This document shows, one piece after another, positions 1-64,000 of a DNA stretch of 64,000 nucleotides (position 1 is its first letter; each line of letters opens with the position of its first letter). The DNA comes from Rhodosorus marinus CCMP1338 (taxonomy: Eukaryota > Plantae > Rhodophyta): NCBI GenBank assembly GCA_029953675.1, contig JAMWBK010000002.1:3416315-3480314 (forward strand). Direction: 5' to 3'. The position numbers and the translations under genes were made by a program. Below the pieces are notes generated by a model that saw only the letters and a list, made by a program, of their open reading frames with translations, ran no database searches and was not told the DNA's origin.

Positions 1-936
1 TGAACCTTCTCTAACGCGAAGGATTACACTAGGAAGAGAGACTATTCGAGAACTTTATTCGATGGCTAGAGAGTACTCTGAATAATGTGGCAGTAGGATT
101 GTTCGGAACTTCTCTGTCAACTACAGGGCGTGGCGCTGTCAGACCCTTTTTTTCTCAAGCGGTTTTCGTTTGAGGTGATTCATAGGAACACTGGCGCCCC
201 GGCCCTGATTCGACATAGTCAGTGCATTCTAACGGATCCCCCATGAAGAGCTTGGCTCTGCAGCGCCTGATAACAAAGCCTGAGCTCCCTACGCAGCTTC
301 ACCAGCCCCTTGTTCTGTTACAAGAAGACTTCCTCCTTCAACAAGCACGGAACCAAAACAATACCCATGAGAGGAGCAAGCGACAGATCGACCAAGGCGG
401 AATCGGTAGCACTGAACCCCTAGGATAATCCGAAGGGCTTAATCCCTAGACTTAAGCTATCTCTACTCGGAGTTCACAAGACAGAACAGAGCAAACTGTG
501 ATTGTTTAGGTGTGGAGGTTGACGCGCATGGGCGCTGCCTTTCTTGGCGAATGCGGGGGTTCCTGTCTTCCAAGTCAAGAGCTGGGGTTCCGAGTTATCT
601 TCTATGATATCCGTCCAAGCCCGAATGCCACCACGCTTTCTGAGCAGCCAATGTGAGTGATAATCAGCAGCTTGAATACAGAGAAGAGATTGACGGTTTC
701 AAGGTCATGGTTTCTATACTTTCGACAACTCGCCTCTCTATCCCATTCATACTTCAGTTCTCACCTTAAGATCACCGCCTACATTTTCGTGCAAGAATTC
801 TTTCTGAGAGCAGAAGTTAGCTAAATAAGTTTGTTCATGAACTGTGAGACGAGACAATCGAATCCTGTTCTAACTGTCTATATACGCATCAGTTTTCCTC
901 CCGTCAGTGTCTAACCAAACCGGGTCCTTAACCCTG

Positions 937-2516
937 TTAACTCTGTCCGGCAGCCTCCGACGGCGAAGCAAGAACTACAGCAACCTCCTGATAAAACCTT
1001 TGAAAAGGTACGAGGTAGAAGGAGCTAATGGATAGATTTCCGTTGGCGTCAAACCCTTGCTTGGAATTGTAGTGAAAATAGAGGACAGAATCCACCGGAG
1101 GTTGCCCGTCAACCAGCCCATCATCCTCGAGGGCGGATACCAAAAGGTTGATTTCATCTTCGATTCCATCCATTTCTCGCGCACCGTATACCTTGCGCAC
1201 TGCTAGGCGGCGCTTGGGCACTTGTACCAATCGCATGCTCTCCGGCATTTTCGTGGGTCTGGGAAGCCGCCAAAACACTGTCGGATACAGCACGCTCCAG
1301 ATCAGATTTCCATCCTCAGAACGCTTCACACAGCTTGGTCTAGTTGGCCAGTACAATTCTTCCTTCCGCGTCTACGGGATACGGTCCAGAGAGCATATTC
1401 TTAGAAAACTTTCAAACGAAACTCAGCGGATGTATGGGTCGAGCCGTGAGCTCTGAGTCCATAGTTTTAGAAGTGAACCTCCCAGGACAACAAGCTTGCG
1501 GACTCGCAACGCGGGACAAAACAAAAAAAAAACTGGTCCGAGGAGACAACCTACCTCGCCAGTGTAGCAGCTTTCAGGAGGGCGAGGAACGGGAAAGTAA
1601 TCTCCAATATCCAGGATATTCTCCTTTTCAACGTCTACGGTCGCCTCAACAATCTCGTGCGCGCTTTCCTCAACAATATAGTAATCCTGGCTCTCCCTGT
1701 GTTGTTACCAGAAGCGACATGTTGTCTCGTTAGATCGTTATACTTTGCCTAACGTTCAAGGAAGACTTATCCACGATTGTTGCCCCCGGCCTCATCAACT
1801 TACGAAATTTTTCGCCTAAGTCCAGAATTGATCTCCGTATGTGGTGATCCGTAATACCAAAATATGTCTTCCCAACGTGGGATTACTTGAAGTGCTGCTT
1901 CGCGCGGTCTCAGGAACCAGTCGTCTTCGATTTCGATCACTTTCCCGTCACGATTTAACTTGTACGCAGAACTGCCCGCGACGACCACCCTTGGTCGATG
2001 AGGATATGGCATTGATGTACTCGCCACCCAGTCGAAGCTCCGCTTATCTGGATCTGATTTCATGATGCAGAGACTACTATATAAAAACCAGTCTAGTGAA
2101 GACCTCAGCTTCTCTTCTATCTCAGCAGACCCATCAACGATACCAAGCGGACTCTTCCAGCAGCAGTCAGGGGACAATTGCGAGAGCAAATTGGAAGGAT
2201 TCTTGCTCCGCACATATTCCTATAGTTGTGTAGGAGGATTTGCCCGGGAATTAATACCTTCAAATAAGGCAAAAACGTAGCCAAAAGTTGAGGGAAAGCC
2301 TCTCAAACTGACCTCCAGGACGATAGCAAAGTCCTCATCTTTCGAACCTTCTGAACCTTCGGAACCGTCGGAGCCCCGCGCTGGCGCGACTGACACATCA
2401 GATCCAGCCGGAGCCTCAACGAACCGTATGGTGTATCGTCTTCTTCCAGCCGCAGCTCTGTTCCGGGGAAGCCTTCCGTGAGCCGTCGGAAGCGCCCCGC
2501 ATACGACAAAGCCCAT
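937..2516 (-). CDS. Putative plastid-targeted DUF2358 (SnoaL-like) + SOUL heme-binding-like protein, multi-exon
   Basis: ATG at 2516 gives MGFVVCGALP (transit-peptide-like). ORF 1800-2213 has KSPLG...G.S.Y.L...GKVIEIEDDW, which is DUF2358-like. ORF 937-1356 has VQVPKRRLAVRKVYG...LVSALEDDGL...YFHYNS, which is SOUL-like. GT..AG introns join the pieces (e.g. 2312-2220). Exon boundaries are approximate. Confidence 0.55.
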
Positions 2517-3944
2517 GGTTAACACGCTCCAGACCAAGGCTCAACTTCCGAAACACGCGCCCGCTAGAAGTCCCGCCTCTGTACCATGTACTCTCAAAAT
2601 CAAGAATCTCTAAAATACCCGGCAGCAGGGAAAGCTCAATATGACAGAAGTAGATGCGTAATAACAATGATCTAGTCCAGTCTGCCAAACATACACCTCT
2701 CCATTCTAGTTCATCGATAGCGAGGTGTGGTAGCTGAACCCGACGCCAATTTCGTTTTCAGTCAAGAACCGCAGGACCCCGCGCGACGCACAACCAACTG
2801 ATCGTAGATACTATAGGGTTGTACCCCGTAATTGTTCGTTTATGTTCTTAAATTTATTTTAGTTTTAGAAACATCTTAAGAGAAAACTCGATAATTATAC
2901 CGGAAGCAGTTTGAGATACTGGATAATCGTCTTTGTGATACTCTCGTGTTTGACATTGGTTGCAAGTTTGCAAGACACCAGAATGTATGTTAGCGGAGGA
3001 GGGAGGAGATGAGATTTACGGATAAGAGAATTGATTGGTTGTTTTAGGTTTCGTGTGATCATTAGTTCGCAGCAGGAAGCACTCGTTGGATATTACTTGC
3101 AATACGAGAATTATAGGCACACACTTCGATTGGCTAAGAAAAATCATTGGCTGTTGATTTTTCTATACAAGTTGCTTCCAATAGTTTCGAGGAGAGCTGA
3201 AGCAGCGTTGTGGCACCGCGGTAGGATGCACAGATCCCAAAAGCAGGAGGATCAAAGAGCACTACATCTTCAATAATCTCGAAGGAAAGGAGGGTATGAT
3301 GCATATCGTGCGTATTCAGAGATCAATCTGTTTGAGCCTTGCGCGGATGGTCTTCCCCCAGGGCACACTTAGTGCTTCCCCACACAATTCTGGAGGAAGC
3401 GAAGTTTGCACATATGCTAGTAAATCCTAGTTTCGTGTGTTTGCTTCAGCGATCGTCTCAATTGAACACATTCACACTCGTATAGAATTCATCAAGGGCA
3501 ACAGATGTAGTATAAGTCAGATCCCAGAGGCTTATCTGTGGTTTTGCTATTTTGTCGGGATTTGGTCTGATGCAGGCATATTAGGAGGTTCCGTCCATTT
3601 TCACTCGCGTCGAATACGATGCAAACGTTTGTCTCACTTTTCCTCGGCGTGCCGGATGGAGCGTTGAATAAGGGCTGGTCCTATGCAACGCACGAAAATC
3701 GTCTGAACTAACAGAATGAAATATTGTGCGCTGTCACATATAATTTCCGGTGGAAGGGGTAAAAATGGGACCTTCTGGGAGTTCGAGATCGTGTTGCAGG
3801 CTTAGCATATTTAACGAGTGGCTGAGTTTCAACAGCAGGATTTTGTGAGACGTTTATGGAGGGCGTGCGGCTTCCTCTGGCGCGGAAGTCGGCCCCTGAC
3901 TTCGATTAAGGTCGCTTAGTCCTGCGGCCTGGCCTGAAGCGAAA

Positions 3945-5432
3945 ATGAACCGATCACGGCAGAGGGTCTCGTCTAAGCGTTGGGGAGCCGAGGCCCTCTT
4001 GATTAATGCCCTGACGGCTTTATCCTCATATCGACTCTACGCTGGTGCTGGCAAGGAGATGGCATCTATTTTCCTGTTGCTCAACGCCTCGGTTGCATCG
4101 ATTGGCGCTGCCGTTGGGGCGGACTGTCACGGGCTGCGGCCACGAAAGTGTGAGGACCAAGTCGCTCTTGTGCCTGGATCCGCACTAGTACCACTGCTAT
4201 GTAGTACATATGCTGCAGAAAAGGCATGGACAGGATGGGACTTGCGATTTTGGCTCTCCCTGCTGCATGCCTTGTATTTTCTTCTTGTCACTGGGTTCCC
4301 TGTGCTATCCAGGCGTCGCTATTCGATGGGAGCCGTGCTCGGCATTATTGGATACGGAATTTTTGGTTCTCACGCAGTACTTGCGTGTCTGTTGTTTCCG
4401 ATTGTATTCTGGGAGTTCACATACGAGTGGGAACGTAGCTTCACCTTGGGCGAGGCTACAATCACTGCATCTGCGTTATGTCTCTGCCTGACGGAGCTTC
4501 CAGGGGTTGGGATAAATAGTACGCTTTCCAACAGCCATGGGGAGGTTGATGGTGTTATCATTTGCGGTGTTCTTGGCGTAATTGCAGCTATCTTACTCCT
4601 GACGCCGATCGCGCGGAGACCGGGGCAGGAGGACTCGAAGAAGTTGGTAATCTCTATTATCGGGTTCTTCGGAATAGGGGTCTACCCGCTGCTGTGTAGT
4701 TACCTGCGAACGGAGCCATTTGGGTGGATTCTCACGTACTTGGCATCCCACCTCCGAATAGGAATTGTTTCAACATGGCTAACGATACTCATAGTCGTAA
4801 TTCTATGGTTCCCGCCCCAAAAGCTGAACACGAGTTTGATTATTGCGCGGAAGTTTTACCACCTACTCGCGATCGTGATGTTCTTAGCTCCTGCGTTTCT
4901 TGACATGGAGTTGCTGCGCCTTGCGTTCGCCGTTGCGCTAGTTGGGCTCGTGGTCGTAGAAATACTGTGCATTCCAAAGTCTCTGACACTAAGCATGCAG
5001 CTTAGCAAGTACATGGGTTCGCTCACGGATAAGAGGGATAGGGGACTCGTCGTTGTATCGCATATTTATCTTTTGCTGGGCTGTGCCTTTCCTATGTGGC
5101 TCGAGCCTTTGCCCTGCCGCAGTACGAGCTTGTCTGGTCTTGTGTGCCTGGGCGTTTACGATGCCGTAGCGTCTGTGGTAGGGAGTACGCTAGGAAAGAT
5201 CCGAATCTTCTGGACAAGGAAAACCGTGGAGGGGTCGATCGGGGGAGCAGTCACTGCTCTGGGCTTTTCACTATCTGTCAGTGCAGTTCTTTGTCACGAG
5301 GATGCTTCTGAATTTGGGTTGAAAGCTGCCTCAATAACTCTGATGGCTCTCTTCGAGATTTGCACGACACAGAACGATAACTTAGTTTTACCTATTTACT
5401 ATTTTGCTTGTCTTCGTCTGATTTGCCCATGA
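3945..5432 (+). CDS. DOLK: Dolichol kinase (SEC59 family)
   Basis: Multi-TM ORF with ARKFYHLL, SHIYLLLGCAFPMWL, GVYDAVASVVGS, RKTVEGSIGG and TQNDNLVLP motifs. Confidence 0.9.
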   Translation: MNRSRQRVSSKRWGAEALLINALTALSSYRLYAGAGKEMASIFLLLNASVASIGAAVGADCHGLRPRKCEDQVALVPGSALVPLLCSTYAAEKAWTGWDLRFWLSLLHALYFLLVTGFPVLSRRRYSMGAVLGIIGYGIFGSHAVLACLLFPIVFWEFTYEWERSFTLGEATITASALCLCLTELPGVGINSTLSNSHGEVDGVIICGVLGVIAAILLLTPIARRPGQEDSKKLVISIIGFFGIGVYPLLCSYLRTEPFGWILTYLASHLRIGIVSTWLTILIVVILWFPPQKLNTSLIIARKFYHLLAIVMFLAPAFLDMELLRLAFAVALVGLVVVEILCIPKSLTLSMQLSKYMGSLTDKRDRGLVVVSHIYLLLGCAFPMWLEPLPCRSTSLSGLVCLGVYDAVASVVGSTLGKIRIFWTRKTVEGSIGGAVTALGFSLSVSAVLCHEDASEFGLKAASITLMALFEICTTQNDNLVLPIYYFACLRLICP

Positions 5433-5746
5433 CTCAGAACGTTTCTATTTACCCTAAATAATGGTTGGTCGAGGTCCACTGGACAATCCAGCGCGGGTCG
5501 CTGGTGATCATGAACCTTCTTGCGATCTCCGCGCAACCTCCGGGATAATCGTCACCCAGTAACCGGAGTAAACAAGCAGAGAGTCCGAGGCAGTGCTTTC
5601 CTGTTTTAGGTTGCCAGCCAACCCCTACTCCCTTTTTGCTTCCACGCTCGGAGAGGCAAGTTTCAACAGAATCACATTTGTCGCGCGGGCAGTTGTGAAC
5701 TTTACACTGTTAACAGTTATATTAGAACTAGTGGCGAACTGGATGC

Positions 5747-8362
5747 CTAGTCCAGGTCATCATGGGTCGCTGCAGAACCAGCTACGACCTCAGCGCCGTT
5801 AGCGGTTTCGTTTGTCTCATCGAGCTGTCCGTGTCCTCCACCTGCACCTGCACCCTCGCTGTCTTCCCCCTCGCGTTGTTGTCTAAAACTTTTCCTCGGT
5901 GAGTCCCTAACGCTTCTTGCGTCCTTCCTCTTCCTTGAGGAGTTAACTCGGTCTGTTTCGGTCTGGTCGTCCGAGTGTTTCAGCCCTGCTTCTCGGTTTC
6001 CTGGAACCACGAACTTCTTGAAGGATTCTTCTATGGGTTTCTTGACCTTCAGGTAGCAGTCGCGCTGTTGCGCGTTCTCAATGACCTTTCTCCAATGCTC
6101 ATTAGTTCGCAGAGTCCTCGCCGAACCAATGATCCAAAGAGCAAAGCGCGCCCGAGTTAATGCGACGTTCATTCTCCTCTCGTCTGCTAGAAACCCCACA
6201 CCATGATATTTCCTGGCTCGTACGCATGAGAATATGACTATGTCTTTCTCTCTTCCCTGAAACCCGTCGATCGAGTTGATGTCCAGCTGCTTGAACTCAT
6301 CGCGTTCCAGGGATTTCTTGAAGCGGTTCTGGATCTCGGTAACCTGCCCTTTGTACGGAGTGATAATCCCGACCGTCGATGGAGGTACCTGCGGGAATTG
6401 TTTTCTCAGTTGCTCGTACAAAACCAAGGAAAGTTCAGCCTCGTCAGTGTTTCTCCAACTCCTTGTCGTCGACGATTCCGATTCATGAGATCCGTGCATA
6501 TCGTAGAATAAGTATGGACCGAAGCACCGCATAGAATAGTATGGATGTTTCTCCAGAAGCGATTCCCTACTGGCGCACATCAGTTCTTCCGCATTGACAA
6601 GCTTGTTCATATAGAACCTCTCCGCGGGGTATGTGGAAATCGCTGGGTGCATTCGATATTGTGTCCGCAAAAACCAGACTGGGAATCCGCACTCCTGAAG
6701 CCGGTGAAATAAAGATACGTCGTAACCGTGGTCGATAGAGACCCGGGAGAGGACGGTCGCTGGTAGCTGAGCCACGTCACCTACCATGATTAACCTCTGA
6801 CAACCATACTTAACCGGAATTAGCGTGGATAGCTCGATGGCTTGCGCGGCTTCGTCGATAATCACTGTATCAAAATTGATGCCAATGTGGGAAAAGAGTG
6901 GTGTTCCTGCAGAGGACAAAGTGCAAAACACGACTGAAGCTTCCCAGAGAACGCTCTTCCGCGCCTCGTCCCGCGCAACCTGGCCTAGTTGCGGTTCTCT
7001 TTTCCCGTTCCCAGCCTCTCCCAGCCTTTTTTCCACTAGATACGGCAGTGATATTGATTCAAGCCTTGGATGCACATTCGGGCCAACTCGAACTGCTGGT
7101 GGATGTAAGAGCAGCTGTCTCTCTGCGGAACCACCTGGAAGACCAGATTCTAGCATCCTTATCGCAATCTCGTCTATAGCAGCATTCGACGGTGCACAGA
7201 CGAGGACGCGCTTCACTGCGACGCCGCCATCTCTGGCGCCTAAATCAAGGGGCTTCGTTTTCACAGCTGTGGTACTTCCCGGTCTTCTCCATGGACTGGT
7301 AGCTCTCCACACAGGTGTTTTGTCCGCCGTCCTCAGGTCTTCGGCTACAGACTTCGTTCCTTCCTGCAGCAAACTCTGCGGCATCTTCAGACCAAGGCTC
7401 TTTACACCCAAACCTCGAGAAGAAATTGCTTCAAATCTTCCTCGTAGACTTGCAGAGTTCTCCGGATGCGATGAGCCACTAGAGTTCAGCAAGACGGAGA
7501 GGAGGCCAAGGATTGTTTTCGTCTTCCCGGTACCAGGTGGACCTTGGATCAGAGTAATTGTGCCCCGCAGTGCGGCTTCAAGAGCTCGCCATTGAGATTC
7601 ATTATACTCCTTTCTCATTTCCCCTTCCAAATCCTTTGGCACGTGTAACGGGAGTCTATTGTCCGGCGCCGGGTCCGACTTGAGCATTGTGTGCAGGAGG
7701 TTGGAAGGTAAATTTTCGACTGACTGGAGAGCTTGATACTCGCGCTGCGCGGTAACCAGACTACACAGCTTCGTGACGGACCATGAAGAGCCAGGCACTG
7801 CAGCATAGCCAAGTTTTTCGCGCCCATCTTCAGAGGAAGTATACACACCATCGCCGCGATTGGTTCCTCCTCCAGGAACGCGTACAATCCACCGAAGTTT
7901 GCTGTCCTCGTGGACAAGGTCCTTGCTAAGGACCTTGTCCACGATACCGAGCGTATGCAATCTCTGGTCCGGACTCGATGGCCCCTCACCCGAGATCAGC
8001 ACTAGATCGCCCTGCACGACCCATTCTCGGCTTTTAATCGGGATATCATTGGCGAGTTCAAGCGTTAACAGGATCCGCGCGGCCTGCTTGGTAAACTTCG
8101 CGTCAGCAATCCGCATTTGCCTTGTATGTTCCTTGCTGTCAGGTCTGCGATCGATTCCACGTTCCTCTCTGGCACGCAAGATCGTGGCTCGAACTTCTTC
8201 GAAAAGGAGTGGATCCATAATCGAAGCATAATCAGCGACCGAATTGTACCTAAGGGAAACTTTCTGCCCTCGGTAGTGCTCCACGTTGGATCGAATTTCG
8301 TAGTAGTTCCACGTCATGATTTCATCATGAAACCCATCCAACGAAGGCAGCATGGAACCCAT
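5747..8362 (-). CDS. Sen1/senataxin/MAA3-like superfamily 1 helicase (DNA2/NAM7 family)
   Basis: QGPPGTGKT, CAPSNAAIDE, IIDEAAQA, VGDVAQLPAT, QYRMHP, DGFQGREKD and RRMNVALTRAR motifs. Confidence 0.9.
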   Translation of the reverse strand: MGSMLPSLDGFHDEIMTWNYYEIRSNVEHYRGQKVSLRYNSVADYASIMDPLLFEEVRATILRAREERGIDRRPDSKEHTRQMRIADAKFTKQAARILLTLELANDIPIKSREWVVQGDLVLISGEGPSSPDQRLHTLGIVDKVLSKDLVHEDSKLRWIVRVPGGGTNRGDGVYTSSEDGREKLGYAAVPGSSWSVTKLCSLVTAQREYQALQSVENLPSNLLHTMLKSDPAPDNRLPLHVPKDLEGEMRKEYNESQWRALEAALRGTITLIQGPPGTGKTKTILGLLSVLLNSSGSSHPENSASLRGRFEAISSRGLGVKSLGLKMPQSLLQEGTKSVAEDLRTADKTPVWRATSPWRRPGSTTAVKTKPLDLGARDGGVAVKRVLVCAPSNAAIDEIAIRMLESGLPGGSAERQLLLHPPAVRVGPNVHPRLESISLPYLVEKRLGEAGNGKREPQLGQVARDEARKSVLWEASVVFCTLSSAGTPLFSHIGINFDTVIIDEAAQAIELSTLIPVKYGCQRLIMVGDVAQLPATVLSRVSIDHGYDVSLFHRLQECGFPVWFLRTQYRMHPAISTYPAERFYMNKLVNAEELMCASRESLLEKHPYYSMRCFGPYLFYDMHGSHESESSTTRSWRNTDEAELSLVLYEQLRKQFPQVPPSTVGIITPYKGQVTEIQNRFKKSLERDEFKQLDINSIDGFQGREKDIVIFSCVRARKYHGVGFLADERRMNVALTRARFALWIIGSARTLRTNEHWRKVIENAQQRDCYLKVKKPIEESFKKFVVPGNREAGLKHSDDQTETDRVNSSRKRKDARSVRDSPRKSFRQQREGEDSEGAGAGGGHGQLDETNETANGAEVVAGSAATHDDLD

Positions 8363-9497
8363 TGCTCACATCTTGCTCTAAACTCTTCCAAGCAAGGCAT
8401 ACACAGCCAATAGATCTCATCCGCGCATCGACGCCCTTGTAATCACTCTTCATCCACAACCTGACCAATCAACGTCACTTCTAGGCCATTCCGAAACTGA
8501 GCCAAACGGATAACAATGAGGGTTGGCTGCCGTCTTCACCATACAATAACGTATGCGGCAATCTCCAAAGCAAGAGTTGGTTTGCATTTTAGCCATCTCT
8601 CAGTGAAGTGTTGGATAGAGTGCCATTACCGAGTGTCATGGTATCTGGTTGTGCTCGAGAGCTTGCATGCTGTCCATTTCGAAGTGGGACGTTACAGCTC
8701 TGACTTGACTGCCACGAACCTTAGAGCCATGCCCGTTTGTTAAAGGGGGAGCATTCTATAGCACGGCCTATCTCACGTTTTCCACCTGGGCTAGATTTCG
8801 TTCCCACGCAACCTGGACCCTGGCTCTTAGCTATGTTTGATATCTAAAGCAATCACGGCAGCCTATGAAGGCCTCGCACTCACGGGGAAGCATGTCGCGG
8901 GGAAAAGCCAGGCAGGCTTTAGTTCCAAGAAGCCGCAGGTGTTCAGTTCGGTCGCGTGCGTTCACCATTTTTCGTGAGGCCCGGGATGCAACCATCGAGT
9001 GACTCACTCATCCGTCGTTTCACAAGGGACAAACAGAACTAACGGAAGCAACATACAAGCTCAAATAACGGGTATTCTAGTTTTTCACCAGAACTCGAAG
9101 GAGAGTGGTCCGCCTATCAAGAAAAAAGTCCTAAAAGATGAGACTATTATTCACAAGCAAATACTGGATTTCTTGACCGGACTCGAGCCTTTGCTGCAAT
9201 AAGTTCTCAGGGGAGGAATCGGTCTTACTAAGAATCTTATGGCGTTGTAACTTCACAAAGTGAATGCGGAGTTGTCCCGCGAAGGTGGGCGCTGGGGCGC
9301 GTATATTTCACACATGGCAGTACGGTGATAGAGTCGGCTTGCTACAATCTTGGATGTACTGGGTTGGTTAGGCGGAAGCTGAAACGGGTTATATTGGGCT
9401 AGTTTTCTGTGTTTTTTTTTTTTTTTTGGACGGACTTCTGTTTCTTTGTTTTTGTAGGAGGCGGCTTTGAAGTCGGCCATCGTTAGACTGAGGAAAG

Positions 9498-11948
9498 ATG
9501 AGGATTATGATAAAAGGTGGTGTGTGGAAAAATAGCGAGGATGAGATCCTCAAAGCTGCCGTGATGAAGTATGGTAAGAATCAGTGGGCAAGAATTTCTT
9601 CGTTGTTGGTGAGAAAGTCTGCGAAACAGTGCAAGGCCAGATGGTACGAATGGTTGGATCCGAGTATCAAGAAGACGGAATGGACGAGAGAGGAGGAAGA
9701 AAAACTCCTTCACCTGGCAAAGATTATGCCAACTCAATGGCGGACTATTGCACCCATCGTGGGAAGGACAGCTGCACAGTGCCTCGAGCACTACGAAAAA
9801 CTACTGGATCAGGCTCAGAAGGCTGAGGAAGATGGACAGGCGGGCGATGCTGCGGCAGGCGAGCTTACTGGAGCTGATGACCCGAGAAAACTTAGACCCG
9901 GTGAAATCGACCCTCAGCCGGAGTCCAAACCCGCGAGACCGGATCCCATTGACATGGATGAGGACGAAAAGGAGATGCTGTCTGAAGCTCGTGCAAGACT
10001 GGCAAACACTAGAGGTAAAAAGGCTAAACGCAAGGCTCGCGAGAAGCAGCTGGAGGAGGCTAAACGCCTGGCGCATCTTCAAAAGAGGCGCGAACTGTTG
10101 GCGGCTGGAATCAAGGTCCGTACTTTCCGGAAGAGCAGAAAGGACATGGACTATACAAGGGAGATTCCCTTTGAGAAGCGGCCAGCAGCAGGGTTTTTTG
10201 ACACCACCGAGGAAGATTTAAGGGCACAGAAAGAGAGACTGAACGCAAGTCAGGTTGGAAAGCTACTGGAGAAGTACGAGGGCAAGCGTCGAGATGATCA
10301 GGAGGCTCTGGAAAGGAAACGAGACGAAAAGAGAAGAAAGATTTTTGAGGAGAAGAACCTTCCACAAGCAATTGCTACTCAAGAAAAGAAGAACGAGCTA
10401 CCTTTCCTGCGCTCAAAGCTCCAGTTGCCCGCACCCCAAGTTTCAGATGCTGAGTTGGAGGCTGTTACGAAGGGCGGAAATGCGTCACGTGTTGCCGCAA
10501 TAACAGCCTCTGGTGGCAGCTCGGTGACGAAGGGATTGGTGGCAGACTATACCCCCTCGGTAGCGTCCAGAACCCCGATTGCGAGAACGGATACTGCAAC
10601 GCTCTCTTGGGAGCAAGTCAAAAACAGAGAACTCGCAAATCTGAGAGCGTACCATGCATCTTCCTCAGCACTGGCTGGGGGGCAGAATACGCCGGTCGTT
10701 GAGAGCGACTTCTCCGGAATTACTCCCAAGCGCCAAGTCTCGAGCACACCCAATCCGCTGGTCACAAAGACTCCTTCCACAGTTGCGGGAGCTTCACCCT
10801 CCCCGTCGGTTGGCACATCCGCGATGACTCCAAGGAGCATGTCCGCTCGAGATGGGTTCAGCATAAACGCGTCTGCTGAAATGGATGCTGCCGAAAAGGC
10901 TAAATTTTCGCTGCTGAAGAGGGACGTCCTGCGGGGTCTTGATGCTCTGCCGAAACCTGTTAACGAATATAAGGTTGTTGTCGACGAGGGTACTGTAGCC
11001 GCGGACGAAGAGGAGGCGGACGCTGATGACGCTATGGTTGAGGACGCACTCGACACGGAAGAAAAAGCCAGAAGAGCAGCGGCAGAGAAGGTTGCGGATT
11101 TAAGGGAGAGATACCTTTCTACTTCAGCCAAGAAGGAACTCCCGCGCCCTGGAAAGGAGAGCGTTGCTGGATTTCTTGCTAGAACAGACGCGAGACTAGC
11201 GAATTCCTCGAGACCCTTGCAAGCACAAGGCTTGGTAGAGAACGAAGTTCTATCCATGCTGATCAGGGACGATGCGGTGCTAACTGCATTAGAAAAAGGA
11301 TCTTCCGATAGTGATCGAGTACAATTCGCCGCGGGCGTTTTGGCCACAGGCGCCGAAGACGACGTCAACAAAATCAATAGAGCGAAGAAACTTGTGAAGA
11401 AAGACCTCGGTGATCTGGTTAAGACTACAAATGTGGACGCCGCTGTGGTGATTTCTGAGTTGGAAAAGTCAACGTTGGTGAAGCTCGATTCAAACAAGTA
11501 CGAAACTCTCCGAGCGAGGTCGTTCCAGATCCACTGCTGCGATCGGGAGGAAACCCTTCTGACCGAACTCGTTTTCTCTGTTCCCAGGAATGCTGAGGCC
11601 ATTAGTAAGGACCAGCTTGAGGACTTCGTTGAAATTTTGTCTTCTAGGTTGCAGGATACAAAGTCGAGAGTTAAGAGAATGGATCAACACCTCGACAAGA
11701 GGGAGAAAAAAACCGAGACGCTCTATCGTGGATACGTAAAGCGGTGGGAAAAGCTCTCGGGAGAACTCTCGGAGGCTTTTGATGAACTAGGGGAGGTGAG
11801 GGAAAAGCTTCACTGCTTCGAAAAACTTCGCGAAAACGAGGACAAGGCTGCCCCCCAGCGATTAGCCGATGCCAAAGCTCTATTCGCCGGAGAATCAGAA
11901 AGAGAAGCTGAACTTCAGGCTCGTTACAAGGGTCTCGTAGATGCTTGA
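9498..11948 (+). CDS. CDC5L: Pre-mRNA splicing factor CDC5/CEF1 (Myb repeats)
   Basis: MRIMIKGGVWKNSEDEILKAAVMKYGKNQWARISSLL...EARARLANTRGKKAKRKAREKQLEEA. Probable in-frame 69-nt intron at 11519-11587. Confidence 0.97.
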   Translation: MRIMIKGGVWKNSEDEILKAAVMKYGKNQWARISSLLVRKSAKQCKARWYEWLDPSIKKTEWTREEEEKLLHLAKIMPTQWRTIAPIVGRTAAQCLEHYEKLLDQAQKAEEDGQAGDAAAGELTGADDPRKLRPGEIDPQPESKPARPDPIDMDEDEKEMLSEARARLANTRGKKAKRKAREKQLEEAKRLAHLQKRRELLAAGIKVRTFRKSRKDMDYTREIPFEKRPAAGFFDTTEEDLRAQKERLNASQVGKLLEKYEGKRRDDQEALERKRDEKRRKIFEEKNLPQAIATQEKKNELPFLRSKLQLPAPQVSDAELEAVTKGGNASRVAAITASGGSSVTKGLVADYTPSVASRTPIARTDTATLSWEQVKNRELANLRAYHASSSALAGGQNTPVVESDFSGITPKRQVSSTPNPLVTKTPSTVAGASPSPSVGTSAMTPRSMSARDGFSINASAEMDAAEKAKFSLLKRDVLRGLDALPKPVNEYKVVVDEGTVAADEEEADADDAMVEDALDTEEKARRAAAEKVADLRERYLSTSAKKELPRPGKESVAGFLARTDARLANSSRPLQAQGLVENEVLSMLIRDDAVLTALEKGSSDSDRVQFAAGVLATGAEDDVNKINRAKKLVKKDLGDLVKTTNVDAAVVISELEKSTLVKLDSNKYETLRARSFQIHCCDREETLLTELVFSVPRNAEAISKDQLEDFVEILSSRLQDTKSRVKRMDQHLDKREKKTETLYRGYVKRWEKLSGELSEAFDELGEVREKLHCFEKLRENEDKAAPQRLADAKALFAGESEREAELQARYKGLVDA

Positions 11949-12927
11949 ATCCTTAGTGGAGCTTGAAGGCTTATTTTGTAAATAGAATTTTACGGAACTA
12001 GTTGTACTGTGCCCCATCAGATCAGCTGCTTTGATATGCATAACACCAACTGCACTTTCGAAAGTATGCCAGCAGCTCGCTCCTTCGTCTGCACAGGAGC
12101 AATGCCTGCTCCTGTGCAGTAGCTAAGAAAATATGAGAAGCCAGCTTTTCGTCCTTTTCGCCGTGAGCAGAGGAGTCGATTCGTTCAAGGTCAGCTTGAC
12201 CGCCTAGAGCACAACTACATAGCTTCAGCTAAGTTCCGGTTTAAGTGGATCCCATGACGCCTCCTTTGTTCACCGGGGTGAACAGCTCCCAGGTTCCTTG
12301 GAGATCACCTCTTCTGCGCCAAACATCAGCCTTGCTGTACACTTACTCAATCAATCGTTCAACTTCGACAAGTCCAACGTCTGTGCGTGGCCTTCCTCTC
12401 GGAATTTGGCCTCGTCGAAATTCACCACCGTAGCCTAGGCGAATACAAGTTAATGAGCATGGAAGGTCGTCAAGTGATCTGCAACAGGACATCAACCGAT
12501 CCACTGCCGACATTATAATGGAAACGAGACCGTAGGAAACATAACTCAGTTTCCGACGGCGGCAGATTTTATGCTACGGGGTTGACAAATAGTCACGTAA
12601 CCTAGGCGGTCGATTCAACCATCTTCTTCCCCAAATTGGGTGAAGATCGGACGTCGTAGAATACATACATTCCTCCTTTTTTTTCTCCGCGCACAGGTAA
12701 CCCTTGCTGAGGGTGAAACTTCGCGGAGCAGCAGAAGAGGCCAGTCGCTTGTGCATGTTCGCAGAATGTAAACTATGGTCTGGATCAACATCGTAGTTGG
12801 GTTAGGATGGATGGGTATTCATGACGCACAAGTGGTTGGGTGATCGCGATCAGGCAGATTGATGAGAGTTAGACGGTGGATTTGGATTTTCGAACAGCTG
12901 GCTTCGCCGGAGTTGGATTGGTGAAGT

Positions 12928-15900
12928 ATGGAAGCTGTAGCGAGCATGCAAGCATCTGTTGCGACTGCTGCAGCGGCCCGTTTGGGCGGCGCGCTCTCCG
13001 ATGCGCAGTATTTCGAATCTGGGATGGTAAAGCCAGATGATATTCGCAAGCAGCTGGACGTAGGAACAACGAAGGATAAGCTAGACGCAATGAAAAGAAT
13101 CGTCGCTCTCATTTCGCTAGGAAAGGACGCCTCTCATTTTTATCCTTCGGTGGTTAAAAACGTTGTTGCGCAGTCCTTTGATGTGCGGAAGCTCGTGTAC
13201 ATGTATCTCGTACACTACGCCGAGGACAAGCCAGACCTTGCTTTGCTCGCGATAAACACGTTGCAGAAGGACCTTTCTCATCCAAGTCAGTTAATAAGGG
13301 CTCTCGCGTTAAGGGTACTTTCATCGATACGAGTCAAGACCATCCTACAAGTTGTCATTCACGGAATAACTGCGGCCACAAAAGACTCTTCTCCGTATGT
13401 AAGAAAGACTGCAGCGAACGCGATTCCAAAGGTATTCGCCCTCGACGAGGAAACGCTAGATATACTGCTGGAACCGCTGGGAGTACTGCTGGGTGATCGC
13501 AGCGGGATGGTCATTGGATCGGCGGTGGCAGCTCTTCAGGAGATTGCGCCGAGCCGCTACGACCTTCTACACCCGCATTTTCGTAGTCTTTGCGGGATGC
13601 TCATCGATCTGGATGAATGGAGTCAGACTATTGTGCTAAACGCTCTCCTAACATATGCCCGAGACAATCTGCGGCGACCGAGTTACTTCCAAGAGGGTGA
13701 GGCCTTGGACGTAGTAAGCGATCTAGGAGCAGATGTAGATGATTTTGAAGGGGGAGACACTAGCACATCCTTCGATGATTATGGGGGAGGAAGTATCCCT
13801 CACGAAGCCGATGAAGTGGATCCTGATTTAAAGCTGTTGCTGTCATCCTCACGCCTGCTCTTGAAGTCGATCAACTCAGCAGTTACCCTAAGTGTCGTTT
13901 CGATGTACTACCACCTTGCGTCACCGGCGGAGTTCAAGAATACTGCTGTACAACCTCTGATGAGGATGCTTCGGCTTGATCGATGCTCTCAGTTTCTGGC
14001 TCTGAAAAGCCTCGTTCGTGTGGTTTGGCGGTTTCCCCAGGCCGTAGCGCCTTACGCTGGAGAGTTGTTAGTGAGCTCGGCGGATGGTATTCCGGTGAGA
14101 AAGCTGAAGATGAAGGTGTTGACCTTGCTTTTGAAACGAGTATCCGGCCGAAACGCGAAGCAGCTGCACAACTTGCTCTTACCACAAATCACTAGATATG
14201 TTGATTCGCAGACAGAAATCGCTCAAGAGGCGTGCCAAGCGCTGGGCAATATTGCCACAACCAACTCCGCCCTGACTCATTCATGTGTTCGCGTCCTCAC
14301 GGATGTCATCGTGTCATCTTCTTCAACTTCGGCTGTCTCAGCTGCTGAAGAGCTCAGGAAACTCCTGCAGAGGCAACCAGGGGCGTATGAGGCTGAGCAG
14401 AGGTTGCTCGCCAAGCTCCTCGCTAAGTCCATGATAACAAAACCAGATGCTCGCGCCAGTATCATTTGGATTGTGGGTGAATTTGCTGAGAAGATCCCGG
14501 AGATAAATCCAGAAGTTCTCCGACGCCTAGTGGTCGGGTTTGGCACGGAGAGCAGGGCGGTAAAGCTCCAAACGTTGACGTTCGCAGCAAAACTAGTTGC
14601 CAGAATGAAGAAGTCAGCGAAAAGAGCCTCGGAGACAACCGAGAGTTTGGTCACGTTTGATGTCGTTGGTGATTCTCTCTCTGTACCAACTGCTGAAAAG
14701 GATGACATCCGTGTGAAGCTCTTCCGCTACCTTCTCGATCTCGCAGGGAACGATGCCGATTTTGATGTTCGCGAACGTGCGCGGTTGCTCAAGCAAGTTT
14801 ATTTCGCGCCGGATTCAAACGGTTCACAGATATTCGAGATCTACGCTGATGTTTTGCTTCGACCAAAGCCATTACCTGCGGGTACTGACGAGAACGGCGT
14901 AGGGTCGATGCCCGATATTCCCGAGGGCGCGTCGCTGGGGTCTTTGGCGGAAACTGTTGGACGTATTCCGCAGAACTTTCACCCACTGCCGAATTGGACG
15001 GAATCACCCACCGATGCTTCTGCAAGGGACAACGGAAGAGGATCGTTGCATAAGTCCCATGTCCACTCAAACCGTTTGGAGATTCGTGGCGGTGCTATTG
15101 CCTTCGATAGCGAAAGTGAGCTCGATGAGGAAAGCAGCGAAGAAAGCGACGATGCCAGCGGAACAGAGGAGACTACAGATGATGATGACCCAGCCTCGAA
15201 ACCGCAGGACGACCCATTTGCGTTTATGCCCGCTGCAAGAAAGCTTCCAACGCTGAGGGAGGCTGCACGACAGACCCAGCCAAAGAGTCCCAAACGATCT
15301 AGCACCAAAGGCTCACCTAGCAGCAGTGCGGTACAGGGAAAAAATGCTTCGTTGTTGGAGCTTTTGTCCTCTCCAAGCCAAACGAAAAAGGCCGATGAGG
15401 TTGGAGGGTTTAATCTGATAGAGTCCTTGTCCAGTGCCAGTCCCAACAGGAGTTTGAATAGAAAAGGGGCTGGCCCCAGAAAGTGGAGGAGGCTGGTAGA
15501 AACTTGGAATTCGAATGGATTGGAAATCGACTACGGTTTTTGCAGAGTGACAAATCCACAGGCATGGAGTGAATTGCCTGTGGCAGTCAGACTCAGGAAT
15601 TCAAGCGATCACGACATATTCGCTATTACCTGCAAGAGCGTTGCTTCGGGGGCTCACAAGGTCGAGGTGGGCACTATGCAAGTTGATCAGTGCTCTCTTC
15701 TTGCTGTCATTTCATCATTTGTAGACAAATTGGAATGTGCCGTGTAGCTTCTGTTGAAACTGAACGCGGAAGTATCTTTTGCTGAACCCTCAAAGGTGAG
15801 AGCGTTTCCGACTATCGAGAAGCTCACGCCCACTGCTGAAACTGAGGCGACCATGACTTGCGTCATAACTACTGGGAGGCCGGAGGCAATACCAATCCGA

Positions 15901-16415
15901 GTGTCTAGCAGCGTCGGATCCTGTGATGGTGAAATGCGGCCGACCCCAGGCGAAATTTTAAGACCGGACACTAGCCTCACGCTTGGACAGTTTATGACGT
16001 TGGAGCATCAACTGGGGGGGACATTTGCAAACGAGGCAGACATTGAGGTCGAAACCACCCCTGCATTTGCTTGGCAGGTAAGGTTCGAGCCATGTCAAAA
16101 CCTCAAACTGTAGAATGGCTGGACTAATGGAAAAGTTTGAGATAACCCGTGCAGGGCAAAGTGAGGGACGTGGTCGTAGAACACGCAAACGTCGCCGCGC
16201 CTTGGTCAGGTGGACAGAGACCCATGGACGAGCTTCTCCTCACTGGGCTCACCCTTGGCTCAGAGCATCCAGTGCTAATCTCAATACGCCCCCGCGAAGA
16301 TCATCAAAACCATGCAATTCTGCGGGTGAGCTGCGAGGATCTTCTTCTCGCCTCAAGTCTGCTTCAGACCTTGAAAAGCAAGCTCCTCAAGTCTACCCGA
16401 GCGGAGAAGAAGTGA
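12928..16415 (+). CDS. AP3B1: AP-3 complex subunit beta, 3 exons
   Basis: KLDAMKRIVALISLGKD...VRKLVYMYLVHYAEDKPDLALLAINTLQKDL, followed by an acidic hinge. Inferred phase-0 introns at 15667-15747 and 16078-16154 join ORFs 15754-16113 and 16149-16415, which form an ear-like C-terminus. Confidence 0.92.
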
Positions 16416-17393
16416 GGAGCTCAACTTGCTAATGCTCGGGCTTGACCAGCAACTCTAACAATTTCCTTAGCGTGCAGGTCCCTGTCAATAAGCATATATC
16501 AATGTCCCTCACCTTTACTATAACATGGCCTCACGGCTTTATGAGGCGTTATGAAACCGCTTCTGTAGCGCAGGAATCCACGGAATCCTTTCCGGTATCC
16601 GAACAGCTAGGCTTTGCGAAGCAACGATAACCAATTACATGACTGACTTAGTAAACAAACAGCTTTCGTGTTCGGCTGCAACGATTCTTTAGTTCTGGAC
16701 CAGTCGAGCTTGTTTCCTCAACAACGAGCGATCACCCAATGAGAAGTCCGCCAGACTTGGTAAGATGCTGGTACAGCATCTTTCGCTAGGCATTGCGGTC
16801 CATTCAGTGCTCCAGGGAAGTTTCGAACGCTCCCATTTGAAGTCAACCAATTTCGTTTTCTCTCTCCCTTGAGCGAAATCTCGTGTGGGGAAATATGAGC
16901 TAGCAAATACCGATCAAACCTATTCTAACTTCTCGTCAACGTAAAGCCGCTATTTCTTATGGACGCACGCCATGTATTGCCTAGCTTCAAGCTACTGCGG
17001 AGCACGAGAAAAGACTGGATAAAAAAAAAACTCTGTAGCTCATACTGTAATCAGAGTCCGTATTCATGGTTACGCTAACTCGGAACTCTACACCTACTCC
17101 ACGTTCCTAAGCAAACGTGGTTAAAAATTTCAGCCAGCATTGATGATTTCCTTTAGTTTTCCGACTGCCGGAAGCATCGACCAAGAAGCTGGTAACTGAA
17201 TGGGTTGAATGGATCCCGTCAACCGACCGCATCGTACTTGCGATGCACCTGAATGCTTGTACGTTGGTTGTCGTTTTAACCCGCACCGGCCGCACAAGAC
17301 CTGTAGAGGAGCGGGAAGATTGCCGTTGCCTTTGGCAGAAGGCTGAAGTTTTCGAGTTAGTTTTTGGCATGTGCACGGGATTGAGCCTCGAAC

Positions 17394-18326
17394 ATGTTGT
17401 GCTTCGGCTTGCTGGCATCGGGTGGCGGACTGCTGCGTCTCAAATCGGTTAATTCTTGTTCAATTAGGGTCAAATGGACACCTCGGACGTGTACCGTTTC
17501 TTGTATGAGTGAGGTAAAATTGGAATCGGGAAGCAACCAGAGCGTGTTTTCATGTAGCAACTGTGGAGCTGATCTGCCCTTAAGCAAGGCACGTTGTGAA
17601 ACCTGCGGAATAGAATTTAGAAACGAAAGCACGAACTATGTTAACCGAGTCGCCCCACCGCCAAATTCACGGGGTCTTCAGCGCTTTGGTTTTGGACCGA
17701 TTCGTCAGGACATGTTTCGGTCCAGTTTAGTTTCCTTTCTGTACGAGAGAGGATGGAGGGATGCCTTTCAAACTTACGGTTTTCCTGGACCTGAAGCAGA
17801 GTTCCAGATGCTAGTCGATTTCTGCGAGGAGAATGGTCAGTTGAATAGCATTGCCGCTGATATTTCGTGCGGGTCGGGGTTCATGGCCAGACGTATGCAA
17901 AAGAGTGGCAAGTTCAGTAGAGTGATTGCGTCCGATTTTTCTGAATCGATGCTAGACGAAACAGTGACAAGGTTCCGGAAGGAATCAAAGCTGAACCCAG
18001 AGGATCGGGACATTGTCCGAGCTGACGTTGCCAAGCTGCCGTTCAAGTCTAGTTCTGTGAATGTGATTCATAACGGAGCGGCGATACATACCTATCCTAG
18101 AGCTCAGGATGGCTTGCGAGAAATGCACAGAGTCTTAGCAGATGGCGGGGTCCTGTTTGGCACTACTATGGATAAAAGACTCCTGGGATTCTCATTGCCG
18201 AGTTCCAATCCAGGCTTTCGGTTTTTCTCGAACCAGGAGTTGTTTTACTTGTTAAAGAGTGCTGGCTTTCGTGATCCCGTGGTTGAGAACTTGAACAAGT
18301 GCCTGGTATTTAAGGCCATTAAGTAG
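17394..18326 (+). CDS. Class I SAM methyltransferase (type 11, plastid At2g41040-like) with N-terminal zinc ribbon
   Basis: SFLYERGWR...GFPGPEAEF, DISCGSG, DFSESML and RADVAKLPF motifs; two CxxC pairs (CSNC, CETC). Confidence 0.85.
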   Translation: MLCFGLLASGGGLLRLKSVNSCSIRVKWTPRTCTVSCMSEVKLESGSNQSVFSCSNCGADLPLSKARCETCGIEFRNESTNYVNRVAPPPNSRGLQRFGFGPIRQDMFRSSLVSFLYERGWRDAFQTYGFPGPEAEFQMLVDFCEENGQLNSIAADISCGSGFMARRMQKSGKFSRVIASDFSESMLDETVTRFRKESKLNPEDRDIVRADVAKLPFKSSSVNVIHNGAAIHTYPRAQDGLREMHRVLADGGVLFGTTMDKRLLGFSLPSSNPGFRFFSNQELFYLLKSAGFRDPVVENLNKCLVFKAIK

Positions 18327-19526
18327 CATGCGTACGATTCAACTGTGGCGCATGCTCCTCGATTAATGTTTGCTTGAACGACATCACATTAAACCTTGCC
18401 AGTTTCGAATTTGGGTCGTTTCCTTTTCGTACAGATAGCAGAGACAGCAGAAGCCTGTCCGAGCTTAGCGCCACTTTAAAAAGGCAGATAGTTCGGTGTC
18501 AACAAGGAAGAATTGTATTGGAAGGACTCGAAATGAGACTATAAACCATTTTCGTCCGGCAGTCCTATATTATGTACTACCCGTAGCTTCTTAGGGCACT
18601 AAGGATTGCATTAGCTATCTAGAGGTGGACGGGTGGCGAATTAAAATCCCTTCAGGAGAATGAGCGCCAGACGCAGTTGAGAGCTCAGTTCGCACGACTG
18701 GGTGAGAGGCTCACCGGTGCATTCATTCAACGACCTTAACCTGACTCTGGACAACACGGTGTCGTCGCGTTCGTTGGACTCAAAAGTCTTACCCTTTAGA
18801 AAACCACGTAATAGAAAAGTTGGACACAGATAGGGCAAGCAGCCCGTTTCGCAAAATCAGCGGAGCTCAAGGCCAAACGGGGGCAATCTTGCCAATGGGA
18901 TGGGAACCGACTCATCTGAGGCGAATCCCTTCGTACGTGATAATTAAAATCAGGTGCTGAACTGGAATTTTCCATTTTTGCAGTTCACTGGACTGCTGTG
19001 AGCACTAGTTGTGGGTTTCCCAAGGTATTTGGCCCCGGCTGCCAAGAAGACTAGTGCGTCCATGTTGTCAAATGAGCATATGCCCACGGATACAAACAAA
19101 CCCTCTCATCCTACTCACTAAAATATAGGCAAGATCTCCTACATAGTACGAGTTCGTGAGCAGTTGACTCAGTTTTGGAATTTTTATCTTAATTTAGGAT
19201 GCGTCCCTGTTGTCGCTGTTTGGTTTGCTTGGTTAAAAAAAACAAACGAAAAAAACAGAATGGCACAGTCGTTGAGACTTCTGAAGACTTTTCGAGTCTC
19301 CAGCGCAGAAGGGAGTCGTTCGAGAAGTTTGTCGGGCTTGAAAGTGCAAGGTTCATACTAACGCTTATGTCTCCTCTGAGTGTGAATGTTGGAATGTAAT
19401 ATGGACGTTTAAGGAAGGGTTGGACAACTTGAGAATTGGCCGTTTTCCGTTTGGAGGGTTGGGCTGTGGTGCTCTTGGGTGGTTGGTCTTTGGTAGTGGT
19501 CTCGCTCGCTCCTTTCCGTTTCCAAG

Positions 19527-22500
19527 ATGTCTTCGGAAGACGACAGTAGCCTGGATGAGGGAGCTAATGATGTAGGCGTACAAGACGTGCTTGAGTGTGA
19601 TGATGATATGGACAATATGGATGACAACGATGATGATGACGATAACGACGATGATGACGAAGACGATGATGACGATGATGACGATGATGACGATGATGAC
19701 GACGCCGAAGACAATGATCATCTTGACTACAGAGACCAAGATGCTGATTTGGAAATAGGAGAGGATGGAGAGGAGGAGGACGATGTCATTGGGGAAGACG
19801 GTGAGGGAGGTGATGAGGAGGACGACGAGATTTATCTTCTTCCAGAGTGGCCGAGGAGCTTCTCTCTGTCCAGCGGCGCGTCTTCAGAGTTAGAACCCTT
19901 CGCGGCTTTGCAGAACAGCCTCAACAGCGACAGGGCGATCGCTTTGTACCGTGATGGGGAGGAGGCGAACAGACCATTTGAGCTCCGCTTCGTCGAGCGC
20001 GGGGAGAACTTTCTAGGAGTTGGCTTGGAAGCAGGAACAGACCAGAACGGTGTTGGAGAGCTCTTAGAGGAGCTTTGGCAAGGATCTAGCAACGAGGTGG
20101 CGAGTATGGTAGCTGCACTAGGAGAAGTTGCAACGGCAGCTAATCGATGGAACGATCAGCCGGCTATAGTTTCTCTCGGTGGCTCAGCAGACAATTTCAC
20201 GGAGAACATGGATAACGCTTTGAGAAGATACCGAAGGTTGCGCCAGGCCATGTGGTCCGGTGGAAGTGACTCCGATGGTCACTACGGAATGCATCCGCTC
20301 CTCCAGCGTGGCGTTCAAGAATCTTTCTTCGGACCAAGACAGAGCGAGGACAATACAGAACCTTTCCCTTCCAGAGCGGACGGCTCGGCGCTTCGGGAGG
20401 ATGCTGAGAGACTCAATGGCATTGAGAGAAGCTCTTCAGGGCGCCGAGTGCCTTCGTACTCGAGACTGATGCATCGGATTGCGTCCGCAGGGCGACACGC
20501 AACCGGGTCTACGAATAGTGGAAGCTTGAATGGTGACGTCAGGGACCCGCCGCTGGCACAGTTCTACCTCAACTTGCGCAACAGTAGGGGCTTCGACAGC
20601 CATCTACGTGCGCGCGATCGTTACAGGGGTGTGCTCACTGCCGTCCAAAACCGATGGACCTACGCACCTATCGGCGACGGGGGGGTTGACTTCTCGTCGA
20701 CGGTTAAAGGAGACCGCTCGTTGGATGACGTAGTACAGCAGAAAGTCGCGCAGGAGCTTGGGAGCGCCCTAAAGCAGATTCGAGAGGATGAGAATAGGTC
20801 GCTGGCTAGAAGAGTTGAGCTAGAAGAGGCCAGCAAGAAGCACGGAATGGAAAAGCATTCCACGAACGATCAAATAGACACGCAGCTCGATCCTAGGGCT
20901 GAACCAATGGAGATCTCGAAGACAAACTGCCCATCGAGTGAACACTCTGGGGAAAATGCCGAGGACGAGAGCATGGCCGACGACGGTCGAGTCGCGCAAG
21001 GCGGTATCCGAGATCCTACGATGAGGCTTTCAAATAATAACTCCTACGCAACAGGGAGCATGACACGAGAGAGGGAGGATGACTCTGATGTCGGCGCAGG
21101 AAATAGGGAAGGTCCGCGAAACATGCCTGCCAATCAAGGAGACACGGCTCTCAATGCTCGTCAGGAAACTGATCAAGTCCGATCGGCAGCCGAGGTTAGG
21201 GCCGGACAGCTTGGGATTTCACTGCATGCTCCGGCGAGCACGGACCCAGCGATTTTGGAGGCTGCGACGCAGAGCACGGGAATAGATCCCACCTTTCTTG
21301 CCGCTCTGCCAGAGGATGTACGCTCAGAAGTTCTAGCTCAGCATATTGAGCAAATGGCTACTGAAGCAACGGTGCCTGGAAGTGAGGCCCGCAATATCTC
21401 TTCAAACCAAGAGTTCCTGTCCGCTTTGCCTCCAAATCTCCGTGCCGAGGTTCTGGATCAGGAAGCGCAGATCCTGGCGAGACGCCGTGCCGAGGCACAA
21501 GGAGCAGAAATGGACAACGCATCCTTTTTGGCAACCCTTACTCCGCAGCTGCGAGAGGAAGTTCTTCTCAACGCTGATGAAAACTTCCTTGGAACGCTGC
21601 CGCAAGGTCTGTCTGAAGAAGCGCGCCAACTGCGACAAAGGGAAAGGCAAATCCGCCCTATAAATTGGCGTTTGCAGCAGGGCATGTTTCATAACTCCGT
21701 CGGTGATGCAACGGCGCGACCGAGTAAGCAAAGATTCAAGCGCAAATCTTTCGATTTGGCTTCTTTTTATATCCTTGTTATTGATCCAAACCTCAATATC
21801 TTTGGCGACTTCTAACGAGAAATGCTAAAAGAACAGCACTCACCACACCCACTTTAGGACTCGGAAGGAGCAGAAACCCTGGCATGGAACCAGGCCGACG
21901 GGCGGCAACGGACCCGTACGCAGGAGCTGATAGATCGAAAGCCCATACTGAAGTTCCAATCTTCCTGGACGAGGAATCCGTGACAGCTGTGATAAAACTT
22001 TGGTACTCCGGAACTTCTCTTGGTAGGGGCCTATTGTACAGAGTGCTCTTGCACACGTGCAAGAACAAGGAAATGCGCGGCGTAACTCTTCAGCTGTTGC
22101 TCGAGATCCTTTCCGCCGAAGCGAAAGGCCGGGTGCAGGACATGCCAGCTTCCGAGTCATCTCGAAAACAATCGATAGTGGATAAAATTGGCGAAGGACG
22201 CGACCGCTTACCTCGCGCTACAATAATACGGAGAACGTTGGAACTTCTGATGAACCTAGCGGAGAAGGACAAGAGCATTGCTAGGAGCTTCATATTCTCA
22301 GATCGCTGGCCTCAGGAGGAGCTACCGTTCAACAAACTCTTGTCTCTTATGGCGTACGACCCGTTTACACGGAGCACTGCCACTCTGGAGGCGCTTATCA
22401 GAGTGCTTACCGTTGTTTGCTCAGCACTACCTTCGCAGGGTGGTTCGAACAAAGGGAATGGCAGGCTGGGAAGATCAAGAAGAGGAGGTTCCAGTCGTCG

Positions 22501-25229
22501 CCGCAGACAGCGAGGGCTTGCCACTCTGCAAATCGTCAATATACATCCCGAATCTGGGAACGAGACGACCGAGGAGGTTAATGAGACGACTGATCTGGAC
22601 GAAGATGCCGAGCACGGCGGAGAAGGACACCCGCTGCTGGATGGGAACGCAAACTTGCGAGTGGAGAATGATACCCAAGCTCCGAATGAGTCTAAAGACA
22701 AACAAACTCGAATCGCGGAGAAGGTTCCGATCATAACCGTTGAAGACCTAGAGCGCCTAGCAGGCGTGCTGTCCAGACAGGGGTGTTCTGAAGGAACTTA
22801 CCAAGGTATAGTTCAGATCCTGGACAGGCTATCACTTGTTCAGCAGAATCGCGCAGTCGCGCTTCGTTCTCTTTCGACGGAGGCGAATTCGCTCGCTGAC
22901 GTTATCGCCGATGGCTTCGACGAATTCCTGGAGGAAATGAACCATGCTCAAGAAGAACAGGACGATGCTATTCGAGCTAGCTCTCTCGCGAAGTTTTCGA
23001 CTTGCGCTAGTGCTCAGGAGCTTAAGCTGCTGCGCATTATGAAAACCGTTGCTACCCTAGCGAAGGGCCACGACGGTGGTCTCCGAGGCACCACCATGAG
23101 CCTGACAAGGCTTTGGGAGGCTTTGAGCAACGTGCTAGGCGCGATCATCTTCCGAGAAGGCTCAGGCTACAGTACTGGAGGTGGAAGAAAGGTCACGAAC
23201 AGGTCCAGAGATGGGCCTCCAACAACCAGCGGAGGAGCTGATCCGGCTCTATCAAGAGCCAGCTTCTCAGGAGCGGAGAGCGATGAAGGTATGCAGCCCC
23301 CATAGTTTTAGGCTTTAGGAGTTTAGCTTGTTTCGGGCTTGTAACTTTGGCTTTTGTCGCGGCTTGTTTCTTTTGATTGCTTACCGACGACAATTTGAAC
23401 CTCCCACTTGATGCAGAAGGATATGGGACTGATAGGGAGCCGCAGAAAGTTGGCAGGCACAACATCCCGCCGATCCTCTCTAGGCTCTCGCCTGTAATCC
23501 AAGCTTTCTTTGTGGCGCATTCTGCTGAGGAAGAGCCAAAAGAACCGTCGTCGACGACATCACTTCCAAGCCTGAAATCGCCTTTAATTTCGTCAATGGG
23601 CTCGAAAGATGTAGATGCGGGACGCACGGAGTCGGCAATGAGCGGTGATGGAGGTATCACAGACCTTGGCCGGTTCATAGAATTGCATCGTGTCCCTGTC
23701 AATATGCTGCTTCGAGCAACGCCGTCCCTCCTTGAAGGGGACTTTTTCAAGGCCGCTCTGAAGTATTCACAGTGGATCGATTTTGACAACAAGAAAACGT
23801 ACTTTCGCAATCTTATCAAACAACGTACTGCGGCTGCGAATCCAAGCCAGATTGAGCTTTGCGTACGTAGAGAACACGTTTTCGAGGAGAGCTACTTCAA
23901 GCTCAGATCGAAAAAGGCCGAGGAAATGAAAGGAAGGCTCCAAGTCCAGGTATGCGCTGGTTCTGAGTTCAACCTAAGGTGCAAGCCATGTGTGGAGCAG
24001 TTCTGAAAAACGAGCCTTTTCTATGATTTTTCTTTATCCACCCCCGCTCTCTCGCACTAGTTCCAGGACGAGGAAGGCATCGATGCCGGTGGGGTAACTC
24101 GCGAATGGTATACAATTCTAGCGAGAAAAATTTTCGACGCGAATTACGCACTGTTTAGGCGGTCCACGGCGGAAAGCGCAACTTATCAGCCGAACACTCT
24201 TTCGTATGTGAACGATCATCACCTAAGCTTCTTCCACTTCGTGGGGAGAATCATAGGCAAAGCTATTTATGACGGCCAACTACTTGATGCTTACTTCACT
24301 CGGTCTTTTTACAAGCACATTCTTGGAATACGCCCGAACTACCATGACCTGGAACCAATAGATCCCGACTACTATAAGAGTCTTTGCTGGATGTTAGAGA
24401 ACGACATTGATGGTGTGCTCGATCTAACTTTCAGTGCGGAGTACGATGACTTTGGAGTGACCAAGGTGGTCGACCTGATTCCGAACGGGCGAAAGGTGCC
24501 GGTTACGAACGACAACAAGAAGGAGTACGTCAATCTCATTACGGATTTGCGGCTGACGAAGACAATTAAGCTTCAGATTGAGCATTTTCTCACGGGTTTT
24601 CAAGAGCTCATCCCCCGGGAAGATATCAAGATCTTCAACGAGCTCGAACTTGAGCTCTTGATGAGCGGTCTTCCCGAAATAGACGTCGCAGATTTGAAAG
24701 CAAACGTTGAGTACCTGGGGTAGGTTTACCTCTGCTACCCGGATTTTCACCATTTGAAGCTCAGATTATGAACTAATGTCAGTTGTCATCTTCTTGCACG
24801 CGATACAGCTATACGATTTCCAGCCCACAAATCAATTGGTTCTGGAAATCTGTGTCGGAAATGGGAAGAGAGGACTTGGCGAGACTTGTCATGTTTACAA
24901 CAGGCACTAGCAAGGTGCCTCTGGAAGGCTTTGCTGCTTTACAGGTTCGTTCTCCACTGATATTTTTGTGTCGCTCATAACCACGAAGTGCCACCCAGTT
25001 TAAAGCGAGGTCTACTGACTCGGAATTTTTACTTGTTGAATTCTTTTAGGGCATGAACGGCCACCAGAAGTTCCAAATCCATAGGGTTGCAGGTGATTCG
25101 AATAGACTACCCACAGCGCATACCTGTTTCAACCAGCTGGACCTTCCTGAGTACTCTGATGAGGACAAGCTTAGACGCTCGCTACTAGTTGCAATAAGAG
25201 AGGGTGCAGAGGGTTTTGGATTCGGATGA
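19527..25229 (+). CDS. UPL1: HECT E3 ubiquitin ligase, HUWE1/UPL1/Tom1-like (C-terminal half only), 6 exons
   Basis: Acidic tract; three UBM/DUF4414-like motifs ([18 protein letters not shown] etc.); [16 protein letters not shown]; HECT end [15 protein letters not shown]...EGAEGFGFG with stop at 25227-25229. GT-AG introns near 21724, 23289, 23949, 24720 and 24946. Confidence 0.9.
19599..19703 (+). repeat. GAY-rich low-complexity tract encoding poly-Asp
   Basis: Run of GAT/GAC codons inside the HECT ligase first exon. Confidence 0.9.
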
Positions 25230-26097
25230 TTGGTTTATTTGCTAATTTCCAAAAAAAGAGCTGGATTCCTTGATGGGCTATTGCATAGGATCTGCGCTGG
25301 TGCGCTTAACAAAAAAAAAGCGCTCTGGCTTTGGTTGAGCTAAATGGGAAAATCAACCGCTCGTGCAGTCGGTTTCAGCATTGCATGTAGTGCATAGCAA
25401 GGCCTGGCACCGCCTCAGAATAAGTGGGTGAACCTCTCTTAGACACTGTTAGCTTACTAGATTTACTGCTTTTTGGGAACCTCCAGGAGACACTCCCAAT
25501 GGGCCTCGGAAGACCAGACCCAAAGCTTATCTGGATTATGAATCGCAGCAAATTACACAGACTCAAGCCTCAAGAGGTCTGCGCAGCCATCTCCAAGCTT
25601 GTTCGACAATGCCCGGGTTTACGAAGAGCTCTGGTTCTGAGCTTACGAACTTGGGTGTTTGGTAAGCTCAACCAATATTCACTGAAATATCACCAAGAAG
25701 AATCAATTTCTTCCCCAGCTGGTCGTATACTCGGACAGATCCGCGTATTGGAAACCACCACAACTGGTCGATCTTCTCGTGTTGTGCGCGCAGACGAAAT
25801 GCGAGTACACAAGTAGACGGAAACGAGTTTCCGATACATCCCTTCTCGCCATCCTGTAGTTCAGTCCATTTAAGCTCTCCAAGATCGATTTCGAATTCTA
25901 GGGTTTTGGTTGCGTTTAGTTGAGACTGACCGTTCAGGAAAGTATCAGGTATTGTCTGAAGCTCTTGGTTAAGCTGGATTCGTACAAGATCTTAGCGCGC
26001 TGATTGCTGGGACGAAGGGAGGCAATCGTGATAAAGTTTTGAATTGATGGCGTCAGATGACGGGTGAGATTGACGCGTTGGGAAGGCTCCTTGTTCG

Positions 26098-29000
26098 ATG
26101 TCCTGGATAAACGGCACCGTTGAGGAAAAGAGGATGCTTTTGGGCGACAATCATCGCTCGAGACAACGGTGGGGAACCAATCTTGGGACGAGTATTCGCC
26201 GGACGATAACCAAACTCTCTACAGCTGCTAAGAGGGTGTCTAAAGTTGAAGAATTTGAAGACGTTGAGCTCTACATTGCTTCTACATGGCGCAGAGCGCT
26301 GTTCGTTTGTTTTTGTACCGTTTTCGTCGGACTGCCATACCTTTTGCTCAGGCACAATGAGCGCGCTCTGGTCAAGGCCACGCATCGAAGAGCACGGTAC
26401 GGTGACGATGAGGAACTTGTTGTTCTCGTCAAACCGTTTAGGGGAAGCTGGGTCGTTGCGAATGACTCAGAGTTCGTTGATCCCGGGGAGATTCGAGCTC
26501 TCCTGAGGCGTGTGATCGAGACTGAAAAGGATGTCCTTAGTGAGAATCACAACATGCTTGTACAAGCGTCACGAGATGATACAGCAATGTACGGTTTGGT
26601 CTTCGAAGTGCAATACCGACGCTACGTCCTCGTCGAGGTGGTATTGTCGGATGGAGCAACGCCGTACTCGCCGGGGTCACTCCTCTTTGACTCTCACCAA
26701 CTCGACTCTGAGCTTGACCATATGTGGATATTGAGCACGGTAGAGGGCTCATTTCACCCGTCGGTCGAGGAGCTTTTCGTTGGGGATCGAGAGGGACCTG
26801 GTGCGACTGCCGGAGCTCTCGTTTTGAAGGAAAATATGCACGGAGTCGATCAAGTAACTGCTGAGGATAGGCTAGTCTTATATGGCGAGAACGTGCTCAC
26901 GGTACGGGTTCCGTCCAGGGCTAAGCTGTTTGTAAATGAGCTTCTGCACCCGTTCTTCTTATTCCAGATCTGGGCTGTTGTGCTGTGGCTCTTCGAGAAT
27001 TATTATTATTATGCACTTTGCATTCTCTTCACGTCGCTCTATTCCGCTTTCGAAGAAGCTAGCGACGTCCATGAGAACTGGCTGCGTCTCTCACGGTTAG
27101 CTCTAGAGAAGGAGCCAGTAACTGTGATCAGAAATTCACGGGAGGCGCAAATATCTTCCTGCCAGCTTGTTCCTGGTGATATTATGCTCGTGACACCCGG
27201 CATGCGCATGCCCTGCGACGGTACAATTTTGTGTGGCTCGGCTCTAACCAACGAGGCGAGTCTCACGGGAGAGTCCAGCCCAGTTCGAAAAACGCGGTGG
27301 ATGCCAAGTGCAATTGATTTGCTGAACGATGAAGATGCATCGGAAATGTCGGAATTGGAGGATGAAGAGGAGGAGAAAGACGAGGTCCTAGTCGCTTTTG
27401 AACAGGAGCACGACTATGTTGAAGAAAAGACGACGGATAGGGTTGTACCAATTGAAGCCCCTGGCTCGAGCATCCTTTCGGGCGGTCCTGCTTCGAGCAT
27501 GGAGGTAGGAGATTCGTGGGCGCGATCAGAGCACGTCATTTACAATGGTACGAACATCCTGGACTCCCGATCGCCGACTTTAGTCGTTGTCACGCGGACA
27601 AGAGCGGAGACTGTTCGAGGAGATCTCGTACGAGACATTCTTGTCGATAGTCGGTCCTCCGCTGGGGCGGTAGCGACCCTGCACCGGTAAACTACTGCCG
27701 CTCAAAATCTTCGTCCGTGCTGAGCTTGATCTCCTCCAAGTAGAGCTCCTAATCCTTGGACGGACCCAAGGCAACGAAAACTAACACACAAGCAGAGAAA
27801 TGGAAATAGCTGGCATTTCGATTTTTGCGCCTAGAAGACGAGCTTACTGACTTCGTCCACGAACTTGGCTTTATTAGGGATTCGTATGTGGTATTACTTG
27901 TAATGGCCGGTATTGCTTCAATGACAACCATCTGGGCGGTGAATCGCTTCATAAACCTGCTCGGAGTTACAACCGTCAACGCAGTGCTTCAAGGCCTGGA
28001 TCTAATCACAATTGCTCTCCCTCCTGCTCTTCCGGCGACGGTGACCTTTGGCCTCGTGTACGCTATCAAGAGACTGCAAAAGAAGCGAATTCTTGTAACT
28101 AGAGCAAACGCGGTGATTTCCTCGGCTTGGCTGGACGTTTTATGTTTCGATAAAACTGGTGAGTGTTTCTGTAGCATCTCTACTTTCCTACCTTTTGAAC
28201 GTGACAAACCTTTTTTTGGCGGGTACAACGATTTCTTGACGAAAAAGCATGTGCTTGAAGCCACCAAGAACGCTATCATGTTGATTGAACCACAAGAGTT
28301 GTGCATGCGCAGGAACCCTAACAGAAGATGGACTCGACGTTAAAGGGGTGCTCCCATGTGTCAATGGCGCTTTCGACAGCAGAGGGTTTGTGAGGAACGA
28401 TAGGAAGTACTCCGAAGATCTGGTGAGGCTCATGGCCTCTTGTCACGCACTCAGCCGGATTGACGGAGAGATTGTCGGGGATGAAGTAGATTTGAAGATG
28501 TTCGAACTATCAAAATGGAAACTCGTGAACTCCGAGCAGAGTGATAAAGCGGTCTTGCAAGTTTCTGATCGAGATGGCAACCTCGTAAACGTCCTTCGAG
28601 CCTTTGACTTCAAGTCTGAGCTTGCGAGAATGAGCGTGATTGCTCAATGGGAAACTGGCTGCTCTATTTTCACGAAAGGAGCACCAGAGATGGTGGCAAG
28701 CAAGTGTATTAAATCGACGGTACCTCGAGACCTTCACTCGGTGCTGGACAAGTATGCAGAGCAGGTACGCATGAAACCAGCCCAGGCCGGAGCTGAGTCG
28801 CGATATACATTGTTTGGTTATAAGAAGGAACCTCTCCGTGCTTTGTGCACCTCGGTTCTGTCGCGTTCTAACCTGTGTCTACCTCTGCTTCAGGGTTATC
28901 GAGTACTGGCGCTAGCGCAGAGGTCTCTCCTGGATGCAGCTTTGAATGAGGCCATGAGTCAACCTCGGAGCAGAATTGAGAAAAACCTTTCCTTTGCGGG

Positions 29001-30706
29001 AATTGTAGTCCTGGAGAACCGCTTGAAACCGGACACAAGCTCCGTTCTTCGGGAGCTAAACTTGGATGCAAAAGTTCGGACAGTCATGGTGACTGGCGAC
29101 CACCCGCGCACAGCGCTTAGTGTTGCTCGCCAGTGCGGCATTTTTGAGACTGCGAAGGTGCGCTGCCTAACGCTTTTGATAGATTCAAGCCAAAAAATTG
29201 GCCTACCTCTTGCGGGTCCAGCGCTCTTCGTCTGAGATGCTAAGTGATTGAGAACTTTAGGTTCGTATTCTGAAGTTGCTCCTTGCTGAATCTCTGATGG
29301 AGCTTTTGGCAGGACACCCCGGCAATTGTGTGTGAGGCGCAGAGGGGTAAGAACCAGAGAAATGCGGATGGTTGTATATCCTTCCTTGAAGTGGGGACAA
29401 TAGAAAAAAAACGGCTTCGTCGGGCGGATGTCACTCGGAGGCTGTTTTCAGACGTACATGGGAAACAGTGCAGTATCGTGATGACCGGTGCCGCCTTTCG
29501 TGCTTTGTTTGCTGAACATAGTGAGCTGAAACGACTTACCCCTGACACTAGCACAGCGGTAAGTTTGCCACTGCCTGCAAGGGAGGAGCTCTGTGATTCT
29601 TACCCTAAACTTGAGATTTGTCTTGTACGGTTGCAAGAGATTCATTTCGCAGCTGCTCAGACGATGTACAGTATTTGCGAGAATGTCCGCTGCCGACAAG
29701 ACTTTGCTGGTTCGACTTATGAATAGTGAGGTTGGTTCTCTTGTTGGGATGTGTGGTGATGGGGCCAACGACGCAGGAGCGCTGCGAGAAGCAGCTGTAG
29801 GAATTTCGCTTTGCGGTGAGGAGGACGGTGAGGTTACTGCGTCTTTAGCCGCCCCCTTGACATCCAGAATCACGACGATTTGCGCGGTGGCCAGCTCGAT
29901 GAAAGAGGTATTGAGCTCTCTCCAGAACGGTCGGTTTAATAGTCTTTAGGATCATGTCAGTGCAATAACTCTAGTGTCTTTTGCCGCTCTTCAACGAATA
30001 GGGCAGGGCTGCTGCATCCTGCTCGGTGGCTGCTCTAAAGTATATGTTTATGTATTCGGTCTTGCAGCTCGTGTCAGTTTCTTTTTTGTACAACTTCGGT
30101 TGTAATCTAAGCGATGGGCAGTTTCTATTCGTCGACCTCTTCCTCATCATCCCGTTGGGTGTTTTAATGGGGGAGACAGAAGCTAGCGACTATTTATGCG
30201 AGCAAAATCCACCTCGTCGTCTAACTGACAGGAGAGTTTTGTACAGTGCAATCGGCCAGGGCATCATAATGCTCGCGTTCCAACTACTTTTGATGGCCTA
30301 TTTGAGGAGTCTGGGTTACTGGCCCCCATTGGAGAGCATTCAAAGCCAGATAGGAAAAACTGGAGATTTGCTGGACAAGAACGAACTCGTCACCGCTGTG
30401 TTCCTGTACGTCAACTTCCAGTACGTTTGGAGTTGTTGGGTATTCAATCTGGGCCCCCCATTTCGGAAGTTTTACCAGTCAAACAAGGGCTATGCTATCA
30501 CTTTGTACCTAGCGACTTTCTTTTGTGCGGCGCTAACCCTCAGCCCACCGCAGATAGTCTCAAAGTTGCTTCGCATGAAAGCTTTGCCTATGACTTGTCG
30601 GATCGTCTTGACAGCTCTTGCGTTCGCCAACTTATGGGCCTGTCTGATATTGGAGAGATACGTGAACAGCCTCGGTGCTGGTTCAAGGGCTCGAGGGACC
30701 CAGTGA
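26098..30706 (+). CDS. P5B-type ATPase (ATP13A2/3, Ypk9-like), multi-exon
   Basis: LVPGD, NEASLTGES, PPALP, DKTG|TLTEDG (split by an intron), KGAPE, MVTGD, FARMS, MCGDGANDAGAL and C-terminal TM helices. Confidence 0.92.
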
Positions 30707-30975
30707 TTTCGCTTGACCGTCTATAAAGATTGTTCAACAGGTGTATTCAGCGCTTCTCACGACTCGTGTCCGCTTAGAACAATCCTGGGTCACGCCCTGC
30801 TGCGTATGCTTGTACACTGCTTGGAATTTCCGACAACGAGCCACGCAAACATCGGAAATTGGCTCATACAAGTGGCAGAAACAAAGAAATGGGACTAGGA
30901 CCAAACCCAGACTATTGCAATCCAAGAGGGAGCTCCTGTTCTTAGACGCCTTTTGCGTGCGTCCAGCGACCGCCC

Positions 30976-31842
30976 TCACATCGTTCTTTGCAGCTTTGGG
31001 CGCCAGTGAGCCCATTCCACACGCCTACATGGATTAAGCAATGCGTCGAAAGTAAGACGGGTGAGCATGCGATACCCATGTGAAGATAACGTCCACGTAT
31101 CCAATGCGGACTCGACAAAGTAACCGGCTTGGGTGGATACTGTAGAGACGTCTGGACCACATTCGATGCTCTTGTGCTCCTTCTTTTCGTGAGAACCTGA
31201 AATATACTCTCGAAGCATCCTGTTCCTCTGATATACCCGCGATTTTACCGCTTCGTCGTCTGAAAACGCAGGTATTTGTGAGATCAGCACCTCCTTGTCC
31301 AGCTTCTCTAGTTCCAGCGCTAGGAGTTTCAAGTTGTTGACGGTTCTCTGGACGTCCGTTGGTTGAGATGAAAAGAGCTCGTCCTGTCCTCCCAGGAATA
31401 TGAGAACCACATGAGCATCCTTAAACATACCGTCAACGAACGTGTCAACGAACAGTGACTTTCGGACCCCGTTCACTCGATCTGGAGGGTGGTCTGCTCC
31501 AGGGACCCAATCGTCAGAAATTGCACGGAAAGCTCCTGCAGAAGCCACCCGCCATATAAGCCGCAGCCCATTGGCATCTTTCTCTTTGGCCAGCATAGCC
31601 GCGAGCCTAGCAGCCAAACCCCCATTGGCAAGACCGTCTCCAATCCCATCGGCAATGCCATCACCAACGAGCAGAATCGTTCGGTCAAGGCTTCCACTCT
31701 TTCTCCAGAAGAGGCTCTGGTTAATAAAGATGCCTAGACGATGGAAAAATAAATACACGTAGAAAATCACGTTTTCATATACCCTGTACAAACTATCGAA
31801 GATGCTGAGCTCCTCCTCCTCTCCAAGCCTCTCGTCCTCCAT
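30976..31842 (-). CDS. SGNH/GDSL-like hydrolase-fold protein
   Basis: ILLVGDGIADG (block I-like) and LIFLGGQD (block III-like). The catalytic residues look degenerate. Confidence 0.55.
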   Translation of the reverse strand: MEDERLGEEEELSIFDSLYRVYENVIFYVYLFFHRLGIFINQSLFWRKSGSLDRTILLVGDGIADGIGDGLANGGLAARLAAMLAKEKDANGLRLIWRVASAGAFRAISDDWVPGADHPPDRVNGVRKSLFVDTFVDGMFKDAHVVLIFLGGQDELFSSQPTDVQRTVNNLKLLALELEKLDKEVLISQIPAFSDDEAVKSRVYQRNRMLREYISGSHEKKEHKSIECGPDVSTVSTQAGYFVESALDTWTLSSHGYRMLTRLTFDALLNPCRRVEWAHWRPKLQRTM

Positions 31843-33215
31843 TCATGCGATGAAGCTGTGCTACAACAAAATAACTCCTAAAACGCGTACAGCTTCTTTT
31901 CAAGTGTCCAGATAAGAAAAGTTGTCTATTCCTTTCGCCTTCTCACAAAGATCTGAGCCCCTACACACTACGACCGACGCGCGTTCCGACGATTCGGAGA
32001 TGATGAATATGACGAGCTTGTATCTTGCATGGGAGGGTTGTGCCCTGGCACGGTAAAAATTAATTCACAGACCCGGATTGTGGGAGGCGCAGCAGTCGAA
32101 AAGTAGCAGTGTGGCTGACGAACACCTCCTTTGCCTCCGAAATTTGTTGATCAAGCCAATTCAGGTATGTGTTAGCGCTAATTACGAAACTGATCCTCGG
32201 GCACTCCACAAACCCTACTCGCCTGCACAGCTCTGCTCGTTCGGTTGGCTTCCAGGGTCAGATGGGCTAAGCTGGACGAACTGAGAAGGGTTGGGCTCCT
32301 TGTGGACGAAGTCTATAGTCTTGTGTTGCATTCGGTAGCACGCCTTAGAGTATTTAGGACGACACCGTGGATGGTGCCCTGGCCAGAATTTGAACGCTGT
32401 TGTGAACATTTTATTCTCAAAAGGCTTTTCATTCGTGATGAGCTTGGTTGGAAGCGGTTTGTTTTCAACTGCGTCCTTAATTTTGGAAGCTTGGTCAACA
32501 GTGTTCAGCTGAGTGCCAGTTTTGTATCTCTTTCATATAAAACATGCAGCATCAGAGCCACAGTGCTGTTTTGAAATTTTTGCCAGATGACAAGGTCGGT
32601 TGTTTCAGTGGCTGAAGTGTGTCGGCGTGAAGAATAGTCTCGCACGGACGGGAACAGGGCGTTTCCGAGCTGTCAGTGAAAGGGTTCTCAGCCTTTGCCC
32701 AATGCTCCCTGACTCTAGGAGGATCAGCTTTTCCAAGTTGAAAGGGTATGCAATACTTGGACAAGTCCTGAATATTCTTCCGCGCAGGCTATGGGCCTCG
32801 TTTTCAGCAGGCCGAGCTCGACGGAATGTTCTATTTTGGAAGAGCGTAAAGGCTTGACATAACCTGCGCTCTCTTCTATGAGGAGGGATCCGTGGTCGAT
32901 TCATTTGCTTCCGGTCTATGAAGCATCTCGCAGGATCTCAGTTGTTCGCGTCCTCGCCATGGGAAACGCTGGATGGCATTCGGAGTCTGTGCTCATAGGT
33001 CAGCGCACTGTTCGCGGGACCAGTGGCTTCGTATCCCGGCAATGCAGCTGTTTTGAATAGACTTTTTCTTCCGACCTAGCAAACTGCGGCTGTCTTTTGC
33101 TTGTGCTTCATTTTAATTCAGTCAAGATTTTGTACACATCGCGCACGGCATGTACCCGTGGTTTCAGATGCATGCATGGGTCACTCAGGGTTAATCTACA
33201 TTCGCCATGTCAGCC

Positions 33216-34127
33216 CTACTCAACCTCGCCCAGGTAGTCCTTAATTTCCGCTGCTGAAAGAACGCGAAAGACTTTGTCATCGCCTACAACGCCAAGCTCA
33301 ATGTTGTTTGCAGTTACTTGGCCTTCAAATCCTTCCTTGAGAGTTAATATTGAGGTATGAATTGCATCTTCCAGCTCGATGTCATCGCTGTACCTCTTCT
33401 CAAGGAACGTTTTGGCGTTCACCATGTTTTTCCCAATCGCCGAAGCTTTCCAGGCGAAGTAAGACCCGCTTGGATCCACTTGATAAAGATGCGGTCCCTC
33501 ATAATCGTATCCAGCCACAAGAAGGGACACTCCGAAAGGTCTGACACCCCCAGATTGTGTATACTCCTGCATCACTGATGCAATCTGACGAACCACTTGG
33601 GAAACGGGGATCGACTCCCTATAGGTTTGGTAGTAGGTCTGCGCATTTTTTCTCGCTTTTCGAATCAACACTCGAGAATCTGGCCCCATCCCGGAGTACA
33701 CCATGCCTACGTTCTCTGTCACAAGAGCAACTTTTTGAAGCGTCGTCTCGTCCATAAGCGCGGACGACATTCTCTTCTCAGTTGCGAGAACAATGCCATT
33801 GCTCGCTAGAATATTATCACAAAAAAGAACAAAAGAACCACAATGAGCACACAATAATAGAGATGAACAATCGAATGGGTCAAATCGGATCCCATCCACC
33901 CCATGCGAAATTCAGGAACAGTGCGAATAAATCAACGCGAGCTATGCCTTTGTAATAACTGCTTTGAATTTTGAAACCTTGAAAGCGATTTGAGATTCGA
34001 ATACCATACCTTTAATACCCAAAGAAGTAGCACCAGCGGCAACCGCGTTCAAAGCATACTCAATCTGGGTCAACTTTCCGCTCGGACTGAACGTTGTCAG
34101 CGAGAACGAGTAATCAGATTCCCCCAT
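33216..34127 (-). CDS. PSMA2: 20S proteasome subunit alpha-2, 2 exons
   Basis: Exon 1 [24 protein letters not shown]; exon 2 [11 protein letters not shown]...[13 protein letters not shown]...[10 protein letters not shown]. Confidence 0.97.
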
Positions 34128-34170
34128 ATCCTCTTCTAGATAGCCGGTCTATTTCAATTTTCCATGCACA

Positions 34171-34261
34171 ACACCTGGACTTCAGTACATCGCAACCCCA
34201 CAACCCACCCACTCACACACCTGGACTTCAGTACATCGCAACCCCACAACCCACCCACTCA
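34171..34261. repeat. Tandem duplication, 46-bp period, 2 copies
   Basis: acacctggacttcagtacatcgcaaccccacaacccacccactca starts at 34171 and again at 34217, just upstream of the PSMA2 start. Confidence 0.95.
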
Positions 34262-35009
34262 TCTCACAACCCGATTAGGATCGTGAAAGCGTGCAGTGAA
34301 TCATTTCCATTCAAAAGCTCGACAGCACCCGATCGATAAAAATCGCCAGGGAGAGCCCCAGGGACGAGGTTCATTGAGCCCTTCTAGTTCAACGTTGATC
34401 CAACCATTTTCTGGTAGATTAACTTAAAAAAAGGATGTTAGGGAGAAAGCATAGCTGTGCAAACACAGTTTTTAACTTATACCGGTTTTTAGGTCTTAAC
34501 AAGACCTAAACCCTCTTAATCATGTGAACCTGATTGGCCTGGCCGTGTTCCTGATTCGGTTGTAAGCGTTAACACTAGTCATAATAGTAAGTCCTCAAAT
34601 GGATGTTGTGTATTCCACTTTAGCCGATTGTAACTTAAATTGTGGAAACTTTTAGTTTGGAGTGTTCTTAATTTTGACGACGGCTTGACATTCTCTGTCC
34701 GTGTTCGGACTCTTGGAAACCTGAAAGTCCGGACCTCAAAATTATAGTGGTCATGAAACTGTGCACTCTTGTAGCCATCACCAAGCACCTAGCAACCTAG
34801 CGCAACGCAAGCCTGACAGATCGGTTTAGTCGGAGGTCAAGGTTCCCAAATGAAGGAGCCTACGAAGAGCACAAAGAGCCTGCAGGCAGAGCAGAGGCAG
34901 CGCTACAGCCCCAGAGTGTCAGCCTCAAAGAAGCGTATAGTCAAGATATTGTACATAAAGACCAACGAAGCGCACTTGGGTCCAAGAGCTCGATGAGTAT
35001 CCGAACAAG

Positions 35010-35130
35010 GATGAGCTCCTCGAAGATCTACTTGACGAGCCTATTGAAAGTGTGCCTCTCCGAATTGAGGATGAGCTCCTCGAAGATCTACTTGACGAGC
35101 CTATTGAAAGTGTCCCTCTCCGAATTGAGG
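35010..35130. repeat. Tandem duplication, 60-bp period, 2 copies
   Basis: gatgagctcctcgaagatctacttgacgagcctattgaaagtgt(g/c)cctctccgaattgag occurs twice with one mismatch. Confidence 0.95.
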
Positions 35131-35873
35131 GATTGAGATGGTCCGCCAGTCGGGAATTCTCCTGAAACCTATCGCATAAAAACATAGTTTTGTGCGCATT
35201 TATACCTCTTAATCTGCTCAAGACAGACGTCAATATTAAGGGTTCTTCCGTACATCTGAACCCCTCGCGCAAAAAAGTGTCCCAAGTGGAAAAACCAAAA
35301 AGGTATAAAAATTCATGATTGGATCCCAAAAGGGGCGCTAATTGACAGTTTTCACAATGGCACATCTCTGCCATTTACGTAACATAATCCTTTTTTTAAG
35401 AATCCAATGTCGGCTTCTGTGGTTACCTGTGCGATTATCAAGGGTCTTGACGAGCGTTTTTCAGCGTAAATTACTCTCCTCTCAGAGAGGAATACAAAAA
35501 ATTGATTGTTCACTTTCAGGATTTGACGGAGATTATTTGGTACTATTTTGGTAATCTCATCATCTTCATGAGATGCTAGTAAGCTGATCATGGTTTGTCG
35601 GGAGCTGGCAGCATAAGATATTAAACACATCACCCGGAAGGCCGTCCGATTTTCACTCGAGATTTTACTTTCTTGTTGCTTTCTTTCACGGAGCAGCTTT
35701 CCAATGCAAAACACGGTTTCGACGAAAAAACAGGTCTTAATTGTCTGACTCTTGCAGGGGTCACACGGATTCCTTGGGCAGATTCCTGTCTGAAGCGACT
35801 TGATCTTCAACTGGTTGCACTCGTTCCGGTACTGGAATGAGAGAAGCCGAGCGCGCCGAGTTTCAGTTGCTGA

Positions 35874-37382
35874 GTGGCTGGTTGTACTGTCTGCACATGT
35901 TGTAAAGCGGGAGAGGGTGAAGCTTTTCGAGCCGAGACTGTCATGGAGTTCAGGGTAAAGCTGACGGATGAAGCTGAGGACGATGATGCCGTCTTTGGCA
36001 ATCCTGGAACGGCCTCTTTGAAGCGACGGGCGACTCTATTGCGTTATGAGGAGATCCATGAATCACGGGACAAAGAACTGACTCAGGACGGGGAGAAACT
36101 CGTGGGATTCAAACCCCTAAGGAAAACTGGAGTTATTTATGTAACAGAGCAGGCAGTGAAGAAAGGATTCTCGCCGTCCGATCCCTCATGGGCAAACTTT
36201 GGTCAGGGTGCACCTGAAACGGGGGATATATCTGGAGCTCCTTCTCGGCCAAAGCTCGTGGATATCCCTCCCGAATTCGAAGAGTACGCTCCTGTTAGTG
36301 GTACCGCCGATCTCCGGGTAGCGATCGCGAATTACTATAACGAATGGTTCCGCCAGGGGCAAGCAACGCTGTACACTGCCGACAACGTTTGCGTTGTGCC
36401 GGGCGGTCGAGCAGGTCTCACAAGGATAATGTCCTGCATTGAGAACGCGATGGTCGGCTACTTTTTGCCGGACTACACGGCCTATTCCGAGGCTTTGGGT
36501 CTGTTCCAATCAATTGTTCCCGTCCCAATTCCACAATCCAGCAAGTTTGGAATGGAGAAGCAGATGCCGGCTAACTACCTCGACGAGCTGGTGTCTAGGA
36601 TGGACCTCGGGGCCATCCTCATGTCGAATCCATGCAACCCAACCGGGGCAGTTCTCCGAGGGAGAGACCTCGCGGCCTATGTTGAAATAGCTAGAAGGTG
36701 GGGCTGTGCGATGGTTATGGATGAGTTTTACTCGCACTATTTGTATCTGGACGACGATGAACTGAAGGACAGTGGGGACCCGCCCATGGTTAGCGCAGCG
36801 GAGTTCGTGCAAGACGTGAACAGTGATCCTGTTCTGCTTGTGAACGGGCTTACCAAGGGGTGGCGGTTGCCGGGTTGGCGATTGTGCTGGGTAGTCGGTC
36901 CAAAGAAGCACATTGATTTGATCAGCGCTGCGGGAAGCTACCTGGACGGAGGAGCCAACGCTCCGTTTCAGCATGCTGCTCTTCCACTATTACAGCACGA
37001 CTACGTGCGTCAGGACGTGCTTTCGCTGCAAGCTCATTTTCGGGCCAAACGGGATTATATGCTCGGCGAGCTGAAGAAATTTAGGATACACCCAAGGAAG
37101 TGTCCGGAAGCAACTTTTTACCTGTGGTTGGACTTGTCAGAGCTCCCTGACCCGATAAACGACGGCCTGGAATTCTGCCATGAGCTGTTGGAGGAAAATG
37201 CAATAGTGATCAATGGAATCTGGTTCGATCTCTCGCCGCGGGGCTTGAGAAGACATGCCGCGTACGGGCCATGTGCAAACTTCATTCGGCTTTCCTATGG
37301 ACCTCCAATGGAGGAGCTTAAGGTCGGCGTAAAAGCGATTGAAAGGGTTTGTCGGAAACACGGAGTTGAAACGGCTATGTGA
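35874..37382 (+). CDS. PLP-dependent class I/II aminotransferase
   Basis: ANFGQGAPE, VVPGGRAGL, SNPCNPTG, MDEFYSH and GLTKGWRLPGWR (PLP lysine). First in-frame ATG is at 35943. Confidence 0.9.
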   Translation: MAGCTVCTCCKAGEGEAFRAETVMEFRVKLTDEAEDDDAVFGNPGTASLKRRATLLRYEEIHESRDKELTQDGEKLVGFKPLRKTGVIYVTEQAVKKGFSPSDPSWANFGQGAPETGDISGAPSRPKLVDIPPEFEEYAPVSGTADLRVAIANYYNEWFRQGQATLYTADNVCVVPGGRAGLTRIMSCIENAMVGYFLPDYTAYSEALGLFQSIVPVPIPQSSKFGMEKQMPANYLDELVSRMDLGAILMSNPCNPTGAVLRGRDLAAYVEIARRWGCAMVMDEFYSHYLYLDDDELKDSGDPPMVSAAEFVQDVNSDPVLLVNGLTKGWRLPGWRLCWVVGPKKHIDLISAAGSYLDGGANAPFQHAALPLLQHDYVRQDVLSLQAHFRAKRDYMLGELKKFRIHPRKCPEATFYLWLDLSELPDPINDGLEFCHELLEENAIVINGIWFDLSPRGLRRHAAYGPCANFIRLSYGPPMEELKVGVKAIERVCRKHGVETAM

Positions 37383-37568
37383 CCTTAGCTGCGATATTAG
37401 TTAGAGCTAGTGGCAAGCGTGTGGTTTGTTGTTTCCCGGCCTGACTTCAGTCGCCAGGACTGAATGAGAGTTTGCCTATCGGGGTGCGGGGAAGATGTGC
37501 CTCCGGATTGCTTTAATGTCACCTGCGCGTTTGACCATTTTAAATTGACTGGAAATCTCGTGCGTTGC

Positions 37569-38701
37569 TTAGAAGTTAACGTCAATATCCGCAATACCAA
37601 GGGTCGTACCTGCTACGGTAATGAAGGTCTCAGTGGCCTGCACCGGGCATCCTTTGCCATTCAAGAGCTCGAATCGGGTTACAAGGTCAGAGGCAACGCT
37701 GGCGATGAAAAGAAATCCATTCGCAACAGCTAGGTTGTGGGGTCTCTCTTCTGCGGTCATAGTGACCCGGCACAGCTTCTTCATTGGGTAAACCGTCAAG
37801 TCGAAAGTGACGATTCCCACATCTTGATTGATAATATTCCCCACATACAGCCGCTGCAGGTCCGGAGACACAACGATTCCATGTGCCGAAGAGGTCCATC
37901 GGGTTTGAAATTCTGCTACAATGTCCATGCTCGTTGGGTTCACCTGATAAGCTGTCCCTTGCGCCGCCGTCCCACTTTGGGCAGCAACGAACAAGTCCGA
38001 AGATCCAGCAAGATTAACGTGAGGGTCAGAAACAGTTTTGACCCTGTTTAGTTCCTCGTACGTGAACGCATTGTACTGAACTACAAAGCCTGGGTTGGGT
38101 CTGTTAGGATCCAGTGAGACGAGCTTCAGGTACGTGATGTAAATAAAGCGTCCGTTGAGCACCACGTCGTGGGGCTCTGCGTTGCTCGAGTCAATCCATT
38201 TAGGGAACTTCGGAACAGGTATTTTTTGCTTAATAGCAGTGGTTTCAGGATTAACGATGTATGTGTTCTTGCTGCCGGGGCACGTCACAGCGAGAAACCT
38301 GCGCGTGGTGAAGTCCTGAGTGGATATCATGTGAAATCCACCCTCACACCCAGGCACGGGGATTCTTCCTTTTCGGACTACGGAGTTATCGTCGTTGACA
38401 AAAAAGCGATAGATGTACTCACTCCCGGAGTCGGAGGAGTAAATATTGCGGCCAATGTTTGTCACATAGCCGGGTAGAACTCCGGCAGGGAGTGAGTTGA
38501 CAACGTTTCCGGATAGCGAGTCAATTATATCAAGCGTTCCAGCACCTCTTACGGCAACAGCTATTATTTCGGCATGCGCAATGCCAAGTATGCACAATAC
38601 TAGGACTGCAACAGAGAAGCGGACGGCAGTGGTTAGATGATGGTCCGCATATTCAATAGCTCTGTAAGCCCATGATTTCACAGCTTACCGGTTAGCTTCA
38701 T
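37569..38701 (-). CDS. Secreted YVTN/YncE-like beta-propeller protein, 2 exons
   Basis: A 13-nt first exon (ATG at 38701) plus an intron at 38688-38606 (GTAAGC..CTAAC..CAG) yields the signal peptide MKLTVLVLCILGIAHA. Repeated blades: EPHDVVL, SAHGIVVSPD, RPHNLAV. Confidence 0.65.
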
Positions 38702-38858
38702 CCTGATCGCGATCTGCAGTCAGCATCTGCTTCACCAACACGTCGTTAGCTTGATACTGACGAGAACCGTGGTGGCAGGGTGGGAACTGAGGACATTCAC
38801 ACTCCCTCTATATACATTCAAGGTTGCTGTGATCTTGAACTGACGTTTACCTTGGGCA

Positions 38859-40220
38859 TGGTGGTACGGTCAATCGCTGGGGGCCCGTTCCTACTCCACG
38901 AAAACGTGGAGTAGAAAAAGCGAATATTGAAAAACAGATTTTTTTAACAGTCGGTGGCCGTGCAAGAACTATGAACTATGGAAATTGATGTGGATGAGGT
39001 CGTAGAAAAGAATTCTGCTTGCGATACCCCCCCTGGCTCTGATCTGCTTCTGGACTCCCTGCGTTAATTGAAGAAACTAGAATTTCAGCGTGACTCAATC
39101 TCCAGCGCTTTGGCAGATTTCGGTTCGTGGTAAACTCTGTCGAGTCTCTCGCAATAGCTTTGAAAACTTTAAACTACGCTGAGGCGACTTACAGGTATAT
39201 CAAGGGGACGTCCCTAGGGATGACTGGAAGACCTGAACCACCAATCCTAGCTTTCCGAGTTCGCGATTTCATGCGCCCACACCACCGGCTGGAGATTTGA
39301 GGCTCCAGCCGAAGCTGGAAAATACAGGATATGGTGTGTACGACGAGGTGAAAGATGTCCATTGTGCAGAATCCCACAGTATCCCACAGAATCCGCAGAC
39401 TAGCGTATCCGGTATACTGTGGGATTCCGCTACAGCCCCAAAGAAACCTCGTTCCAGGTAGAGGTGGAATTTTAATGCTTGTTTAATATTTTGTAGTATG
39501 TTCTTATGCTTTTTATTTCAAATGCTTTTGTTTTACCCGATTTATAATATTTTTTACTTACTTTTTATGTGGTATCTGCCTCCCACACAAGGTGGGAGCA
39601 TCTAATTCTGATGTAGTATCGAGATGTCATGTGATAGGCTAGTAGGATTGTGATTTCCGCATATTAAAACAGGCTCCGATGGCAACTGATAAATATCGGG
39701 CAGTCCCATCTACTAGCCAACGGAACTGGAGAGTCCCGCGAATCCTGCGCACATCATCTTCACAGGATCTGACTTGTTTTAAGAATATGACGAACCAGAA
39801 TACCCACCTTTGGAATTGAGCTTCAACTCAGGCAAGAAGTACGTTCTCAAAAAGCTGACGAAATAAAGAATTTCAATTATTCCGTGTCTGGGGATAACCG
39901 GTACTAAAGTAGCCTCTGTGGAACTATTCACAAACGGGAATGGGTGGGAAAGTTTCCCCAGAGTGTGCTTTCAGTCCGTAGTTGCAGATCACGATACGTA
40001 ATCGTTTTATCCGAAAGCGGAAGCCTTTGACCTGCGTGAATCCCAGACTGCATATGACCGAACCTACCCGCTTCCAAAATCTTCATGAGCCTTAAAAAAA
40101 AATAAAAACAGGGAGCGAGAGAAACTAAGAGCAAATTTCTGTTTTTCAATATATTACTTTTTCTACTCCACGTTTTCGTGGAGTAGGTACCGGTCCCCAG
40201 CGATTGACAGGGTACCACCA
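38859..40220. mobile_element. Non-autonomous TIR (MITE-like) element, about 1.36 kb
   Basis: About 80-bp imperfect inverted repeats at 38859-38938 and 40138-40220, each containing the palindrome ctactccacg-aaaa-cgtggagtag. No internal transposase ORF and no clear TSD. Confidence 0.7.
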
Positions 40221-42166
40221 GAGATCCCTGGTGGCCGATGGTTGGACAGCCCCCATCCAGTGCACAATTTTGCTTCCAAGCCCTTGCTCTTACTGATAAT
40301 TCTATTGAAAACATTCGAAGAGTGGCAGAGTCGGAAAGCGTGGGCGAAGGTTTTGGGATGGCGCTCTCCCGAATCGCGTGGAAAGCAAACTTTGGCCTGC
40401 GCTTTCTTACAACCCCGTGAAAACCCAAATTCTTTGGTTTTTTCACGGGTCCGGACTGCGGAAAGATCCCCAACAAGGGTCGCACACCTCGAGCACTCTC
40501 GTCCGAAGATGTGATATTAGAAATCCGCATGGACTTTGCGGAGGCCGCCGACTGAATCTTCGATCTCTTAGATGGTTGGCCGCGCCTCAAACCAAATTAC
40601 TCCGAACGTCGTGTTCTTTCAACCTTACTATGGACGCTTTCAGGAATTTTTTGGAGGACCGGATAGGTGAGAAGTATCTTCCCGGACAATGCGCGCCTCT
40701 GCCAAGGGGGGACTCAACTTTTATGTGGTACCCTCTTGAGACTTTCTCACTTCTACTTTACAGCTTTTTTGCACTGTATCTGAATGAACGAATGATTTGA
40801 ATGAATCAAATGAATGAATTTGTTTAATCGGAGACTGAAAGAAAACCCGCGAGGTGCAAAAAAGGACTAAGCGCGGCGAAGATCGCGCCTCCAACATCAA
40901 AGCAGCGTTCATACGCCACGGCAAGAAACTTAAACGGGTAAACAACGAGGACAGACGGTCAGGGTGTTCGCAGATCAATTCCAGTATCTAAGGTCGACTG
41001 ACCCTAGAATTATCCATTTATGTATAGACGCTAGCCATAAAACAACTCGAAAAATCTGTTCAGAGTAGATGAGATATTCATGGGTTCTCAAAAGCGTGGG
41101 AACTTCATCTAGTTTGCGCAGGTCATTGTCCTCTCACCCCAGCTCTCAACCCTCCCCTGGAAAGAAGCTCATCCGAATTCTTTGAACGTGTTTCCGAAAA
41201 GCCGTTCCTGTAGGACTGTAGAACCAGCTTGTCTTCACTTTTACTAGGGGAATCAGCCTTCCCGATTGGAGTCTTGTAATGTAAGCAGTAAAAGCACATC
41301 TGGTTCAATGCATTTCTGAAGTTCCAAGTTCGAGACGCGCCGGCCTTCAGGACTGCCCACGAGTTACTCCTAGGACATCTGTTTAGGCCGGCATCGCTCG
41401 TGGGAAAGGGAAAGAACTGGGATCCAGATGCCGTGTGAGGGATCTGAGACCGGTCATCGTGGTCTTGCTCAGCCGTCCAAACGCTTCCAGAGCGATCGGC
41501 TTTTACTTAGGACTCGGATAGAAAACCAAGGTCAAGTCGACCTTAACTAGACAAAAGAAACAATATCAGTAGACCAAGACTAGAGACTGCGCGTCTAGGG
41601 CAAAAAGGCTGACATCATCTAGATGACCAACAAGGGGAAAAGCTAAAGAAAAGCCTTACTTGGAGCACGTCAGCCCAGTAGTGAACTTATGAGGATAAGT
41701 TGAATGCAGCCTGGCTGTGGTAGCCCAAGAGTTTCCTTTCCAATTGTCCATTGGAGGTCCCGCAGACAATGTCTACATGCTCCCAAAATTAACGAAACTT
41801 TTAGGAACCGTCTCCAAAGTTTAGGGCACTCTCGGCTTAATATTTGTACTACAAATTACGACAATGACGTTCAGCCCTCAGCTTGTATTATCGCCTTCCT
41901 CGCCTGCTCACGATTCCGAGGGAACATCAAAACGCTGATTTTACTGCGTTCTGCGTCGCATGTGCCAGATATGCACACGGGCAACGCACTTGCAGGAACG
42001 AGGGGTTTTTGCTCGTGACTTTCGCTCTGAAGAAGGGAATTCTCATATCATACCTGTATCCCGCCCAGGGCTCCGGAGTGAATGGGTAAACTTTTGTGAA
42101 TCCGTGAGTAGCAGGCAGTACTGATCGAGGTTCTGGCAAGCTTGGGAAAAGGCTGAAGGCATTCAG

Positions 42167-42512
42167 ATGGATTCCTCATTTTCAGCTCCGTTGAGGTTTG
42201 ACGGGCGCTTGCTTTTGGACGTCGTAGATTCGGAGTGGGCCAAAGAGAAGTTGCCAGTTGAAGGTAAAATTATGTGCTCGGCGATACCTCGCCAAGTCTG
42301 TATCGAGCCCAGGGCTCATCAACTGTTTTCATTGACCCGTTTGAGGGGGAAACCAAATAGTTCTAACACAGAAGTACCTTTGGATCGCAGATATACAACC
42401 AGCAGAAACTGCAGCTGCGGTTTTGTGCGAAGACGATCACGATGCAGTTGATGAGAAGCAGGAACAAAGAAAGTGGACTGACTTGGTCTTGCATGACCTG
42501 GTGCGGAACTGA
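42167..42512 (+). CDS. ANAPC13: Anaphase-promoting complex subunit 13, 2 exons
   Basis: Exon 1 RFDGRLLLDVVDSEWAKEKLPVE, phase-1 intron 42264-42390, exon 2 DIQPAE...EQRKWTDLVLHDLVRN*. This matches the APC13 pattern DGR.LDL.D..W..DKLP.ED...KWTDL.L. Confidence 0.85.
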
Positions 42513-43351
42513 ACGCTTCGCACCATTGTATACTTGGGTTATAAGTTTTCTTGTACCTCAGATTGACGTAGGAAGGTCAGATCGCAAAAATCGATCAAAC
42601 CATGGCATACACTTGTCTCTGCATCAGATTTTGCTTGGGCTCCGGCAGAGGACTTGCAAAATGCTCCACGGCTCTAGTGGCATCCTTCGGAATACCTTGG
42701 ACGAGACACTTGCTTAGGAGTTGACCTAGACTGAGTATGTTCATTCTCAACCGAATCGATGCAAATCGTGGAAACCAGTAGCAAGGACCGTAGGAACTGG
42801 CCTACTGTTCCCACAACTCAGCGCATAGGTAAATGTGTAGAATCGACATAAGAGGACAGTGGGGACAGAGGCTCATCTCACTAAAGGGTATAGTCGATTG
42901 TCAGCTCTCCGCCTCCACTTCCTTGTTTCCAATAGACTCGAAGCTCTCCCAGATAGGCGGATCTATATATAAAATATTTGTTGCCTGCTCTCATTGAGGG
43001 AAATCTCGGGAGATTGTGTTCGTTGGTCATATCCACGGCAAGTGGTAACTAACGCACATGCGGTTGCTCCCCGTTTGATCCCGCGACAGTCGCCCCTTGA
43101 GCTTAAGATTTTAAATGTTTGCAAATATTTTGAGAACATTTCAAGATTTGGTTTGGTCAGCGAGTGCCTACAACGGCAGGGGCGGGATGCAGCCCCCACG
43201 CGACTTCTCAGTTTGCATAGGCATTGAGGGAAGCTTTCACTGGAGGAACATTACCCCAAATTCTCATCTGTTTCCTTTTTCGTCTTGTCGGCTCAATTCT
43301 GTTGAAGGGGTCGACGTGCTCGATGGAACCGTAGAAAGCCTAGTTTGCCAG

Positions 43352-45193
43352 ATGAAAATCGAACATCTAGCGGAAATGGTTGGCGGGAGTCTTGCGTGTG
43401 ATGGACCGAAAGCTTGGTCAGAGACCTCTCAGCCGGGCTTTATACAGGTGCCGCCTGGCTCAAACAGAACATTGTTTGCGCGGAGACGTGCTGATGGTGT
43501 CTGCCTAAATGCTACGAGAGGTCCGCGAAGGGGTCGGCGAGGGGCCTCGCGAGGCGGAAACCGGCCGAGGCGTCATGGCGGGGGGAAAGCCGGCAATTTT
43601 GACGTTGTCATTGATATGGAACCGAAACCAGCAATACAAAGGCAGGTAGAGTATTACTTTTGCGAGGAAAACCTTCGCACTGATGACTTCCTTCAACGAA
43701 ACTTAGACGGAGACGGATTCTGCAGTATAAATATCATCTCAACGTTCGCACGCATACGAATCTTTACTGCAAAGTTGAAGGACGCGGGTGACCCGCGCCC
43801 AAGCGAGGAACTAATTGCAGATGCCATTAGGGAATCTCCTTACCTTGAAGTAGGTCGTGACTCTGGTCACCTACAAGTTAGAAGGGTGCTGAAATACAGC
43901 TTGAAGGATATATCTGGTGGAGTCCCGGTCACCGTTAAACCATCTAGAGCGTCTTCCTCAACGAAGGAGGAAAGGGGAGCTCCTTGCAAGTATCATTTTG
44001 CGGGTTACTGTGACAGAGGCAGTCGCTGCCCAAATACGCACAATATGGATTATTGTGACGCTATTGAGAGGCAGTGGATGAATCCGATCGGAAGCGGTTC
44101 TGCGTCGAAAACCGGACCCCTTGTGGACAAATTGAAAAAAATCTGTTCTCAGCTAGGTTTGTCCAGTCCGTCTTTGTCCTACGCCTCAAAAATGGTCAGG
44201 AGCAAGCTTGACGCTGCTCAAGCACGGACGGTGGGTGAGCGACAGGCTTTCGACTACTTCGTTGTAATTGATATCGAGGGTCAGCATGAGATTATAGAGT
44301 TTCCTGCCATTGTTTTCTCGACCAAAGGTCTAAGAGAGGTGAGCCACTTTTTTCTGAGCAAATCTCTGATCGCTCCTACTAGTTTCTGGTTATGCCTAGC
44401 CCCGCAGCGTTCGTTGAAATTTTCTGAAAGAGCGTGCGAAGAGAAACGTTTTGTTGCGTACGGACTCGATTAGTTTTTCCTGCTAAACTTTTCGTGGACG
44501 ATTCGGTGATTTTGCGCTCCCCCGCGCGCCTGTTCTAGGTTGGCAGATTTCATCGGTGGGTGAAACCCGTGAATCTTTGGCGTGGAAAAAGCCTGAATCC
44601 GCGGTCAGACTCTGTTCCCTTCTCTCAAGTGCTGAAGGAATTCGAGGCCTACTTGCGTGAACTCGGCTTAGTCGGTAAGTTATTGAGGTTGCATGGGCCG
44701 AAGCTGCCGTACCATTGAAGGGTGCAGGCTAAGTGTACGAACGTACTTCTTAGTCTGGGGTTAGACGGAGTGACGTGCTCAGAGCTGAGCTTCAGTAGGA
44801 AGAGAGATTCTCTAAAGTCGATGCTATGCATTCGCTTGTGTCCACTTTCGTAAACTAGGACGTAACAGCAATGAAAATCGGTTCGCAATGGTGTGCTGTG
44901 GAAACTGGGATGTCAAAACACAGATTCCAAAGCAATGCAAATTGAATGGCGTATCTGTGCCGAGGTACATGAGACAGTGGATTAATATCAAGGATGTTTT
45001 TAATGAGGTGTATGTTTCGAAGACGAAAGCGACCGGGATGAAGGCTATGCTTAGACGCAGTGGACTGGTAGGTACGGACGGCGCAGTGGAAGGAGTTCAC
45101 CACTTGGGTATGCATGATACAGAAAACATAACAAGAATTCTACTCCGATTGCTGGAGCAAAATGTGCAAATCGGTATAACTGGAAAACTGTAA
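43352..45193 (+). CDS. La-motif + CCCH zinc finger + ERI-1/ERI-3-like DEDDh 3'-5' exoribonuclease, 3 exons
   Basis: IQRQVEYYFCEENLRTDDFL (La motif); CKYHFAGYCDRGSRCPNTH (CCCH); VIDIEG...EIIEFP, CGNWD and HHLGMHD (Exo I-III). Introns at 44339-44538 and about 44675-44858. Start codon uncertain. Confidence 0.85.
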
Positions 45194-46957
45194 CATCCAG
45201 TAGTAAAAACAAGCAGCAGATTCAGTTTTCCGCGGCTGTTCCCTAGCGTACCCTCCAGTGGTTGCTAACTAGACTAGTACATGATATTTAGTAGAAACAA
45301 ACCCCCAGGAGTAGAGTCGAAAGCCACACCCGGCCTACTTTTCTTCATGGGCTTGCTTTGAGTCGCATTCTTGGGACCTCCTGTAGTTTCATCGAGCCCC
45401 ATATCCCGACGGTCACTGCGGTTGTGCCCGGCTAGTTCCTTAGGTTCTCTGACTATAATTGCTGAGAAACTGAGGCACTTTTTACCGACAGAGTCCCACA
45501 TCCCTTCCTCATTCACAAGACATCTCTGCGAATTACGGGACGACCTGATTTGCCAAGTTTCTCGAACCCGTGCCCATGAGAGGGTTGAGAGCTGATGCTA
45601 AGTAGAAGCGATATTCGCTCAGAGACAAATGACGGGAGCGACACTGGCAGCAATTTCGGACAGGATTTGAGGGACTACAGCCTGGATGGACATCAAGATA
45701 TCCATCCGGGCTATAGTCGACACGCCTCAGAGCCGTCCTAGGAGATGTACAAAATCATGGTTGCCTTTTCGCCGGATTCTCATATGTCGTCTACAGTATA
45801 CCTTGAAAGAGAAAGGGGAATAACGGGCGCTTGAGCTGAATTTGCAGCTTCCCATTGAGAAATTTGAATGCCATGGATCCCGGTGCCGATTACAGTAATA
45901 GTAAGAAAAAAAATTACAAACCTATTCATAACAGTATTATCAATGTTTGGGACGATAATAGTAAAACTTAACGGAACTTTAAATCGCAGCAGCAAATCAG
46001 ATTCCTGAACGGTAAAAGCCGACCATGAACGCTGATCGTGGTGATCCACTCGTATATTTATGGAGCTCGGATGGATTGGGTTTTTCAGGCCACGCGAAGT
46101 TTCAACAACAGGCTGTCTTTGAAAAGCTACAGTTTGACTCAAGTCTTGGCGTTGGAAGAATTCCCTGAATTATCGCTTGAAAAGTTAATAGTTTACAGGA
46201 GAACCTATGCTCTTTCTTCGCCTGGGGCAGTCTCTGTTTCCAGAACTTCCAGCCGCGGCGAAAAAGAGCTTGACCCGACCATGTTCAAGGGGCATTTTGC
46301 CCGAGAATTTTGCCGTTGCCCTGAAGTTAAGGACTCCTGCCGGGAGCGTGCCTACGCGCTAGCAAAAGGGGCCATGCTCATTGATTGGGTAATTGGCCAG
46401 AAACTGGAGTGCCATACTGAGTCTACCGGCATTTAATTACTAATTTTCATATTCATGTATAATGAATAAATAATAAAATAAGTAGTTGTTTGCATTCACC
46501 AAATCAACACGTGGCGGAGACGCTTCTCGTTTCCTCACGTCCGCAACTGCTTTCTGCCGGACTTGCTTCGACCAATGAAACGCCGGAAACTGTGCGGCTG
46601 GTGGAAGAACCCTGTCACAGACAATTAGGAGGCTTTTCCAACAAAAGAGACTTAGGCGGGGTTGATAAGCGCTTTTTTGTGACAGAGCGCACTCCAGAGA
46701 TGAAAAAGTTTCTGCCCTAAGAAGGGAATGGTGAGTAAGTGCAATAATTCCTCGGAAGAAGCTGCGGCTTCAGTCTTAACTTTGTTGGAGGAGGGCTAGC
46801 TTAGAGTAGAGAGGGCGGGGATTCGGTCGTGAGCGAGTTACAATAGTTGGTTCCCCTGTACCACCTTGAACGGGTCGAAACCGCTTTGAGCTGAGGTCGT
46901 CTGGGGCTTGGCCTTTCGCGGCCGTGATTATAGTGCTGATTCTATAGAAAACCTAGA

Positions 46958-49530
46958 ATGGATCGAGGTCGACGGGAAGAGATTACGGGCGGATTTGTCG
47001 CAAGCGGCTTCCATGGATGTCGCACTTTAAGTGCTCGGATCTCTTCGAAAGCCGTGGGCACAAGCTGTGGTTGTCATTCGTCGCCCAGAATACAGGCTCG
47101 TCGAAGATGTAGAGTCGCAATGGTCATTTCCAAGGGAGTTCCGAATTCAATGGCTGCCGAGGAAGAAGACCCACGGCGAAGAGGGCGCTTCTCGAAAACC
47201 GTGCCGGAACTCAAGCGCCAAGTGCGGTACTGGTACTCACTGGCGAGGACTGCAGAAAGTGAGGGGGATCTAAGCGCGGCAGAAGCTCTGTATAGAAAGT
47301 GCATTGACCTCGACGAAAAGGATGGACACTCATGGCTGGCTCTAGCACAAATGCATTCCCGAAGAGACCCCGGAGAGGCGCGAAAGGCATTCGCAGCGGC
47401 ACTCCTCCAATGCCCAACAAACGTCCACCTTCTTCAAGCTTTCGGAGTTTTTGAGCATCGCATGGGAAACCTTGATTCTGCGAGACAACTGTTTCATGAC
47501 GCGCTAGCCATCGAACCAGCAAACCCGTACGTATGCCAAGCCTGGGGGCTCCTCGAACAGCGGAATGGTGAGACTGATGTTGCTAGGGATATTTACCGAA
47601 AGTGTACAGAGAGGCAACCACAGAGCGAAGTGTGCGCAGCTTGGGCCACACTTGAGTTCGGCGACGGTAACGCGAGGAAGGCCAGGGAGCTGTTCAAGCT
47701 CGGTCTGCGAAGCGTAAAAAGAGGGCTAAAGAGCAGAGTCGCATACTTGAACAGTTGGGCCGAAGCTGAGGAGCGCTCAGGGAACCTTGCTCAGGCGCGC
47801 AGCTTGTTGGGGGAGGCCTTGCAAGGCTTGCCAACAGCTGAAACTCGGATTAAACTTGCGAAGCTTGAAGCTAGAGCTGGTTCCCTGATGAAAGGATTGG
47901 ATCTGATGAAGGGTGTAGACTCAGAAGCGGAACCGCTTTCAGCAAATGCGTACAATGGATGGGCTTTCCTTGAGATGCAGGCGGCAAATACTGGAAGGAC
48001 GCGGGAACTGCTGAAGGAAGGAAACGCAAAGTTCCCCATGGATGGGGCGCTATTGCAAACTTGGGGAACCCTGGAAGAAAAGTGCTGCGAGTACGATACA
48101 GCAAGGGAGCTCTACTCCAAGAGCGTCGAAGTGCGCCCAACTGCCGTTGCCTTGGTGGCATGGGCTTGCATGGAGGCAAAACTTGGAGACACTGCTCGCG
48201 CACGAGAACTTTTCACGAATGCTTTGAGAGTAGACCCCCTGCATGGAGCGGCTTACCATGCCTATGCCAGTTTGGAAATGAAGCAAGGGAATGTAGCGGA
48301 GGCGAGGAGTATTTTCGAGCTTGGGCTTGACAAGGACCCTTCAGCTTCTGTACTCGTTGGCTATGCGCAATTGGAAATGAAATTTGGAAGTAGAAAAGAC
48401 AAGGCTAGAGAACTTTTTCGAAGGGGAGTGTCACAAACTCGAGGCGATGCTTCTTTCATCTGGCACGCGTGGCTGACAATGGAACTAAGGGAGCGCGATC
48501 CACTCTCTGCGCGAAATATTGCCCTTGAAGCCAGGAAGCGATACTCAGGGAACTCGAGGGTAAGTAGATTTGTGCCTGATGCGAAAAGCAGACGTACGTT
48601 TATTTTTTTTCGCCTGTCTTCTCACCGTTCTGTTCCGCCATGCTGTTCAACTGCTGTTGCAACAAATTCCTCCTCCTACCTTACCAGATCCTTGTCGCTA
48701 GTGCTCTTGCAGAGGCAATGTCCGCAAGGGGGGTACCTCCAAACTTTGACAAGAGCAGGGAGTTCTTCAAAGAGGCCGTGCTCGTGGATCCGTTTCATGC
48801 TCATGCTTGGCAGACGTGGGGTGTGCATGAGTTTCGAAACGGCAACGAGGCCATTGCACGCGGGCTCTTTCAGAAGGGTCTCAACAACTGCCCCTCTCAT
48901 GGACCTTTGTGGCAGGCTTGCGGAGTGCTAGAGGTAGAGGATGGGAATTTCGACGAAGCCGAGATGATGTTTCGCAACGGGATTTCCAAGTGCCCGAACC
49001 ATGTTCCCCTCTATCAAGCTTGGGCCTGTATGGAGGTCAGGCGAGGCGGCTTTGGCACGGCCAGAGAACTTCTCGAACAGGCTTTGAGGTCTGATCCCAG
49101 TCATGGCGCTGTTTGGACCGCGTATGGCCTTCTGGAGAGCAAGTATGGCTCTCTGGAAAAGTCCAGGGAGCTCTTTCTGCAAGGACTTCGCCGAGCTCCA
49201 AATCATGGCCCTTTATATCGTACCTTCGCGATGGTAGAAGAGAGGTTGGGTAACTACGAACGTGCTAGACAACTGTTCAGGGAGGGAATCGAGAGGGATC
49301 CGTACGATGCTCCGTCCTATCGAGAACTTTCACTGCTGGAGAAGAAGTTTGGGCGCAGGGATGCTTTCAAGGAGCTTGCCCTTCAGGCTCAAGACGTGTT
49401 TGGATCTGGCAACGTGAAATCGGTCCTTCTTGAAGGCAAGTGTTCCAACTTCGTCAGTGCGGGAGATGAAGATGATCTTGAGCTGACGAAGCTGTGGTCG
49501 ATGGAGCATGCTTTAGATCTCTCCAGCTGA
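46958..49530 (+). CDS. HAT/TPR-repeat plastid RNA-binding protein, HCF107/Mbb1-like, 2 exons
   Basis: Many W..WA.LE...GN...AR.LF repeats and a transit-peptide-like N-terminus. Intron at 48560-48687. Confidence 0.8.
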
Positions 49531-50610
49531 GCTGTAGACTCCCAAACTCTTGCTTTTTGTTAACGGGTGCTTTCTCGTAAACGGCCCAAGCCCTTTACGA
49601 GAGAGTCTCTTGTGCTCTCCGCACTCGAGCGCATGAGATCGGAATTGGCTTTGCTGCACCTTTTTCGTTCTTGACTAATTAGTTCTTTCCTTTTACTTAA
49701 GAGAATAGCATAGATTAGGAGCTTTCTCTATTCTGTATAAAGCAATCAGTTAACTCACTGCCATGATAGGAGAAATGCCCTATTGCGAGTTTGAGGTAAA
49801 CCGTAACCTCTCCCCGAGGAGATTATGGCAGCGCTTTTCATTTGCCGCATCCATGATTTAATAAAATTTTGGGCTTTTTGCTTTTACCCCAGCCTGCCCT
49901 ACAAACTCAGCCGCTGGTCAAAGATGCTCCGTTGCAAGGCGCTTTGGTACGTCTAGGAGCGGAATTTTTCACCCGCACATTTGTTTTTTCCCGGAGGCTC
50001 ATGCAGCATTTAAGAGCTGAGGAGCAATGGAAACAGCCTGTTTCGCCCTGCCGGTCTCTGAGCCTTAAGCACCAAACCGGCTCTACCTCGTTCATTGATG
50101 CGCTGGGAGGCACTCGAGCACCGCAAAGCTAAATTCGAGTTTTAGTATCGATACAGCCAGCCCTGGAGAGGCAATGCAATCTCCGCGCACCACTCTTGGC
50201 CTTGATGAACCGTGTCGAGAGCGGTGTTTCCATTCCACGAACGGAATTTGGTTCGGCTTTTTTGAAGCTGTTCTTGGTCTCGCATGCGTACCTGCACTGC
50301 ATGAACGCAATCGCTTAGTCCCAGTTTACCGAGTGGTCTCAAGTTTGACACATGCGAAAAGTGCTGGGGCCAAACACAAAGTGGAAAAGTCAAAAAGCGT
50401 TTCTCAGCTCGCTATAGGCGGGGGTGCTGTTCCTGCGCACTCGGGGTGCGTGAGCTATGATAGGTCTGGTGGGAAGCTGATAGTGTAGCTAATTGAACAA
50501 GGTCTTACGCAGAAGTAGTATGCAAGGCACGCAAGGCGGAGGTCTGAAAGCAGTCAAGAGATGCATGGAAGAGTAAAAGAGAAAGTCGAGACGCTCTGCT
50601 CTTTGACAGT

Positions 50611-52170
50611 ATGGCCTCAGGAACTTCGAAATCTGGGCAATACGAACCTGTAGATGCTGGAGGCGCCTCGGTTGAGCCATCCGAGGTCGTAGCTGAGCAG
50701 AGCACCTTTTCTGAAGGCAGGAAACCTATTCGGCAAAGGGTCTTGGACTGGATTTATCCTCCGGAGGCCCCGCAAGCAACTCAGCTGTGGAGAGTGGAGA
50801 ATATTGCGATTCCGCTTGGGTACTGCATGGTAGGATTACTTCAAGGGCTGGGAAGTGGAGTCATGGCAGTGTACCCAATAGAGATTGGAGCTACGGAAGC
50901 CCAGCAGACTTCTATCAAGCTGATCCAGTCCCTACCAGCTTCCTTGAAAATCCTTTTCGGGTTTCTGAGCGATACGGTTCCGCTCTTCGGGTTTCGAAGA
51001 AAGGGGTACATGCTGACGGGTTGGATGTTGTCCTCGGCAAGCATGTTTACTCTCCTCGCCCTAGGCGTACCCTCCATACCCCTGCTTGCGTTGTTATACT
51101 TCTGGTATGGACTTGGATTTTGGTTGGCGGACGTTATTGCCGATTCTCTTGTTGCTGAAAAGGCGAAGCTCGAGCCGGAAGGACAGAAGGGAAAGCTCCA
51201 ATCTACTTGCTATGCGTGCAGGTTTTTCATGTTAATGGTGGGCGCGGCATTCGCAACCTATGCGTACGACGCTCTCTCCCCGAGGTTCATGTTCTGGGTA
51301 ATGGGGCTTGCTCCGGTCGCCATCTGCGTGCCCGCAACGTACTTGCTAGCGGAAAGACGCTATGCTGATGTTCCATCTGTCAAAGCTCAGAGTCTAGAAA
51401 TCTGGTCTTCTGTGACATCTCGATCGGTCTGGCAGCCGATGGCATTTATATACGTGTACAATTTGCTCCAGATTGGCAATGCGGCTTGGACTCAATTCCT
51501 CTATACGAGGTTGAAGTTTTCCGCGACCATGATTAATTCCCTCATGGTTGTTGCAAAAGTCATGCTTTACTTCGGAATTATGATCTACAAGTACGGCATG
51601 ATGGCCTGGAGTTGGAGACTAGTTTACATATTCACAACTCTCTTGAACGCAGTATTTTCCACCCTCCAAGTAGTCCTGGTTTTTGGGTGGAACCAGAAGG
51701 TTGGTGTTTCAAACTTCCTTTTTGCACTTGGTGATGACGCGATCGCGGATTTCATTGCGGGTATTCAATTTTTGCCGTCGAGCATTATGTTCGTGAACCT
51801 TTGCCCTGTTGGTTCGGAGGGAGCGTCTTACGCTATGTTTACAACGGCGAGCAACACCGCGCTGGGTGTGGGCAGTTCCCTGTCAACGTTGCTGCTTGGC
51901 ATCTGGGACGTCAGCAAGCAAGCCCTAGAATCCGGGCAGGTTTACGGAATGGCCAAGTTGACAGTATTGACAACTCTTCTTCAGACCAGTGGGTTGTTGT
52001 TTGTGTTCCTCCTTCCAAGAAACAGGGATGAACTGCTCGCTCTCTCCCATCGCGGTCGTTCGAGGGTAGCTGGGGCAATTTTTTTGGCTGCAGTTGGGCT
52101 GGGAATACTGTTTTCCATCGTTGACACTCTGTTGAACGTGCTCGTGCCCGGCTGGTCAGGAGAAAGTTAA
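50611..52170 (+). CDS. Folate-biopterin transporter (BT1/FBT, MFS)
   Basis: KILFGFLSDTVPLFGFRRKGY, ADVIADSLVAE and CPVGSEGASYAMFTTASN motifs; about 12 TM helices. Confidence 0.9.
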   Translation: MASGTSKSGQYEPVDAGGASVEPSEVVAEQSTFSEGRKPIRQRVLDWIYPPEAPQATQLWRVENIAIPLGYCMVGLLQGLGSGVMAVYPIEIGATEAQQTSIKLIQSLPASLKILFGFLSDTVPLFGFRRKGYMLTGWMLSSASMFTLLALGVPSIPLLALLYFWYGLGFWLADVIADSLVAEKAKLEPEGQKGKLQSTCYACRFFMLMVGAAFATYAYDALSPRFMFWVMGLAPVAICVPATYLLAERRYADVPSVKAQSLEIWSSVTSRSVWQPMAFIYVYNLLQIGNAAWTQFLYTRLKFSATMINSLMVVAKVMLYFGIMIYKYGMMAWSWRLVYIFTTLLNAVFSTLQVVLVFGWNQKVGVSNFLFALGDDAIADFIAGIQFLPSSIMFVNLCPVGSEGASYAMFTTASNTALGVGSSLSTLLLGIWDVSKQALESGQVYGMAKLTVLTTLLQTSGLLFVFLLPRNRDELLALSHRGRSRVAGAIFLAAVGLGILFSIVDTLLNVLVPGWSGES

Positions 52171-53045
52171 TGTAAGTGACAAACGAAAATGTCAGAATTG
52201 AAAATGATGGAAAACGGTGGTGTAGCAATGAACGGGGTCCTGATCACAGGGCACAACAGCAAACAGGATTGCGCTCACTAGGCCACGAGAGAGCGAAACC
52301 TAGTTCGCCACTTCGACTTGGGAGCATCTCAGACTCTCCCCCTGAACCCGGGTAGACCCGTTCGCTAGTGTTGCTGTACGCCTCAGTGACGACCAAGTCG
52401 GACCTAGCCTTTCGCGTCGTGCGTGTCGTTGAACTAGAGGTTCTTGCCGTTGTCCGTCCATTGCTCATTGGAAATTGCGAAGATGTGACTGCGCGATTAG
52501 GATTCTGGTCGCGTCATTGCGCCATGCGTACAGTAAACATAGTAGCCACGTCAAGGTGGTCTTACAGTGAACGTGCGTGTTTTCTTTTTCTATTCTGCGC
52601 TGCATATGCTATAAGATGGTAGTTTTCGCGCTCTCTGAGTTTTGTTGCTCTACAGTCGAAGAGTGCCCAGGGTCGATAAACTATTTCAGGATTTACACAT
52701 CGGTTTCTGCCGATGCTTTTTACAAGTCCGCTAACTCTTGACTCATTCTCGTAAGTCTGGAGTTACACGAAGTAGTACACTCATCGTCCCCAAGCTGCCA
52801 GACCACTATGAGAGCAGCTCTTGGTTTTGTGCTCCACCTCCCGTTTATTGATCCACGCTGCCGCTGCATCCGAACCAAAGCAATCCTTCGGCCCCCGAAA
52901 AGGAAAGAAATTAAAAAAGCCGAAAGTCCGAGCTCAAAATCGACCACTTTCGCTCTGGCGGCCGTGCGAGGACATCGTGGTTGAGCAACGCAACGGAGAG
53001 AGTAGCTATGATCGCTGTGACGGTGTCTGAGACCTAGTAACAGCG

Positions 53046-54323
53046 ATGGCGCAGGTTGTATTCACCGTAAGTAAGAACTCGATTGCAGATTTGCTCTGAT
53101 CGTAGCGAAAGTTGGCAGATACCAGCCACGCGTTGCCAGCGAAGCACTTTGCAGAGATTTGGCGGCCTGTGGGAATGGAATCCGAACTGAGCAGTCGAGG
53201 TCTTCGGGAGATCAATATGGGCTTCATTAAATCGTGGATAATGTCTAGTAGCCCTCCTGGAGCTCGTCGATTCATCAACGTGACCGGGTTCCCGTTTCCG
53301 CTGGGCCCTGCCCTGGAGAGAAAAACGATTCGAAAGGAACTGATCCCAGGATCAATATGGACTTTCGAACAGGAGCAAGGCCTGGCAGGCACAACCGTGT
53401 CAACCAATGTACGAATGACCGCTGTGAAAACATCAAGGAGGTCCCTGTGGATCCATGCTCCGATTGCACCCACTGAAGAGTGCGTTCAACTATTGCGCGA
53501 GCTTGAACTGCCAGTAGAGGCCATCGTGAATCCCACGTATGCCTATGAACATCGCGTTTTCGTGCCCTCGTTTTCGAGGCGGTTTCCTTCGGCAAAAGTT
53601 TATTCTGTGAGGGGATGGAGTTTTCCGCTTCCTCTTCCCGATTCGCTGCTCGGTATAGACGTGGAAGCTTACTTGGACGAAACGGAAAGACTTCCGTGGC
53701 TGGATGATTTCGATTGTGAGCTACTCCCGGTCTGCTTCGTCGGATTAGCACCTTATACCGAGGCTGCATTCTTTCACCGGCGGACAAAGACTCTGATTAC
53801 GACTGATCTCTTCATCAAAGTTAGTGAAACGCCACCGGAGGTCATTCCTGAAGCGAAGCTCGAAGCTCTGGGGAGCCCAGATTCGGTACTTGCGTCTCTC
53901 GTGCGGGGTTCAGCAACGAGCTCACCGAAAAACATTCCTTCGAATGTTTTAGGGTGGATGCGGATGACTACGCTGGCTCTGTTTCTAGGACCTTCTTCGC
54001 TGTTGGACCCCAGATCGGCCTTCGGAAGCATCAGCGGACGGCTCACAGTGAGCCCCGTTCTCCGTGTGCTGGTTTTCGGAAAGATACGGTCATCAGTGCA
54101 AGAGTGGACTGAGAAGATCATGAACTGGCCATTCGACAAAATCATACCTGCTCATTTCGATGCCCCAGTTCGCGCCGGACCGGACGACATGAGGAATGCG
54201 TTGACATGCGTGTTACAGGGGCGAGCAGATGGCGTGGTTGAAGCTGATTTAAAAAACCTGAGGGGAATAAATCACGTTCTTCGGTCACTTGGCATTGTAA
54301 ACGAGGAAGAAGAGTACGTGTAA
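53046..54323 (+). CDS. DUF4336 family protein (cyanobacterial/plastid type)
   Basis: WTFEQEQG...NVRMTAVK...LWIHAPIAPT...YEHRVF and IIPAHF motifs. Likely ATG at 53046 with an in-frame intron at 53067-53105. Confidence 0.75.
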
Positions 54324-54628
54324 ATATGCCGTTGTTAAGGTGTTCTGGCTTTCTTCCACAGATTTTGACTCTGCTTCATTGCTAGAGATGGAGTCGGACG
54401 GTGAAATATAAAAACAGCAGAAATCAAGAGACTCAAAGAATGCGAGCACCTGAGTACCAGGCGGGCCTGGGCGATAAGTACATTTCATAGCCTCCGCAGT
54501 GTTTCAAGTTCATGGTATGTTCAGCTGCGTTAGGCACGGATACTGAGCACCGCAAGTGAATCGGATTGCTGATAAAGGAACTTTAGGACTTTAAACACTA
54601 CTCGAAGCCGTACTTGCAGGTCGCCTGT

Positions 54629-56049
54629 TTACTTCTTTTCCCTGTCATGTTTTTCACCGCTTCCGTCTTTTTCTTCTGTCTGCCCTTGCTGATCCGCCTT
54701 TGATATTTCGATGGCAAGTTTCATCTCCTCGTCCATCTCTTCGTCTATGACCGCCGATGTCTCTGTAGCACCCTTTCCAGAATCGGTGTCAATTGGCATA
54801 GCCTGGTCACCTATTTCATAGAGATCTTGGTCCCCATCTTGGGCTTCAACAGCCGGACCTCCAGCTTGTGGATCGTCGCGCTCCATCGCGGTTGGACCAG
54901 TCTGCAAGAAAAACCACGTGGTTAATCGCAAGAACCTAAGGAATTGCAGAATTTAAACCACGCTACTCGGGGAAAAGCTCACCGCGTCACCATCGCTTGG
55001 TTCTCCAGCCTGTTGCGCTGCCCTTTGCGCTTGTCGTTCTGTCTCTTCAGCCATTGAAAGCGTAAGTGCCATGGCCAGCTCTGGGTCCGCGGATGGATCC
55101 ACTCCGAAGGGAAACTCATTCGTTGAGCCATCTCCGACCCCAGCACCGTCCATATCGCCTACTGCTCCTTCCTCTAGCATTATCGCACTTCTGAGAAGCA
55201 CATCGCTTAGCAGTTGCCGTGCCGGGGGGACCGTCACGAGGTGACTGTTATTGTCCTTGTTCACAGCTTGAAGTAGAGTCTCCAAAGGAGGTCCGTTGTG
55301 GTCCTCTTCCCCAAAGTTGATAAGATCCAAAGCTACTCCGTTTCTTCTGAGGTCCGTTCCAACTTTCTGAAGTATTCCTTGCTCAATTGCAATCGGGCTT
55401 CCAAAAAATACCACGATCCTCTGCCTCTGCTGCTGATTCTGACGATGTTTAAGGGCGAGTTGAGCTTTTCTGATACTTGCCACATAATCACAGTGCCCAT
55501 CCACGTTCACCTAAGTTCGACAAAAAACAGCATCACTCAGATCATCATTCCGTGCCCCGAGCACCAGCATAGTACGAGCACAGAAGCCCAGAGAAAGCAA
55601 TCCAATGCGATCAGCTGCTCAAAGAGCAGCGAAAATTACGGGGGTCGGGAGCGTCCATGAGTGACATTCGACTCGCACCTGGTGCAAACTAGTTATGATC
55701 TGGCGGTCATCGTTTGTTTGAGTAACCAGCATCCGAGCGCTCTTTCCGGCCATCGTCAGGAGGCCGACCGTATTCTCCCTGTTTTGGCTGACCTTCGCAC
55801 TACATATTAGATTTGCCGCGTCGGCCTGTGCAGCCTACCGAATAGAAGAACGAATGGCGTCGTGCGTTAGGACCAAACCTCCGCAATCCAGGTTCTAGTA
55901 CACCCTCCGCGTGAAAGCATTCGCCTCCCGAGGCACTACAGTGTGTTGTGAGTAGAGCTCCAGTCACCTACCAATCGAGAAGGTGGATAGTCTCCGTTCC
56001 GCATCCATTCCGAATTGTCAATGCATACAATGGTTGCCTCGAGAACCAT
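54629..56049 (-). CDS. PSMD4: 26S proteasome ubiquitin receptor RPN10, multi-exon
   Basis: ATG at 56049 gives [21 protein letters not shown]; then [33 protein letters not shown], and UIMs [12 protein letters not shown] and [11 protein letters not shown]. Confidence 0.95.
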
Positions 56050-56223
56050 TCTGCACAATACACTTTGAAAAAAAAAAGCACGCAGTCGGCTCCTCTAGCT
56101 CGCTCTACTCGCAAAGTGAAAGTACCAATGCCTACCACCCCGTCCGCGTGCAAATTGAGAGCCCAATCCGTATTGAAAGAATGAGAAACCACCCCGATCA
56201 CGTTCGGTGCTGTCGCTCCTCGA

Positions 56224-56243
56224 AACCCCAGACTAACGTAACC
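56224..56243 (+). ncRNA. Candidate telomerase RNA template (or inverted interstitial telomeric 20-mer)
   Basis: AACCCCAGACTAACGTAACC is the perfect complement of one 16-nt terminal repeat plus 4 nt, with AACC at both ends. It is isolated, in a non-coding region, and opposite in orientation to the terminal array. Confidence 0.4.
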
Positions 56244-57402
56244 AGAGGAATTTGGACTCCAACACGACATGTTTTGAACTATCCATATTTGGGGACAAGC
56301 TGTCATTGCGAGGATTTGGTTCTGGGATGAATCGTGCGATATAATGTTGAAGATGGAATGCAAAGGACTGATTTCCTAATGGAACACTGCGAACTGATCC
56401 AGAACGCGTTTTGAAGGCCAGCCTGGCTGGAATGTTTCTTGTTTGCGCTCCACCTGCTGCTTCGTGGCTTCAGTTCATATTTTACCTTGGAACAGATGCG
56501 TTGACGGTCAAGTGCTATGCGTCATTCACCGACATGCTAGTGGGGGGGTTAAGGACGGTTTGTTACTAAAATTCTTGGCTGAGTCTATGCCGCAGTGCAT
56601 AAGCGGAGATCCAGCACCATATCGCAAGTCTAAGACTTTTTGCTGGGACTGCTAGTGGTTTCTTTCCTGTTCGTGAGTCCAGAGTTGTCCTGTTGCTGGG
56701 CTTATAAACACTGGAAAAGGGATAGCTGCTTCTTTCTACCTCGTGCTGGAGACGGAATTCGGCCGGAAAACAAGAATTGGTTTTGAAGCGTTCACGGTTA
56801 CGTTGTCGTCTGGCGTCTTGCTAGAAAATCATTGCAGAAGTCTTGAAAAGATGAGAAGCATTCTATAGCTTCGACAATGGGGGAATTAATGGGGCTTACC
56901 GCAAGATCGTGGTAACTGTCAACTCCTCTTGACATGTAAATACTGTCAGTGAATATTATTGGTGAGGTTCAATTATCGTCCACAAGGCGCCATCTTCGAT
57001 GCGACGTCCTGAATCTGGTCCGCGGGTGGCTGTGCACCGTTAGCCCAAAGCCCAGGCTTAGAGCAGCATTGGACCCCTAGTTGTACTCAGTGTTTTCAAG
57101 CGAAACGGAGTAGAGTACCCTACCGCCCCTGGCGAGCGGCTCTCCCAGCAAAAGGATCGTCCGAGTAAAAAAATTGAGACCCATCGCCGAAAACAAGTCC
57201 AGATCAACTTGCAACCTGGACCGCTACTTTCCGCACACCACGTCAGTGTACATTGTGGAACTAAAGATCAAAAGCAAGGGGGGTGGGACTCCAGTATTGT
57301 GGGATACCCTCTTGAGAATTTAACACTTTTTTATACTTCTTAGCTGTGTTCAATGGATTTGCTTAAGCGGAGACTGAAAGAAAAAACCCCCATAACGTAA
57401 CC

Positions 57403-60400
57403 GTGAACGCTTTACTAGAGGACTCCCTAGTGGAGCCCGCAAGGAAGGAAGAAGCAATCTATCTATGCGTTAAAAAACCCCCAAGCATGTAACCCCAAGC
57501 AATCTATCTATGCGTTAAAAAACCCCCTAGTGGGTTGTGTGGCTACGTTCTACGACAGGGACGATCTCATAGTTCCCTTCATCTATGCGCCGTGCCTGGG
57601 TGGCAAGTAGTGCATTGCCTTTCCATAGGGCTCGATTCAGCGTCGCCCGTGCTTCGCTCACTTGTGTCGATGGCTGATGCACGTGAAGAGTCACCTCTCT
57701 TAAAAATTGATCAGCTTGCGTACCCATCCTCCCGAATGTCTCCACACTGAAGGGAACGAATATGTCGTCATTGTGAGCTCCGATCACATCACGGTATTTC
57801 GACTCTTTGAACTTCTCTGCCTTGTGCGCAGCGTACCCTGTCTCCCAGGACGCTTTGTGTACGTATGTCTTTTGCAACGGCGAGGTCACTTTTACGTCGA
57901 TCACGTACAGTTTCCCTGTCCGAGGATGCCGAGCCGGAATGTCAGGGCGGAGGTGGATGCTTGGGTAGTGTCCGCTCGGTTCCATGGTCACCTCGAGTCT
58001 CCATTGTCGCAGTTGCGTCGCTAGAGCGTCTCGAACCATGTTGTGTCTCAGCGTCCAGCTCCCTGTAGAGTTCTACAGGGAGCTGGACGCACCAGTTGGT
58101 GCAGTGGTACAGCCGTTGGGTACCTGCAGAGTCGTGGGGTTGTGAACATATAGTACATGTACTAAGTGTTCGTACTCCTGGCATCGGCAATCCAAGCAGT
58201 TGTCTCAGGCTCAGGTTCACTTCGTCCGTGCTCAGTCCGCGTGGGTGTCGCGAGGGAAAGTCTCGCAGCCATGTACCGCCTCCAGATCCCGTGCATGAAC
58301 GCAGGCGCGCACGTACTGTCTCACTAATCTCCGCGTTCTCCACCAATTCCTCGAACGCCCGTCCGTGACTCCACGTCGAGAGGAGTTTTTGTTTGGAACC
58401 GATCAGGGGCTTTTCGGCGCGGGGTGGTGGGGTCCCTTCTGCTGTCTGGATGTCCAGCTATTTCCAGTCTGTTATACAGACGATCAGTGCTGGTGAACCT
58501 CGTGTAAGGCTGCGCTTGGATTGCAGACTCGCTTCGATGAGCTGCTCACATAGTTGCTGGGTAGAATGCAGTAGTGGTCTAGGGCCTCGGTATTCGTCTG
58601 TGTTCGTTGTCGTACACGAGAGGCGTAGCTCGTCTAGGTAGCTCGTCCAGTTGTGCTCCAGAGTTTGTCGCCAACTGCTGAAAAAGGCATGCGGTTGAAT
58701 CCTCGAGCACATTGCTAGGCCTGCTCCACCCCATCGGCAGGGGAGTTGAATCTGCGCTTGGACCTCGTCTTTTTCCGCCTACGAGAGTCCTTGGCCTTGC
58801 AGTAGCGACCCGCAAAGCTTGTCGAGCTCTATCAGTGAGATGCGGTCAGCTTCGAGTGCTAGAGTGGCACCGTATGGCAGGGCCAGAGTGCGGAGAAAGT
58901 AATCCAGGCGCGGTCCTGCGCAATAACGGAACAGGCACAGTTTAGTCTGCAGTTCAGGTGTCGGTAGGCGTATGATTTCATGCACTAGCTTCTCGTGCTC
59001 TCTTTGTAGCCTCCGGATGTCAGTTTGCCCGTAGTTCCTGGTGCCGATTGGGATGGAGAAGAGGTGGATTCCGTCTCGTGTCACGGTCACGTCGGGGATT
59101 TCTCGGTTGACGAGTCGAGTTGTCTGCAGGTGGCGACCGAAGAGCTGGCATTTTGTCCGCTGTAGTTTGGCTCCAATCACGGGCAGATGTGGCTCACTCC
59201 ATTGTAGCGCTTCGTGGACCTCAGGTAGAGAGCCTAGAAGGGTGATGTCGTCGTGTATCGCTGTGATCGTGAGCGTCGGGTGCCGATCGCGCAGTGCTCG
59301 CAGAAGCGGGGACAGGGCCAGCGCGTGCAAGGCGGGTCCCAGGGGGTCGCCGTGCTGGACACCAGTGCATGCCCGAAGCTGCAGCCAGTCCTCGGCATTC
59401 TTCTCATACCAGCCGAATTGGTGGGGTGCGCTTTCCCCATTGAGTCCGTAGCCGAGGGTCATCAGCGGTCGCAGTTCAGGAAAAGCGTGTGCGATGATCC
59501 GGTTCGCGATGCGTCTGTCGATCAGGTTGAACGCATTCTCGAGGTCGAGTTTGAGGACTACATCGTCCGGTTTGGCGGCAAGGTGAGCTTCCGCGAGGTG
59601 CAGGGCGTGTTCGCATCCTCTGCTAACCGAGATGCCGAGTTGCTCGGGGAGGAGAAAGTCACGAAGGGGCTTAACGACTGCGCGAAGGGTCCACTGGGTC
59701 ACAGCTTTCCTCAACACCTCAGGTATCCCGAGCGGGCGAAGTCGCAGAGGCTCGCCTTGTGAGGTCGCGGAAGGTGTCCTCTTGTCTTTCGCGAGGAGGC
59801 GGTTGCTGCGCATGGCTTGAAGAAAAATTTCCGGAAAGCAATTTCCGGAAAGCTCTCCGGATTCGTAGCCAGTTTTCGGAGAAAACGGAGAAGCACGGGT
59901 TGGGTCCTCATCGTCAGACAGCGCCTGTGCTCGGCTTTAAGACCACTCGGCCCGGGGCCAGTGGCGTACGGTAGTTTTTCGAGCGTTGACCGTAGGCTCT
60001 CATCAGAGGCCAAAGTAGGATTCCAAACTTCTCGATCTGTGCTAGACAGTTTCGCCTGTAGGGCGTCCTCGAGCTCAGAAGAGAGACTTGCGGCCTCATA
60101 CTCTGGGAAAAGCGTGGTCAGAGTTCGCCAGGTGGCGAGGGTTTTGGGCGCGAGATCAGTCGACAGCAGGAGTTGACTAGACTGCGAGAGGCGCTGAGAT
60201 TTGGCAAGTTGAAGAGCTCGTTTGTGTCGATGACGCGCAGGGGTCGGCGGAGCTGTCGTAGTGTCGTCGTCGCGGGCTCCGCTATGGTGGGTAAGGTGCT
60301 CCCATACTATGGCAAATCTTCCGTTAAGGATTTCGATCATCTGCGCAGAAGGGGCAAGTTCTTCCCTATGACCCAGTGCAAGACTTGGGAGAGCGAAGAT

Positions 60401-60452
60401 AAACAGGCGTGACAAGTTTGGGGTGGGAGGTTGAGGTGACACGAGCCGGGAC
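57403..60452 (-). mobile_element. CRE-clade-like non-LTR retrotransposon (RT + CCHC + RLE), 5'-truncated and frameshifted
   Basis: RT motifs LRPLGIPE, KLDLENAFN, GVQHGDPLGP and AIHDD; AWL/LGLP/CxxC region; RLE motifs RHNMVRD, EP, RPD, IDVKV and FVPFSVETFG. At least 3 frameshifts. The 3' UTR ends TAAAGCGTTCAC next to GGTTACGTTA. Confidence 0.88.
57452..57527. repeat. 31-bp direct repeat (45-bp period) in the retroelement 3' UTR, with telomere-like G-runs
   Basis: aagcaatctatctatgcgttaaaaaaccccc at 57452 and 57497. The spacer contains gtaacccca (GGGGTTAC on the minus strand). Confidence 0.9.
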
Positions 60453-60512
60453 TAATTTTGGACGGCTTTGTTTGTGGAAAACGACGGTAAAAGCTGATAA
60501 GCAGTTACACGT

Positions 60513-61158
60513 ATGATTGTGAAGGAGGTACTCGGGCCGTACCCCGAGCCTCTTGTGATCCCGGGCCCACACACCTCGGGTACCCGCGAAATGGAGAGGG
60601 AGAAAGAACTGCCGCAACAGCACCAGTATAGGGGAGCAGAACAGGAGGCAGAGAGGAATGCAGAACACCGTGCAGTGGAGCAGGCTACAGCAGACCCAGC
60701 TGTCGCCTTTCTCCAGCTGCAGAGCTACGACCAGTGCTACCAAGCGCTGGGAATCGGCCAGTCTGACATCGTCGACTTCTACCAGGCCGCCTTCAACCTT
60801 TATTCGCGGATCAATTGTACGCAAGAACTGCAAGGAGAGACAGCACGACTGAACGAGTTAGCCAAAAAACCGCATATGTGGCAAGACAGACGAGCCACCA
60901 CGAACCCGCCTCAACCCCCGCAGCAGCACCCGCGGACGACGGCAGTCAATCAACATGCCCCAGAACCGATCAACAATCAACTTCCGGAGGGGACAGGTGT
61001 CCCAGCCTCACTGGACTATGCCACGGCATTCCCTGTTGTCGGGACCAGCAGCACACGGCCAACATACGCTCAGAGGACTGTCCAAAATACTCCAGCTCGA
61101 GAATCAGAGGCTCAACTCCGCGCAGCCGGGCGCCCGGGCCCACAGAGCCAGCAGGCAG
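60513..61158 (+). pseudogene. Truncated ORF1 copy A of the telomeric retroelement
   Basis: Strongly similar to ORF 61279 (MIVKEVLGPYPEPLVI vs MIVREVRGPYPEPLVI). It stops abruptly at telomeric repeats at 61159. Confidence 0.8.
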
Positions 61159-61222
61159 GTTAGTCTGGGGTTTAAAAGCTTACGGTTACGTTAGTCTGGG
61201 GGGGTTAGTCTAGAGTCTGGGG
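61159..61222 (+). repeat. Interstitial telomeric island (degenerate)
   Basis: gttagtctggggtt-taaaagcttac-ggttacgttagtctgggggggttagtc-tagagtctgggg. Confidence 0.92.
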
Positions 61223-63420
61223 TAAAAGGCAAAGTTCGTACGGAAGACAACAACAAAAGTTCGTAAGAAAGTTCGAAGATGATCGTGAGGGAGGTACGCG
61301 GGCCGTACCCCGAACCTCTTGTCATTCAGGGCCCGGACCCCTCGGGCACCCGGGAAGTTTTGCAAAGGCACCAGCACCAGTCTGATGGCGACGTGCAGGA
61401 GACACCGACGGAACCACAAGCAGGCGATGTTCAAGCAAGAACGCGGACCGAGTCTGCAGCCGCAACCGACCCGGCAGCCACATTCTTGCATCAACTGCGT
61501 AGCTTCGACAGATGCTACCAGGACCTGGGCATCGCTGCTTCCGAAATTACAGACTTCTACAAAGCCGTTTTTCAACTGTACTCGAGGGTCAACAGCTCGC
61601 AAGAGCTGCAAGGTGTCACCGGACGCCTTACGGAGTTGTCCCGGAAACCGGGTATGTGGGAAGGTGGAGCCGCTACTACGAATTCTGCACCATCTCCGCA
61701 TGATCTCCCGCGAGATCTCCCGCGACAGGCCGTAGGCAACCACCTCGGCCCCGAAACCCGTTACCGTAACGGTCGTCTGCCAGGAAGTTATGCCGTCCAT
61801 GATTTAGGAACCCGGCTCCCTGCGCCCCATGGAGGGACAGGTGTCCGAGATCTAGGACACTATGCGGAGACATTCCCAGCCATCGGGGAGGGCCCTACAA
61901 GGCCAACCTTCGCTGATTTCGAAGCACAAAAAGAACCAGCGAGAGGAGGAGATGCTTGTTCCAGAACTTGTGGACGCCCTGGACCCCAGACCCAACAGGC
62001 TGCCCTACGGCAACTGCACGCTACGGTCGGGGGGTCTGGCTGGGGACCCGATGTTGCTCCAGTCCTCGCGACGCTACGGAATGTCCGACCCCCAAGGCTG
62101 GATGAGGTGGCCCCTGCGGAGTTTGCAACGGTTCTTTGCAGAGCACTGGGTATGCCCAGCTCTTATGTGGTGCATGTGGACTTTATTGCCTCCCATGCCT
62201 GCCTGCTGTGCAATTCCGATTCTCCAAAGTGCCATCTCCCGAGGAGTTTTCCGGACTGGGATATTCGGATCCTTCACACAACGACACGCCGATAGACAAG
62301 TAAGCCTTTACACTGGCCAGGCGCTGGACCCAGACAACCTTCTGGGTTACCTCGAACGTCAGACCATCGCTCCCGGGGATATCGCTGCCCACACGCTGAA
62401 GCGGGCCATCGAGCAGCTTGTCCGCATTCGTTCGAGGATCGGCAGGCGACAACTCTCCTTCCACACTCTCGCAGCGCTCTGCGAGTTTCTGGAGGCACGA
62501 ATAGAGCTCCTAAAAGGCAGACAACATCCGCCTGAGGTGCCCGGGGAGTGCGCGGAACCCCCTGGGCCTGCAGCCGCTTCGAACGCAGACCCTGAAGCCT
62601 CGTCCATTCCAGGGGATGTACAGGCAGACCGTGGGACAGTTGACGCCCAGGTTGAGACTAGCGCGACTTCCCAAGTACCTGAGAACGCAGCACACGATGA
62701 CAATCCCCATGCGGAGCTCCTCTGCAACCTTCCGGAGCCACCTCAACAGAAGCGCTCGCGAGTATCCGCCGATGGAACCGGACCGGATACTGAGATGACT
62801 CCGGCAGCCGTGGAGACTCCACCGGATACCACTGTGACACAGGTTGCCCTTGACGGCAACCATCACGCGATGGACACGCAGGAGAGCCAGGAAAACCCAG
62901 CGCAATAATGCCGAGCAGACGTAGGGGAATCAAACGACGCCGCGACGAGCCTCTATTCTTCTCGGATCGTCAAGACTGGATCAGGCGGTGGAGCGTCTTC
63001 GTCGACGACGTCACGGAAGGAGGCAGGCAGTGGACGCGCCTTACACACTGCCCGGTTCCCACACGGCGATTTGTGCCACGCGCCCAGGTTCAAACATGGA
63101 GCTGCCTCTTCCGTGCTGCAGTAGAGCTCTCTATGGACACCACCGCACCAACAAACGCCAGCCTGCTTCTTGTCGGATTTCCAGGCCTGGTCCTTGAACA
63201 CTCTGCACTTGATGTTGGCATTCAGGTATCGCATGTGCTTGAAGGAGAATTCTCCACGGTCTGGAGCGCTCTAGAGGACAAGGCGTCTATGCTGTCGCAT
63301 ACTACCGCACCGCAAGGAGCTGAAGCGGTTCGACGCAAACATCTCGGGCGCCACAAGCGAGCGCTGAAACTAGCACACCTTGGCCGCCTTTCAGATGCAG
63401 CTCGGAGCCTACAGGCCACC
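61223..63420 (+). mobile_element. Second retroelement copy B: 5' UTR, ORF1 (61279-62908, one frameshift near 62220) and ORF2 N-terminus (from 62908), 3'-truncated
   Basis: ORF2 segment LLVGFPGLVL...GEFSTVW...RHKRALKLAHLGRLSDA aligns with the minus-strand copy LFIFALPSLAL...GRFAIVW...RHKRALQLAKSQRLSQS. It is cut by a telomere repeat at 63421. Confidence 0.82.
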
Positions 63421-63441
63421 GGGGTTACGTTAGTCTGGGGT
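63421..63441 (+). repeat. Interstitial telomeric island (21 nt)
   Basis: ggggttacgttagtctggggt, fused in-frame to truncated ORF2 and followed by about 130 bp of unrelated DNA. Confidence 0.92.
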
Positions 63442-63598
63442 GACTTTTTGCGGGACAGTTGTAAACACTTGTTGCATCGAGATGAGGAGCTGAGGGATGC
63501 ACGATCCCAGTTAAATGGCACCTTTGGCAGGGGACCGCGGCTATTGCGCTTGGAGACAACTACAAGCGCTCTTTAGTCTGGAGAACCCACTGGTTACT

Positions 63599-64000
63599 GT
63601 TAGTCTGGGGTTACACGTTAGTCTGGGGTTACGTTAGTCTGGGGTTACGTTAGTCTGGGGTTACGTTAGTCTGGGGTTACGTTAGTCTGGGGTTACGTTA
63701 GTCTGGGGTTACGTTAGTCTGGGGTTACGTTAGTCTGGGGTTACGTTAGTCTGGGGTTACGTTAGTCTGGGGTTACGTTGGTCTGGGGGGTTACGTTAGT
63801 CTGGGGTTACGTTAGTCTGGGGTTACGTTAGTCTGGGGTTACGTTAGTCTGGGGGGTTACGTTAGTCTGGGGTTACGTTAGTCTGGGGTTACGTTAGTCT
63901 GGGGTTACGTTAGTCTGGGGTTACGTTAGTCTGGGGTTACGTTAGTCTGGGGTTACGTTAGTCTGGGGTTACGTTAGTCTGGGGTTACACGTTAGTCTGG
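63599..64000 (+). repeat. Telomeric array, 16-bp unit GGGGTTACGTTAGTCT, about 25 copies, running off the window end
   Basis: Near-perfect tandem repeat with the G-rich strand 5'->3' toward the end. Variants: TTACACG (63611, 63985), G6 (63785, 63851) and GTTGGTCT (63777). Confidence 0.93.

Follow-up and report, generated by a model that had tools for sequence, protein, structure and literature searches.

The right end of contig JAMWBK010000002.1 of the red alga Rhodosorus marinus CCMP1338 carries, 7.35 kb inside its terminal telomere array, a solitary and perfect copy of the telomere repeat in C-strand orientation. We read this 20-mer, with roughly even confidence, as an interstitial telomeric unit that lacks RNA function and is a footprint of telomerase or of a rearrangement; we infer both the mode of origin and the lack of function. 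The earlier note had proposed a telomerase RNA (TR) gene divergent from RPN10, and had kept a relic telomere unit as its alternative. On balance the TR reading of the locus is unlikely, and the relic gained in plausibility: GGTTAC/GGGGTT units recur in the window, one of them in unique intron DNA, and 1.15 kb from the 20-mer there is an inverted retroelement that carries an inverted island. The likelihoods that we attach to the readings throughout are matters of inference and not of measurement. Positions are those of the window, the whole 64-kb stretch of DNA that was analyzed; adding 3416314 to a window coordinate gives the record coordinate, and the 20-mer occupies 3472538-3472557 of the contig. 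An exact match to the BT1 transporter ORF puts the window at 3416315-3480314 of this contig (3,480,314 bp; assembly GCA_029953675.1).

The 20-nt unit and the subtelomere around it

When the 64-kb window was scanned, AACCCCAGACTAACGTAACC had one perfect plus-strand site, and no further C-type site with 0-3 mismatches was found on the plus strand within that window. The site is the exact reverse complement of 1.25 array units (16 + 4 nt), with AACC at both ends; against the array it scores 20/20 nt, or 22/23 once the CGA/CGT triplet is included. The scan thus bears out the original observation of a single perfect C-strand 20-mer equal to one unit plus 4 nt. The chance figure that accompanied it, 2e-6, is valid for random sequence, but its null is wrong for a subtelomere, because subtelomeric processes create telomere-unit islands and others are present in the window.

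A scan for exact tandem-unit matches located other islands that start at 44750, 56796, 57393, 61159, 61184, 61214, and 63421 (Table 1). Sites of at least 12 nt number 4 in the window, where 0.12 would be expected, and 3 islands of at least 18 nt occur in this window alone. GGTTAC starts are found at 56796, 57402 (minus strand), 61184, and the array start at 63592, and GGGGT(T) ends at 44762, 61172, 61223, and 63441. These starts and ends are those of the 20-mer read on the minus strand, and their recurrence upholds the claim that the 20-mer has a common register with the 61159-61172 and 61184 islands. The AACC...AACC bracket fits a template and a template footprint equally, because one 20-nt telomerase pass yields such a product. 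At 44750, 19 kb from the chromosome end, a 14-mer occupies unique DNA in an intron (44677-44859) of a La/exonuclease gene, and isolated units are therefore not restricted to retroelement junctions; this 14-mer has the core TTAGTCTGGGGTT in common with the 20-mer. The islands nearest to the 20-mer, at 56796 and 57393, contain indels, and the C-strand-on-plus orientation of the 20-mer is the minority one among the islands.

The subtelomere, made of R2-like retroelements and telomere-unit islands, has the 20-mer at its inner margin. The inverted element encodes a reverse transcriptase ORF (58779-59813) that matches RVT_1 with E = 1.5e-12 and whose best solved-structure matches are R2 proteins (E about 1e-3), as well as a C-terminal ORF (57527-58039) with an RPD...YVIDVK motif that reads by eye as that of a restriction-like endonuclease. 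The 3' terminus of these elements, AAGCGTTCAC, joins GGTTACGTT at 57393-57412 (minus strand) and at 56786-56815 (plus strand), and a third junction, as TAAAAGCTTAC, is present at 61173-61201 (plus strand). The element 3' ends meet the telomere unit at a fixed point, with AAGCGTTCAC followed directly by GGTTACG. The degenerate relics at 56786-56815 and 57393-57412 that had been mentioned in support of the alternative are real, and together they form a perfect 19-nt inverted repeat. About 75 nt upstream of the plus-strand copy show weak similarity to the element 3' UTR, collinear with the common terminus; in this stretch GATAG-CTGCTTCTTTCTACCT aligns to the 3' UTR, and 9/300 shuffles scored as well. 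Because of this collinear similarity, the stretch 56720-56815 resembles an old insertion, truncated at its 5' end, into what was once a telomere, as far as can be judged from sequence.

The TRAS and SART elements of Bombyx are telomere-repeat-specific LINEs, and elements of the R2 group are site-specific and carry a restriction-like endonuclease. The neighboring elements resemble both in their R2-like reverse transcriptase, their PD...D.K-type motif, and their fixed telomere-unit junction. The 20-mer, in contrast, is not joined to a terminus, and the elements explain the other islands but not the 20-mer directly. The terminus AAGCGTTCAC, found at three other islands, is absent beside the 20-mer, and a local alignment of the 20-mer flank with the element 3' UTR gave nothing significant. 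The possibility that the 470-bp sequence downstream of the 20-mer is itself part of a retroelement was rejected, as neither blastn nor tblastx found similarity between 56244-56715 and the rest of the window. Inversion alone, between the two arms of the 19-nt inverted repeat (56786/57394), was likewise rejected as the source of the C-strand orientation, because the 20-mer falls outside those arms. A gapped 10-nt likeness, GGAGT..CCTCT, found beside the two inverted islands at 56244-56260 and 57418-57427, has a probability of ~0.05 by chance and was left unused.

Table 1. Positions of features in the 64-kb window.
Feature	Position	Strand	Remark
Cdc5/Cef1 ORF	9498-11948		96% identity to R. marinus NDN08_008376
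Isolated perfect 14-nt telomere-like unit TTAGTCTGGGGTTA (island)	44750-44763	+	14 nt; ~0.008 expected by chance
RPN10, NDN08_008390, 344 aa	54629-56049	-	introns 55835-55971, 55511-55678, 54902-54982
TCCTC (56217-21) and GAGGA (56245-49), bracketing the 20-mer	56217-56249	+	direct reading
Perfect C-strand telomere unit, candidate template or interstitial telomeric unit	56224-56243	+	100% complementary to array
Unique in window, body of the proposed RNA	56244-56715	+	~470 bp
Annotated orphan NDN08_008391, 96 aa	56566-56935	-	79-nt intron 56821-56899 (GTAAGC...TCTAG)
Diverged R2-like 3'-terminal fragment, ends in AAGCGTTCAC	56720-56795	+	
Degenerate G-strand island GGTTACGTTGTCGTCTGGCG, abuts retroelement terminus	56796-56815	+	
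Island, exact part	56796-56804		
Dispersed-repeat copy	57282-57384	+	second copy at 40706-40845
Inverted island GGTTACGTTA-TGGGGG joined to AAGCGTTCAC of minus-strand retroelement	57393-57412	-	
Island, exact part	57393-57402		
R2-like non-LTR retroelement, inverted	57527-60442	-	surroundings ~57400-60450
More element copies, another subfamily	60476-63576	+	
Island	61159-61172		
Island	61184-61201		18 nt
Island	61214-61223		
Island	63421-63441		21 nt
Terminal telomere array, 16-nt unit GGGGTTACGTTAGTCT	63592-64000	G-strand on +	~25 copies

Features expected of a telomerase RNA gene

Read as a functional gene, the locus would give rise to a plus-strand noncoding RNA that starts at ~56100-56220, from a promoter common to RPN10, and carries the template AACCCCAGACUAACGUAACC. 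The AACC-3' of this template would align with the GGTT end of the telomere, copying would halt after GGGGTT, and the body of the RNA would lie within ~56224-56715, the last stretch of unique sequence ahead of the remains of old telomeres. We consider such a gene unlikely, and we give only a small chance to the wider proposal of a first TR from a red alga, ~0.5 kb long, divergent from RPN10, and the last gene before the telomere. A template-like sequence complementary to more than one repeat, with an overlap for alignment, is present (20/20 nt, 1.25 units, AACC at both ends), and the starts and stops of islands elsewhere coincide with the ends of this template. Among the TR-defining features tested, the template-like sequence is the only one found, and it is the observation itself. 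The 20-mer is perfect where neighboring islands are degenerate, and it is unattached to a retroelement terminus; both points favor the TR reading.

The TER1 RNA of Kluyveromyces lactis has a 30-nt template for a 25-nt repeat, with 5-nt terminal direct repeats. By analogy with such long-repeat yeast templates, the perfect unit with its 4-nt terminal direct repeat (16 + 4) would be of suitable design, and like TER1 it is a single copy, as far as the window shows, in noncoding DNA. Unlike TER1, it belongs to a red alga and lies 7.4 kb from a chromosome end among islands, and the likeness is confined to the template design and does not extend to a transcript, Sm site, pseudoknot, or template boundary helix.

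Comparison of the whole window with Rfam 15 gave no match at the gathering score, and searches at E up to 10, run over segments of 3 kb and 0.64 kb, returned nothing relevant. TR searches have been unsuccessful for Rhodophyta (PMC9841428) and for Galdieria (PMC8287931), and our literature search found no later report of a red algal TR. The missing Rfam match is therefore weak evidence, and the absence of a family match is expected if red algal TR is undescribed (PMC9841428; PMC8287931). As a TR candidate, the 20-mer locus is in no curated TR family. The predicted folding of the locus counts mildly against the gene: the plus strand of 56190-56720 (531 nt) has a folding energy of -148 kcal/mol, versus -159.6 ± 6.4 for shuffled sequence (z = +1.81), and 120-nt plus-strand windows from 56050 to ~57340 have z values between -1.6 and +1.8. 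A single lower window (z = -2.5) is located at 57370-57489, inside the retroelement 3' UTR repeats. Neither strand of the candidate locus shows excess folding stability, and these energies speak mildly against an RNA of compact, structured form.

The TR genes of plants and ciliates have type 3 promoters served by RNA polymerase III, and the conserved USE was not found in red algae, Galdieria excepted (PMC8287931). By eye, no TATA/USE-like pair was seen in 56050-56223. Runs of T4 occur at 56272 (56272-56275, 29 nt past the 20-mer), 56411, and 56481, and the first T5 at 56636-56640. The TTTT 29 nt past the unit disfavors transcription by RNA polymerase III, as used for plant and ciliate TRs, and leaves an RNA polymerase II route unaffected. 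Red algae and land plants are both members of the Archaeplastida, and a small RNA with a short template near its 5' end would be expected by comparison, but the locus differs from plant and ciliate TRs in having no recognizable USE/TATA, a T4 run 29 nt past the unit, and no Rfam telomerase match.

The spliced 344-aa RPN10 model is identical to NCBI KAJ8908299.1, with its ATG at 56049 on the minus strand; this exact match fixes the ATG, and the distance of 175 bp reported between it and the 20-mer is therefore right. The flanking TCCTC and GAGGA described earlier are present in the sequence, as are the arms of the proposed downstream helix, GTTCTGG (56320-26) and CCAGAAC (56399-405), and a further short helix can be drawn between TCCTCG and CGAGGA at 56309-14. 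The significance of the TCCTC/GAGGA pair is marginal, and we estimate that it would arise by chance a few percent of the time. Without the 20-mer the flanks read TCCTCGA joined to AGAGGA, a short palindrome, and because the unit-free flanks form this palindrome, the pair may have been there before the unit, rather than being a stem that serves it. As a stem it would close tightly round the template, which argues against the TR reading; we know of no TR design in which a stem shuts the template into a 23-nt loop.

The description of the 1.3 kb upstream of RPN10 as ORF-free is only loosely true, as mechanically called ORFs, the longest of 131 aa, extend into it and a 96-aa gene, NDN08_008391, is annotated there. 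Our reconstruction of this gene is an exact match to KAJ8908300.1, which belongs to a protein cluster of one member, and its CDS runs antisense through the relic at 56796-56815. It is the last gene of the deposited annotation in the window and the only model at the locus, on the minus strand. In our view the protein is spurious. The well-formed intron, as read from the sequence, hints at minus-strand transcription, and the overlap of an annotated spliced minus-strand model with 56566-56935 weighs against a plus-strand RNA. A six-frame protein query with 56050-57450 gave no matches, a weak result in that the annotated 96-aa protein was also missed. The sequence 56244-56715 is unique in the window and without protein match, as the body of an RNA gene could be.

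Comparative searches were directed at the RPN10 neighborhood and at the motif. RPN10 homologues led to two transcript contigs from a relative (L001/L002, JGI 3300016967), which have 87-89% nucleotide identity and end at window position 55708, short of the candidate locus. A Logan contig (L003) encodes a 55%-identical RPN10, and the gene called upstream of it is for ribosomal protein L13; judging from gene calls alone, synteny looks lost. A metagenome scan for the core 17-mer CCCCAGACTAACGTAAC yielded 10 single unrelated matches, judged to be chance, and exact look-ups in Logan assemblies for this strain gave no match.

Origin of the unit

The R. marinus CCMP1338 genome is a 31.2-Mb Nanopore assembly with BRAKER annotation supported by RNA-seq, and telomeres are reported on twelve contigs, the telomere motif not being given (PMC10250338). 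One TR gene in 31.2 Mb would correspond to a prior of ~0.2% per 64-kb window. This low prior for a single-copy gene, together with the other isolated units present in the window, speaks against the TR reading. If the island rate of this window is typical, the genome would hold tens of template-like sites, a figure extrapolated from one window. Every positive feature of the TR reading is equally expected of a recent one-round telomerase footprint.

A short insertion by telomerase has precedent: telomerase inserts short interstitial telomeric sequences at double-strand breaks in primates and rodents. The R. marinus unit resembles these in being isolated and perfect, in having telomerase-register ends, and in the occurrence of several sites in the region, and it differs in comprising 1.25 units of a 16-nt repeat and in adjoining a retroelement-rich subtelomere. 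The marks of an interstitial sequence were found, with 1.25 units off the terminal array and other in-register sites nearby. As a possible mechanism, telomerase would have copied its template once (GGTT...GGGGTT) onto the minus strand of a broken or rearranged end near the old terminus, and the DNA end would have been rejoined after this single round of copying. The true TR gene would then sit elsewhere in the 31-Mb genome, and the stray unit suggests the full span of its template, 5'-AACCCCAGACUAACGUAACC-3'. Several observations sit against a stray unit. Its match is 20/20, which selection would explain and recent origin would explain too; its flank has no AAGCGTTCAC terminus and its orientation is that of the minority; and the downstream 470 bp are unique and noncoding, as an RNA gene would look.

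The remaining readings assign the unit either a role in gene regulation or an origin in reverse transcription. Short telomere motifs are well known in the promoters and introns of land-plant housekeeping genes, and the unit, approximately one telomere repeat near the start of a housekeeping gene, is like a plant telo-box in this respect. A predicted telomere-repeat-binding protein might regulate RPN10 through it, with the intronic 14-mer at 44750 as a second example; both units in unique DNA are perfect, have the core TTAGTCTGGGGTT in common, and occupy positions of a regulatory type (175 bp upstream of an ATG and within an intron). Unlike telo-boxes, however, the motif does not recur across the ~20 genes of the window, where 2 perfect core sites were found in 56 kb of unique DNA and the 2-mismatch sites (30903 and 52752) are at chance level. 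Moreover, protein binding would not require 20/20 perfection, and noncoding DNA is where surviving insertions are expected anyway. We hold a cis-regulatory site to be quite unlikely. It is very unlikely, in our judgment, that the locus is a TR-like pseudogene, formed when an R2-like reverse transcriptase switched template from its own 3' end (~80 nt) to TR and copied the TR to its 5' end during insertion at an old telomere. The order that this would produce, all on the plus strand, is TR copy (56224-56715), element fragment (56720-56795), and G-strand island (56796-56815); the layout of the locus agrees with this in both order and orientation, and the subtelomeric place and the C-strand on plus would be explained. 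Chimeric small-RNA/LINE retrocopies are established in mammals as U6-L1, and by analogy their layout is alike. Yet the 5' side of the locus is the RPN10 promoter, without telomeric repeats or a target duplication, the fragment is weakly homologous to the element (9/300 shuffles as good), and a decaying pseudogene would be unlikely to retain 20/20 nt. The interstitial unit stays our preferred reading of the 20-mer.

Significance for red algal telomeres

A literature search for the 16-nt repeat, in all rotations and on both strands, returned only unrelated papers, and the TeloBase supplements contain no red algal entry for a 16-nt unit. Taken as an interstitial unit, the 20-mer belongs to an ordinary class of features, and the literature searched contained no description of its motif or of such units in this lineage. 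A stray unit would be nothing unusual in a subtelomere, and would serve as a warning against reading a lone template-like match as a gene. If the locus were a true TR gene, it would be the first red algal TR and would show a long template of the yeast type outside the fungi, with 20 nt and 4-nt terminal repeats that specify an unusually long 16-nt repeat.

Irrespective of whether the locus is the TR gene, the unit together with the boundaries of the islands points to a template spanning 5'-AACCCCAGACUAACGUAACC-3'. With a 16-nt unit, a template of at least 17 nt would be highly specific, and few candidates should be left by a simple search of the whole genome. The 16-nt repeat thus makes the search for a red algal TR tractable.

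The telomere repeat and an isolated intronic unit

In Rhodosorus marinus the telomeres consist of a 16-nt repeat, GGGGTTACGTTAGTCT, and within the terminal array variants of the unit are seen, among them some with GGGGGG runs or with an extra AC. Telomere motifs of red algae have been reported as fragmentary (PMC7046594), and no mention of this 16-nt motif was found in the literature searched. A telomere-like unit also lies 19 kb from the chromosome end, within an intron (44677-44859) of a gene encoding La and RNase_T-type exonuclease domains; the chance expectation for a 14-nt match of this kind is about 0.008.

Repeats and the orphan gene

Features in the window
Feature	Position	Strand	Description
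Telomere array	63592-64000		16-nt unit GGGGTTACGTTAGTCT
Telomere-like unit	44750-44763		14 nt, TTAGTCTGGGGTTA; perfect, isolated
NDN08_008391	56566-56935	minus	annotated, 96 aa, orphan
Dispersed repeat	57282-57384; 40706-40845		two copies, ~100-140 nt
Tandem duplication	57452-57530		45 nt, 97% identical; 3' UTR of inverted retroelement
Inverted repeat	58051-58090		perfect 19-nt arms GCGTCCAGCTCCCTGTAGA / TCTACAGGGAGCTGGACGC, 2-nt spacer
Tandem duplication	34171-34261		46 nt x 2, 100% identity
Tandem duplication	35008-35130		60 nt x 2, 98% identity

The two copies of the dispersed repeat share 68% identity over 104 nt and 91% over 33 nt, with TACCCTCTTGAGA and CGGAGACTGAAAGAAAA as blocks common to both, and neither matched Rfam at gathering score. 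Two exact or near-exact tandem duplications are present near 34-35 kb. The reading frame of NDN08_008391, which is probably not a genuine protein, crosses in antisense a relic composed of a diverged retroelement fragment and a degenerate telomere island; its intron, bounded by GTAAGC...TCTAG, may still point to a spliced minus-strand transcript.

RPN10 and its convergent neighbour

Transcript contigs L001/L002 (JGI 3300016967) come from a Rhodosorus relative with 87-89% nucleotide identity, and in this unstranded assembly RPN10 and a convergent DUF4336 gene are joined in one contig, which implies that in the relative the 3' ends of the two genes overlap or that transcription reads through.

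Subtelomeric retroelements

The subtelomere at 57400-63576 is made up of R2-like non-LTR retroelements, and the deposited record carries no annotation anywhere in this interval. At least two subfamilies are represented, with 30% amino-acid identity, and one copy is inverted. The inverted repeat at 58051-58090 falls within this inverted copy and could mark a site of hairpin formation or have arisen as an artefact of the Nanopore assembly, and the 45-nt duplication carries AAAAAACCCCC and GTAACCCC, motifs similar to the telomere C-strand. Where the 3' ends of the retroelements meet the telomere unit, the boundary falls at a fixed position, AAGCGTTCAC|GGTTACG, and this constant junction suggests that the elements insert specifically into telomere repeats.
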